This document shows, in pieces, positions 1 to 64,000 of a stretch of DNA of 64,000 bases (its first letter is position 1; each line of letters starts with the position of its first letter). The translations under genes were made by a program, and so were the position numbers. The notes beneath the pieces are model-generated. The model was not told the origin of the DNA. It ran no database searches and saw only the letters and a list, made by a program, of their open reading frames with translations. The DNA comes from Tetramitus jugosus. Taxonomy: Eukaryota > Protista > Heterolobosea. The DNA lies in the NCBI GenBank assembly GCA_937625935.1, contig OW569368.1:124001-188000 (forward strand), written 5' to 3'.

Positions 1-2
1 TT

Positions 3-1387
3 TCAACCATACTTCCCTCATCCATAAAAAAAGTGGCTTGTAACAACTCTTTCACATGGTACTTGTGCGAGAATGGTCATGTATACTGTCGTGGTCACGT
101 GTCCAGAGTAATATTTGGCAAAACTACTCTGAATAATGCCATTTCTCAACAAGGTATCGAAGAGTTGAATCGAACATTCATTGTTCATGATGTAGTCTGT
201 GGAGAGAATCATACCTTTTTCGTCTGTCAAGCCAAGATATGTGGCAAAGCCATTATTTTAACGTTGGGATCACAGGAACTCTATAGCTCAGGTTTGGGGT
301 CATCGGCACCAGTGACTCGACCCATGGTTCATCCACAGTTAAATTGTGATAATTTCCCATCTGTTGTCAATGTGTTTTGTGGCCCACATACCTCTGCAGT
401 TCTGTGTGCAGACGGATCTGTGTGGTTTGCTGGATGCAGTCGAGGAGGCAATCTGGGTATGTCGTATGATGAGTCTGATATTCATGCTCGTTCTCGTCAA
501 CCACAGCAATTTCTGAAGGAGTTCAAACGATTTGAGTATATGAATTCGATACCTCATGCAATTAAGAGTATTGCTCTCGGTTACAACCACACCATATTTT
601 TGACCGTGACAGGTCAGTGTTATGGAATTGGGATGAATGACTCGTATCAGTTGGGATTGGAGAATACACCCGAGAGGAATCGGACGAGCCACATACCACA
701 CAAGATCAAGATACCATACGAATCTGTTATTGAAGATGTGAAATGTGGAAATAATCACACCATGTTTCTCGATTGTCAGAAGAGAGTATTCTTTTGCGGA
801 CATAATTTCCATGGCGAGTGTGGACTGGATCCTGAAGCAGATCTGCAATGCCAATCAGTCAAAGAATCGCCGCTTATTCAACAGTTGGTAGATATGACTT
901 CGAATCGAAAGGATGCACTGGATAGTATAGTAGATTCTGCTGACTCATGCTTGAAGGACACACCGAGTCGTATTCAGACAATTGCTGTTGGTTCGTGGCA
1001 TTCAATCTGCACCACCGATGACAATAGAATCATTGCATGTGGAAACAATTCTGAGAGTATGTACACTCAATGTTTTCATTGGGAAACAGCTAGTCCCTCA
1101 CTAACCTCTCGACAACAGATCAATTGTTTTTGGGTTTTCCTCGACTAGTGACTATTCAAAAAGCTTGTTTATTGAAATTATCGTTTGTTGAGGATAGGAT
1201 GAACATGTCCCGTGACTTGGAGATGAGGGTTGCATGTGGTCAACAACATTCTGTGCTATATTTCGTCAGAAGCAAAATGAAGTGTCAAGAATTCTGGAGG
1301 AATCTTCTGAAAGAGGTATCGAGAGGTAGTTTTTGCGACATGACAATTTGCTTTGGGTTCTTGGAAAATGAAAGTACTGCTCCATGA
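3..1387 (+). CDS. RCC1/BLIP-II repeat beta-propeller protein, 5'-partial; intron 1057-1118
   Basis: Repeated RCC1 motifs (IALGYNHTIFLT..G.CYGIGMNDSYQLG, VKCGNNHTMFL, IAVGSWHSI, VACGQQHS). Intron GTATGT...CTAAC...CAG joins ORF 33..1148 in frame to ORF 1124..1387 (GNNSENQLFLG). The frame is open to the window edge. Confidence 0.85.
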
Positions 1388-1687
1388 ATTCTGAAAAGTA
1401 TCGTCTCCGTTTGAGATTGCTCTCTCGTTGTATAGTCTTTGTTTTGACGTTTGATTCGACGCCACTCGTGGATGCTTTTCCATCCAGGTTTCTCTCAGAA
1501 TTTTGTGGCCACTTCCTTCCTGATAGCTGCCAGAAAGAGCCTAGAACTTTGATTCCCTTCGTTCAAAGTAAAGCGATCATGGACCACGACTTCCACCAAA
1601 TCTCCGTTCCACCAAAGCCTGGAAATTCAGACTCACCAAAAAGAACTTCATCAAAAACCAACCACTGAAATCGAAAAGAGAAGAACA

Positions 1688-3196
1688 ATGGTTTGTGTCG
1701 GGTACGCATCCGCCATGCGCAGATTCTTTGAATGCACCCACAGACTGGATCCCACAAAAAAGGAAGATGATAGTGATAGTGATAGTGATAGCGATAGTGA
1801 GAGTGACGAAGAAGAAGAAGAAGCTCTTGAGGTCAAAGTTGAAGAAGAAGCTCTTGACGACGATGAAAACCAAAAGAACCTCTTGTTGACATCGGCTCAA
1901 GCTGAAGAAACTTCTCTGCTGCCCATTCTCAAATGTTGCAACTGTAGTGTTTCATTTGCAAGCAAAGACACTGTGATACGCATACCAAGTGCGTTTAGAG
2001 CTCACAAGGCATATGTCTCTGCTTCGCGTCCATTGATGACAAGTCAATTGGAGGGTCATGTTCCAAACTTGGTCAATGATATGCCTCGATGGAGAGATTT
2101 TTATGGTCCTGTCAAGTACGTTCACTTGGATTGTTGGCAATATTGGTACTTTAAGCCTTACAAGTCAATGTTTGATGGTGGTGGATCATTGAGCTACACG
2201 GATAGAAATGCCGTTTATGACAAGATTTCGACTTGGCAAACATTGTACAATCAACGAATTAAGCACATCCAGAAATTTGAGGCTCAGCAGCGAAAGAAGA
2301 GGGAACAGGAATTGAAAAAACAACAAAAGGAATTGGCAAGGATCGCACGCAGTCGAAAATCTTCTAGGATAAAGAAACAAAAGGCTAGAGCACAGGATGA
2401 TGAGGAAGCTGAAAAAGAGTTGCCCAAAACGAAACGAATGAAGCTCGAGCAAGAGACAGCTCAAGATGGTGACAATGATGCCGATCCATACATGCTGGGA
2501 CTATCCTCTGATGTTTGGAGTCATATATTGGGTTATTTGAGCGTTCCTGAAATTCTAAGATCGTTAGCACTGGTTTCCAAGGGCATGTATCAATATACGA
2601 TACTTGATTCGATATGGGAGGTTCTAGGAATTGTCAATCTTAGTTCTTCATTCACACAAATCAGAATGGAACACTGTCCAGAAATGACTTACAGAGAAGC
2701 TTACCGTGTTTGCATGAGTCATATCTGTGAGAGTTGTGGTGACTATTGCTCCAACAGGGAGTACAACTACTTTTATCCTCTGGATTGTGTAATTTGTGCT
2801 GTCAAGTGTCAAAAATTGCCTCAATACAAGCTGTTGAACAAGGGAGAAGCAACAAAGATTCATAAGCGTCTGGTGGGCCATGAATCTTTGCGAAGCATTC
2901 GAAAGAATAATCCGTTTCATCCATCTACAGCCATGTTCCAGTTCGTTGCATGTGAAATCAAATTCCTGAAAGAAATTTATCTCCAGGAGGAACTCGTGAA
3001 TCACATGGCGAGAAAGCTTTGTGAAAAGGATACCCAAAGGGACAATGGGAGAGACATTCAGAGATGGATCGATGAGGAACGAAGAAAAGGAGAGGGACTG
3101 TTGTACGACTTTATTTATCAAAACGAAACAAACACCTCTGTTTATGGTGCAGTCTCTGCTTATTTCCTCCAAACTGGTTTGGATGCAAAGAAATAA
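1688..3196 (+). CDS. F-box protein with acidic N-terminus and Cys-rich C-terminal region
   Basis: 502-aa ORF with F-box-like LSSDVWSHILGYLSVPEILRSLALVSK, CxxC pairs and a (GATAGT)n DS repeat. Confidence 0.7.
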   Translation: MVCVGYASAMRRFFECTHRLDPTKKEDDSDSDSDSDSESDEEEEEALEVKVEEEALDDDENQKNLLLTSAQAEETSLLPILKCCNCSVSFASKDTVIRIPSAFRAHKAYVSASRPLMTSQLEGHVPNLVNDMPRWRDFYGPVKYVHLDCWQYWYFKPYKSMFDGGGSLSYTDRNAVYDKISTWQTLYNQRIKHIQKFEAQQRKKREQELKKQQKELARIARSRKSSRIKKQKARAQDDEEAEKELPKTKRMKLEQETAQDGDNDADPYMLGLSSDVWSHILGYLSVPEILRSLALVSKGMYQYTILDSIWEVLGIVNLSSSFTQIRMEHCPEMTYREAYRVCMSHICESCGDYCSNREYNYFYPLDCVICAVKCQKLPQYKLLNKGEATKIHKRLVGHESLRSIRKNNPFHPSTAMFQFVACEIKFLKEIYLQEELVNHMARKLCEKDTQRDNGRDIQRWIDEERRKGEGLLYDFIYQNETNTSVYGAVSAYFLQTGLDAKK

Positions 3197-3269
3197 ATTC
3201 TTGTAGTACAACGGATTTTGTTTGTGTGTTGTTGAATAAATACATCAGTTTATTGGATGTTGTGCTCTG

Positions 3270-6200
3270 TCAGGAGGATCGTTGGTCTGCGTACATCACA
3301 GAGTTCTGTGATGAGGCATCATTGGGTGAGAAGAAAGCAGGGTCATTCACTCGAGTCAAATATACTTGTTCATCACTTCCTGCAGGCTCACCATATTGGA
3401 CTTGAACGCTGGCTGAGGATTGTTGCAACACTTGTGCTCCAGTTTGTTGTTGATTCTCAAAGAATGTTGCAATCGATGGAAGAACATTGGATGATAATTC
3501 TTCACCCATTTGACCAGCTCGCTTCATTGGCCTCTCATCAGGAACCTCCGTAGAGCTAAACAGTCGCTTCTTTGATGCCATTGGCACAGACATCATTGAC
3601 TGATTACTTCCACTACCAAACATGTCCACATTGTAGGGCAGAGGAGTTTGTTGTCTGATGGATGTGCCATAAGGCGGACTCTGATGCTGCGAGGAAGAGT
3701 AGCTTCCTTGTTGCTGTTGTAGTGGAATCTGAGTGTGATATTGCTGCTCCATGAGAGGCCTAGAATTTGCTTGATAGGAAATAGGCTGTAAGTTCGTATT
3801 GGATGATGGCTCAACGTTTGGAATGGATGGTGCATAGAGACCCGATTGAGATGAATATTGCTGTGAATGTGCTCCCGATTGCATTGTCGTTGCTCCGCTT
3901 GAGACTGTGCTTGTTGAACTTGGAGGATACTGTCGTTGCATCTGCTCTGCTTGACTTAAGATTCTCATTTGATGAGCTTGATGCAAGCTACGTTGTCCGT
4001 ACATGTCACTGCCTCCACCTCCTTGGTGGTGATGGTGACTCTGTGTTGCAGATGATGGCTGCTGGTACGTGTTGTACATGGTGGACATCATGGACGCAGT
4101 GTGACTTGTGTCGCCTCCCGTGGAAGAACCAGACGTGTCAGATGATAGGCCTTGTAACTGAGAAATGTATTGAGGAGGGGGTAAATGCTGTGGAGTCGTT
4201 GCTGATTGTCTCTGTTGTTGTTGTTGTTGCGAATGATGGGAGGTGTGTTGTTGTGGATACATGGCATTCATTGAACCATATTGTTGTTGTTGTTGTTGTT
4301 GCTGGTAGTAATTGTCTTGATTGGATCCTTGTTGCATCATTGTAAACGATGGCGGTGGTTGAGCTTGAGGCGGGTTCGAAGAATACAAGTGATGCTGTGG
4401 AGTTGACATGCCTGATTGTTGCTGTTGTTGGTGATGATGGCGCGAATGGTGACCGTACAGAGGTGACTGATGTTGCACGTGGTGATACTGGTTCAAATCA
4501 GCACCTCCAGCACCTCCACTACCACCACCACCACCGGCAGCCATATTCGATGCCGTGTTGGTTGTTGTGAACATTGGATTGGGAACAAATTCACTACCAC
4601 CACGGTTGGCATCCATAAGATCAACATGAGATGTTCTTCCTGCTGAGCCACCCATCAGTGAACTAGTACTCATGACCATCGCACCACTGGAACCAGCACT
4701 GCTACCATGACTAGCATTCGTTCCTGTTGTGATTGCAGTGGTTGTTGTTGAAGTCAGTGTAAAGTCTTCTCTGGTCTCCACTTGACTCTCAGGAATCAAT
4801 GGATGGTTGTGTGACCCTATACACAGCAACAACCGAGTATGATTGTTAGGATCCTTGGGTATATAAAAGTGCAGCTTCAACTTGCAACGCTCTTCGCTCT
4901 TCTTGAGAGCTACCTTGTGATGATCACATTGTTGAAATCGATACCGACATGGCTTGACTGTACACATGGGATTCACATGCTGTTGTTGCATCACTCCACC
5001 GACTTGAGAACGATTGGAATCGTCAATATCACGAATATGTGGACAATAGTACACTCCTTGACACGTCCGTTCATAGTGCATCACAGGACAACTCAAATAA
5101 CAGCAAAATACAGTCTTTTGTGTGGATGGAACTCCAAAACTGTACGCAATCTGATCATAGAACGCCATCTTATTGTCCCAGTCCTTGACATTGAACTCGT
5201 ACAGAATTCCACTCTCTGGAAAGTGCAACGGTTCTAATCGCTTCTCCACGCGACGTGCACGAATGTTACGAGTCACCTTTATATCACCAATACGGTTCTG
5301 CTTGGTATCACTTCTTGATTTTCCAGAGTGTGCACTGGTGGCTGTGGTGGTAGGAGTCGAAGCACTGGTGGGAGTCGCTGTGCCTGTTGCTGTTGCTGTT
5401 GAAGATGATGATGATGATGCAGTGGATGGAGTCAATGGAAGGGATGACCGTGGTGATATCGTTTCTCTTGAAGTACCCACTGGACTATGATTCTTGATGA
5501 CACCTCCGCGACTATTCTGAACACTTGTTGTCTTATTGTTATAGTGATGATGATGAGGTTGATGAGGTTGATTGTATGGAGTATTATTGTTCATTGTATG
5601 TTGTGGTTGAGGTTGTGAATAGTGATGAGCATGGTGGTGTGATGATGGTTGTGATTGAACATGATGGTGGTGATGAGCATGACCATGATGATTGTAATAA
5701 TTATTAGTATTCGTATTCGTATTCGTATTGTTATTGTTGTTGTTGTTGAGGTGATAGGGAGAAGCAGATGGTGAACTATGACTATCGGTGGTGGATAATG
5801 ACCTACTAGGCACTGAAGTACCTGTCGGGGTGGTGGTAGTCGCTGACGAAACAGAATGACTCATTCGAACGTTGATTGGAGATAACATGTTTCCGATGTG
5901 ATCACCACCACCATTATCATCATTCCTTTCTTCATATGTTGATCTCTCATTGCTATTATAGTTGTTGTTGTTGTTATGATAATAGGAGTTATTGTTGTTG
6001 CGAACTGTGTTGACGGTGGTGGTGGTTGAGTGATAGGATGGTGATGATGCTGATGATGATGATGATGAAGAGCTATTGTGATAATGTTGATGATAATTAT
6101 TCTTGTTGTTATTGTGATGATGATGAGTATACTCTCCCTTGATCATATTGTTGTTGTTGTTATTGCTTATACTGTTGTTATGTGCAGCAGCTACTCCTAT

Positions 6201-6422
6201 TGTTGACAAAGGCGTCTGAGATTGGGTATAAGGAGTATTGTCGGACTTTGTTGGATTTGGTTGAGTTCCTTGATTGCTGTTGTTGCCACTTCTATTGTGA
6301 TTTGCGGCAGTTGGTTGTGAAACCTCGGCATGTTGCTGTTGCTCCAGAGCTGCTGCGGTTGAATAGTTGTTGTGATGAGGTACTTGTTGCTGCATTGCGT
6401 GGTTGTGAGGTTCCATTTTCAA
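3270..6422 (-). CDS. Low-complexity (Q/N/H/S) putative transcription factor with a central GCM/WRKY-like Zn-binding domain
   Basis: 1050-aa ORF. Its globular core has RTCQGVYYC...C...CKLKLHFYIP...LLLCIGSHNHP. Confidence 0.6.
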   Translation of the reverse strand: MKMEPHNHAMQQQVPHHNNYSTAAALEQQQHAEVSQPTAANHNRSGNNSNQGTQPNPTKSDNTPYTQSQTPLSTIGVAAAHNNSISNNNNNNMIKGEYTHHHHNNNKNNYHQHYHNSSSSSSSSASSPSYHSTTTTVNTVRNNNNSYYHNNNNNYNSNERSTYEERNDDNGGGDHIGNMLSPINVRMSHSVSSATTTTPTGTSVPSRSLSTTDSHSSPSASPYHLNNNNNNNTNTNTNTNNYYNHHGHAHHHHHVQSQPSSHHHAHHYSQPQPQHTMNNNTPYNQPHQPHHHHYNNKTTSVQNSRGGVIKNHSPVGTSRETISPRSSLPLTPSTASSSSSSTATATGTATPTSASTPTTTATSAHSGKSRSDTKQNRIGDIKVTRNIRARRVEKRLEPLHFPESGILYEFNVKDWDNKMAFYDQIAYSFGVPSTQKTVFCCYLSCPVMHYERTCQGVYYCPHIRDIDDSNRSQVGGVMQQQHVNPMCTVKPCRYRFQQCDHHKVALKKSEERCKLKLHFYIPKDPNNHTRLLLCIGSHNHPLIPESQVETREDFTLTSTTTTAITTGTNASHGSSAGSSGAMVMSTSSLMGGSAGRTSHVDLMDANRGGSEFVPNPMFTTTNTASNMAAGGGGGSGGAGGADLNQYHHVQHQSPLYGHHSRHHHQQQQQSGMSTPQHHLYSSNPPQAQPPPSFTMMQQGSNQDNYYQQQQQQQQYGSMNAMYPQQHTSHHSQQQQQQRQSATTPQHLPPPQYISQLQGLSSDTSGSSTGGDTSHTASMMSTMYNTYQQPSSATQSHHHHQGGGGSDMYGQRSLHQAHQMRILSQAEQMQRQYPPSSTSTVSSGATTMQSGAHSQQYSSQSGLYAPSIPNVEPSSNTNLQPISYQANSRPLMEQQYHTQIPLQQQQGSYSSSQHQSPPYGTSIRQQTPLPYNVDMFGSGSNQSMMSVPMASKKRLFSSTEVPDERPMKRAGQMGEELSSNVLPSIATFFENQQQTGAQVLQQSSASVQVQYGEPAGSDEQVYLTRVNDPAFFSPNDASSQNSVMYADQRSS

Positions 6423-7748
6423 GGCCTCGTGTTTTCTGAAATGAGAGAATGAGTTCGAAAAAGAACGTTTGGTTGCTTCTTTCGATGAAGTGTTGCTATG
6501 TGAGACTCGTGGGGGTAGTGAAGGAATTGGGGATTGCAGAGTATGGAGGCAGTGGACCTTGTTTTTTTTGGGGATAAAATCTTCCTACGTTTTTGGAAGC
6601 GTTAAAAATCAAAAAAAATTATGGTGGAGGAAGCAGGGTAAATTGAAAAAACTTCTCACAAAACTAATATCGTCTTTTTTTTTGATGTTAGTTGTGTGAC
6701 TTTTGTTGTTGGTTATGGGATCTGTTTGTGCACTTTTACTTCCCGCGTTGTAATTTGGTTATTGCTAGGCAGTAAGTAGTGGGAAGTTAGTTGGTTGGTT
6801 TTTGGTTATTGGGTTGTGTGTTTTTTTTGTGTTTTCGTTTCAAAAGTTATTGATAATAAGTTCTGCTTGATTCAGGGAAGTTGATACCACGATGTGACTG
6901 TTAGTTGTGCACACGAGCAAAGAATACTGAGATTGTTTCGGTTTGAAAGAAAGAGAGTATTCGAATACCGAGGCCGCAAACATGGAGAGTTAAATTTGGG
7001 GTTAGGACAAGCGCGTTTCGGGAATACTTGCTGTTTTGGTTTTGACAGGGAAGCGAAATTTGATGCGTGTGATGGGACAAGGTCAGTTCGCGCTTTGAAT
7101 CTGATTGCGCAACAACTGTTCGTAACACCAATTTTACGGTTGAACAAGTATTACTTGTATGAATAGGGATTCAACCTGACATGTTGGTTGATAGCCTTCC
7201 TATCGTTGCATCAACCTCAGGTTCAACTGGTCAATTAGACCATAAATGAAGCTCTTAAACAAAAAATCCGTGTGCGGAGAAACCGGATGGGAGAAAGCAA
7301 CAAAAATAAATCCAAGGGTGGGTGCACGAGAATAAAAGGGTGGGGTCAAGATCTTGGTGCATGGGTCACTCACTGGCAGAATCCCTTCTCATGATTCTCA
7401 GTCGTCCAAGTATGGTGCGGTTCATTTCGCGTAATGGTGAAGAATTTTTTGTGTATTGCTCATGCGGAATGAGTGGAATGAAATATCTTTGTTCGGAGCT
7501 GGAAGTAACACTCACAAGAAAACAACCAGTTTCCTTCCATTGACCACAACCTTGTCCGAAGAAAGAAGAATGAAAGTAACCACCACTATCTCGTAGTTGT
7601 TTTTCAACGCTCCAAGCAATGGATTCACCCGTCGTCAACGGGGTATTGATTATTCCGGCCTATCATCTGTCAAAACAGGCAAAAAAACTCCCAAACACAA
7701 CAACAAAAAACCACTGAAAAAAAAACTTGCACAACAACAACAACAAAA

Positions 7749-8951
7749 ATGAGTAATGTCGTTTGTATAGACAACGGTTCCAGCATCATCAAGGCTGGTT
7801 TTGGCGCCGAACATGAACCCCGACTCTTGCTCAATAATTGTGTCGGACAAACAAAGCACGCCTCCATGCTCGTCTCCGATTCGACTCACCATCCATCTTC
7901 ACAACAACAACAACAACAACAGCAGCAGCAGGATAGTCGTCGGTACTCCTCTGTCTTTATTGGTGACGAAGCACTTGCCAGAAAGAGTACTTGTCATTTG
8001 AGTCAACCCATGAACTATAGCACAGTCAACGATTGGGATCACATGGAAAAAGTGTGGATGCACATGTATCAAAAAGGGTTGCAAATCAATCCGGAGGAGC
8101 ACCCCGTACTGCTCACATATCATCAGAATCAAGTGACGAACAGCACGAGAACAATGGAACTATTTTTTGAGCAGTTTCAAGTGCCTGCACTGTACATTGG
8201 TCTCCAATCCATGTACACACTGTTGGCCAGTGGTAGAGTCAGTGGATTAGTCATTGATTGTGGTGATACAATGATGAATGCTGTTCCGTTCTTTGAAGGA
8301 CAATACTTGAGACATGCAAAGACTCAAATGGAGTTGGGTGGCAGACAAGTCACACAATACTTGGCACGATTGATCAAGGTGAGCGGAGAACGTGGTATCA
8401 ATCTGGATCCAACGGTTGTCGGAGATTTGGACTGTGTCACGAGAATGAAGCACAGACATGCGTTTGTTTCACAGGATTATGAAGCAGATAAGGTCAAGGC
8501 AAGAGAGAGCAGTTCATTGACAGTGTCTCACGAGTTGCCTGATGGAACTGTTATCGAGTTGAACGAAGAGAGATTCAAGTGTGCAGAAGTGTTGTTTGAT
8601 CCGTCAAAGATTGGTCTTGAGATTGATGGTATTCATGAGAATACTTGTCTTGCGATTCGAAGAAGTGATCTCGATTTGAGAAGAACAATGTATGAGAATA
8701 TTGTGCTTGTTGGTGGAAGTTCCTTGTTGGAGGGATTGGACACGAGATTGACTCAGGAGTTGATTCATTTGGCACCGGCAAACATGAAGATTCAAGTGGT
8801 GAAACCAGAGAAATCAGAATTGTTGCCATGGATTGGTATGAGTTTGTATGCTGCGTTCTATGGTCTCACGAGCTCTGATCATTGGATTTCGAGAGAAATG
8901 TACGATGAGTATGGAGCAGACGAGTTGGTTGAACAGAGATTGCATCTCTAA
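7749..8951 (+). CDS. Divergent actin-related protein
   Basis: VVCIDNGSSIIKAGF, DWDHMEKVW, PEEHPVLLT, ELPDGTVI, ERFKCAEVLF, NIVLVGGS. Confidence 0.92.
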   Translation: MSNVVCIDNGSSIIKAGFGAEHEPRLLLNNCVGQTKHASMLVSDSTHHPSSQQQQQQQQQQDSRRYSSVFIGDEALARKSTCHLSQPMNYSTVNDWDHMEKVWMHMYQKGLQINPEEHPVLLTYHQNQVTNSTRTMELFFEQFQVPALYIGLQSMYTLLASGRVSGLVIDCGDTMMNAVPFFEGQYLRHAKTQMELGGRQVTQYLARLIKVSGERGINLDPTVVGDLDCVTRMKHRHAFVSQDYEADKVKARESSSLTVSHELPDGTVIELNEERFKCAEVLFDPSKIGLEIDGIHENTCLAIRRSDLDLRRTMYENIVLVGGSSLLEGLDTRLTQELIHLAPANMKIQVVKPEKSELLPWIGMSLYAAFYGLTSSDHWISREMYDEYGADELVEQRLHL

Positions 8952-9235
8952 ATTCTTCTCATCTGACAGTCAATTCAATTTCAGTGTGTGATTTGTTGTT
9001 TGAAGAAACAAAGGAAATGTCACACTAAGATACAATACGAAATATAATATTTACGTACGAATAAAAATCAGAACCAATGTACATTTATTTTTTTTCACGT
9101 GACCATTTGACTGTAAATGTTTTTGGTTTGTCTAACGGTGCGGATCAATTTTTCATGTTTTCCAATGGTCTTTTGAATTTTTAGCTCTGAGAGATCAACC
9201 ACACAAAAGATCAACAAACCACAACAACGTGTGTC

Positions 9236-10360
9236 ATGCTGCGAGCTCTTGTTCATCCCTCTTTCAAACCAAGTCATTTGCATCGAGTTGCAAATCATCC
9301 ACAGAAGCAACAGCTTTTTGTTGCCAATCTTTTGGTGGTTGAAAGACAACAAGCTTCATTACCAGTGAAGCAATGGTCTTGTTCTGTGGCTGTTCATCGA
9401 ACCTTCTCACATGGCAAACGCACTGTTTCTCAAGACTCTAAAAGCTTTGATGCTTTGGTTCGTCGGGGTATTTTCTCAGTTGACCACAAGTTAAGGACTT
9501 TTTCTTACAATTTCAAGAATGGACAAAAAAGAGAGTACAGCGATGATCAGTACAAGAAAGAATGGGAGAAGAATTGGAAGGGAAGACCTGGTGGTAAGCT
9601 CGTGAGGCTGAGAACACCAAATGCTGCCGAGATTTTAGTAGTTCTCAATGTACTCATCTACTTCTTGATGGGTGACTCGGATGCGATGAGACAGAGTTTT
9701 TCGACATCAATCAGGGCAATCTCAGAGGGCAAATTATTTACTCTGTTGTCTTCCATGTACGTACACATTTGACAATCCTTTGTTCTTATTCTCTGTTTTT
9801 GTGTGAAGGATTGGTCCTTGAGCATCAAGCATCATCAATGTGCACGGCTCGTTTATTTGTTATTTGATAACTGACATGTGTGTTGGCTCCAACTCAGGTT
9901 CACTCATGGAAGCTTGATGCATTTGGCTGTGAACAGTATTGCACTGTTCAGTTTCCGTTCGTTGGTGCCCGTGATTGGAAACCGCAGGTTCTTGACGATA
10001 TACTTTGTGTCTGGCCTGATAGGATCTCTCTTTTTCTTGATGCAATATGGTGTACAATATGTCAACTCCACTGACTGGATAGGAAAAGCTATGAATTATA
10101 ATCAAGCTTGTTGTGGTTCATCTGCTGCCATATGTGGTCTATTCAGCTTTTTGGCTCACCTTGCTCCTCAAGCAAAGGTAGGAGTGATGTTTGTTCTGCC
10201 CTTGCCTGCGATCAGGGCACTGCAATTAATGACAGTGTTTGAGCTTATTCGTTTGATATATGATATTGCGCCACAAGTGTCAGCATCAGGACACTTGGGA
10301 GGTATTATCGCTGGTCGACTGCTATTCCAAGTAATGAGGAAGAAATTTGTGCACATGTAA
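9236..10360 (+). CDS. Rhomboid-family intramembrane protease (PARL-like); intron 9757-9897
   Basis: Splicing GTACGT...CTGAC...CAG restores LLSSMFTHGSLMHLAVN. Also GSSAA (Ser), GHLGG (His) and a basic transit-peptide-like N-terminus. Confidence 0.85.
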
Positions 10361-10415
10361 AATGAATCAAAGTGCAAAGCCGAAGAATTCTGGGTTATGT
10401 ATCTCCAAAGTTAAT

Positions 10416-13400
10416 TTATAAATTTATGTTATTGTAAACATAAGTTTGGTCCTTGATTTGTTTTACAATCCCGGAAATGTCATCATTTGGAGGAATTTGT
10501 TGCATAATAGATGTACCCTCTTGAGTCTCAGCATCATTTGATCGCCAAGTTTGGTAGTATTCTGAGAGCTTGAGGATATTAGTTATTGTCAATTGTTTAG
10601 GTGAGTTTGCATCGGTCTGATATTTCTCAATCGTAGACTCGGACAACTCCTGAATTGATTGCTGAGGTACAAATTGTTGCCAGCATCGCAAAAGCTCAAC
10701 CAAATATGAGAATGTACTCCTGTATAACCAATCTTGCTTATCATCCGAAGATTCAGTCAATAAAACTTGGAGCAGCTTCTGAATTGCCAACAATACAGAC
10801 TCCTGGATTTCGTGAATAGATGATTTCGATATGGAGGAATCTCCCGACTCAAAGGCCGATAGACTGCGTGCGAGTACCGCTTCTAAACCACCCCGAATCA
10901 TTTCCCATCCAGTCACATTCTTCAAGAAAACGTGTTGATTTTCTTGACCGTGCTGGAATAACCAGGATATCACACTCTGAAGAGCAAGTAACGACTTGCC
11001 ATATGCCAAGAACTTCTGTAAAATGACGGAGCAGAACTGTGGCGACTCTTTCCAAAATTCCCAGATACTTCTGACTATGATGTACTGAGTTGTGATACTG
11101 GTCCTCGAGTTGTCACTCTCTGCATCTGACATTTCTGTCTTTTCGGTGGATAAATCAATAATTACTGATCCATAGATATCAAGATAATTCTGAATTTGAG
11201 TAATTGATTTAGAGCTCATTAACAGCAAAGATTGCATGAGCATCTCTGTAATATCTGCACGACTCTTTCCACTCTCCAATAGATTAGCTACAATCTTTGA
11301 CATCTCATTAGCTGCAATGCTTTCCTTGAAGGCATTCAATATATCTTGAACATCCTTCTTGGTACTTGCTTCTATATTCGTGTTTTCCTCGGAGAACTTG
11401 AAAGATGGAACAGCATTAGGAGGAACCAAATCTCGTAAGAAATCATAAGGTTTCATGTCATTCGCATTTTCAGCTCCACCAGATTTGTTATGTATGCATC
11501 GGTTTACATCTGTTATGCTGGACATTCTATAAAGCTTATTTAAAGTTTGACGAACAAATGTGCGGCGAAGTTGCATTGGGTACGATAGAGTTGTAGATTC
11601 ATCTATCGATAGATACTGATTCCATGCCTCCCAGTCCCAAGTAAAGTTACTAATGAATAAATAGTATGCAAAGAATGCAGCAAATCTATTCGTCACACAC
11701 TCAATATCCATGCTAGGCAGAAGATCGAAACACTTTTGAATGAATAGATCAAATATTGTTTTGTTTCTTGTGCCAATAACATTATCCGTTTCTGTACTAA
11801 TTAACTCAGAAACAAGAGCGCAATAATATTGAATCTTTGTTGGTGATGATGGAAGAATGAACATATGGCCCAGAATGGAATCAGCTAGTAAACACACAGT
11901 TATTATCTGTGCTTTCTTTTGTACTTCGTCATCAGGAGTGTCGAGATTTTTAGATTTGATACATTTGACAATCAAATCCTGTACAACCTTTTGAACGTTC
12001 AAGCGTTGAGTACTCAAAATGTTCACATGTAAATGATCACTGACAAGTTCGTTAATAATGGTCCGATCTAAATATGATGGCAAATCTTCTCTCGTTATAT
12101 TGGCTGATGGAATATCTCCTGAGAGAGCAATCTGCTCAAAAACGCCCAAATGTCCACCATACACCTTTGAACAAGGCATCTCAGGCAAGCTATAGTCACA
12201 CTTGAACACTTGCAGTTGATTGTCTGACAATTGAGATTCAAACATCTTCGAATATGACGAATATGCAATAATATCGGGTATGGAGAAAGAGTCTTCTTCT
12301 TCATAGTTGCTCATTGAAATGTCTTCCTCTTCATCAATCTCGGGTAAAGTTTTTCCAGAGAGCGCCTCCCATATGATTTCCAGATAATCCTTTCTGTATT
12401 CGCTCGAGCTCATCTCCTCACTTGATAGCTGAGACTCATCCTCTTCCCAAAACACATGCGAGAAACATAGGTTGTTACGTTTGTACAAATATTTTGCCCT
12501 AATATACATATAGTTGCCAATCTTATTCAACATTTGAGTCACCTCTGATGCATGCGTGATGTTCAACTTTGTAAATCCATAAGGAATGGAACCAATAATA
12601 ACATGAACAAAATTGTCAGTGATCAAATCACACGAACTCGAATCTAATGCCTTTTGCACTTGAGTGATGAGTGGTTCATACAAATGAAAAATGTCGTCTG
12701 CCTCAATCACATTAGAATTCATGAGCTCACATGCAAATCTTGTCAACACTTTGCATCGTCTCCAATCGCACTTGGAAACTGCTTTTACATATCGATCGCG
12801 CAAATTTGTCAGCAGTAACTTCACAAATGACTTTCTGCGTGCTGCAATTAAGCCAGCCACAGTTCCATAGACTGACACCTTTCCAGGAATGTTGCACACG
12901 CAGTCCAAGATAACAGACACGATATCGGAAATGATTTGACCACTCGCTGGAGCAGCAATAGGTTGTTGTTCGTCCTTCATCATTGGTTCCTCACCATTTT
13001 CTGGCTGATCTACGGCTATATCATCGATCAATGCCTGTGATAGCTGAGTAATATGCTTTTCATATGCTCCCTTATCTCCAATACTCATAAACAACTGTCT
13101 AATACGTCCCATATATGTATTCTTCTCCTCAGAGTCAGAATTGGACTCGTCATTGTATCTGCCACGCTTCGATCCACTAAATGCTCCTCCTCTCCACTGA
13201 GATGAAGCACCACTACCTCTTCCTCTACCACCTCTACCACCACGGCCTCTATATCCACCTCCAGGAGACATCATGGAAGGTGGTCCACCTCTCCACGAGG
13301 ATGAAAAACCACCTCTGCCTCCTCGATAGGAAGGTCCGCCTCCTCGATAAGAACCACCACCTCTGCCTCCTCGATACGATGATGCTCCACTCTCATAATA

Positions 13401-13769
13401 TGGTTCATCATAATGATAAGGTGGGTATCCACCAATGGGTGCACCGTCTCTGCTTCTCTTGACAGGTGCAGTCGCGTGTGGATGTTGACCTCTGTGTTGC
13501 CAATGACCTTCTTGATGTGATGACGATGATGACAACGAAGAAGGAACAGCAGCAGTCGATGGTTGGTGTGATGATGATAATGATGATGAATGCTGCTGTT
13601 GTTGTTGTTGTTGATCTTGTAAATCTTTTTGACGTCTTCTGTTGCGAATATAGTCCAAATTGTCATCATCCTCAGAGCTATTTTCACCAGAGCTCTCTGA
13701 ATCAGCTTTTCTTCTTCTGCGAGAAAATTTGTCGTCTCCGCCACTGTCACTGTGTGAATCGTACATCAT
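10416..13769 (-). CDS. NCBP1: Nuclear cap-binding protein subunit 1 (CBP80) with an RGG-rich N-terminal extension
   Basis: MIF4G-like IPGKVSVYGTVAGLI, RFAAFFAYYLFISNFTWDWEAW, SKSITQ and IWEFWKESPQF match CBP80 signatures. Confidence 0.85.
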   Translation of the reverse strand: MMYDSHSDSGGDDKFSRRRRKADSESSGENSSEDDDNLDYIRNRRRQKDLQDQQQQQQQHSSSLSSSHQPSTAAVPSSLSSSSSHQEGHWQHRGQHPHATAPVKRSRDGAPIGGYPPYHYDEPYYESGASSYRGGRGGGSYRGGGPSYRGGRGGFSSSWRGGPPSMMSPGGGYRGRGGRGGRGRGSGASSQWRGGAFSGSKRGRYNDESNSDSEEKNTYMGRIRQLFMSIGDKGAYEKHITQLSQALIDDIAVDQPENGEEPMMKDEQQPIAAPASGQIISDIVSVILDCVCNIPGKVSVYGTVAGLIAARRKSFVKLLLTNLRDRYVKAVSKCDWRRCKVLTRFACELMNSNVIEADDIFHLYEPLITQVQKALDSSSCDLITDNFVHVIIGSIPYGFTKLNITHASEVTQMLNKIGNYMYIRAKYLYKRNNLCFSHVFWEEDESQLSSEEMSSSEYRKDYLEIIWEALSGKTLPEIDEEEDISMSNYEEEDSFSIPDIIAYSSYSKMFESQLSDNQLQVFKCDYSLPEMPCSKVYGGHLGVFEQIALSGDIPSANITREDLPSYLDRTIINELVSDHLHVNILSTQRLNVQKVVQDLIVKCIKSKNLDTPDDEVQKKAQIITVCLLADSILGHMFILPSSPTKIQYYCALVSELISTETDNVIGTRNKTIFDLFIQKCFDLLPSMDIECVTNRFAAFFAYYLFISNFTWDWEAWNQYLSIDESTTLSYPMQLRRTFVRQTLNKLYRMSSITDVNRCIHNKSGGAENANDMKPYDFLRDLVPPNAVPSFKFSEENTNIEASTKKDVQDILNAFKESIAANEMSKIVANLLESGKSRADITEMLMQSLLLMSSKSITQIQNYLDIYGSVIIDLSTEKTEMSDAESDNSRTSITTQYIIVRSIWEFWKESPQFCSVILQKFLAYGKSLLALQSVISWLFQHGQENQHVFLKNVTGWEMIRGGLEAVLARSLSAFESGDSSISKSSIHEIQESVLLAIQKLLQVLLTESSDDKQDWLYRSTFSYLVELLRCWQQFVPQQSIQELSESTIEKYQTDANSPKQLTITNILKLSEYYQTWRSNDAETQEGTSIMQQIPPNDDISGIVKQIKDQTYVYNNINL

Positions 13770-13928
13770 TTTGATTTTTGTGTTTAATTTTCACAGCACC
13801 GTGTTGAAGCTGTTTTTTTTTAGGTTTTATGCTGATTTTGTAAGTTGAAACGAATTTTTGCTTCAATCAATTGAGTGAAGCATGCACACACGAAACGAAA
13901 CAAAAATCAAATAACGTTTTCACAAATC

Positions 13929-15470
13929 ATGAGTGTGTTGATAGAGACGTCTCTGGGTGATATTGTTGTTGATCTGTACTATGAACAATGCCCCAAGGCC
14001 TACCAAAATTTTATCTCTCTATGTCGCATCAAATACTACAACAATTGTCTGTTTTTCAACATTCAAAAGAATTTTATCGCACAGACGGGCGATCCGACAA
14101 ATACGGGTCAAGGAGGACACTCCATCTTTCATTTACTGTCTTCTCAATCGAAATCGAGCAAACTTGGTACCAAAGAAGTTTACTTTGAAGATGAAATTCA
14201 TCTGAGTATGAAACATAACAGAAAAGGATTGTTGTGCATGGCAAATCAAGGACGACCCAACACCAATTCCTCTCAATTTTTCTTTACGACGACTGATAGA
14301 CATTTGGATTATTTGGATCAGAAGCATACGATATTTGGTGAAGTAGCAGAGGGAATGGATGTTTTAGAAGCGATAAATAATGCTTATACGGACAAGGATG
14401 GAAAACCGTATCAAGTCATTCGTATAAAGCACACGTATGTGTTGTATGATGCCGTGGAAGAAGAAGAAGATCAATCGTCACTGATTGATTTGTCACAATT
14501 GCGAAGATTGATACCTCCGCAGTCACCAGAGTTGACTCATCACTCTGTGTACGAACAAATGGGTTATTTGATACCGGAGGAGGGAACAGAAACGACTCAA
14601 GCTAAGAAAGAATCGAAAGAGGAGAGAACAAAAGAGGAAATTGACGAAGAAATTAAACAGAGAGAAGGAAAATCACGGGCACTTGTTCTAGAGATGATTG
14701 GCGATTTGCCAAGTGCAGAGATGAAACCGCCAGAGAATGTGCTATTTGTTTGTAAATTAAATCCGACGACAACAGACTCTGATCTAGCTGTGATATTCAG
14801 TCGATTCGGTGAGGTGCTGAGCTGTGAGATTATTAAGGATCATAAGACGGGCGAATCACTGTGCTACGGTTTTGTCGAGATGAGTGATGTAGAGGCATGT
14901 GAACGAGCGTTTGTCAAAATGCAAAACGTAGTCGTTGATGATCGAAGAATCCACGTAGATTTCAGTCAATCCGTTGCCAAGCTTTGGAACAAGCATTACA
15001 CAACGGGACACAAGAAGAAAAAGTCACACGACCATAGACCATCGAGAGATTATCGTGATAGCTCCTCAAGAGGATCACACGCACCATCGCACTACTCTCA
15101 TCCCGACAGACATCACAACCGATCCCAAGATAACAGAAGAGACTATAGTCACCGCAATGAAGATCGCTATCGCGACGAATCGAACCGCAGAAGTTATCAC
15201 AGAGAAGATCGCTCCAGAGAACATGGTTCAGATTATAGGAGAAGAGACTACGATAGACATGAAACAAGTCGCAGCAGGGATTACGATAGCAAGAAACGGC
15301 CAAGATCTGAATACGACGATCGACAAGACGGTGGATATCGAGACTCAAAGCGACATTATCCCTCCGACGATCGTCATCGACGGCATCCATCAGAGGATAA
15401 GCAACAAAGCCTAGATAGAGATAATCGTTCATATAACCACCGAAAGAACGAGAGAGATCAACACCGGTAA
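13929..15470 (+). CDS. PPIL4: Cyclophilin-RRM protein (PPIL4/CYP59)
   Basis: MSVLIETSLGDIVVDL, QTGDPT, NSSQFF, PPENVLFVCKLNP RRM, DDRRIHVDFSQSV and an R/D/S-rich tail. Confidence 0.95.
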   Translation: MSVLIETSLGDIVVDLYYEQCPKAYQNFISLCRIKYYNNCLFFNIQKNFIAQTGDPTNTGQGGHSIFHLLSSQSKSSKLGTKEVYFEDEIHLSMKHNRKGLLCMANQGRPNTNSSQFFFTTTDRHLDYLDQKHTIFGEVAEGMDVLEAINNAYTDKDGKPYQVIRIKHTYVLYDAVEEEEDQSSLIDLSQLRRLIPPQSPELTHHSVYEQMGYLIPEEGTETTQAKKESKEERTKEEIDEEIKQREGKSRALVLEMIGDLPSAEMKPPENVLFVCKLNPTTTDSDLAVIFSRFGEVLSCEIIKDHKTGESLCYGFVEMSDVEACERAFVKMQNVVVDDRRIHVDFSQSVAKLWNKHYTTGHKKKKSHDHRPSRDYRDSSSRGSHAPSHYSHPDRHHNRSQDNRRDYSHRNEDRYRDESNRRSYHREDRSREHGSDYRRRDYDRHETSRSRDYDSKKRPRSEYDDRQDGGYRDSKRHYPSDDRHRRHPSEDKQQSLDRDNRSYNHRKNERDQHR

Positions 15471-15786
15471 TATGACCACAATGCGCCATTTCCTATTGTT
15501 CTTCCTTTGTTGCGCTCATCCAGTAAGGTCGATCGACCAGCAAATGGATAAACTTTTTAGCTTTCGGGACATTTTCGCTCATAATAAACACGGGTGTGTG
15601 AACGCGGATTCCGTCAGCCAAAAAATGATCCTTTTTCACACAATTTTTGCCAGAATCCATGAAAGCAAGCAAAACAAACAACAAAAGCCACAGCAAGACA
15701 AAGAACATTATCGCGGTAATCCACACTCAATCACCAACTCAACCAACTCAACCAACTTCAACAACAACAAGAACAACGACAATAGA

Positions 15787-16959
15787 ATGGCTGTGATCAC
15801 CACTTCCACCACCACCACCACCAATCATACTGCGAGTGAACAAGTCTCCTTGGACCACTTTTCTTATTTAATCGAAGAAGAAACAAACACCACCACAAAT
15901 TCCACAAACACCAACAATCACAACAATATCACCAACAACAATAACAACAATCAAAAGACTAGACGGAAGACTTATCATCATCACAATGACAACAATCAAA
16001 AGACAATATTGGCCCATGGAATTGATGAATTGGGTGGTGCCACCAATGCCCACTTTTCTCACACTCAACACATGATTGCAGGTGCAGCAGCTGGAATGGT
16101 AGAACATTCGTTCATGTTCCCCGTGGACACAATCAAAACTCGAATGCAATCGAGTGCTCACACCGCAAGTGACGTTAAAATGTCACAAGTGTTCAAACAG
16201 ATTCGGTCAGAGGGTCCATTTCGATTGTACAGTGGACTTACTGCTGTGTTGGCTGGTGCTATACCCTCTCATGCACTGTACTTTGCCACCTATGAGTTTG
16301 CAAAGGATTGTTTGCATAATGGTAAGGTACCAGTAGCACCTGATCCAATCATTACCGGTGTTTCTGCCATTTTGGCCACCATGGTTCACGATGCCATCTC
16401 TACTCCGTTGGATGTTGTGAAACAGCGTATGCAACTCGATGCGAGCTATCGGAATATGTTTTCATGTTTTACAGATGTGACAAAGAGAGAGGGAATCAAG
16501 GCATTCTTTCTCTCGTATCCAACAACATTGATCATGAATATACCGTACGCACTTGTTCATTTCATTGGTTATGAAACGTTCAAATACATGTTGCACGATG
16601 ATGATCACGACGATCATGATCACCATGATCACTCGGAAGAAGAAGAGGAAAAGGAACGGATAGAGCACATGTGGAAGCATTTTGTAGCGGGAGGAGGTGC
16701 TGGAGCACTCGGTGCTGCAGTGAGCAACCCAGTGGACGTGATGAAAACAAGGTTGCAAACCGCTGGACCATTAGAGTACACGGGAGCACGTGATGTGCTC
16801 ATACGAACATTGAGAGAGGAGGGATTGAGAGGATTCATGCGTGGTTCTGTGCCTAGAATGCTGTACCATACTCCTAGTGCGGCCATCACTTGGACAACTT
16901 ATGAGTACATGAAAGTATTCTTCAAGGATTCAACAACAACATCATCCACTGCAAAATAA
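15787..16959 (+). CDS. Mitochondrial carrier, mitoferrin (MRS3/4-like)
   Basis: Three PxDxxKxR motifs (PVDTIKTR, PLDVVKQR, PVDVMKTR) plus GMVEH..MFP, GAIPSHALYF and SYPTTLIMNIP. The start codon is uncertain. Confidence 0.9.
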   Translation: MAVITTSTTTTTNHTASEQVSLDHFSYLIEEETNTTTNSTNTNNHNNITNNNNNNQKTRRKTYHHHNDNNQKTILAHGIDELGGATNAHFSHTQHMIAGAAAGMVEHSFMFPVDTIKTRMQSSAHTASDVKMSQVFKQIRSEGPFRLYSGLTAVLAGAIPSHALYFATYEFAKDCLHNGKVPVAPDPIITGVSAILATMVHDAISTPLDVVKQRMQLDASYRNMFSCFTDVTKREGIKAFFLSYPTTLIMNIPYALVHFIGYETFKYMLHDDDHDDHDHHDHSEEEEEKERIEHMWKHFVAGGGAGALGAAVSNPVDVMKTRLQTAGPLEYTGARDVLIRTLREEGLRGFMRGSVPRMLYHTPSAAITWTTYEYMKVFFKDSTTTSSTAK

Positions 16960-17337
16960 ATTAAAAAAAATAGAAGAGGCTTGGGTTCAATCATGAGAGA
17001 GTTGTATTGTTGAGAGAAGGAGGCTTTGAGTCCTTCATCAGAACGAGTCAGGCGGACAATTATTTTTCACACCATTTTCGTTCGCAAGATATTTTGCAAA
17101 TAGATGCAATGGAAGAATCTTGTTGAGATTTCTTGTCCGACGCATACATGTCTTCTGGCAACAAAAGTGGATTGTTCTTCTCTTCAAAGACAAAAGCACA
17201 AACTCGAACACACAAACAGTTGTGATTGATTAGAAAACTTGATATCACTCTAAGCGAAACAATATCATCAATCAATCAATACAACAACAACAACAACAAG
17301 CAAGACTATCCACATTCAATTTTTTTAGCTTTGAGAA

Positions 17338-19933
17338 ATGTTTGAGTTTATCAATGTCGCAAAAGACAAATTTGTGTTAAAAACGACGACACAACAAGAC
17401 ATGTATTCAGCCTCAGAGGAGGCCATTCAGATGCACAATGATGCCAATGCAGGAGATGACGAAACGGAAGAGGAACAATTGAGAAAGTGGGACGAAGTTT
17501 TTGCAAAGAATGCCGCAGAAAGTATGTTGAAAATAGGAAGGAGCTAAAGCCAAAGCTTTTTTTTGTTGTATGAAAGCTTTTTGTGCGATTTGCTTGTTAT
17601 TGTAATTTTTTTTTTGTGTGTGCCAACATTTTGAATGAAAGTTAATCGTCATGTTTCTTGAACATTTACGCGGATCCTAAATGATAAAATGATATCATCT
17701 AATTTAATATAGATGACATGTTGACGCACTTGTCACGCATTCCATTGAATGAAAAGGATTTGAGCAATAGCATCAAGAGAGCTGCTGTTTTTATGGCAAA
17801 TTCAAGGCATGAACGTGATATTTATCATCACACTGACTCTACAGCAATCAAGCTCTATTGGATTTATTACAATCGATTTTTGAAATCGTTTTGTTTGCTA
17901 GTCATCCTATGTTTGATGGGATTGGCACTTTTTGAACAACCAGCCACGATTCATATACCTCACGGTATTACACAAGCTCTAGAAATTTTGTTCATTTTGA
18001 TCATTTTGGCCAGAATGTGTCTCTATTTTAGAGTGTATGGTTGGGAGAATTTTAAGATGAATGGTTGGAAGATTGTCAAATTTGTGCTGTTGATCGGTAC
18101 GTTGGTCGACGTTGGATTTCAAATCTTTTTCCCAAGCATGTTTAGAGTGACCAGAGTATTGAGGTGAGTGTCAATTTGTGTTTTTTTTTGCTTTGTTTCT
18201 TGTTCATTTTCTATTGTTTCTATTGGTATTATATTGATTAATGGGTTGAATGAATGGAAAATGACTTACATGTGAATAGACCCTTTTTCCTTGCTGAACA
18301 CATTACTGTTTTGAGAGCGAGAATCTCTCTCATTTTTAGAACCATTTCCAAGATGCCAGAATTCTTGTTTCTCATGATGTTCAACGTTGTGTTCCACTCG
18401 TTGATTGCATACACTGTGTTCTCCAACAATCCAAACGATGGCTACTTTGCCAATCTGTTTGATTCGTTTATTAATATTTTTGTGTTGCAAACAACTGCCA
18501 ATTATCCAGACGTGACGATTCCTGCGGTGACCAAGTGGCCCGTCTCATCTCTCTTTTTCGTTTGGTTCCTCTTGTTGCAACTGTACTTTGTGTTCAATTT
18601 GAACATTGCTACCGTTTTCAACAATTACAAGTCAGAGTTGGACAACAAGAAGGTTGCGAATTATATTCGAAAGAGAGTGGCACTGTTGTCTGCGTTCAGA
18701 ATGTTGGACAATGACAACAAGGGCTATATTGATCTGGAGTCATGGAAGGCATTGTTCAAGGTTTATAGACCAAGATCATCCGACCAGAAAGCACAGGTAA
18801 AGTTTGAACTGGAGGACACTGACGGAACTGGTAGAGTCGGTCTGTGTCAATTCTTCCGCTTGTGTGACGACATTGTTGCCAAGATTCACGCTGCACCAAA
18901 CGCCAGAAGAGCAGCCAAGAGATTCCAATATACACCATTGCTCAACATTGTGACTCACAAGATTTTCAAGACTGGTATCATGATTTTGATTGCTCTCAAT
19001 TGTATCCTCGTTGTACTGCAGTTGGCACTCGAAGATCCAAGAAAGCCAAAGAAGTGGACCAGAGGACTCGAAATTGTCTTTGTTATCCTCTTTACATTGG
19101 AATTGGTGCTCAAGTTGATTGCAAGGGGTCCAATCGGATTCGTGAAGAGAAAGTGGAACTTGTACGACACGTTTGTTGTCGTCATTTCTATCATTGGTTT
19201 AATTCTTCAAGTCACTCAGGTGCCATCATTGAGACCAACCATGCTGATTGCTGGCATGCGATTGTTCCGTATGCTCAAATTCATTCGTTACTTCTCCATT
19301 TCGGATCGATTGAGAATCATTTTGGATACGTTGTTTGAAGTTTTGCCTGCTGCCTCTGCTCAAATTGCTATTGTGTTGATTTGGTACTATTCATATGGTA
19401 TTATTGGAATGGATCTGTATGCTGGTAAGTTGAGCCGTGACAATCCTGCCTTGGCCAACACTGACTACAATGCCCTCAACTTTTACAAGGTGGCAAACTT
19501 TGACAATATTTTGAACGTGTTCCTCACTCAGTATCATTTGACTGTTGTCAATAATTGGCATGTTACCATGAGAGGAGCCATTGCTGTGACGACCAAGTGG
19601 GCCTGCGTCTACTTTATCATCTTTTGGCTCTTTACAGTCATTATTTTCATGAACTTGGTCGTGGCTACCGTTTTGGACATTTTCTCCAATCAGTTCGTTG
19701 CCAAGCAAAAGAAGATGCAAAAGGAGAGATTGCAAAAAGCAGAGGAGGAGAAGCTCAAAGTGCAAGAAGAAAGCGTCAAGAGTAGTCCGTTGACCCAGAG
19801 ACATGACCATGATCAAGACACTCAAGATATTGTTGTTGAATTGAGTGATATCGATTATGCCATGACACTCAGTGAGACTTCCAATATTGCATCGAGTCAC
19901 AGTCAAGACTTCATGCTGTCTCCCGAGGAGTAA
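17338..19933 (+). CDS. Two-pore channel (TPC) with EF-hands; introns 17522-17712 and 18164-18279
   Basis: Two 6-TM repeats with filters QTTANYPDV and LTVVNNW, EF loops DNDNKGYID and DTDGTGRVG. Both GT-AG introns join the three ORFs in frame (RVLRPFFL). Confidence 0.9.
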
Positions 19934-20126
19934 CTCTTGGGCTTTCGAAGAGTTCTGGATGGCTTTCTTTAGCATTACTCCGAGAATCAATCTCTCAAAC
20001 AGGAAGGAACTGCCAATAAACCGATACCAAAATACAACGAATTCGCTTTTTCAAAAATAAATCACGAGAGTGTGAGATAAATGGGTTTCGTTTCGAGGAG
20101 AATGGACAGCAATTGAGCTAGAAAAC

Positions 20127-20747
20127 ATGGATAAGAACACTTCAACAACACCCAGCCAATCTAGCTGTGATGACATCTCGAACCAAGACACCTATAGCTT
20201 TATGCTCAACTTGAATTACAGTGATGAAGAACTTCTAAACTATCAGCAGGTACAATTGGATTCCCTTCATGAACTACCGACCCCAGAGCCATTTTCATTT
20301 CTTTCGCTACTGACTTCGGATGGAGCTGGTTTTCCATCGAGAACAACAAGTACTCAAGATGGTCGAGGGATTGATTTCAACCCTAGTGTGCCAATGATAC
20401 ACCATCATTTTCACCCTAGTAGACCTCCTGCTGTCCATACTCCAGATGGGGATGGGTTCTCTTCTTCTCCCAGTACACCCACTGATTCTTCGAGGTGTTC
20501 AGGGGAAAACACAAATCAGAGTCCAGTACATCAGTCAAGCTCCAGGAGAGGATGGGTTTGGCATCGACAGTCAGAGTACGAGCTCACTCGAAGGGGGTCT
20601 CAACAACAAGATGAACCAAACCAACAGGAGGATAGCGTTGTGCAGAGGAGACTTGTAGAGTCTCGAGAGGTCAGGAAGAAGAAGAACAGACCATATGATA
20701 ACTTGATGACCGTACTAACACCAATAAAGAAATCCAAGCCATCGTAA
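20127..20747 (+). CDS. Hypothetical disordered protein
   Basis: 206-aa ATG ORF filling the intergenic space, with no recognisable domain. Confidence 0.5.
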   Translation: MDKNTSTTPSQSSCDDISNQDTYSFMLNLNYSDEELLNYQQVQLDSLHELPTPEPFSFLSLLTSDGAGFPSRTTSTQDGRGIDFNPSVPMIHHHFHPSRPPAVHTPDGDGFSSSPSTPTDSSRCSGENTNQSPVHQSSSRRGWVWHRQSEYELTRRGSQQQDEPNQQEDSVVQRRLVESREVRKKKNRPYDNLMTVLTPIKKSKPS

Positions 20748-20778
20748 GATAACCACCGTAACTCTTTACAAGCCTCTA

Positions 20779-23696
20779 TTATTGCGAACTGAACTGAGAT
20801 AACAGATTACGTAATGACACCTTCTTTTGCTGACTGTCTGTCTCTTGTTTTTGGGTCATGACATTCGAAGATGATGATGCAAGTGCTGTTGTTTTCCTCT
20901 TCTTCTGTTGGTGGAGTACCGTGTCTTTTTGTGAGGAATCAGGCTCATAGATTTTCCGTTTGGATGTATTCTCGTTATTTGTGATCGAGGTTCTGTTGTC
21001 TCGGCTCTTGCTGCGAGCACCAAAGAAGATATCTTCCAAACAATCCTCCTGACTCTTCTCAACAATAGTATTCTTCTCACTCTTTGGTTCTTTTGTAGAT
21101 GAGAAAAAGATATTTTCTAAGGTAGCTGAACGATTGGATGACACCTTGTTTTCTTCTGCTCTGGGAGGTGGATCTACCATTGGTCTGGGACTTTCATTCT
21201 TCTTGACTGGTGCAGCTGCAAAGAAAATATCTGCAAAATCCAGACTGTCATTCGCTTGATTCTTTGACTGGACTTTAGGCGAATTCACAATACATCGATC
21301 TGTTTTAGTGTATGTATCTTGAGAGCCAGTGTCATTCCAAGTGTTTGTAATTTCGATGCTCTGCGGCGGTTCGTAAGAGTCAGCGCTGTAAAATTCATGC
21401 TTTAGAGGTGTATGATGTCCCTCTGAGGTTGGCTTGATTGTGTGCTCGTGTTGCACAGTTAAATTGCCTTGTTTCTGCATGTGGACACTCGGCCGGGCTG
21501 TACTGGATTGTACTTGTTCAGTTGTTGGGAAAAATATATCCATAAGCTCATCTCTTGCGGCAGGTGGTTGCTGATCGCCGTTGATTTGATGGCGCTTCGG
21601 CTCTGTGTCAACTGTAGAATTGGAAATAGTAATCTTCTTATCCTCCTCTTTTGGACTCGATGCCTTTCCTGAATTTGTCAATTCTGTGTGCTTCTCTTTC
21701 ATCTCGAACCGCATCCATGCTGGTAGACTCTTTTCTGAATTCAAAGTCCTCGTACTAATGACTTTATATGCTTGATCAATGTGTTCGCTTTTTATGGTAT
21801 GCCTTGTTTTCCCATCGTAGTGCAGAACACTAGCTGCACTGTGCTTACACCTTCCGTCTTTACCATCTGGGCATGTGCACACTGATTTGATGATATGACC
21901 ATTCTTGAAAAGGCTTTCTTGTCGGTAATTGGCACCTGACGCTTCTTTTGTCGAATAGCATCGACTGTACAACTTAAAGTATTTGTCACGAACAGGTTTG
22001 ACCCGAATTTCAAAAACGCTATCAATAAGTGATTGTCCGCTATATGTCATGTAATTAGTGTTAATGTATGACTACTTGCTGGATCATAAAATGAATATAC
22101 TTACTTTTCGTACGATTTATATCCAAAGTAATCAACAAATCCGGACTTGGTGTCAGTGACAAGATGGGAAGACTCCTCTGGGTGTATATTTGTTGAGGAG
22201 CTATCAATCAGAGCTGGTTCAACATCAGTTAGTGGAGGTTGTTCCGAAGCTATTCCTTTCTTATGCAATTGTTGATAACCTAATTGTGCATAACCACTTA
22301 CATTCTTTTCAAAACTGTTCTGATCCACAAAATTGTCAATAAATTGTGAGTCTAATACTATTCCATGGACTCTATTCAAAGTACCACACTGTTCCACACA
22401 ATAAAAACCCGATTGTTTAAGTTTTTGGAGTAGTGGGAACTTGTCAATTGATTGTGTCCGTTTCTCTGTTTCAGCGAGAGATATCTGCAAATTAGTGACA
22501 AACGAAGGAGCGTTCATACACGAAATAGAAAGTATAGTCACTTGTTGCATGATCTCCATATCATTCTTCTTTGATAGATCCAGTTTGGAGTACTGGATAA
22601 CACTTACACCTACTCTGTCGGTAATTGAGCAGTCCTCAAACGAAAAGGGAATCTGGCTGTCAATTGGTGTTTTCTCAGAAACATAAAGTGAATTACCAAT
22701 ATCCAAGGAGTGAATGTATTGACAATAAGCGATCATTCCACTGTTCGGTGTAGCAAAAAAGTTGTTTGTAGAACAGTCTCCTTGATTGTATCCACATATG
22801 TAATAGATCGGAAAAGGCATGCGCAACATCGCAATGCTCTTACGAACCAACTTTGTAAGTAGTTTCTTCTTTGCAATCAATTCGTTTGCATCGTTCGGTG
22901 ATGTAACTCCCAATAAATCGAGCAGTCTATTGTGATCAATAACCACAATAATCCTACTGTGTATCTTTGTGTTTGTCCAAGCACGAAGAAGAACTTTTAT
23001 CTTACTTCTCACTTTCAACTGCTCAGGCAATGAATCACTATCGTGTTGCTTCAGATTGAGAAATGCATGGGCATCAATAAATAAAGCGTGATGGTTGAAA
23101 TGAGAAAGATTGGTTCTGTACTTGACAGTAGAGTAATCCATTGTCACTTCGCGAAGTTCATCCAATGCCTCTTTCCCCTCGTCTGGCTGCCAACTTCTCG
23201 ACACTGTAGCGCTACTAGAGAAGTAATCCAAAGTGACTTGCATCCAATTAATGGACCGTGTTTCGCTGCTGTTCATCTTGACATCTGAACTCGCCACATC
23301 ACCACTTCCTTGGATCACATAATCATCTGCAGCAATATTTAGCTCATTTTGCCACATGCATTGAATCAAGCTCGGTCGAAACCAAACGAGGCAAACCCTA
23401 AGTCCAGTCACACTCTGTTTCAGCTTTTGAATCATGGATGCTCTAGTGGCAGAACTGTAGTTATCATCACCTGAGAGAAACACCAATCGAACAATTGGTT
23501 TTTCATTCAATTTAGCAATCAACCGCTTACAGACAATATGTAAACTCATTTCCGATTTTTTCACTTTGGCCTTACTGTTGGACAACCAATGATCCCGAAC
23601 AGATACGAGTTCGTGAGTGGAACCATAGTGCACATGGAAGTAGTGCAAGGCGTTAGAACAGGGTGGGCCAACAAACAGAACAACCTCTTTGAGCAT
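20779..23696 (-). CDS. Degenerate polynucleotide kinase/phosphatase-like region fused to a SWIM zinc finger; intron 22040-22104
   Basis: A GTAAGT...CTAAT...TAG intron joins ORF 22101..23717 in frame to ORF 20779..22050 (KSYENGQSL). SWIM motif CTCPDGKDGRCKH; PNKP-like VVLFVGPP, ALFIDAH and PNSGMI. Confidence 0.7.
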
Positions 23697-23766
23697 TGAT
23701 TGTTTTTTTGGCGCCAAATGTGCTGTGTTATTTTATGTTCAAGTTTTTTCTGGCATTCTTTACTGA

Positions 23767-24459
23767 CTACACAGTAGTCCTCCTTTTCTTGGCGGGAGGT
23801 TCCACGTCACTTGGTCCTTCCATTTTCTTCGCTTTCAACATGGCCACATGTTTTTGGCATGTGCGACAAGCTTCATCACTAGCTCCAATTTGACTGACAG
23901 AACTCTCTCTCTTATCCTTGTGGAGATTCCCCTTCAACTGTTGATAGAACTGGAGGTCGCGGCCGATCTTTTTTACCAGAGTCTCTTTTTCTATGGGCTT
24001 TTCACAAACTGGACAGTCTTCCTGTTGTTGGCACTCTCCCAGTCGTATTAGGCATCTATCCTTGCTCTTTCTTGGCTTGGACTTCCATTCTTCCTTGGCA
24101 GAACTACTTGCTTTTTCCACCTGCTTAATTGGCTTGGGAGTCAGTTCCTTACTTGGTTCCTTGTTTTCAGCCCCCGCAAAAGAACCTCTGAGAAGCTGGA
24201 GAAACCCTGGATATCGAGTTAGAGTCCTCTCTCCATCGCGGATCGACTCTAGGACGCTCGAGAGGTGGGAGATGTCCCCAGAACATCCCCTACACACCTT
24301 GTAGACTGATTGACGAGGTGCTTCCTTGTGACACGGATGTTGTTCCAAGAACATATATTCGATCAACTCCAGAAATGTACAGTCCTTTGGGTAGGAGTGA
24401 TTTTCGTCGTTGGGGAGAGAATGTTCACACACGTAACAAGTCGGAAGAGTGCTCTTCAT
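23767..24459 (-). CDS. Hypothetical protein with several CxxC pairs and a C-terminal NLS-like motif
   Basis: 230-aa ORF with CYVC, CRGC, CPVC, CRTC and PPAKKRR. Confidence 0.55.
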   Translation of the reverse strand: MKSTLPTCYVCEHSLPNDENHSYPKDCTFLELIEYMFLEQHPCHKEAPRQSVYKVCRGCSGDISHLSSVLESIRDGERTLTRYPGFLQLLRGSFAGAENKEPSKELTPKPIKQVEKASSSAKEEWKSKPRKSKDRCLIRLGECQQQEDCPVCEKPIEKETLVKKIGRDLQFYQQLKGNLHKDKRESSVSQIGASDEACRTCQKHVAMLKAKKMEGPSDVEPPAKKRRTTV

Positions 24460-25252
24460 CTGATTAGAGGTTGGTGTTGGTTGTGCTTATGTTGTACAGA
24501 TCGGAGCAAAACCAAAAAATGAGGTTGACCACGTCGAAAATAGTGTCGGTGCTTCTTTTCTGCAGGAATCGGAGTAATAATGCCCTCCTGCAATGGACCA
24601 TTTGTTTAGAAGGAGTGTCAGCAGAAGTAAATGTATTTCTATTTAATGGTCATAGAAGCTGTAGGGGAATAGTAGTTCGGGAGCTTCTTTGGAGAAGGTT
24701 TGCTTCATTTGTCGATCCGACCTCCAGAGTATCTACACTGATGAAATTGATGTTGAGACTGATTCTAAATCATTTATCATCTTTCTGTCTCAGAACATTG
24801 GATTCTTTGATAAACCATGACTGAATGGAACAACATTCACATAACTCTGGGCATATATGTCCGCTTTTAGAGACCGGATTCGTGTGTTTGTTGGTATTTC
24901 TGACTTGCTCAATCAATTGTAGTTCTTCGTGCTGTCAACAGCAAGATCGTTAATGTCACAAGAGACATGATTCAACATCAGATACTCTTATCTTCATTCG
25001 AATCCACCCTTCAATCAAGTGGTCAACGAGGCGGAACGAAAAGGCGAAAAGCCCCATTTACTCCGATGTAAACGTCAATGTCGCATGAAAAAGTCGAATC
25101 GAACAATCGCATTCCCCTACTGCAACTTCAACTGTCGAGAGTTAATAGCCATCAACGTGGGTGATCCTCCACGACGACTCATCTTTTTTTCACGTCGTCA
25201 TTATTCAAAAAAACATATCCACTTTCCTCACACACAAAACGTAAACAACAAC

Positions 25253-27198
25253 ATGATGAACTCTCAAAAGGTCTCCCTCTGCCTGTTGGTGCTGGCCTTT
25301 TTGGCTGCCGCTGTCTTGGCTGATGTGTATATGCACAATCCAAGGTAAGTCAAACAAATTGCACATTTTTCTTGCTCAGCAGTCCAATATTGACTCCCAG
25401 ATTCTCCCCTTTTTTTTTCAATGTTACCATCATCATCTTTACCATCGACCCAAATCATCACAGAGGCTCCAACGATCGTAACTGTGAAAAAAATGAAAAC
25501 AGAAATACGGGTAATCGTCTCTTCGATTCCCAAAACAACGCCAAGGGTGGCTATGCTTGTCCACGTGGTCTAAAGACTGACACACCTACCATGTACTACT
25601 ATCAGGGCAGTATCCTTCCTGTGCAATGGACATCTCAACACAGTTGTGGTATTGACAACAACTATTGTCACATTATTCTTCAATACATGTGCTCTTCTGA
25701 GAATCCAACTCTGAGAGACGGTACACCAACTGAGGCTGATCCAACTGCTACTAACCGTCCAGACGAGAACACCAAGGATGATGCCAATGTCGGACAACAT
25801 GAAACATTTGAATATTACAAGAAGTGTGCCACACGTACTCGTCAAAACGGCTTGTACATTGCTGATCAAAATATTGGTACCACCTCTCCTGCTACTCGAA
25901 CTAGACAGAACCCTAATGGTGACAGAAACGGTTGGGAATGTGCCGAAGAGAGAGATTACTATCCATATTGGCATCCAACTCCATGGAGAGATATCGCCAT
26001 CTTCACCAATGATATGACTCAATGTGAAATGTACAGATCAGAGTCCCAGAACGTCAAGGACAAGGGCGAATGTTGGAGTATCCCAGCTGACTCTACCTCT
26101 GCTAGTGTCTACCTGTCCTACAACAACTACTTTGACTGTGTCAACAGTGGAAAGGGAGAGTGGAAGGAGTCTGGCAAGTTTGATATCCCTGCACCACAGT
26201 GCTTGTCCACTGATTTGATTGCCGCTAGAGACAACCATTTGGGTACGACTCTTTCTGGTAAGCCAGCTCAGTACAACTGGGTGTTGCCATTCAACATTGT
26301 GTCCGATGCCTGTGTTCTCAGAATTCGTTACAACATCTCCACTGATGACGTCAAGTTTGATTTGGACTACAAGAGCAATGCTGAAGAGTCTGCCATCAAG
26401 CAAGACCCTCTTGGAAGCTATGGTATGGCATCTACATTGAGCATGGCTGTGAACACTAACCAATTCGGTAGAACTTTCCAAGATCGTTCCTACGTGTTTG
26501 CCATCAAGAAGAGAGAAGGTATTTCTTCCTCTGCCAAGATTTACAACGTGAATGTCATTGGTAAGCGTGGTAACATTGTTCAAACATATCCTGCTCTCGA
26601 GTACAGATTTGTTCCTGAACATTTGTCCATTTCTGCTGATGACTATGTTCACTTCCAATGGACTGGTAGTGACTACAATCCAAACAGAAATCCAAATGAT
26701 GGTGAAGGTGGTCCAAGAGATCCAGATGGTGGTCTCAGAGCTGATCGTTCCAACGTTGTCCAAATGGATTATCCTGGATTGAGTATTCCTAGACCTGCTC
26801 AGTACAACACCATGTTCGTCAAGAGCAACGGTAAGCCAGACATGGACTTGATCAACAAACTAGCTTTCATTAATCAAGACATTACAAATGCCACCGCTTG
26901 CTATTCTCAAGCTCAAATTGAGGCTGAATTGGAAAAGGATCAGAATTTTGAGTTTGATATTCGCAACTGCGCAAAGTTGAACGGTGCCAAGACTCCATAC
27001 TTTGATGCTAAGCCAATCAAGCTTCGCAGCACTGGTACCTTCTGGTATTTTAGCACTAGAAACAACAACTTCTCCAACAGAGGTCAAAAGGCTTCCATTA
27101 CCGTTTCCGGAGGACAATTCTCTTCCGCAAACAGAATGGACAGCTCTATCGTTGTTGCTTTGGTGACTTTGGTGTTGAGTGTCTTCTTCATGCTATAA
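25253..27198 (+). CDS. DD3-3-like secreted/surface protein; intron 25345-25463
   Basis: Signal peptide followed by DVYMHNPR|GSNDRN after splicing, RLFDSQNNAKGGY, ECAEERDYYPYWHPTPW, FGRTFQDRS, STRNNNFSNR and a hydrophobic (GPI-like) C-terminus. Confidence 0.9.
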
Positions 27199-27507
27199 AC
27201 GGTTGATTGAACATTTCAATGACATCTACTTTGTTTTATTCCTTTTGTTATCCGTAGATGGAATCTTCTTCCTTTGTCGTTGTTATGCATCTTTGGATCA
27301 ATTTTGGACAACTTTCGCATTTTCTCTTGTGTGGAGAATAAAATCTTGATGGATCACGAACCTGAGATCCTTTGATTCAAAGTTCAAATTCAACACACAA
27401 GTCAAATACCACCACGCAACAAACACAAAAAAAAACAAATAACTAACAAGTTTTGGTTTGGAGGGTTGAAATCGATCAACAAACACTCACAATATATATA
27501 TAAAACA

Positions 27508-30500
27508 ATGACACAATCTATCCACCGTTTGTTGATTGGATTTCTCATCTCCTTAATTGCAATCACAATGATGATGATGAGCACTACCGTAACAGCAACA
27601 GCAGTAGCAGTAAAGCCTCTTCCTCAATTCAGAAATAGGCACATCTCAGCAGAGCTCGATCATGACTCCATTTTGCAAGCAAAGCAGTTTCACAAGAAGG
27701 CATCTCTTCTGTTCAAAACAACAAGTCATGAGAACGTTGTTGATCATGACGATGATGCAATCATTCAACTGCTTGTTCAATTCTCAGACAACAAGCATGA
27801 TTTTTCAACTCAATCATCAGCTATTGTAGGTCATTTGCAGAGTTATTTAGGAAGAAATACATACACACTCAAGACTACCATTTCACAAATCGAAAGGTAA
27901 GAAGCAATACAATCTTTTTCTTTTTTTGTGCACAGCTTTGCGGTTGACTACAACAAAAACCTTTTCCTTTTTTTGGCGCGCACAGAATCCGCAAAGCTCC
28001 TCATGTAGCTTGGGTTGGTCATTACAAGCCACAGCTCAAGTTTTTGGAGAGACACATGACTGTGGAGCCACAGAGAGTGAGTGATTCCATTGCACAACTC
28101 GGTGGTGATTCATTGAGTCGCATGATGCACACTCAAGCTCAACTCTTCAAGAGCAGTGAACGAACGAAGAAGAGTGATCCTAGGTTCACCTTCAAGAGAG
28201 AATCCACGGGAGACAAGATGATTGCCTTGAGTGTCATGCTCGAAGCTCAACCATCCACTGTTTATCGTTCCATCAATGCCCTCCAGGCTGTCAAGAGAGT
28301 CCAGAGTCAATTGAGTTCTTTGCTCTTGTCAAATGACATTTCCATGGAGTCATTGTTGATTGCATCGGACAAGAAACTGGTCATTACGGTGCCAGAGTCT
28401 CAAATCCTTCATGCAGCTCAAGTTCTCGCTAGCCATTATGATGTTCACTGGGTAGAACCAATGGCAGCAACAACAACAACAAACAAGTGGAGCAGATGGA
28501 TCACACAGACTGGAAACTCCAACAGTGAACCACTCACAAAATCAGAGTTGCGCGGTCAAGGACAAATTGTCGGTATTGGTGACTCTGGATTGGACTACAA
28601 CAGTTGTTATTTCCAAGATCCTGATCATGGAGTTTCAATTGTCACGAATGTGAATCAACCAAAAAAGTCAGTGCCTCATAGAAAGATTCATGAAATCTGG
28701 GCTCTGGTTGATGATATCGCTGAAGGCAGAGCTCATGGAACTCATGTGGCTGGCTCTGTTCTCGGAAGTCCCATCAAGACATTAAACTCGACTCAGTACA
28801 ACAAGTTTAATGAACACTCTGGCATGGCCCCTGAAGCAAAGGTGTTGTTCACTGATATTGGATGCTTGAACGAAGATGGTTGCCAATGCCATGGTGTTCC
28901 TTGTGTCTGTGATTTATTTGCTGAAAAGAGGTGTAGGCCATCCGAGAGAGCCGTGTATCCACCACTCGATTTAAATAGCGGTCTATTTCCATACTCTTAT
29001 GAATCTGGAGCCAGAATCCACACTAACTCTTGGGGAGGCGGTAGTGGCTGGGGCTACGGTATCAGTTCAATGGAGATTGATCAATTCTCATGGGAACACA
29101 AGGACTTTTTGATTTTGTTTGCTGCCGGAAATTCCGGTGACACTGATGGCTATGGCAGTCTGGGTATTGAGGCAGAGTCAAAGAATGCAATTGCTGTTGG
29201 TGCCACAATGAACCATCTCAGCATGTTCCAGTTTGCAGCAGAAAATGACGATTATGAGAAGAGAGCCAAGTACATCTCTTCACTTGTTCTAGACGCATTG
29301 CAATGTGATTTTACTGAATGTAACAATTTCACACAAGAACATCAAGATGCTTGTAACTTTTGGAGAAATTTCACTGCTGCCCAATGCTGTAGTACTGAAG
29401 GTCAATGTGCATCGCAAGGTTCCTGTGGATGCAGTTTGTACAATGTTGGCTCTTTCTGTTGCAAAACCTGTGTTGTTCGTAATCTGAAGAACAATATCTT
29501 TGCAGAGTTTGAGTACTCTCCTGAAAATGCTGCCTACTTTAGTTCAAGAGGACCTACGACAGATCTGAGAATTAAGCCTGATATCTGTGCTCCTGGTCAC
29601 TCTGTAATATCTGCACGTTCTTTTGACACAAAGACAAATCCTCGTGTCTGTTCCTCCAACAGTCAATTTAGTTCATCGGATGATGTTGTCAGCATGGGAG
29701 GTACTTCTATGGCTACTCCAATCACGGCCGGTGGAGCCGCTCTGGTTCGCCAGTACTATGTTGACGGATACCATGCAACTGGTGTAAAGGATGAGAAGAA
29801 GGGATTCAATCCTTCGAGTGCACTGGTCAAGGCCACACTCATAAATTCTGGAAGACCATTGGAGGGATTCATTGAGATGGCTGATACACTAGTCCCTATG
29901 AGACCAGGAGTGGGCAATTCTGAAGTTGTTGTTAATCCAAAGCTAATTGAGGGACATGGTAGAGTTACACTAATGGACACTTTGTCTTTCTCTTCTCCAA
30001 CGCTGAAAACCACTCAAAATCTTCTGATTGGAAGAGTTGATCACATGAGAAGCACAAACAGTTCCTTGGAGGAAGAATTTGGAGATCCATTAATCCATGA
30101 TGGTGATGCTCACGATTATTGCTTTACTGTGGGAAAGCAATCTGGATCAATCAGATTGAAGGCAACACTTGTCTGGACGGATTATCCTTCATCCCCAGTC
30201 AGTCAGATGCACCTTGTGAATAATTTGGATTTGCAGCTCAAGGATTCCAAGGGACAAACATGGAATGGCAACATGCCATTTGGTTCAAAGGGCCGCGATG
30301 CCTTGAACAATGTTGAACAGGTCACTATTGAAGAGCCTGTTGAAGGTGATTACATGATTAGAATTGAGGGATCAGTTTCGAAGGGTCCTCAACCATATGC
30401 GCTCGTTATATCGGGTGAGAAGATTGCTTTTAGGACTTGCCAATCATCGGACGTCTTCTCATCCTCCTCCTCTATCGCTGCTAACTCCATGATGAACACA

Positions 30501-30659
30501 GTGCTTATTGGTGGAGGAATGATCATAGCAATTCTTGTTGCTGCTATTGCAGTTCTTGGTGTAGCTCTGTATCGCACGTACAAGAAGACTCAAGACTTTT
30601 CATCAAAGGGTGTGCGCTTGGAAGATGCACAGGAAATGCCTACCACTTCGAACGAATAA
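27508..30659 (+). CDS. Membrane-anchored S8 subtilisin-like protease (KP-43/TagC-like); intron 27897-27985
   Basis: Signal peptide, IGDSG (Asp), HGTHVAG (His), AAGNSG, GTSMATP (Ser), TLVWTD, NNVEQV and a C-terminal TM helix. Confidence 0.93.
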
Positions 30660-30832
30660 TCGAATGAATGTTATTTATTATCTTTTGCTTGTCCATTCTT
30701 GTTGGCTCTGGAACGAATCATAGCGAGTCGTAATGCAACATTGCGCCATCGTTGTGAAGACCCATTTTCTTCAGCTCGATGGCAACTTCCTTCACTAACA
30801 TCTTTCAGGCGTGATACACCCCCAAATCCAAA

Positions 30833-31194
30833 TTTTTTTTTTTAAATACAACCATTGGTTGCTCATTTTACTTCTTTGTTGATTCTCTGTATCGGTTTCG
30901 TGACGGCAGAATGCCGTCACTATTGACTTAAGTAGTTGCAAATGCTCGTAGAGCATTAGAAACCAGCAATCTCCTTTGAACTCGTGAAGAGGCGTCGCAT
31001 CACCTCCACGCACCTCCTCTTTGTATGATAGACAAATTGTTGGGCCTTCTCACTTGCCTTCTTCTTCTCCATCCCACTCTTCATCAGTCCTTTGATCACC
31101 TGTTTCAGCGCCCTTGTTTCAATACCCAGCATACCAAGCATGTATTCCTTGCTTGTTTTCCTCCGCTTATTGACTAGGAACGCACCGCCGTCGT
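30833..31194 (-). mobile_element. 5'-truncated non-LTR retrotransposon copy E upstream of tRNA-Thr
   Basis: Poly(A) tail (T 30833-30843) and shared 3' terminal motif. It encodes RKTSKEYMLGMLGIE...KRRCVEVMRRLF, homologous to the ORF2 C-terminus of copy B. Exact 11-bp TSD CCAAATCCAAA at 30822-30832 and 31195-31205. Confidence 0.92.
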
Positions 31195-31247
31195 CCAAAT
31201 CCAAAAATAGAAATTTCCTCCACTGATGGAGAAATTCGATAGAAAAG

Positions 31248-31320
31248 GGCTCCTTAGCACAGGTGGCAGTGCGCTGTCCTAGTAAGACAGAGGTCACGAG
31301 TTCGAGTCTCGTAGGAGCCT
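31248..31320 (+). tRNA. tRNA-Thr(AGT)
   Basis: Cloverleaf GGCTCCT/AGGAGCC, GCAC/GTGC, CTGTC-CT AGT AA-GACAG, ACGAG-TTCGAGT-CTCGT, with a T-run terminator just downstream. Confidence 0.96.
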
Positions 31321-31346
31321 ACTCACTTTTTGTTGTTTCAGAAAGC

Positions 31347-32740
31347 ATGCTTTTGGATCACTATGCAGGCATCCTCCAGAGGAAATTGGATTATGTCCAG
31401 GTTTACAGGTTGGACCTTGGATCACCAAACAGACGCATTGTGCAGATGGTAGGCGGCACCCGTCATCTCCTTATTCTGACAAATGACAATCAGTTGTTCA
31501 CCTGGGGTGAGAACAGTGACTCAATCGTGCCCAAAAACGTGAGCAACTCAACGACCCCCGATGGATGGTACAAGCTGAAAACTCCAGGTACAAATTCTTG
31601 GAACGCAATTGATATGATCGACTGTGGTGGCTACTACTGTCTAGCGCTGGTGAATCATGGCAGAGAGTTGTGGGGAGGTGGGAATAACTCGTTGGGCGAG
31701 CTTGGTTTGAAGAGTAGTGGTTACAGTGGTTGGGAATTGTTGCTCGCTGTGGGCAATCTCGTGAACCAATGTAAGGAACACAACATTGACTTTCCCTTGC
31801 GAAGGCCAATTGACTTCTTGGCCAACAACCCGAATGAAGGATTAGAAAACCAGAGGCCGCACAGGATCACTCATATCAGTGCTGGTTATTACTTTTGGCT
31901 TGTCGTGCTCGACAATCGCTATGTGTTTACATGTGGAGAAGACGAAGGAAGCCAATTGTGTCGCGATAATCCGAACAATGTCCCTAATAGATATCAACTC
32001 ATTAACGAGCAAGGAATGCTCAATGGAAAGAATATCAAAGAAATACGTGCTGGATTTAGATATTGGATGGCACTAACAACTGATAATCAATTGTATGGTT
32101 GTGGTACAAATTCTGACAATCGTAAGTAGTGATATGTTACTCATAATCTAGCAGTTTAATACTCATCGTTTTCTGTCATGTCATTGTAGAGTTGGGTTTT
32201 TCTGGTGAGTGCCCCCGATTGACTCTTATTGACATGACACAAGCAATACCGCGTGATTCTCCTGTGCCCACAATTCAATCTCTCCTCATCAGCCAAAATA
32301 ACTATTATGGCTCTGCGTTCCTGAGCACCGATGCAAAAGTTTACAGTTCAAATCTCTCTGAGATGAGTCATGCAGGTGACTCGTTCTTCAATCCCACAAA
32401 GGAATCATTTATTACCTCTGGCGATACGATTCAATATGCTAATAGCCATACCTTATCATGCTTTGTTCTTAATGGAATGGAAGCCTATACATACCAAAGA
32501 AATGAAGGTACCCTCTCTCCGATGGACTTATCCCAATTCAAACTTGAACGAGGCCACAGGGAAATTCTGGCGATAAGCTGTGGATATTATGGACATATGA
32601 GTTTTATTGTCGGACAGCCCGTTTCATGCCTTAATCGTCACTTTTGTCTCATGCCAAGAGCCAGAAAGTCCTTCACAGATGTTGAGATCATCACTCCGCA
32701 TCACCATTTGCAAGCTCAAAGCCTTTTTAGTCAGAAGTGA
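31347..32740 (+). CDS. RCC1-repeat protein; intron 32122-32189
   Basis: MVGGTRHLLIL..LFTWGEN, IDCGGYY..GGGNNSLGELG, ISAGYY and IRAGF. A GTAAGT..TAG intron restores GTNSDNQLG. Confidence 0.82.
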
Positions 32741-33165
32741 GAGTTTCAGCGAGGATGATTTTTTGTGCCTGGGGTGTTGTATTGTAAATATCCTTCGCAA
32801 CTTCCTAATCCGGGAGGAGTTTTATACTCAACTGTCTTCGCTAGCTCCGCTCCGGACCACCATCCATCCTCTGTCTAGATAGACTATCGCTCGAGGTTTG
32901 TTTTGCATCTTAGACCTCGAATTCGAGCAAAGTGGCTTCGCAAATTATTGTCTGCTTACTTTCTTCTTTACAAACCAACAACAAATTCCATATTATCATT
33001 GAGAAACAATAGACGTATTTCATTAGGCTCATTCACACTGAGAGAAGAATCGCATCAAAACTCGCACACACCGCACCACCCACAAAAGGCACTTTTTTTG
33101 TTCCAAACCAAAACGTAAAAAAATCTCAACCCTAGGCTATCCACACACTTCCTCACACACGAGTC

Positions 33166-36100
33166 ATGGAACCCACCAATTCATCGCTTCTCAATGTTGT
33201 TGCATCGACATCTTCGTCATCTTCACCAACATCCACAGGTAACAACAACCACAACACCCTAACAACGACAGCCACACAACATCAAGCAGTTGCCGCTCCC
33301 CACATGATCCTGCCGGGTAACAACAATTTTTCAACGTCACCATCGTTGATCATCAACACAACAACTGCCGTGGCTACTCCTGACTATATCCATCAACAAC
33401 AACAACACCAACAACATTTATTTACACACCACTCACCACATCAACAACACTCTCCCTCACTGTTCAACCTACAACAACCGACAACAACAACAACAATAAC
33501 CAGTAGTTATCACCATCATCCACAACAACAACAACAACAACAGTACCAACAACAGTTTTCTCATCATCTTCAGCCGTTTATCAGAGCTACGACCAACAAC
33601 AATGCCCCTCATTCAACAACCACAACAACAACAACGATACCTACAGCAGTCACTGCGATCGCGTCATCCGTAGCAACAACAACGACATCAACAACGATAC
33701 CCGCGGGTCCATCTACAACAATAACATCAGACATGTCACCTCAAATGACAACAGCACATCACCTCCAACAACAGCATACTACAACAGATCAATTTAATTT
33801 TCTCGATGTGTCGCCATACAATGTCGTAGCTTCAATACAACAACAACAGCATTATATCCTAAATAATCATAATCATAATAATAGTAATAATAATAATAAT
33901 AATAGCTTTGGCAATGAAACATCAACGACACCCATGTTGAATACAATAACAACATCTTCTCATCATCATCAACAACAACCTCCATCGTATCATACTGCCA
34001 TTCGACCACCACCACCACAATATCATCATGCATCATCACATAACAACAACAATAACATGTTTATTCAAACGACGACGACACCACCACAATATGCATCCCT
34101 CTCAACAACAACAACAACAATATCAGAACCACAACATCATACACCAACGAATACAATATCAGTGTCAAACAATGGCAATGTCACTCCAACAACAACGATA
34201 AGTAACAATCATACGAATAATAATAATAATAGTAGTAGTAGTAGTAGTATTTCACCATTATCATCTCCATTGTCACCATTGATGATTAAACAAGAGAGTC
34301 ACTTGATTCATTCACGTCACAATAGTAACAACAACAATAGTAACAGAAGATTGAAGCGATCGTTTGATGACTTGAACAGTGCATCATCCGTGTCCCATTC
34401 ACCACTACTGACCACTGCAACAACAACAGCAGCAGCAGCAGCCACAACACCATCATCACCCTTACCACTTGTTGTTAGTCCCATTCATTCTCTATCATCA
34501 TCATCATCAAGTGGACAACAGCAACAACAATCTCCTACCACTACCACCACCACTACACTATATACACTCTATCAATCACAAGCTCATCCACCACTACCAC
34601 CACCTACTGTGGAACAACAACAACAACAACAACAAACGACAAGCAACACGAATACGGGAACCACTACTGCTCTGTCCTATAGTGATTACTATGCAGCTAG
34701 TAGTAACAACTCAAATGTACTTCATCATCAACCACTGCATCATCATCACAATAGTACGCAACAACAACAGCAACAACATCATCCATATCAACAACAACAA
34801 GCATCGAGTTATGAACCCATGTCACCACACTCGATTCATCATCATTCCTCTCCATCATCCTCTGCTTCATCTCCACCCTTTTCTCATCATCATCATCATC
34901 ATCTTTCTCTTCATCAGCACAATACAAGTACCAACAACAATAATAATAATAGTAGTGGTAGTAGTGGTCAACAATCATTTGCATCACCTACGACCACTAG
35001 TCCCCCTGTATTGAACTTTATGTATTCACCACCTCCACACCACTCTCATTCCTCTTCCTTTCATCAACAACAACAACATCGTCACGTTGACTACCATGTA
35101 CAACAGCAGCAGCAACAACAGCAACAACAACAATGGCAAGGTAACTTGCGTCTACAACAACAACAACAACATCCTCACGTGTCCTCCTCCTCTCAATATC
35201 ACATTGGTCTCGGAACGAACAGTAACATGAGTGGCAATCTTGATCAAGGTAGTAATGTTGGTAGTGGTGGTGTGATTCATCCGAGTGACACAAATGAGAA
35301 CAGCAGTAGTTCTTATTTGGAGTCGCTTGGACCACAACCCTCTCCCCCTACATTGCTCCACCAACATCAACAACAGCATCATCAGCAGCAACAGTACTCT
35401 ACTAGTAGCTTATTGTCGTCTCCTGTGACTGCAACCGGTGGTCTAACTCTCTCTGAGCTATTTATTTCTCCAACCAACAACAACAATAATAATAATAATC
35501 AGCATATTGGATATTCTATTATGGATGGCAATAGCTCCAACACATCAAACTTTATGAATCATAATATGATGATGGGAGTTCAGGACTCGACTGCAAATAA
35601 TAGCATGACACCAACCAATACTACGATAACAACAACAACAACAACAAGCGGTAGTAGTAATAATAGTAGCGTGATGGATGACTCTGATGACAATCCAATC
35701 AAGAGACAAGCAAAGAAACAAAAACAATCACGATTGACTCCCATTAACACGACCAGTGTCTCAGCAGTATCCAGTTCATCATCATCATCCTCCTCCTCCT
35801 CGTCATCACAATCATCCTCCAGTTCATCATCGACATCCTCTATACAACGTCAACAGCATCATCACATGCATAGCTCTGTTGGAACAAGTTCTCCCATTGG
35901 TGGCAATTGTGCATCACCTTCATCTGCATCCAAGGATCTCGTATTCAAAGATTTTAGTTTTACACCAGAAGACAACAAGATTCGTTTCGTGAACAGTGAT
36001 CATCAAAAGGATGGTATCAATGATGGAACGTGGAGTGAATTGGAACATAATTCCTTCCTCAGAGGACTGACACAGTGCGGCAGAGGTAGATGGAAAGATA

Positions 36101-36363
36101 TTGCTGACAAGTATGTCAAGACGAGAACGAGAACTCAGGTGGCCAGTCATGCACAAAAGTATTTCAATAGACAAAGAAAGGCAATGCAAGTGAAGAGTGG
36201 AGCAGCCACCACAGGTGCCGAAATCAACAGAAATGGAGACGCTGGATTTGGTGATCCTTTCACTTCCGTATACCATAACGATTTATTCGCCGTTCCGGCC
36301 CCTGAAACAGAAAATGCTCCGGTTTCCCTTGACGAGTTGGGAAATTCCCGGAATCAGACATAG
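33166..36363 (+). CDS. SHAQKY-class Myb transcription factor with a long low-complexity N-terminus
   Basis: GTWSELEHNSFLRGL..GRGRWKDIA..VKTRTRTQVASHAQKYF. Confidence 0.92.
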   Translation: MEPTNSSLLNVVASTSSSSSPTSTGNNNHNTLTTTATQHQAVAAPHMILPGNNNFSTSPSLIINTTTAVATPDYIHQQQQHQQHLFTHHSPHQQHSPSLFNLQQPTTTTTITSSYHHHPQQQQQQQYQQQFSHHLQPFIRATTNNNAPHSTTTTTTTIPTAVTAIASSVATTTTSTTIPAGPSTTITSDMSPQMTTAHHLQQQHTTTDQFNFLDVSPYNVVASIQQQQHYILNNHNHNNSNNNNNNSFGNETSTTPMLNTITTSSHHHQQQPPSYHTAIRPPPPQYHHASSHNNNNNMFIQTTTTPPQYASLSTTTTTISEPQHHTPTNTISVSNNGNVTPTTTISNNHTNNNNNSSSSSSISPLSSPLSPLMIKQESHLIHSRHNSNNNNSNRRLKRSFDDLNSASSVSHSPLLTTATTTAAAAATTPSSPLPLVVSPIHSLSSSSSSGQQQQQSPTTTTTTTLYTLYQSQAHPPLPPPTVEQQQQQQQTTSNTNTGTTTALSYSDYYAASSNNSNVLHHQPLHHHHNSTQQQQQQHHPYQQQQASSYEPMSPHSIHHHSSPSSSASSPPFSHHHHHHLSLHQHNTSTNNNNNNSSGSSGQQSFASPTTTSPPVLNFMYSPPPHHSHSSSFHQQQQHRHVDYHVQQQQQQQQQQQWQGNLRLQQQQQHPHVSSSSQYHIGLGTNSNMSGNLDQGSNVGSGGVIHPSDTNENSSSSYLESLGPQPSPPTLLHQHQQQHHQQQQYSTSSLLSSPVTATGGLTLSELFISPTNNNNNNNNQHIGYSIMDGNSSNTSNFMNHNMMMGVQDSTANNSMTPTNTTITTTTTTSGSSNNSSVMDDSDDNPIKRQAKKQKQSRLTPINTTSVSAVSSSSSSSSSSSSSQSSSSSSSTSSIQRQQHHHMHSSVGTSSPIGGNCASPSSASKDLVFKDFSFTPEDNKIRFVNSDHQKDGINDGTWSELEHNSFLRGLTQCGRGRWKDIADKYVKTRTRTQVASHAQKYFNRQRKAMQVKSGAATTGAEINRNGDAGFGDPFTSVYHNDLFAVPAPETENAPVSLDELGNSRNQT

Positions 36364-36779
36364 GAATTTCGGGGTAACGATTATACGATCGCCCCATGCA
36401 CCTCACACTGTCAACAAAGTTCTCCTTCTCGGAGTTTTATCGGATAGGCTTCCACCAGTATCATGAAGTTCTTTGCAATAATTATGAGGGCACTGAACTC
36501 TGTTGGAATATCTTCTTGAGCCTTTTGCTCGGTTCACGGAGTGCACAAGAGGATTAAAAAGCTCACCAAACATTCCCAAAAAAACTGAGCACAAGGAATT
36601 CTGAAACCATAAACTGAGCACAGTTCACTTTTTCACTTTTCGCTTCATCAAAGCACGAAACGCTTCCCATCGAAAATCTTTTTGGAAAAGGACACAAAAC
36701 TGTGATCATCAAAGAATCACCGAAAGGTTGACAGCACCGCATGATAATAATAAGATAGAGCACAAACAACCAAACAACC

Positions 36780-38707
36780 ATGCCGAAAGAAACATCCACC
36801 ACCAAAAAACGTAGGAATACGAAAAACAACAGCTCAAGTGATTCTCTGGATGAGGCACAACCAACAAAGACTCAGAGTAAAAGCAACGGCAGTAAGAAAA
36901 AGAAATCAAGTTCAACCGTGGTGCTTGAAAGAAAAGGTATGATGGTTAAATCTGCTCACAAATTTTGAGCTGCTCCTTGATTTTTTGTGGTGTGTGTTCG
37001 TTCTGCTTGCTCACAAGGCCAGCCGTTTTTTTGCTTTTCCTGTTTTTGGAAACACGTGGTATCCTGATGTACGTAGGCCCAAGTTGTCATCACTGTCGCT
37101 CTAGTCATATACGATGCGATGGTCGAAGGCCATGTGATAACTGTGTGAAGAGAGGCAAGGAGTGCTTCGATTATGACAAGACTCTGCTCTATCAACAACA
37201 TGTTCTTGACTTGTTGAACATTAGCCATCACACGAACAGTATCAACAGTACTGTTGGAGATGATGTAGTGGTGATGCCGAACCAAAGTGCAAGTAATTTA
37301 AATAATTTAAACATTGGCCATTCGCTCATGTCGATGCCAAAGGAGCAGTTATCCTCGTTGCTCATGACCATCAATCAACGACTCTTGTCGAATGCACCAA
37401 AGAGCAGCGGTAATATTGTGCCAAGTGTTATGGAAGATGTGAGTCATGATGGTGATGACGATGAAGCACAAGAGTATCTCTCGAACAAGAGGACATTGCC
37501 CGAAGCCGATGCTGATTCCGAGGATGACAAGCAAAGAATTCAACGAAGAATTTTTGAGGAGGTTGATACGAATGTAATGTTTGGTAGTGGTAGTGGTGAT
37601 CAAGCTTCGTCGGTAGGTTATCATCAAAATTCGGATTTGAATGGCAGTAACAACAGTCAAATGAATGCAAATTCAAATCAATACTTTACTTCATTGCTTC
37701 AGTCACATTTGAGTAGTTTGCTTGATATGTATGATGAAGATGCTTGTTCATCTGCGTCAGTGTCTGATGATGCTTTGACGATTCAAGGTCTGAAGAATGA
37801 GTCACCGTTGGATGGTCCAATCAATGACAATAAGAATGGTGGTAGCAGTAGTGGTACTTCAGGTGTGAATGGAGAAAAATCATCATATACAGTTGCCGAA
37901 GCAGCATACTTGAGGAGGGAGTTGAGCGAGTCTCGAGCCCTTGTGATGAATACACGGTCTGAGTTAATACGGCTTCAAAACGAAAATGCACTATTGAAAC
38001 AGAGACTGAACCAGTTGGAGGGCAGTGGTGTATCTGACAATTCGATGGATCGAGGCCTTCACATGTGGGATTTACCCAACGAACTGTATAAGCCAGTTTT
38101 TGTTGTCAATATGAGTAACTTTAGGATTATGGGCTGTAACAATTATTTTAGAACCCTCTCACGATATTCTCTGAGCGATTTCAAGGACACACCATTCTCT
38201 GTATTTCAGTTATTACCCAGTCGATCGATACCAATATGGCGGCTCGTAATCCAATGGCTAGGCTCGTCTGCCAAAGTAAAATACTTGGAGAACATTGGTT
38301 TTATTGTCACAAGAGATCAACAAGAGATTTGCTTGCGGTTGAAACGAAGGTTCGAAGAAGGCTACTGCTGGGTAGAATGTGAACCGACTCCAATGTACAC
38401 TGATGAATTTAAAGTCGATGATATTTACATACCTAGCACAATGCAGATCCCGTGTGACATTTCGCTGATGAAACTGATGCATCAACCTCCTCCTAGCCAC
38501 AATTATCAAAAGCTGTTGGACATTTTGTTCCAGAGAAAAGTGAGCCAACCAACCATAATTGACTACACGACGCAACAAATTCAAGCTCCAGATGTACAAC
38601 AACAGCAGCAAGGTGGTGTGCTCACTCAACAGTCTCTCTTCAAACCAATACAGCTGGATACGAACGAGGCAGAAGAATTATTAAGCCGGTACTCAAATGT
38701 CAAGTAA
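36780..38707 (+). CDS. Zn(II)2Cys6 (GAL4-type) transcription factor with coiled coil and PAS-like C-terminal domain; intron 36937-37076
   Basis: CHHCRSSHIRCDGRRPCDNCVKRGKEC; the GTATGA...TAG intron is in frame; PVFVVN..IMGCNNYFRTLSRYS is PAS-like. Confidence 0.85.
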
Positions 38708-38874
38708 TTGAACCGCAAGATAGGACAGTGATATTAATTTATTTCATACAACATAGATTATCGTTGTCCACAGCTTCAGCGCAATCACACTGCAACACAG
38801 TCCCAGCTCGTCAAACCATATCGATATGGTTCGATGTAAATTTTTTCACACGACAAAATCTCAACAAGAAAATG

Positions 38875-39744
38875 TCACGATGGACTTCTATTGCCTCTTC
38901 TGCTGGATTGGTCATAGGGTCTATAGCGATACGAAGAATTGCTCCTCCTACTGGAGCCACTACCATGAGACGAATAATAGCCACTAGAACGACTCTTCTC
39001 CCACCTTTTCTGCTCTGCCAACTCCTTGACTCTTTGACTCAATTTTGTGTTCCATTCATTGTCCTCTCTCTCAATGAGCCAATACACATTGCTTGTCCTA
39101 TGCTTCAACCGCAGTTGATTAAACTGGTAAACAGAGAGATACTTTGGAAACTGGTCTGGAGCATTCTTGTGCAAATCTTGAAAATGATCCCTTAGTTGAC
39201 CATTGTTTAGCACTTGAACTCTTGGATCAACTTCCTTGTTGCTTTGTTGTTCAGTTGCTATTGTTACATCAGCATCCTCTGTAGGAGCAGAAGACGACAG
39301 CTGACCTCCAATTGTGGAGCTCAAGCGTTTGGTTACCTCTGTTTTGTGTGATGTCGATACAGAGCTATTGCTTCTGTTGTCCTTGTGTGATACGACAGTT
39401 GTCAAGCTTACCATCTCATCCACGAGCCAATACACAAAATCCGTACTGCTGCACTTGGCGCCAAAATTTTTTTGATCGTTGCGGCGCGCAAAAAATGGTT
39501 GAAGTTCCACAGCAATGTCATACATGGAACGTTGATTCACTAAGAGCGTGTAGACATATTGAGCGAGTAAATGGCAGTGCGAATCAATGGTTTGATCGTT
39601 CTTATCGCATGGAGGCGAGATATTGTCATCAACAACTACAGTTCTTGCAAATATTTGAGAAATTTTGAGCACTATGCGCTCAAGCAGTATCCTTGATTGG
39701 TGGTCATCCAGTTTGACCTGAACCTTATCGTGTGTATCCGCCAT
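38875..39744 (-). CDS. PWI/Nab2-N-like domain protein with an R/S/Y-rich tail
   Basis: LAQYVYTLLVNQRSMYDIAVELQPFF...TDFVYWL. Confidence 0.6.
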   Translation of the reverse strand: MADTHDKVQVKLDDHQSRILLERIVLKISQIFARTVVVDDNISPPCDKNDQTIDSHCHLLAQYVYTLLVNQRSMYDIAVELQPFFARRNDQKNFGAKCSSTDFVYWLVDEMVSLTTVVSHKDNRSNSSVSTSHKTEVTKRLSSTIGGQLSSSAPTEDADVTIATEQQSNKEVDPRVQVLNNGQLRDHFQDLHKNAPDQFPKYLSVYQFNQLRLKHRTSNVYWLIEREDNEWNTKLSQRVKELAEQKRWEKSRSSGYYSSHGSGSSRRSNSSYRYRPYDQSSRRGNRSPS

Positions 39745-40318
39745 GTTTTCTGTTATTTTTCTCCGCTTTCTCGAAGTTGCTGAACATTCTACGATAAAAA
39801 TCAGGCACCGCGCGTTGTAAACCTATCGGGACAATGAACGGATAATTACCTCATATTACAAAAGTTTTTAGTCAACCAAATTTCATAGCAGTCTCTCATT
39901 GTTCCAACGTCAACATCCCAGTGATACATTCATTGGAGTGAGTATAGTACGACATTACACCACTGACCAAAAAGTTGTGCCTGCTCTCAAACCCAATTCA
40001 CCTGCTTGCCCCATTTTCATTGTAAGCTTTTACCGCCAAGGGATCTTTTACCATTTCTTACGATTGAAAAGGCGTCAGCAAAACAAATCAAGAACAGCAA
40101 GCCACAGACAACCAGCGAGCTAAATCACACAAACCTGACACGATTGAACAACATCACTGCTCCTCTCCACCCAAAAGCTACTAACGAAAAATTTGAAATA
40201 ATTGTTGTAGTAGTCTGAAGACAATCATCAATTCACACGACTCTTTGCCACGCATATATCAGATAACAGACCTACTCTAACAACAACAACAACAATCTAA
40301 CAATCAATCAAAAGAGAC

Positions 40319-42742
40319 ATGAGCAACGAACTACCCAAACCAAACACACTCCCACCTCCACAACAACTACACCCATTTCCACTGCAGCACCAGAGTGTAA
40401 CACCTATTCCACCACCACCGAGATCTATTGCCAGTAATACCGCAATCAATGTTGGTTCTTCATCCGACTCGCATGCCATTCCATCTGCTGTGGACGATGA
40501 CAGCACAATGACTATACCAGAGTCGATTACCGACCCAGAAGAGTACAATTTTTTGAATGCGCTTGTCGAGTTTCACGCTGATAATGATTCACTATCACGA
40601 CTCAAAAAATATCCAATCATCAATGGTCAACCATTGGATCTGTACCTTTTGTTTAAGTTGGTGACTGAGAAGGGAGGCTACACGAAAACAGTGAGGAATG
40701 GACCATCGGAAACGAAGCATAATTGGATTGAAATTTACAAGAAGTTGACCAGAAATTATGATCCGAATCAAACCGAGGCAACAATCGTTCAACTAAAGGA
40801 AATTTACTCAAAATTCTTGTTGGAGTATGAAGCAGAGCATTTTGGTCCTTTACAGGTAGCCGCCACAGCAGCAACAACCACGGCAACACCAACTACAGCT
40901 ACAGGCAATGGATCTTCATCAACAAATACGACTCAATCGAACGCATCTTCCAACGGCTCTCCATCACCATCATCAGCAGTTGGTCCAACGAACAATGGTA
41001 CATCATCGTCGGTATCACCCATGCCTGTTGTTCCAGCACTCAAAGTTGAGAATGCCAGTGGAGCACCTGCAAAGGGCAGTGAGATTGTGTTTAGATTCTA
41101 TATTACGAAGAATTGGCTCACGGGAAAGAAACAATTTTTGCACGAGAAACCAAAACCAGTGTTTGATATTCGTGTGGAGCTTGATAATAGTCCAATTGCG
41201 CACGCAATCACACAAAGACTGCCAATATTGGAACATTGTAACAAGTTTGGTGAGCAATTAGTGTATTTTACTTGCCCAAGCATTCCTCCTACACCTGAAT
41301 TCTCAGAGCAGGAAGACAGATTGTCCAATGAGGTAATGCCTATTGGTTCATTGGCTTATTGGAGGGCAGGTTCCTCGTTAGTTCTTGGTTGGGGATCGAC
41401 CCCTGCAGCCAAGAATGGAGAATGCAGACTGTTGGAGCCATGTGTGGCGATCGGTAGATGGGTCAATAGTGGTGACAAGTATTTTTCGCAATCACTTACG
41501 CAAGCATTATCCAGGGTCACTCACACAACTACGCAGCTCCAATTGAAGAGAAGAATCGACAGGACTGCCGATAAACTGCGCGATCTGGATTATATCATTG
41601 TTGAGGTTCAGCCAGCTGAATACTTTTCTGCAAATGATCCAAATGAGCAGGCAAGAACTCTCGCTAAGCAAGTATACATGCCGACATCAGGAGTACCGTC
41701 AATTAAGTCTCCTGCTACTCCGACTGGTCCACCAGGGAGAGGCATTCGACCCTCTACAGCACCTGTTCTGACCACTCTGAACAGCATTACGAATAATATG
41801 AATAGAACACCCACGATATCACCAATGTCGCCTGGTATTGACAAGCAGTTGCCTCATCCCGTACACAATGGGCCACCTCCTCCAATGATGCGACCTCCAT
41901 ACCCATTCAATCAACAAGCACAAAGGGATAATGAGTCGTTTTATGATCATAAGCGGAAAGAAATGCCCAAACAAGACTCTATCAGATCAAATGAGTCACC
42001 TTCTCAATATCCAGGAAGACCAGGCTCACCACAAAATAAGCCTGGCGCAAGTAGGTATCCAACCCAACCTAATATGGCTTCGAGAAGTTCTATTCAACCA
42101 TCCTATATTCAACCTTTGCCTTATGGTCAGTCTCAGAATCAAAGATCAATGCCAACGAGACCTGGCAGTCAGAAGAGATTAGCCGAACCAGACCTGAATC
42201 TTGACGCTAAAATGGCCAAGAGAGCCAGACTGGTGAAGAAGGTGCCTATTGCATCCTCGTTGCCTTCTTGGCTGACTGAAGCTGGAAAAGACGAGCTGGA
42301 CAAACAAGTGCATCACGTTATCATTAGGTACAAGTACAAGGGTGAGAGTGACAATGATTGCCGGATGATCAAGAAATCCCTCGTGTTCACTCCGAAACCA
42401 CATTCCACTGTGGATGATGAAGCCGCCCCAGCAAAACCTGAGAGTACTGAGGAAGAGGAAGCTACCTTAACTGGCTCCAACATCGTATACTTATTGCAAC
42501 AAGATAATGTAGATATTCAAGATCTCGAAGAAGTTCGTCATTTCGAAAAGGGAGTAGATCTGGAAAGCAGTGGTTGGGTACTGTTGGAGAGTGATTACAA
42601 GTGTGCATTGAACCAGCAAGAGTCACCACCAGATCTCAACTTGGCATCATCCACCACCACAACACAACCAGAGACCAATGGAAATCACGCACCAGAGAAA
42701 TCATCCAGCAAGACGATCATCAAGTTGCTGCTCAAAAAATAA
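40319..42742 (+). CDS. ARID/BRIGHT domain protein with a cyclophilin-like (TM1367/DUF369-type) domain
   Basis: ARID motif PIINGQPLDLYLLFKLVTEKGGY..W..LKEIYSKFLLEYE. Second domain has GSLAYWRAGSSLVLGWGSTP..CVAIGR. Confidence 0.8.
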   Translation: MSNELPKPNTLPPPQQLHPFPLQHQSVTPIPPPPRSIASNTAINVGSSSDSHAIPSAVDDDSTMTIPESITDPEEYNFLNALVEFHADNDSLSRLKKYPIINGQPLDLYLLFKLVTEKGGYTKTVRNGPSETKHNWIEIYKKLTRNYDPNQTEATIVQLKEIYSKFLLEYEAEHFGPLQVAATAATTTATPTTATGNGSSSTNTTQSNASSNGSPSPSSAVGPTNNGTSSSVSPMPVVPALKVENASGAPAKGSEIVFRFYITKNWLTGKKQFLHEKPKPVFDIRVELDNSPIAHAITQRLPILEHCNKFGEQLVYFTCPSIPPTPEFSEQEDRLSNEVMPIGSLAYWRAGSSLVLGWGSTPAAKNGECRLLEPCVAIGRWVNSGDKYFSQSLTQALSRVTHTTTQLQLKRRIDRTADKLRDLDYIIVEVQPAEYFSANDPNEQARTLAKQVYMPTSGVPSIKSPATPTGPPGRGIRPSTAPVLTTLNSITNNMNRTPTISPMSPGIDKQLPHPVHNGPPPPMMRPPYPFNQQAQRDNESFYDHKRKEMPKQDSIRSNESPSQYPGRPGSPQNKPGASRYPTQPNMASRSSIQPSYIQPLPYGQSQNQRSMPTRPGSQKRLAEPDLNLDAKMAKRARLVKKVPIASSLPSWLTEAGKDELDKQVHHVIIRYKYKGESDNDCRMIKKSLVFTPKPHSTVDDEAAPAKPESTEEEEATLTGSNIVYLLQQDNVDIQDLEEVRHFEKGVDLESSGWVLLESDYKCALNQQESPPDLNLASSTTTTQPETNGNHAPEKSSSKTIIKLLLKK

Positions 42743-42816
42743 AAGAGAGAACTTCCTCTGCTACTTCCGGAGAAACACAATTTTGTGAAAGGAAGGAGAC
42801 ACAAACATCACAAAAA

Positions 42817-44220
42817 ATGTCATCAACACCAACAACACCAACAACGACTAGGACTCCACCACCAGTGATCCACCCTTCAAAAGATCAATCACCATCACCA
42901 CCATCACCATCAGAAGAAGAGGTCGCAGAACTGACAGAGCACCAAGTGAGAACAATTGTCTCAGAGGTGTTGGAGGAAGAAGCTCAACAGGGTAAAATAA
43001 CACCACGTACCTCAAGTAATACTCACAAAACTGTTGATCGCCCAACAGCAAGAATCAAGCATAGTGGTGTTACCAAGAATGTAGTGTACTCTGTAGCTAC
43101 AGAGAAGAAGCAGCCTCATCGTGAGCATCATCAACAGCAGCAGCAGCAACAGCAACAACCACCACTAATCTTTATTCTGTTGTGTCTCTTTCTCATGTAC
43201 TTGTGTTTTGAACCATTTAAGAGTGTATTTATGTTGGCCGTTCACTTGTTTCAAAGTTGCTTGACCATTGGTGTCGTGTCGTATGTTTATGCGAACGCAC
43301 CAAAGCTCTTGAACATGTTTAATGCGCCATCATCATCATCATCATCAAAAGAAGTTTCTCCTTCCACTTCTTCTTCGTCTTCTGTTGTTGTTGCCGCTGC
43401 CGCCGCAGCTTCAACCATGGGCAACAACTACGATGAGAACAAGAGAATGAGCACCAACACGCTCAATAGGAAAATTGTTCAGAGCGCACGCCGCATCGAG
43501 CTTACAATTTTTAGTTTTATTGTATGTGTCGGAGTCATTTGGGGCGGTTTTGGATTGGCGTTTGAGCTCTTGCTGGTTCTTGGCGCCATTCACTCATTTT
43601 ACGATTCTAGATATGCTCTGTTTGAGCCAGCTCTCATTGTTTCCACTGCAATCACCACTTTTTTGCATGTTGTGTTGAGTGTATTGGGAAAGACAAGTCT
43701 TGTCCTGTTGTTGGTGGCATTGATTGTGACTCTGGTGAAAACGAAACCAACAGAGGAGCAAGTACGATCAGAGATGATCGCAAAGCTTGATGCGTATCGA
43801 CAAGAGGCACGTGCCAAGGCAGCACCAGTGTCTAGCACATACCGTTTTGCGATCACTAGGATCTCTTCGTTTGTGAAGCAGGTGGTAGCTTCGGCCAAGG
43901 TGAGCGTTCAGTTCGAGTCCAGAGATTGGATTATTGGCATTGTTGGCACAACTCCTTCACTTCCACAAATCGTTGCTATTGGAGCACTGGGATGCGTGTT
44001 TATCGTTCCGCTGTACGAGAGAAGATCAGGCAAAGAAACCGAGTTTGGTTTCAGTCTGTTTTGTCGAGAACAGATCAGTGCTCTCCTGCAAACCACATCC
44101 GATCTCAATCTTGAGGAATTGGTGAAGCAGTTGAGTGGCGAATGGAGCCAAATGGATGCCAGTGAGAAGTATGCCTACCTATTGCAGGCAAAAGATGCCA
44201 TTGTAGATTATGTACAATAA
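42817..44220 (+). CDS. Multi-pass membrane protein with a C-terminal HMG-box-like domain
   Basis: Several hydrophobic helices, then GFSLFCREQ...LVKQLSGEWSQMDASEKYAYL. Confidence 0.7.
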   Translation: MSSTPTTPTTTRTPPPVIHPSKDQSPSPPSPSEEEVAELTEHQVRTIVSEVLEEEAQQGKITPRTSSNTHKTVDRPTARIKHSGVTKNVVYSVATEKKQPHREHHQQQQQQQQQPPLIFILLCLFLMYLCFEPFKSVFMLAVHLFQSCLTIGVVSYVYANAPKLLNMFNAPSSSSSSKEVSPSTSSSSSVVVAAAAAASTMGNNYDENKRMSTNTLNRKIVQSARRIELTIFSFIVCVGVIWGGFGLAFELLLVLGAIHSFYDSRYALFEPALIVSTAITTFLHVVLSVLGKTSLVLLLVALIVTLVKTKPTEEQVRSEMIAKLDAYRQEARAKAAPVSSTYRFAITRISSFVKQVVASAKVSVQFESRDWIIGIVGTTPSLPQIVAIGALGCVFIVPLYERRSGKETEFGFSLFCREQISALLQTTSDLNLEELVKQLSGEWSQMDASEKYAYLLQAKDAIVDYVQ

Positions 44221-44230
44221 AACGTAATGT

Positions 44231-47200
44231 TTATTTACTGAAGAATTCCTCGGCATCAACAACTTCAAGAGTGATGCCTTGCTCCTCCTTCATACTCTTT
44301 ACAATATCGTCAATCTTGGAAGGATTTGTGACAATGACAACGTTGCTGTAGTTGATGTCGAACAATTTGATCATCAACTCATTCAAACACAGCTCCAAGT
44401 CCTCGACTGTAACTGCTGAAATGCGATCGAGTAGAGCACGGTTCGCTTCAGGGTGACATCCTCTAAGATATTGAGTGAATCGATTGGACGCAGCCATGTG
44501 CATTGTCTCTTCTGCTCCAATGACGAGAGAAATGACAGCAGAGCGGGCGGCCTCAACAATCACTTCCTCAAATTGTTCAGTCTTGTCCTGATACTTGCCC
44601 AAAATGGATTTTGCTTCATTGTAAGCCTTAACAACACTTCCTGATTGGCCAAGAATAAAGTACAAGAGCCCTTCTTCAATATTCTGATGAATAGAGTAGT
44701 TGTAGCTGAGACCCTTGCCTCTAATTTGCTTCCAGAATGGTCCTTCAAGAGCTGTAAAGTACTCAATCAGGACGAGCAATGGGGCTCTCATCTTGTGATC
44801 AAAATCTGTGATACCAAAGCAACTCTGATTCAAGTATCCAGAATCGGTGGAGGCCAATGGGAAAATGTAACCCTTCTTCTCAGGGTTCATTCCCAAGGCT
44901 CTCTCAGTCAGTAAGTGCTTTGAACTTTCAAAAGCAGGAGGCACATGGTTACTAGTCAGAGGTGCCACAGGGAGATCCTTTGGTAAAAAGTCTTCGATGA
45001 AGGCGCTCTTTGGTCTTGACACCTTGTACATGTTACCAGTGAAATGAATACGCATTGTTCTTGGATCAGTTACGATTCTTCTGAATTCATTGAGCTCGCT
45101 AATGACAGATTCTGGATCGGAATCCAATCGCTCCACTATAGAGGTGAGGAACTTGTGTTGTTTGATACTATTTGTCTCAATGTGGTTGCTTCTTTCCGGT
45201 TTGAAGTTCAAGAAGTGCAATCCTGAACGACTGATGTAATTTGGTGATCTCTTTGTTCTTGCAACGTCACTAATCAACTTTTTAGCAGAAATCTTGAGTC
45301 TTTCGGTAGCGAAGATCGATCTCCATAGCACATCAGACATCCATTGCACACAACTTTCAAACTCTTTTCTCTCAAACTTCAAATTGAGCCACATGAGTTG
45401 ACCAAAGCTACCCACTGTAAAGTTTCCACCAGATTGGCCACATCCGTTGCTGTGGTCCACAGATTGATCATCAAGTTGATAGACAACTTCTTCATGAGGA
45501 ATGATCACACCATTTTTGTTCAGCGGACTATCAAAGATAACTTCCAGATAGAGCTCAATGTACTTACGGAGATCACTAGACAAGTTTCCAGTGTCCAATG
45601 ATACATTAATTGACACAAATTCACTCGAAATGTGATCGTACTGCACAAAGAATGGGAATGGCTTGTTGTTTTCTTGTTCTAAATAGTTGGCAAGCTCGGC
45701 TGATTCTTCAGTAGTTGGTTTCTCATCTGTTCTATATGTTGTGATAGGGATGAACGAGATTGAACTCACGTCTGGCACCTTGAAGCTCTTCAAAAATTCT
45801 TCACTGACAGGAGGATTGTTAAGCTCTTCTGCTCTCTGCAGATCCTTTTCCAATTGTGCCAACTTTTCTTCACCCAATTCCTCTGCCTGCTTCTTCAATC
45901 GCTCAGATTCCTCTTGTGCAATCTTTTCTCCTAGGGAGACAGAAGGCTGACCAAGAATCGTGCATGATGGCTTATCAATCAACTGTGTTTGAATCATATC
46001 GACCCAAAATTGACTGTCCTTTGTTTCTAAAATTTCCAAGTGCTTAATCTCGTTCAAAGATTCCAATAGCTGGTTCTCATTGGTTGCATAAATGAAATCG
46101 CTAATCATTTCCATGGAGAATGAGTTATGAGGGTCTTCCTCAATTCCACTCAGGAATTTCACTCGCTTTTGCTTGATCACACTCTTCATTCGCTTCATAT
46201 CAATTCCTTCCTTGACAATCTCATTCAACAACTCAAAGAGTTGTGGCTTAATATCGTCCATATCCTCTGTTTCCACATTCTTGAACATGAGATAGACGCA
46301 GCATTCAACTCCCTCAGAAGTAGAGAAGGAAAGATCACCACAAACAGCATCTTCACTCTCCACAAACTCCTTTTGCAGAGGTGCCACTGCAGAATCAGTC
46401 AAGTAGCTCATGAGCACATACAGGGCGTTTCGTTGCAAAAAATCACTCCATGCGCAAGATCTCCAACTAATGGACACAATGGCACCACCATCTTCCTCAT
46501 CCGATGGAAACTCTACTCTCTTCTCTTGATCTTGTGTAAAGGCAGGAACAACAGAAGCCCATGGTCTCTCACTCTCATACTCAATATTCTTTTGAATAAT
46601 CTTTGTTTCAATTTCACTCAATGCACTCAACACTTCATCTTCATTGACCTTTCCCGTCACAATCACTCGCATATTATCCGGTCTATAGTACTTTCGATGA
46701 TAATTTCTCACCTTTTCCACTGTTAGTTCACGCAGATTCTTCACACGTCCACCAGTATTGTAACCGTAGCCACATCCTTCGTACAGTGTCTCCATCATCG
46801 TATGATACACCAGACTAGATCCACTATTCTCTGATGATTGCATCTCACAGTACACTACACCTGCATCTTTTCCCTCACCGTCGACGTGATGAACCTCCGT
46901 GTGGAACCCGGTGTCTGTCACCGTAGGATACAGAATGTGATCCATGTAGACGGGCAACAGTCGATTAAAGCCCTCTGATCCAGCTGTTGTCAGTGTATAG
47001 CAAGTGTGATCGACATCGGTCCATGCATTGGTACCTTGAGCGAGACATCGATTGGCCAACTGATCCAAAATTCCCTTGTAAGGGTATTTCTCCGATCCGA
47101 GGAAAATCATGTGTTCGAGAACGTGTGGACAGCCATCGTGATCGTTTGCTTCGGTGGCCACTGCAACGTAGCAGTTGACGAGTGGACCTTCGATTTGAGC

Positions 47201-47332
47201 AAATGAGACTGAGAGATTGGTCTGAGTGGATGTGTACTTTGAGATGGGAACATTTGCAAAATTGAGTTGTTGAACGAGTTGGAATCCGTGAGGAGTAGGT
47301 GTTGTTTTTGTTGTTTGTGGATTGGGAGTCAT
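44231..47332 (-). CDS. M16 (insulinase-like, M16C-type) zinc metallopeptidase
   Basis: GCPHVLEHMIFLGS (HxxEH), GTNAWTDVDHTCY, GVVYCEMQ, YHRKYYRPDN and QIRGKGLSY. Confidence 0.93.
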   Translation of the reverse strand: MTPNPQTTKTTPTPHGFQLVQQLNFANVPISKYTSTQTNLSVSFAQIEGPLVNCYVAVATEANDHDGCPHVLEHMIFLGSEKYPYKGILDQLANRCLAQGTNAWTDVDHTCYTLTTAGSEGFNRLLPVYMDHILYPTVTDTGFHTEVHHVDGEGKDAGVVYCEMQSSENSGSSLVYHTMMETLYEGCGYGYNTGGRVKNLRELTVEKVRNYHRKYYRPDNMRVIVTGKVNEDEVLSALSEIETKIIQKNIEYESERPWASVVPAFTQDQEKRVEFPSDEEDGGAIVSISWRSCAWSDFLQRNALYVLMSYLTDSAVAPLQKEFVESEDAVCGDLSFSTSEGVECCVYLMFKNVETEDMDDIKPQLFELLNEIVKEGIDMKRMKSVIKQKRVKFLSGIEEDPHNSFSMEMISDFIYATNENQLLESLNEIKHLEILETKDSQFWVDMIQTQLIDKPSCTILGQPSVSLGEKIAQEESERLKKQAEELGEEKLAQLEKDLQRAEELNNPPVSEEFLKSFKVPDVSSISFIPITTYRTDEKPTTEESAELANYLEQENNKPFPFFVQYDHISSEFVSINVSLDTGNLSSDLRKYIELYLEVIFDSPLNKNGVIIPHEEVVYQLDDQSVDHSNGCGQSGGNFTVGSFGQLMWLNLKFERKEFESCVQWMSDVLWRSIFATERLKISAKKLISDVARTKRSPNYISRSGLHFLNFKPERSNHIETNSIKQHKFLTSIVERLDSDPESVISELNEFRRIVTDPRTMRIHFTGNMYKVSRPKSAFIEDFLPKDLPVAPLTSNHVPPAFESSKHLLTERALGMNPEKKGYIFPLASTDSGYLNQSCFGITDFDHKMRAPLLVLIEYFTALEGPFWKQIRGKGLSYNYSIHQNIEEGLLYFILGQSGSVVKAYNEAKSILGKYQDKTEQFEEVIVEAARSAVISLVIGAEETMHMAASNRFTQYLRGCHPEANRALLDRISAVTVEDLELCLNELMIKLFDINYSNVVIVTNPSKIDDIVKSMKEEQGITLEVVDAEEFFSK

Positions 47333-47570
47333 GATGTTGTTATTTGTATATGTTAATTTTGTTGGTTTGTTTTGATTTTTTGAGAATTTTGGAAATGATT
47401 TTGTTGCGCTTGGAGATTGATGCAGAATCTCTCTACTGTGGAGCGGAGAAAGTGTTCACGATTGTATGTGAATACCAAGAGTTTACAATATTTTAGAGGA
47501 GATGCGATAGATCATTGCAATAGTACCATTGCCCATGATTGATCACAGAAAGGAGAGTTGGTGGTAGTGT

Positions 47571-48438
47571 TCATGCACTTTCGTTGCAGGCTCTCACAAT
47601 TTCCACTAGATCAATGAGATCATGGATGACGAAATCTGGCTCGTATTCAATGACACACTTGTCATGTTTTTCATCCCAATGATCCATTCGTGTGAACAAG
47701 CAACTTTGAACGAATCCAGTCTTCTTTGCACTGTCAATATCATGGAAAGAATCACCAACCATCAAGCAATTCTGTGGTGGAATATTCAATTGGCGTGCAA
47801 TGTGCAACAAGGGCTCCGGGGATGGCTTATAAGGCCGGAAATCTCTACTGAGCTTGACACTGAACAGATCAATAAATGGACGATCAGCCAACTTGTCCAA
47901 AAAGAACTGTAGGCTCTCCTGAGAGTTTCTCGTGACTATCGCTGCATATTCGAGTTGACTCTGGCAATGTTCTTGCTTCTCTCGGAGAGATAGCTTGTGC
48001 AACTCGGTCAAACAATGTTCCATGTTTGGTTGGAATTGCAGGCGGTCATTTGCTTCTCGCTCCACTTGATCAATAATGTCCAACAATCGATGTCTCTCGG
48101 ATTCATCACCCACAGCATAAATCGTGTCCAACAGATCACCTGTAGTGATTCCTGTTCTCGATCTCATTGCATGAAAGTCAATCACTGGCACTGTCAGAGT
48201 ACCATCCATGTCAAACTACAAACAAAAACAACAACAATTCACATGAGCATTCAAGGTCTATCCGATCAGATCTGTCATCATGATGACAATCACAAACAGT
48301 TCTCTCCTCACTAGAAAAGCAAAAACATACGATTACACATCGAATAGGGTTACACGTGGCCTTCTTGTGCACAAATATCTGCTTCCCTGATTGGACCAGT
48401 GGTTTGTAGAAGCCTCTAGTCAGGAACGAAGCTGTCAT
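47571..48438 (-). CDS. HAD-superfamily hydrolase; intron 48216-48330
   Basis: Splicing GTATGT...TAG gives CVIFDMDGTL. Also IVTRN, KPSPEP and MVGDSFHD. Confidence 0.9.
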
Positions 48439-48636
48439 TTTGTTTTTGATTTCGGCTTGTGTTTCCATGGGGAAAAATGAAAACCCTCATTTTTCGTCCG
48501 AGCAATTTTTGATTGGTTGAATTACAATGGAACAAAACCCGTGTTTCTTCTTTTTTCCATAGCTCTCCAACAGTTGGAGCTAATTGCTGCCCTATCATCA
48601 TTTTTAAAAAACATCTAACATACCCCATCATCTAAC

Positions 48637-49107
48637 ATGAGATTCTCTTTGGTTCTTGCTGTTCTGTTGCTCGTTGTGACTTTTGTTTCTGCTTACTCTG
48701 TTCGTCGTGTTTCAATGAAGCACATCGCTATGAGTGATATGCCAGCATTGACTTTCAGATGCTATGCGCTTACTCCTGGATGCATGGGACAAGAAGCTTA
48801 TGATTTGTACATGGCAAAGCACAATATTCTGAGCGAAGCTATGATCAGATTCCCAGCCGAGATTAGATGTAGAGCTCTCATTCCAGAGTGCATCGGAGAA
48901 AAGGCTTACACTCACTACAAGATGTTGAGCGACATTAGAGCACCAGATTTTCCAATCAAGAACGACAGAATAAGATATTTGATGGCTGATGTTCCTGTTC
49001 CAAACAGTCTTAAGAAGGGTGCCCGATTCTGCAAAGCTTTGACTCCTTCATGCATGGGCAGAGAAGCCTATGAGAAGTACATTCAACGCCTCATCAACCA
49101 ATTGTAA
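48637..49107 (+). CDS. Small secreted protein with three CxALxPxCxGxxAY repeats
   Basis: Signal peptide followed by CYALTPGCMGQEAY, CRALIPECIGEKAY and CKALTPSCMGREAY. Confidence 0.8.
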   Translation: MRFSLVLAVLLLVVTFVSAYSVRRVSMKHIAMSDMPALTFRCYALTPGCMGQEAYDLYMAKHNILSEAMIRFPAEIRCRALIPECIGEKAYTHYKMLSDIRAPDFPIKNDRIRYLMADVPVPNSLKKGARFCKALTPSCMGREAYEKYIQRLINQL

Positions 49108-49350
49108 AGTGTGGCAATAAATGCTTTCTCAATTTTCTCCTGATCACTATTTTTTAAGACTACATTTCGTCCACTTTCTTGTTGTTTCCTTGTGTGTTTT
49201 ACGACAATGTCCGGTATTGTAATACAATTGTAAAATATCTTCACTGAAATAGAAGATGAACAATAGTGTAATCTTCCTCTCGTGGTCCACATTGCATACC
49301 AATTTTGGTGAACCTGTCACCCAATTCCATTTTTCTGCGCTTTTTGAGTA

Positions 49351-50419
49351 TTTTTTTTTTTTTTGTTCCATACAACCAAGTGTGCGCAAGCACACGATTG
49401 CTCATTTATTGACTTGTTTTGTGAGTGACGACCCGTAAGGCGTCATTCACTCTTCTTCTCTTGTTGTCCCCTACGGTGCACCTACAGGTTGGAAGAATCA
49501 CTCAGGTGAGTGTTTTGGTTGATGCCCTTCATCAAAGAGCGTAACCTTGTAGTAGGACCGTCGATGGACACAGAGCCATCTGTTGTTTTTTTCTTGTCTT
49601 GGGCCTTGTTGCTCCTCAGATCACCCAGTGTGATCCTGGCACTCCTCTTCTTGTTGTCATTGAGTTGTGGACTCTGAATCTCCTTTTCGGAGTCATCATC
49701 CACATCCACAATGACTGGTTCGTCCTCTGTCAAACCATACCTTTTGCGTGCAGCAGCAAGTGCCAATGCAGCAATTTCTTTCTTCACTCTGGCAAACACT
49801 GGAGAAGTGGCATTCACTTGCTCCTGAATTAGCCGATTTTCAGTGCTGAGCCGTGCAACAGGCAATGATGGCAGTGGTGTTGTACTCCTTTGTTCTTCTG
49901 CCTCCATTAGATCTGGAGCAGTTCTTTGTGCAACTTCTAGTTCCCGTATCGGAACCGGTTTGTTGCTCTCTTGACCCTTTGTCTTTGCCAATTCCTTGGT
50001 GAGTTCTGTGACCTGTCGACGCAGTGCGTCAACCACCGTCAGCAGCTCCTCGTACATCTTCGTCAACCTCTTGTTGACAGCCTTGAGGGGATCATGTGGC
50101 CTCTCGACGTATCGAGTGACTGTGGCCTTTACCTTGTTCTCTCCATTGAGCACTGCTCGTACATAAAAGTCATAGATGCGGTCACCCTTGACCGTCATCC
50201 ATGCCATAAAGCGTAGCTGGTCTTTCCTCTTGATGACTTGGACTCGGTTGAGCCAGTCACCAAACTCCTCTCCTATCTATCTTGCCATGACTGAGAGACA
50301 CCAATACCGTTGCCAGTAATGACGACCTCCTTCATTTGCGGCGACTTTCCGTGCAGTGTCCCACAATGCATACCTGCTCTAGCCGTACGCCACCAATTTT
50401 GTTGAAGCACCATGAAAAA
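49351..50419 (-). mobile_element. Copy D: non-autonomous ORF1-only retroelement with a decayed ORF1
   Basis: Poly(A) and family 3' motif. KEVVITG, IGEEFGDWLNRVQV..FMAWMTVKGDRIYDF and DPLKAVNKRL match copy B ORF1 KEVVIKG, IGSRYKEWVTRVHV..FIAWVNVKDDKLYEF and DPMKLMSKKM. Frameshift and stop near 50270-50300; no ORF2. Confidence 0.85.
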
Positions 50420-50425
50420 CTGCGT

Positions 50426-50509
50426 TTTTTTTAAAATACAACCGTTTCGGTTGCTCACTTTATTGTCTTTTGTTTTCTTCAACCATCGCTCTTTGAGCGA
50501 TGGCCCTTG
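50426..50509 (-). mobile_element. Copy C: ~85-bp 3'-UTR-only retrotransposon stub
   Basis: Poly(A), then AATACAACC..GGTTGCTCACTTTATTGTC and a CCATCGCTC/GAGCGATGG hairpin, closely resembling the 3' end of copy A. Flanked by TSD copies. Confidence 0.88.
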
Positions 50510-50648
50510 AAAAATTGCGTTTTTTTTTTTTTTTAATACAACCAACTGGTTGCTCTGTTTTATTTTCTGGGTATTTACAATGGATAACGCTCGAAGAGCG
50601 TTATCTCCTCCATTACTTCTTAATTCTAACAATGGTGCCCGTAGGGCG

Positions 50649-53600
50649 TCATTGTTTTGTTGCTTCCTTATAGGAGGTGTACAATTGGTGAAGGGTTTCG
50701 ACGCACCGCCTTTTCACCTTGTTCACAAATGTTCTGGCTCTCTTTTCCGCCATTTCTTTTTTGATTCCGTTCTTCCTCATTCCTCTCATAATTTGATCCA
50801 CTGCTACCTTCTCTACACCCATCATACCTAGGAGGAACTCTTTGCTTGATTTTCGGTTTGGTTGCACTGTCAGCTTACCGCCTTTCCAACAGACGGAGTC
50901 GAACCATAGGTCAATCTGGTGTTTTGGGTGGATTCCCAGACCACTCAGCTCATCACCCACCGACATAGCCAGTCTTCTTCGAGTCAATATGGCCCTCGGA
51001 CAGCGAATGAGACAATGTAGTATAGTCTCTGACTCCTTGTGGCATCTTTCGCACACTGTTGGAGCTTCATTCTTTCCATACAATACCCTCATGACTTCTC
51101 GGGTGTGCAAGGTACCACTCCGCACTTGTGCATAAAACCACTCCAGCTTTCTGTCAATCTTGTGTGGGTACTTTAGAAAACTAAAGTCCACCCCACCGCA
51201 CATAGCTTCAATTTGTAACCACCATAGACCACCAATATCTTTAATCCTGACAAGTCTCTCATGATCCATCCGCAACTGTATTTGCTCTCTGCTCTCGACA
51301 GGGATTTGACCTATCATCAAAGTTTGCACTACAGAGACTCTTGAGTTAGGCTCTAACGTCGGAGCACACTCGCATTCATTCATTTGTGACACCATTATTT
51401 TTAACAGCTCATGAGACCTTGGTCCAATCTTGCATCCAGGGAACTTGTTTTTGATCTCTTTTAAACTCATGACCCTCACACCAACCATCAGCTGACTTCT
51501 GTTAGTGATTCCACTCTTGAACAGCTTCTTGAGAATAGTAGTTGGAACATATCGGGCAATGTTACAATCGTCACAATTGCGGTGGATGCTCTCATTATTG
51601 AGTGTAATACCATGAATGTGCATCCGTTGTGCGCACCACTTAAGGTAAGTGTTTTTGACGTACTCGAGGCGGTTGCTTGACTGGAAGACATTCTCACGTT
51701 GGAATGTTTGTGTGTGCTTGATTTCCTCAAGCGTGTCAAGCAGCAACTGCTTCGCCTCCGTGTCCCTCTTACCCGACATCATTGAGCCAATAAACCAGGC
51801 GGTCTGTACTGTTATTGTTTCCTCTATGTCATTGAGACCCACTGATCCACGATCGCTGCTTACCGACAGTAACTCGGAAGGAAACTGTGACATCGCTCTT
51901 GAGCCATGTTTGACCAGCATCCTTCCCAGTCTGTTCACTCTGAGAAGTCCCCCAGCCGTCCAGTCTGTGAATTCGGACGAGTACTTGAAGATAGGGTGTA
52001 TACAAGTGTTAACGACCCTTGCCACCTGTCGCGGAGTCAGTTTCATCATCTTCAGTCGGTTCGCTACTCTTTGTGATTTGTTCCAAGCTTGAGCCACTTG
52101 TTGTTTCGTGTCACTTCAGGTTGGTGAAGAGACCCAGTGCTCTGAACCCATGACCACTGTTTCGGGCCCTGACAACTGTACCATCCACCTCTATATCGTG
52201 GGCTCCATCCTCATCAAATTGCCGAACGTAGAGCTCAAGTTTATCGGGGTGCATCGACATGCGAAGCAACGATAGCACCTCTGACATCGCCTTGGCTGCT
52301 CGTTCAATGTCTGCTCGGGATTCAGAGAACAGATTACAATCGTCAACATACGACGCGTTCCACAATTGTTGGGACATAGCCTTGTACCCTTCCATCCGTT
52401 TTTCAACATACATTAACACAGTTTGGTGTACGAGAATGTATGTTGTGGGTGATAGAGAATCACCCTGTCTTGTTCCTTTTCCGATAGGGAAGCTTCTTGA
52501 TAAGGACTTCGTCAACACACTTGCGAAATTGTCCTCAACCATACCACTCACCAGCCTCACGATGTTGTCCGGGAACTCAAAAAATTCATAGACAGACCGG
52601 ATTGCGTTGTGAGGTACCGAGTCGAAGGCCTTTGATATATCCGTAAGCAACAGAAACAGTTGTTTTTTGTTCCGATTGGCGTGGTCAATGACACCTCTGA
52701 TTACAGAAAGCTTTTCTCTAATGTCCCTGAACCTTCTGCCTCCGCCTTGCACGTTTGAGAAGATTCCACCCGTCTCTGCCGCCTTGGAGATTCTGCAGTT
52801 GATTAACTTGGTGTACAGCTTTGATACGGTACTCAACAAACAGATTGGTCTGTAGTTGGCAGGATTAGAAGTGTCTCCCTTCTTGAAAGCTGGGATAATT
52901 ATCCCCTCCTTCCACATTTTGGGAAAAATCCCTTGTTTGGTGATGTTGTTGAAGAAATCAGCAAGGATTTCTGACAGATCATACCTGTAGTCACGCTCTT
53001 TAGTGATGGGGACTTTCAGCATTTCGTTATGTATTTTGTCGACACCGGGACATTTACGGTTTCTCAGCCAACCAATGGCTTTGCTAACTTCCTCTGTAGT
53101 GATTGGAGTGAACGCTTCGTGTATTGTTGCTCTGTGCCCATCACTTTTTAAAGCTCTTAGGTAATCCATGTTGGCAACTTCAGGGGAAAATGCACCTTCA
53201 AAGTACTCCGCGGCCAAATTACCCACTGTGATCTCATCTGTGTACTCTATTCCATTCTTCTTCACTCTAGAAAGTCTTACTCGAGAGCTCTTCTTCGCGG
53301 TTGATGCTGAGAAGAAGGTGGACGGGTCAATGAACTCGGATGTCCTGGCCTTCCATTCCCACTTTCTAAACTTTTGATTGGCTTTGCGTACCCTCTCTCT
53401 GTGCAAGGACTCGCTAGTAAGTTTCAGCGCTTCCCATGCTCTGTCATTGCGAGATCCGACAATTTCCCAACCACACACTGCTTCCAATGCACTGCTCCAT
53501 CTTCGATCTGACAGGTAACGAATCAACGCTTCTCTGTTTTTCAACAACCTCTTGACCTTTCGATTGTTGCTCCACATCTTCACTGTTCTCTCCACTTCAA

Positions 53601-54477
53601 ACACTTTAGCATGTTTGATGATAGCGGATGTTATAATTTGACACTGCTCATTTACATCTTCTATTGCAGTTACACTACTCTCCTCTAGCTCCCTGATGAG
53701 CTCCTTACCATAATGGACCCATCTAAGGTCTTTCTTGTCCTTGGGGAACTTAAACATCGTTCCACTATATCCAGTATTTGTGCCAGTTCTGGCTTTTATC
53801 GTGACTAAAGTAGGTACATGATCGCTATGTACACCATTGGATGTGAACATTTCTACCTTATCAATTGCATCTATTATTGCTTGGTTGCACCATACTGAAT
53901 CTATTCTCGACGACGACTTCCTGCGAAAGAATGTATGGAATCTTTCTACTCCCACTACCTCATTGGTGTCACACAGGTTGTTCTCCTTCAACACTTGCAG
54001 TAGTAATGGCGTGTTCTCGTCTACTCTGTTCGAGGATCGGTCAGTAGCAGCTGTAACGGCATTATGATCACCACCTAAAATGAACTTTCCTTGGACAGCG
54101 TATTTGCTAATCGTTGCTTCAATTGATTTGTAATGTTCACGGTTCTTTTTGTGAGGTCCATAGTGATTAGCTATCGTGATCGACTCATCTACCGTAGAAA
54201 CCTTGATTACTTGCAACCTGGATTCACTGTGCATCACCCCATATGATGGCACTGTGGTGGTTCTGACTATTGCTGCCAAGTGTTGATTGGGAAGATCACA
54301 AACCAGAACACACTTAATTCTCTCTAACTTCCTGCTGAGTACCTTACACCATGCTTCGTCAATGTTAGTTGCCTCCTGTATCAGCAACACATCTATTTGC
54401 TCTGACTCCAAAAAGTCCACGACATCATTGGCTTTGCCCTTGATGCCGTTGATGTTGTACCACATCACTTTCAACAT
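50649..54477 (-). CDS. Copy B ORF2: APE endonuclease, reverse transcriptase and CCHC finger, broken by an apparent 2-nt deletion at ~52113
   Basis: WYNINGI, LIQEA, GGDHN, SRIDSVW, SDHVP; NYRPICL, DISKAFDSV, GTRQGDSLSP, YVDD; CERC..ETILHCLIRC. A frame switch restores LK(G)DTKQQVAQAW versus LRGTTKMQKEQAW in copy A. Confidence 0.95.
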
Positions 54478-55773
54478 AATGGAGATGTGTGGTCCGACTG
54501 GGGTTGAGATACCTCATTATCGTGTATCACATGGCTTGTCACTGCAAGCGCTACTTCCTTACTGGCTTGAACAATATCAATCATATTGGCCAGCCGAACC
54601 GGGGTCTTCAACAAAGCTCTTTTTCTTGAGTTTTCTGAGAGGACCGAATTCGGACCTCTCTTTCCACTCTCCTTTATAGGGGTATCTTCGCGAGGCACAG
54701 TGAACTTGGAGATGAGTGCTTGGCTATCTGATAGGGCGCGCTCCCGTCTCTTCTCTCTTCTCGCTCTCACTAGCATTTTCCTTCTTTCCTCAAGCAGCTG
54801 GCCTTCAGTGTTCTCATTTTCACCCGTAGGTAGTGGATCATTACCGATCGTAGTGCTCTCCACTACCAGTTCAACACTTGGCTCTATCTCCGGAGTTGTG
54901 AGTACCATTGGCGTCAACATTCATCTCTTCTACCATCTCAGTTGGTTCAACGTCTGTTGTTTGTTCTCCAGCCTCCGTGACATCTATTTCAGAGATTGTT
55001 TCATCTCCTTGCATTGAAATGTCGTTGTCAATAGGGATAGACACACCGGGTATTTCACCTACTCTTTGGGGTTCTTCTCTCATTGATTTATGTGTTTTCC
55101 CGTTCCTCTTCTTGTTCAAAGCCTTCTTTAGGCTCGCTTCCAGTTGTGCCACTCTTCTCTTTAGCTCTTCCATCTGCTTGTTTAAGGATTCATTGATCCT
55201 TTGCATCTTCTTGGACATTAGTTTCATTGGATCTTGATTTCTTATGACATGGCTAATCTCAGCTCCAATGTGCTTGTCCCCAATAACAGCATGAGCATAT
55301 GACTGGGATGTCATTGTGACAAATGCTGTGCTGCCCTTGACTTCTACTTGACGTACTCTGTCCTCCCCAATGAGTTTAGCGATGTCGTCTCTTGACCTAC
55401 CGAGAACCTTGTGAACCACAAGTTTTTTCTCCGAGTCAAGACCTCTCTTGATGGATGCATGGGTGTTTGCGATTCTTCTTGACTCATTGAACATCTCAGC
55501 AAACTCATAGAGTTTATCGTCCTTCACGTTCACCCACGCAATAAACTGGCCTTTCTCCCATCTTCTGACATGTACACGAGTCACCCACTCTTTGTACCTT
55601 GAGCCAATCATTCTTGCAATTGTTGGTGCTGTGTTATGGCACTGTGTACCTTTGATCACGACTTCTTTTTTGTTGATGCTACTTCCAATGTTCTGGACTG
55701 TCCATACCGCGTACCCGTCACGCGAGTACTCCCTTGCCCCCGGAGAGGATGGAATGTTTGCGTTTGTTTCCAT
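54471..55773 (-). CDS. Copy B ORF1 (two RRM-like segments, coiled coil, acidic/basic tail), split into two frames near 54871-54920
   Basis: ORFs 54871..55773 and 54471..54920. LVVHKV and GSTAFVTM are RNP-like motifs. The second frame stops overlapping the ORF2 ATG (ATGTTGA). Confidence 0.8.
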
Positions 55774-55795
55774 GGTTTTTTTTTAAAAATTGCGT

Positions 55796-58700
55796 TTTTT
55801 TTTTTTTTTTTTTTTTTAATACAACCATATCGGTTGCTCACTTTATTGTCTGTTATATTCATTAGCCATCGCTCGCAGAGCGGTGGCTCTTGGTCACCAT
55901 TTTGATTCCCCAATGACGCTCGGAGAGCGTCATTGCTGTTGTTTCTCTTTCGTTGTAGTGAATAGGTGGAGGAGAGTCGTGAGACACTATTCACGTAAGT
56001 TTTAGCTATCTTATCTGCTGTTGCTGTCTTTACTCCATTTGCTATCAGACCTTCCGCGATGTCGCTGACGGCCTCTGTCTCAACACCCATCATTCCCATC
56101 AGGAACTCCCGGCTCGTTCTTCTCAACGGTCTCCTGACCACTTCTCCGCCTACTATCCTCACATTGTCGAACCATATATTGATACAGCTGGTATCAGCAA
56201 CCCCCATCTTGATAATTTCTGCTGCCACCGTCATCGCGAGGCATCTTCTGGCACGAACCGCTCTAGGGCACCGAATTAGACAGTGGAGCACACTTTCGGG
56301 CTCCTGACTGCACCACACACATTTGGTGGGATCGTTGTCTGAGTTGTAGAGGACTCTTACAACTTCTGCGGTATGGAGCGTCCCACTGAGGACTTGCATC
56401 TGAAACCACACAAGCTGCCTGTCTATACTGTGGGGATTTTTGAGGAAGCTGAAGTCCGCTTCACTTCTACTAACGGCCTTTTGTAACCACCACCTCTCAC
56501 ATTCTTCCACTCTTCTGTTCCTTTCCTGGTCAAATAGTGACTGCAGATGCTTCCTGTTTTCTACGTGAAACATCCCTTTGTAGAGTGCGGGTTCTTTTTC
56601 TACCCTATTGATTAGCTGGGAACACATGCATTCCTTCATTTGGCCAATCATTATATTCAGCACTTGGTGGGACGTGACTCCAACTTTGCACTTAGGGAAC
56701 AGGAGCTTGAATTCTTTGAGACACAGCGGCTGTCCATCAACAACTAATTGGTCACGGCTGTTTATGCCTGCTTGGAAAAGCTTCTTGAGCGTAGTAGATG
56801 GTACGTATCTAGCGAGGCAGCAATCGTCACATTGCCTTCTTTTGTTGGTACTTAGGATGATGTCGTGCGTGTGCATCCTCTCTGCACACCATTTGTGATA
56901 GGAATGTTTGACAAACTCCAGCCTGTTCCTTGACTGATACACATTCTCTTCTTGGAATGTTTGTTGTTGCTTGATATCCTCAAGCGTATCAATGAACAGC
57001 TTTCGAGCCTCTGTGTCTTTTTTCCCGTTGACCATGGACATCACGAACCATGCCGTCTGAACAGTAACTGATTCCTCTATATCCTTGAGTCCTACCAATC
57101 CCAGCTCACTACTGACGGACAGTAGTTCTGTTGGGAACCTTTTCATGGCTTTTGATCCGTACTTCACCAATGAGCGACCCAGCTCATTGACCTTATCAAA
57201 CCACATAGTCGTCCAGTCTGTGAATTCCGCCGCATATGTGAAGATTGGGTGGATGCATGTGTTTACAACACGACTCACTTGCCTGGCCGTGAGTCTCATC
57301 AGTTTCAGCCTAACCACCACCCGTTGTGCCTTGAGCCAGGCTTGCTCTTTCTGCATCTTCGTAGTGCCCCTGAGATTGGTGTATAGCCCCAATGCCCTGA
57401 ACACTTGTTTGTTGTTTCTCGCGGGAACTAATGCCCCATCAACAGTGATGTCGTTGGCTGTATTGCTATTGAGCTTCCTGACATACAACTCCAGCTTATC
57501 TGGATGCATAGTCATACGTAGCCATCGCAATACAGTAGACATTGCCTTCGCGGCCCTTTCGATGTCCTCACGTGACTCTGCGAACAGGTTACAGTCATCA
57601 ACATACGCTGCGTTCCATAGTCGTTGTGAAATTGTGTGCACTCCCTTCATTCTTTGGTCCACATACAAGAGAACAACCTGATGGACAAGTATGTAGGTAG
57701 TCGGGGACAGTGAATCTCCTTGTCGAGTGCCCTTGCCTATTCGGAATCTCCGTGATAGCGAGGAAGTTAAAACCCGCGCGTGATTATCTCGTACCATTCC
57801 GCTAACTAGTCTTACAATCCCCTCAGGGAATCCGAAGAACCTGTAAACAGCCTCAATGGCGTTATGAGGGACTGAGTCAAATGCCTTGGAGATATCCGTA
57901 AGCAGTAAGAAGAGCTGCTTATCATGCCGGTTGGCATGGTCCACAACTCCTCTGATTAGGGAGAGCTTCTCTCGTATATCGCGAAATCTCCTTCCCCCAC
58001 CTTGGGCCTTCGTGAATACATTTCCATCTTCAGCAGCTTTTGAGACACGTTGGTTCAGCAACTTGGTGTATAGTTTTGATAAAGAACTTAATAGACAGAT
58101 AGGCCGATAGTTCTCAGGCATTGTGACATCCCCCTTTTTGAAAGCTGGAATGATAATGCATTCCTTCCATGCCCTTGGGAAGTATCCCGTTCGCGTGATG
58201 AGGTTGAAAAGCCCACAGAGTGTCTCTGCCAATTCCCACCTGTAATCCCTTTTCCTGGTGCAAGGGAGCTTGATCATTTCATTGTGTATCCCATCTACCC
58301 CTGGGCATTTCCTATTCCTTAACCATCTCATTGCCTCTGCTACTTCCTCTGTCTTGAAAGGTGTGAAGGCCTTTCTTAATTCGTACTTGTTGCTGCGACA
58401 TTCCAAGAGCGACAGGAATCCCATACTCGCCTCTTCCTTCTTGAATGCTTCTTCGAAGTAGTCCGCGGCTGCGTCTCCAACCGTCTGTGCATCTGTGTAC
58501 TGCATTCCTTGTTTTGTCACTCTAGATAATCTCACCCGACCGCTCTTCTTGGCTGATGCAGCTGAGAAGAACTTGGACGGATCGCTAAACTCAGCAGTTC
58601 TTGCTGCCCATTCCCACTTCCTATACTTCTGAGCATTCTTCTTTGCTCGAGCTTGGTGCAATCTTCCATTGATATGCTTAAGTGTTTCCAATACCCTGCC

Positions 58701-59309
58701 AATCCTCGTGATATTCCTCTCTGTTCTGCCACATATCCGCTCTAGACTAGGGCTCCACTGGCGTTGTTGCATGTATTCCATCAGCGTTGCTCTATGTTTG
58801 AGCATCCTTCTGACTGCTCTGTTTTGTCTCCATATCTTAGACTCGTTTATCACTTGGAATGACTGGGCATGCTTGAGGATGGCATTAGTGATAGTCTCAC
58901 ATTGGACATCCACATCGTCCACATCCTGTATCTTGCACCGTTCCAATTCAGTAACAACGTTATGGGCATACTGCACCCATCTTACATCATCCTTTTTCTT
59001 TGGAAAGGCGTAGGACACTCGCTTGTTTGGTGTTGGGGGTTGCTTCTCCATCTTCAATGTTAGTTGTGTTGGAACGTGGTCGCTTCCTACACCGTTCCTG
59101 GTGTACATCACGATAGCTACGCACTCTTCAAGTGCAGCTCTGTTACACCACACGGTGTCAATGCGAGATGATGATCCTTTTCTATAGTACGTGTGAAACC
59201 TCTCAGCTCCCAAAAGCTCGTTAACGTCGAATAGGTTGTTGTCTTTCATTGTCTCCACCAGAGCATTAGTGTTGCAATCGATTCTGCTCGCCGTTCTGTC
59301 AGAGGCTAT
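55796..59309 (-). mobile_element. Copy A: 5'-truncated non-LTR retrotransposon (starts inside the APE domain; RT and CCHC in one open frame)
   Basis: SRIDTVW, SDHVP, GTRQGDSLSP, YVDD, CVWC..ESVLHCLIRC; poly(A) 55795-55817; TSD (T)AAAAATTGCGT at both ends. A small deletion near 55975 frameshifts the final codons (natural TGA at 55930-55932). Confidence 0.95.
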
Positions 59310-59363
59310 AAAAATTGCGTTTTTTGAGTTTTTATGAAATATATCGATTTGTTGTAATATCTC

Positions 59364-59434
59364 TCTCCTATGGTCTAGTGGTATGATAGCGGACTTTGAA
59401 TCCGTTGACGGTGGTTCGATTCCACCTAGGAGAA
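59364..59434 (+). tRNA. tRNA-Gln(TTG)
   Basis: TCTCCTA/TAGGAGA acceptor stem, GCGGA-CT TTG AA-TCCGT, GGTGG-TTCGATT-CCACC, with TTTT downstream. Confidence 0.94.
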
Positions 59435-59656
59435 CTTTTGGTTCATACGGTTTTGTTTTTCACTACTCAACACAAACAAAAAGGTAGATAACGGGTACAA
59501 GGACCGGGGTTGACAAGTCATGATTCTCGCATAATGCACCCTATTAGCCTAAATCTTGGACCAATATCAACCGCTTTTTTTTTGGGAGACAAACAAAACA
59601 CTTTTTCAAATAAAACAACATAAAAGAGCATCCAAGTCACTACTGAAACAAAGATC

Positions 59657-61204
59657 ATGAACTCACTCTCCCCTGTGCTTGAATCCAGAGAAACAACCTT
59701 AAATTATTGGCAGAGATTCACATTTACTGCCAACTCAATTTTTTCTCCTTCGTTTCTTTCCGTCACAGGCGCCGTTCTCAACATTACAAAAATTATGATG
59801 AATGCCTCATTTCTCAGCATTCCGTTTGCCATGCTCAAGGGAGGATTTTTTTACACGTTGCTTCTGTTGCTTCTCAATGGTGTTCTGAATGGCTATACTG
59901 CTGAGGTGCTGACTCGTTCTTGTGCCTTGGAATACACAAGAATGATGGACTCCACTGAGGACGGAGAGACTAATGAAGTTCCTTTGGAGCAAGTTGTCCA
60001 TCATGCTGCCTCAAGCTTGGAAAAGCTGTCGTCCTCCGCTTTGCCGCCTGTTTCTGAAGCTCAATCTGAAACTATCACGGCAAATGAAAGCGATGAGGAC
60101 AATCCAACCAGTATTTCCCAAGTTGCTCCCTCTGAGATGATATCAGAGTTGGACAACAATGAGAATGTCCAACAAGATTCGGACCAAGAGCTACAGCAAC
60201 CAAAGTTAGTAGCGACAAAGCAATTTCTATCATACTTAGAAGCGAGTCGCAAGAGCTTTGGAAGAATTGGTGAACTCATTTGCTCCTTGACCATCCTATT
60301 GACAGATATTGGTGCTTGCGCAGCTTACATTCTCGTAGCTGCCAATAGTTTGCATTTGGTTTATGACAAGTTGAGTCCTGTTCACTACATGTTGCTGTCA
60401 ACATTGATCATACTTCCGTTCGTATACTTGAAAGATGTTCAGAAATTAAGTGTGATGGGTAGTGTTGGTGTACTCACTTTTCTGGGATTGATCATTGTTG
60501 TAGTTGTGTATGGCTTTGCCATTGACGGTTCTCATCGAATACACAGTACGTCTCAACTGTCAATCATCAACTGGAGAACTTTCTTTGTCTCGTTTGGTAT
60601 TTGCAAGTTTAGCTTTTGCGGACACGAAGTGTTTTGCACGATTAGAGCTGGGATGCCTACTCAGAAACACTTTACATACGCAATGGTAATCTCCTGTGTC
60701 TTCATTACTGCGGCAGCTGTAATGATGGGGTGTGCAGGATATTTCATGTTTACGGATGTTACACCAGAATACATTATGGAAAACTTTCCTGAGGGAACAG
60801 TGTTCAGTAACATTGTTCGAGTCACAGTTTCTCTCATGCTTCTTGCCTCGATCCCCATCACTATCTTTGCGGCATGTGAGTTGGTTGAGCACTATCTGAA
60901 ACATTTGAAGAACTTCAAATATTACAAGTTTATTGACACTGAGAAGATCATACCAAGAATTATGATTCGCACACCTTTGATGTTCAGCTCCATTGGACTC
61001 GCTATTCTCGTGCCAAACTTTACAAAACAAGTGTCTCTTGTTGGTGGTGTGGGAGACTCATGTCTGGGTCTCATTTTCCCAATCTTGATCTACACAAAGC
61101 TTCACTGGAAGAACATTACTTGGTTACAGCTCGCTATGCATTCGTTCACTGTTGGATTTGGCATTTTCGGTATTGTTTGTGCCTTTCTTGTTTTCATTCT
61201 TTAG
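59657..61204 (+). CDS. Amino acid transporter (AAAP/Aa_trans, SLC36/38-like)
   Basis: NITKIMMNASFLSIPFAM..GG, SYLEASRKSFG, FSFCGH, SLVGG and IFPILIY; about 11 TM helices. Confidence 0.92.
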   Translation: MNSLSPVLESRETTLNYWQRFTFTANSIFSPSFLSVTGAVLNITKIMMNASFLSIPFAMLKGGFFYTLLLLLLNGVLNGYTAEVLTRSCALEYTRMMDSTEDGETNEVPLEQVVHHAASSLEKLSSSALPPVSEAQSETITANESDEDNPTSISQVAPSEMISELDNNENVQQDSDQELQQPKLVATKQFLSYLEASRKSFGRIGELICSLTILLTDIGACAAYILVAANSLHLVYDKLSPVHYMLLSTLIILPFVYLKDVQKLSVMGSVGVLTFLGLIIVVVVYGFAIDGSHRIHSTSQLSIINWRTFFVSFGICKFSFCGHEVFCTIRAGMPTQKHFTYAMVISCVFITAAAVMMGCAGYFMFTDVTPEYIMENFPEGTVFSNIVRVTVSLMLLASIPITIFAACELVEHYLKHLKNFKYYKFIDTEKIIPRIMIRTPLMFSSIGLAILVPNFTKQVSLVGGVGDSCLGLIFPILIYTKLHWKNITWLQLAMHSFTVGFGIFGIVCAFLVFIL

Positions 61205-61723
61205 GAGGAAATTCATGTCTCCTCAGCTTGATAGTGGTCGAACAACTGTTGACCAGTCTAATTGGTGCTACATTTGTTCGCAGGAGAAGGATCATCCAGA
61301 CAAATGTCCATAAAAAAGTGAGTTCGAGATACGAAGAGGAAGTGTAAACTTAAACTAAAACTCTGAAGGAATCATGTCAGGCCTCTCACAACTCTTTGAT
61401 TCGTTCTTTCGAAAGTAGTGAAACTATGGAATAAATGAAATTTGTCTTGAGATCAATCATTCTTGCCCACTTTGTCTAACACAATACACTTGTCATTGTT
61501 CTTCTCCGAGATCAAATGAAACCTCAACAACACACAATGAATGAAAGAAAATGAACAAACAAATCATCCGGGTGATTGATGAAAGAATGGACAAGAATTC
61601 ATCACCGTTTGTGACTTCTTTGGTTTTCGACAACTTGTTTTGTTAGGAAATGTTCTACTGTTCGCCGTGCAGGTAATTGCATTTTTACAACACTTTCTCC
61701 CTTTATTGAGAAATACGATATAA

Positions 61724-63274
61724 CTAACAGTGATTTTTAACATTGAGCTCAAAAGGGTCAATCTTGGCATTAAATACTTCTCCAGTGCTCAAATTCTCCA
61801 TGGTAAAATATCCTTCCATGCTACCGGTTGGAGTAGAGCTGTTAGTGGAGCTGCAATATGAGAAAGTGGACCCAGGTTCGATCACAGGATGCAAACCAAT
61901 GACACCGGGTCCGTTAACTGAATCTGTTACACCATTCGCGTCCTTAATAACCCAACATCGACTCCTCAGTTGGCACTTGAGATTCTTTGGGGCATTCTCA
62001 TCCATTGAAATCTTGATTCGATAGGAAAAGAAGTAATATGGCTCTACATTGTCTATATCTGAACTTTCTGGTCTGAATAGAGCATTACATTGTATTCGAA
62101 CCCCATTGGTTGTAGTGTCTGAACCAATACTGCCATCCAGCGGGAACCGCTCAATGTATCCATCATTGAATTCGTACAAGTTCCTCTGTGTCAAATCAAT
62201 TACGTATTTCTCGAACCATTCAATAAAGGAACCACTAAGAACAAACGGAGTTCCTCGACCTGAGATCTGAATCACCATACCACGACGATAAATTGTATTC
62301 ATGAAAGTAAAGTCTTTCATAGCGATCGCGATCAACATACGGCCACCTCTGATAATGGGCAAACAATTCGTCATCCACTTCAGATTCTGACGAAAAAATT
62401 GGTTCTCAAAGACAACACTGTCTAGCTTGAGAAACGTGAGGAAACTGAGCTCGTCATACACTATATACCCTCCGAACAAGGGCGAGGGTGCCTCATCTTG
62501 AGTCGATTGACCGTTGTGCATTCTATAAAAACACTCGAGTTCTTTTGGAATTGAGCAAGCTTCATCAATCTGACAATCAGCCAAAAACTGCTGCATTTCC
62601 TCACGAGAAGCACCATCTAACAGAGACTCAAACACTGAAGGGCAATTCTTGTGCAAGTAAGAATCCAACTGGTCGCTCAGAGTTTTAACTTTGCGGAACA
62701 CGGAAGCCAACCCACCATACTGCAATTGATACTCTCTGTAGCAGAGCTTGTTCATTTTGGCTGCAAGAAGTTCATATTGATCATTCACAGGTTCACTATG
62801 ATTATGCAACAATCCACGAGAGGGACTTGAGTTCAACTGTGCCCATACTTGATCGTCATTCACAATCTTTTGAACAAGTGCATAAAAGCCTCGATACGAA
62901 GCAACATCACAACGTTCTTCACCCACGCGAGCCATCTTTGTCACAGAGGGAGACAAAGCATCACCTGTTCGAGTATCATCACCTTCCTCGTCCAGGTCGT
63001 CGTCCCTCTTCTCCGACAAACGTCGCAACACGTGGGCATCGGACAAGCCATGAGGAACGTCCAACAACCATACATACTTGCACAACCACTTCCACAAAGA
63101 AGCATGACCAGACAATTGATAAAATCTGTAGCTCACACTGGAACAGGCACACAAATCTACGGGACCGAGGAATGACAAGAGCGCGATGATCGTGTCATCC
63201 GGTAAATCTTTGGTGAAATCTTCTGTCATCAAAACTTGCGATGTCATTTTCGGAATGTGCTCGGACTTGTTCAT
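61724..63274 (-). CDS. FBXO3: F-box + SMI1/KNR4 + ApaG protein (FBXO3/SKIP16-like)
   Basis: F-box LPDDTIIALLSFL, IPKELECFYRMHNGQ, and ApaG FSYRIKI..CQLRSRCWVI..VNGPGVIGLHP..GSMEGYF. Confidence 0.88.
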   Translation of the reverse strand: MNKSEHIPKMTSQVLMTEDFTKDLPDDTIIALLSFLGPVDLCACSSVSYRFYQLSGHASLWKWLCKYVWLLDVPHGLSDAHVLRRLSEKRDDDLDEEGDDTRTGDALSPSVTKMARVGEERCDVASYRGFYALVQKIVNDDQVWAQLNSSPSRGLLHNHSEPVNDQYELLAAKMNKLCYREYQLQYGGLASVFRKVKTLSDQLDSYLHKNCPSVFESLLDGASREEMQQFLADCQIDEACSIPKELECFYRMHNGQSTQDEAPSPLFGGYIVYDELSFLTFLKLDSVVFENQFFRQNLKWMTNCLPIIRGGRMLIAIAMKDFTFMNTIYRRGMVIQISGRGTPFVLSGSFIEWFEKYVIDLTQRNLYEFNDGYIERFPLDGSIGSDTTTNGVRIQCNALFRPESSDIDNVEPYYFFSYRIKISMDENAPKNLKCQLRSRCWVIKDANGVTDSVNGPGVIGLHPVIEPGSTFSYCSSTNSSTPTGSMEGYFTMENLSTGEVFNAKIDPFELNVKNHC

Positions 63275-64000
63275 ATTTAAACTTGATTATGATTTTTCGC
63301 TGACTCAACTCTCTGTGATGAGATGCGATGAGATTTTTGTTGTGGCGTCGATTAATACACACGTCCTCATTGCCATGTCAAAACAAAGATCAAGTCCCAG
63401 TTAGGAAAAAGATTTCTCCGCCTCGGGAGAAACAGGAAATATTTTCCTGAAAGAAATAGTCCCTGGGTGAAATTGAGAAGGATTGATTAATAACAACGCA
63501 CAAGGAGCTGTTCGTGACACTGACATGACTGTTGTTGCATTCCACACACAACTTTCACTCCAACGACCAAGGTATGCTTCATCTCGACTCTCTTCGTATT
63601 TGGTCAATGAAGAGAGAGAGCAAGGGGTGAAGTGCACTGTGTACGGCACGTTGGATCCTTTCCACAAGGGATTGGACAACCCCGCATTTAATATTTGGAC
63701 TTTCCTGTATCAGAAAGAAAACCAAACAACCAACTCCAGAAAAATCGCAACAAGCCAGTATGAAGAGAAACAAGAACGGAGTTTTTTATAGTCTAACAAC
63801 AGGGTCAATTCGGATGAGATGATGAGGAAGTCGTGCTCGTGAGTATGTAAGCTACCAACGGCAGTGAAAAATGAGGTGGTTTCATTTTCTCGCGCACGAT
63901 TGGCCTCGTCATCTCTTCCAACAATTTGATCTCGTTGTTTGGATTCAAGTAAGAGAGAGCTGAAGGTCGAAGATCAGGAAGATGAAAGGCAACCAAACCA

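Follow-up and report, generated by a model that had tools for sequence, protein, structure and literature searches.

The closest described counterparts of the elements analysed here are the Dictyostelium retrotransposons TRE5-A and TRE5-C (PMC3159450, PMC5006619), which likewise carry ORF1 and an ORF2 with APE, RT and a zinc finger, end in poly(A), insert head-to-head approximately 45-50 bp upstream of tRNA genes, give rise to ORF1-only derivatives and possess a structured 3' UTR. The structure of the TRE5-A C-module has been modelled and interpreted as RNA, and the sections consulted report neither GNA loops nor a polarity towards the cDNA strand. In the stringent LINEs UnaL2, ZfL2, SART1 and R2, a conserved stem-loop lies just 5' of the 3' tail (PMC5135761). 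A different kind of hairpin, d(C-GNA-G) or d(C-GNNA-G), is found in the origins of phages G4, St-1 and alpha3, in RSF1010 ssiA, in the N4 early promoters and at Streptomyces telomeres, where it sits on single-stranded or extruded DNA at which primase or polymerase docks (PMC13037366, PMC3201870, PMC4496689, PMC5449611). The C-GTTA-G DNA mini-hairpin has a Tm of 83.5 C, as against 39 C for r(GCGAAAGC) (PMC13037366). For non-LTR retrotransposons, protection of the first-strand cDNA and synthesis of the second strand are still open questions, for which host repair has been suggested (PMC13486585).

The hairpins studied here are located in the 3' UTR of an APE- and RT-encoding non-LTR retrotransposon family of a heterolobosean genome. 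The host was placed at this level by its best named matches, to Naegleria gruberi (53%) and Willaertia magna (41%). The family has at least 115 ends; sequence was fetched for 80 loci and the remainder were counted by pattern only. Three intact copies of ORF2 (1293-1318 aa) match the Pfam domains Exo_endo_phos, RVT_1 and, weakly, zf-RVT, and the CCHC motif of the C-terminal zinc knuckle is invariant. The APE endonuclease, the RT and the zinc knuckle, together with a poly(A) tail, a target-site duplication and 5' truncation, place the family among the LINEs, and the closest solved-structure matches to its RT are the R2 and L1 RTs, with similar scores (~1e-19). As with TRE5, the elements are oriented head-to-head with their targets, about 45 bp upstream of tRNA genes, which adjoin many of the family's loci. 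The host, however, belongs to another supergroup, close sequence kinship with TRE5 was not found, and there was no TRE protein among the homologue matches to the family's proteins. Unlike Proto1 of Naegleria, which has an RNase H domain in ORF2, the family gave no RNase H match in ORF2 at E <= 1 in a Pfam-type domain search of the intact copies. A distant relative that does bear RNase H (23% identity) lacks the hairpins. In an Rfam search tRNA was the sole match. The features of the window, by which is meant the whole 64-kb stretch of DNA analysed, are as follows.

30832..31194, minus strand: element copy E, short, 5'-truncated, head-to-head with tRNA-Thr
30900..30920, plus strand: copy E hairpin H1, A-GAA-T loop, stem sequence unrelated to A and B
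30941..30957, plus strand: copy E hairpin H2, C-GTA-G loop, overlapping the ORF2 stop position
31247..31322, plus strand: tRNA-Thr(AGT), target of copy E
49350..50415, minus strand: element copy D, an ORF1-like frame alone (49482-50207) with its own 3' UTR
49380..49395, plus strand: extension at the apex of copy D H0, with a c-GCAA-g loop that one further copy has inverted
49421..49450, plus strand: copy D hairpin, family form C-GTA-G, G>A change in the window copy, one G.T pair
50483..50503, plus strand: copy C hairpin H1, TTT loop, member of a clade with inverted or decayed loop; the 5' truncation of copy C falls just beyond it
50520..55784, minus strand: element copy B, with ORF1 (54871-55773), ORF2 in two pieces, 3' UTR and poly(A)
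50538..50553, minus strand: copy B terminal hairpin H0
50582..50606, plus strand: copy B hairpin H1, C-GAA-G loop
50628..50656, plus strand: copy B hairpin H2, C-GTA-G loop, two adjacent G.T pairs, overlapping the ORF2 stop
52111-54477 and 50649-52097, minus strand: copy B ORF2 pieces, APE+RT and zinc knuckle respectively
55795..59309, minus strand: element copy A, with 5'-truncated ORF2 (RT), a 13-nt gap near the ORF2 end, 3' UTR and poly(A)
55821..55837, minus strand: copy A terminal hairpin H0, adjoining poly(A), outer pair G.U in mRNA and A.C on the antisense strand
55842..55847, minus strand: copy A polyadenylation signal AATAAA, between H1 and H0, recurring in nearly all ends
55864..55888, plus strand: copy A hairpin H1, C-GCA-G loop on an 11-bp stem; its one antisense-strand T.G pair is common to 7 copies of its subfamily
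55911..55935, plus strand: copy A hairpin H2, C-GGA-G loop on a perfect 11-bp stem, the 5' arm of which, read on the sense strand, includes the ORF2 stop codon position
59310..59319, plus strand: target-site duplication, repeated at 55785 and 50510 with a variant at 50416, separating the stacked copies and ending 45 bp before tRNA-Gln
59364..59435, plus strand: tRNA-Gln(TTG), target of the A-B-C-D stack, which is inserted 45 bp from it

All eight hairpins proposed in a first-pass annotation of the window were found at their coordinates and with their loops. The window contains 20 perfect stems of at least 7 bp with loops of 3-5 nt; element hairpins account for the two longest of these (10 and 11 bp) and for both triloop stems of 9 bp, and folding of the 3' UTRs of A, B and E compared with shuffles gave z = -3.5 to -6.3. 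The non-Watson-Crick pairs are, as had been observed, G.T on the plus strand in A1, B1, B2 and D2; that of B1 is terminal, at the stem end, and hence weak evidence. The two loops described for copy D are both present, but the GTAA reading is a point mutant of the C-GTA-G seen in two other D copies, and c-GCAA-g is better regarded as an apical extension of H0, a hairpin otherwise of mRNA polarity.

Read on the antisense strand, which is that of the first-strand cDNA, the H2 loop is G-N-A in 51 of the 52 true H2 hairpins fetched and in 38 of 42 oriented pattern matches genome-wide, and the H1 loop is G-N-A in 73 of 97 by hand count. Per lineage, in a table compiled by hand, G..A loops fall on the antisense strand 38 times and on the sense strand once, with four loops of other kinds. 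The middle base varies freely and C-G closes 31 of the 33 distinct hairpins, which is the form of the GNA/GNNA mini-hairpins (G-N-A or G-N-N-A, free middle base, C-G closing). In divergent clades GCA gives way to GTCA or GTTA, loops that belong to DNA mini-hairpins and not to the RNA GNRA class; a loop AAA is also present as a fixed variant, and this too is accommodated by sheared purine loops. Exceptions are a 6-nt CGGAAA loop at H2 in one subfamily and a TT loop in a single distant relative. Metagenomic relatives with 28-82% protein identity keep G-N-A, in two cases on unrelated stems. A genome-wide GNA bias of chance hairpins is ruled out, since about 10 of 99 non-element stems have GNA or TNC loops, near the expected 1/8.

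Loop inversions recur. Exact inversions of H2 occur in 3 of 42 copies, none of which grew into a subfamily, and inversions have spread in one H1 clade only. The TTT loop of copy C, named as a caveat in the first-pass annotation, is no lone exception and belongs there: TTC, TTT or ATT at H1 (18 of 97 copies) mark one amplified clade. This clade also holds the sole inherited A.C pair, so that the polarity of H1 is dispensable in it.

Covariation is seen at all 10 stem pairs, and pairing reaches 97.3% on the antisense strand versus 93.9% on the sense strand. Inherited mismatches on the antisense strand number 8 G.T against 1 A.C (p about 0.02), a bias that rests on some 9-10 independent events, whereas single-copy mismatches are 6 G.T and 5 A.C; the split between the two classes is not significant alone (Fisher p = 0.16). 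Background mutation was judged from private variants together with a non-reversible rate matrix, in place of ancestral sequences. Six tree rows, produced artefactually where a short copy continued into its neighbouring element, were dropped from the later background count. Mutational strand bias was rejected as the source of the G.T excess because background transitions carry no such bias (0.42; ~0.49 from rates). The breakpoints of the copies are enriched roughly 2.4-fold in hairpins, a rough figure: a few of the rows are mis-paired, and no account is taken of how 5' truncation decays with length.

The GNA enrichment and the G.T bias persist genome-wide and in other organisms, and the sense RNA cannot pair in the shifted UNCG register that the first-pass annotation had considered: in that register the closing pair is C.A and the stem is broken, slid controls are 26-36% paired, and family E reads A-UUC-U, without the G. 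This supports selection on antisense-strand folding, as had been suggested, be it in single-stranded cDNA, cruciform DNA or antisense RNA. A polarity of H1 and H2 towards the antisense strand is, across the aligned copies, demonstrated in the statistical sense; that the folding is of DNA we infer from known thermodynamics.

In contrast to H1 and H2, the terminal hairpin H0 is polarised towards the mRNA, a point that had been missed. Its outer pair is G.U in mRNA in 82 of 85 copies, and it is retained, with a changed stem, in the relative of 28% identity. It resembles the 3' RNA stem-loop of stringent LINEs in polarity and position and is likely to be an RNA recognition stem-loop. H1 and H2 are unlike this class, being additional hairpins with near-perfect stems of 9-13 bp and 3-nt loops; in loop chemistry and wobble pairs they suit the opposite strand better. 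The UTR therefore appears to hold both an RNA signal and DNA-strand hairpins.

With the known DNA mini-hairpins H1 and H2 share the loop consensus, the free middle base, the preference for C-G closing and the strand specificity. The known cases are all prokaryotic or phage replicons or promoters, whereas this one is a eukaryotic LINE, and a literature search matched no paper to GNA mini-hairpins in a eukaryotic non-LTR retrotransposon. It is suggested here, with about even confidence, that H1 and H2 are d(C-GNA-G) mini-hairpins on which selection acts in the first-strand cDNA while it is single-stranded. H0, adjoining poly(A), would function in the mRNA as a conventional stem-loop, to which ORF2p probably binds and from which target-primed reverse transcription starts. 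H1 and H2 would fold on the antisense strand with sheared G.A loops, as d(C-GNA-G) or d(C-GNNA-G), and the simplest moment at which that strand alone is single-stranded would be after the first-strand cDNA has been made and the RNA template lost. Spontaneous extrusion of the hairpins from the RNA:DNA hybrid is energetically unfavourable; the hybrid is more stable than the two separate hairpins by 4-18 kcal/mol, so that removal of the RNA must come before folding. At 45-125 nt from the primer junction, H1 and H2 occupy the part of the cDNA that would be synthesised first and copied last, where they may form a compact docking site resistant to nuclease and SSB. Such a site would protect the junction-proximal cDNA and retain ORF2p, or a host priming or repair factor, until the second strand is made. 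By analogy, the mini-hairpins might act like a phage single-strand origin, in docking or priming, securing the 3' junction and aiding the second strand, although this further step is put forward tentatively.

The loops and wobble pairs of H1 and H2 suit a single-stranded DNA copy better than RNA, hinting at an undescribed step by which insertion is completed. To our knowledge the cis signals described at LINE 3' ends are all RNA structures; if the proposal is true, target-primed reverse transcription would have here its first example of a cis-acting signal made of cDNA structure. A strand-polarised DNA mini-hairpin beside an RNA stem-loop would offer a precise, mutable handle on the second-strand step, because inversion of the three-base loop spares the stem, and may be of use in designing 3' modules for retroelement-based gene insertion. 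More generally, wobble polarity and loop chemistry can reveal which strand, and which nucleic acid, a repeat hairpin serves.

It is conceivable, though unlikely, that H1 and H2 are instead stem-loops of the mRNA, their loops being U-N-C triloops, or UNAC where clades have diverged, and that they are read by ORF1p or ORF2p or act on translation termination, G-N-A being merely the complement. Both stringent LINEs (PMC5135761) and TRE5-A (PMC3159450) depend on stem-loops of the 3' UTR. H2 overlaps the ORF2 stop codon, the tetraloops read on the sense strand as UGAC and UAAC, which resemble RNA UNAC loops, and a protein recognising U and C would likewise resist loop flips. Energy models fold both strands almost equally well, a failure to separate them that reflects the lack of a GNA bonus in the models. 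The inherited mismatches would however be 8 A.C and 1 G.U in mRNA, the reverse of RNA-helix tolerance, while H0 of the same UTR shows G.U, and the agreement with C-GNA-G and C-GNNA-G would have to be fortuitous. We know of no stable class of RNA UNC triloops.

Also quite improbable is a cruciform in the integrated double-stranded copy, with the GNA loop on the template-strand arm, serving as a signal for transcript pausing or termination or contributing to an antisense promoter comparable to the TRE5-A C-module. Transcription uses the antisense strand as its template, and at physiological supercoiling C-GNA-G is able to drive extrusion (PMC4496689). The loop inversions and deletions at the hairpins suggest that these structures arise in genomic DNA, and the clade whose H1 is inverted was still amplified. 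Since both strands fold in a cruciform, though, no polarity of G.T against A.C is predicted, and extrusion alone is indifferent to loop orientation, yet flipped H2 was never fixed.

Selection in an antisense RNA from the 3' end of the element would account for G.U tolerance on that strand, and the C-module of TRE5-A yields antisense RNA (PMC3159450); the GCAA of copy D is moreover a GNRA loop. We regard it as very doubtful, because the triloop is dominant, neither of the tetraloop variants, GUCA and GUUA, is a GNRA loop, and the mini-hairpins are far less stable as RNA (PMC13037366). Least probable of all are palindromes without a folding function, whether from fold-back copying of nascent cDNA nucleated by GNA mini-hairpins, which would be strand-specific and GNA-biased and would predict the direction of the one pair that changed from C-G through T.G to T-A, or as double-stranded binding sites with the well-conserved GCTC-N3-GAGC core, given that 12 ORF2 regions contain no GNA hairpins of at least 7 bp, that hairpin position is fixed across 28% protein identity, and that the core was replaced in four lineages with pairing kept while the outer pairs covary freely.

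In the read run X1, the type of which is unrecorded, coverage was greatest over the 3' UTR.

The 3' UTR of the element keeps a fixed order, which on the antisense strand (the first-strand cDNA strand, and the + strand of the window) runs from poly(T) through a short terminal hairpin (H0) and the complement of AATAAA to two further hairpins, H1 and H2. All of the hairpins lie where the first-pass annotation had placed them, and their folding departs from that of shuffled sequences by much more than chance allows (z -3.5 to -6.3). Divergent clades have one longer hairpin only. In most subfamilies the ORF2 stop codon falls inside the sense-strand 5' arm of H2, as TGA or TAA (window 50628-50656, 55911-55935, 30941-30957), and the opposite arm follows changes of the last ORF2 codons. 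In another family with the same terminal motif (L056:957(-), L047:836(-)), H0 is extended and its loop is inverted between the two loci; the hairpin downstream of it differs and, read on the antisense strand, has the loop CTTG.

The G-N-A loops first noticed in the window persist throughout the genome. H2 has such a loop in 51 of 52 true hairpins from 80 fetched loci (GTA 19, GCA 17, GGA 15), and its oriented genome-wide patterns comprise 38/42 G-N-A, 3/42 exact inversions and 1/42 point change. By hand count H1 is G-N-A in 73 of the 97 listed copies, the others being TTT (8), ATT (6), AAA (5), TTC (4) and GCG (1); TTC is GAA exactly inverted, and in the tree TTT, ATT and most TTC loops sit in a single clade. 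Divergent clades carry GCA, GTCA or GTTA at the equivalent place, and 13 of 16 loops in metagenomic relatives are GAA, GCA or GTA. A G-N-A loop is kept in one relative at 28% protein identity and stands on wholly different stems in another at 43%; no such hairpin was found in a more distant RNase H-bearing element. Counted by lineage, G..A loops are antisense in 38, sense in 1 and replaced by others in 4, although these 43 are related and so not independent trials. All six unrelated stem sequences share the same loop orientation.

Loop inversions arose independently in several subfamilies and affect about 7% of H2 copies, with private changes between copies inside subfamilies at about 0.8%. 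A flipped orientation has become fixed in a subfamily once for H1 and never for H2, and this recurrence with so little fixation indicates that hairpin orientation is under selection; if it were neutral, we infer, it would be thoroughly mixed across a family whose protein identities range over 28-95%. Deletion and truncation ends were about 2.4-fold denser inside hairpins in a rough test, and several copies stop just beyond a loop. Together with the inversions, these breakpoints imply that the hairpins form in some template during copying. Single copies with independent, exact 3-nt loop inversions (G000 C37:168559, C42:149003, C11:367154, C21:57514; L088) illustrate a micro-inversion hotspot that is useful for measuring template switching.

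The stems tell more about the strand. Two-sided changes occur at 10 of 10 pairs among 33 distinct hairpins, where 97.3% of cells are paired on the antisense strand versus 93.9% on the sense strand. Mismatches present in at least two copies were treated as inherited, each counted once by hand, and on the antisense strand these are 8 G.T against 1 A.C (p = 0.02, even odds), or 7:1 (p = 0.035) with two same-column events merged. The sole inherited A.C belongs to the clade with the flipped H1 loop; single-copy mismatches number 6 G.T and 5 A.C, and one relative has an additional internal G.T and another one A.C. The G-T bias claimed earlier persists in this larger set, and background transitions do not favour it, G.T having a share of 0.42 among ORF2 private variants and about 0.49 at third positions under a non-reversible model. 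H0 provides an internal control: its outer pair reads G.U on the mRNA strand in 82/85 copies, with two more G.U pairs in the subfamily of copy D (family D), so that one UTR holds a hairpin of mRNA polarity and two of the opposite kind.

Selection against flips would be the same for a sense U-N-C and an antisense G-N-A loop and cannot by itself tell the strand. Sense-RNA loops would oppose flips equally well, but we consider them doubtful, as wobble polarity favours the antisense strand and the loops resemble a DNA class: the closing pair is C-G in 31/33 hairpins, which gives d(GNA) loops about 2 kcal/mol extra (PMC3201870), and G-N-A exchanges with the non-GNRA tetraloops GTCA and GTTA, all three belonging to a single class of DNA mini-hairpins whose RNA counterparts are far less stable (PMC13037366). 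A shifted sense-strand UNCG loop, the caveat raised in the first-pass annotation, was rejected because that register cannot pair and the subfamily of copy E lacks the G there. A template-strand cruciform is unlikely, since it folds both strands and therefore predicts no wobble polarity. First-strand cDNA after RNA removal fits better, as the antisense strand is then the only one free. Hairpins in antisense RNA are very unlikely given the GTCA and GTTA loops, and a by-product or double-stranded site is the least probable reading. Of the earlier proposal of selection in cDNA, cruciform or antisense RNA, the strand is supported, with first-strand cDNA as the likeliest molecule. Contig depth in X1, a sequencing run of the organism with unlabelled type, peaks at 280-410 thousand over the 3' UTR (window 55828-55960) and is 40-170 thousand in ORF2; the peak could be RNA or merely a surplus of short copies.

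With middling confidence we favour an account in which H0 would be the RNA handle of ORF2p and H1 and H2 would be DNA hairpins that shield or mark the cDNA next to the junction until second-strand synthesis is finished. The RNA:DNA hybrid is computed to outdo the two hairpins in stability by 4-18 kcal/mol, so folding would come after RNA loss. H1 and H2 may be redundant, which would explain the loss of H1 polarity in one clade. DNA loops of this kind withstand nucleases specific for single strands, are weakly bound by SSB and mark the places where a primase or polymerase docks in Streptomyces telomeres, phages and plasmids (PMC13037366, PMC4496689, PMC5449611). How non-LTR elements gain their second strand is poorly understood, and the step depends on repair machinery (PMC13486585). 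Stem-loops at LINE 3' ends are common and are described as RNA signals (PMC5135761, PMC3159450), and our literature search, of incomplete coverage, found no paper that links GNA or cDNA hairpins to non-LTR elements. The hairpin observation is real, conserved and unusual.

The assembly comprises 26.35 Mb in 56 contigs, and the window is eukaryotic, rich in genes and poor in introns. The best named matches of a host gene are in Naegleria gruberi and Willaertia magna, which places the host among the Heterolobosea. Copies A to E are non-LTR retrotransposon 3' ends on its minus strand; intact ORF2 copies outside it encode about 1290 amino acids with APE endonuclease, RT and zinc knuckle, and a domain search of them found no RNase H. 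Copies A to D, four different subfamilies at one site (window 49335-59435), are stacked head-to-tail and separated by repeats of a 10-bp target duplication, which stops 45 bp upstream of a tRNA-Gln gene, the newest probably being the closest to it. Copy E is sited upstream of tRNA-Thr, and at many other loci a tRNA gene adjoins the 5' end of the element. This is the insertion geometry of Dictyostelium TRE5 (PMC5006619), and the element represents a new LINE lineage that targets tRNA genes and works in the manner of TRE5. Relatives from metagenomes, with protein identity of about 50%, also adjoin tRNA-Lys genes (L089:520-594, L092:230-303), and tRNA targeting therefore reaches beyond this genome. 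In copy B, about 11 nt separate the 5' junction from the start of ORF1 (window 54871-55784), so the element seems almost without a 5' UTR. Family D is ORF1-only, with its own 3' UTR and the shared terminal motif (window 49350-50415; further copies at L059:195, L020:42, L002:6134 and L052:1180); its ORF1 is weakly similar to that of copy B (29% over 68 aa), and its plan resembles non-autonomous TRE5-A.2.

Two other genes in the window are:
48637-49107, + strand, 156-aa protein just downstream of the element stack
61724-63274, - strand, F-box, SMI1/KNR4 and ApaG domain protein of FBXO3-like layout

The 156-aa protein gave no confident Pfam match; its start resembles a signal peptide, and it has three repeats that contain Cys.
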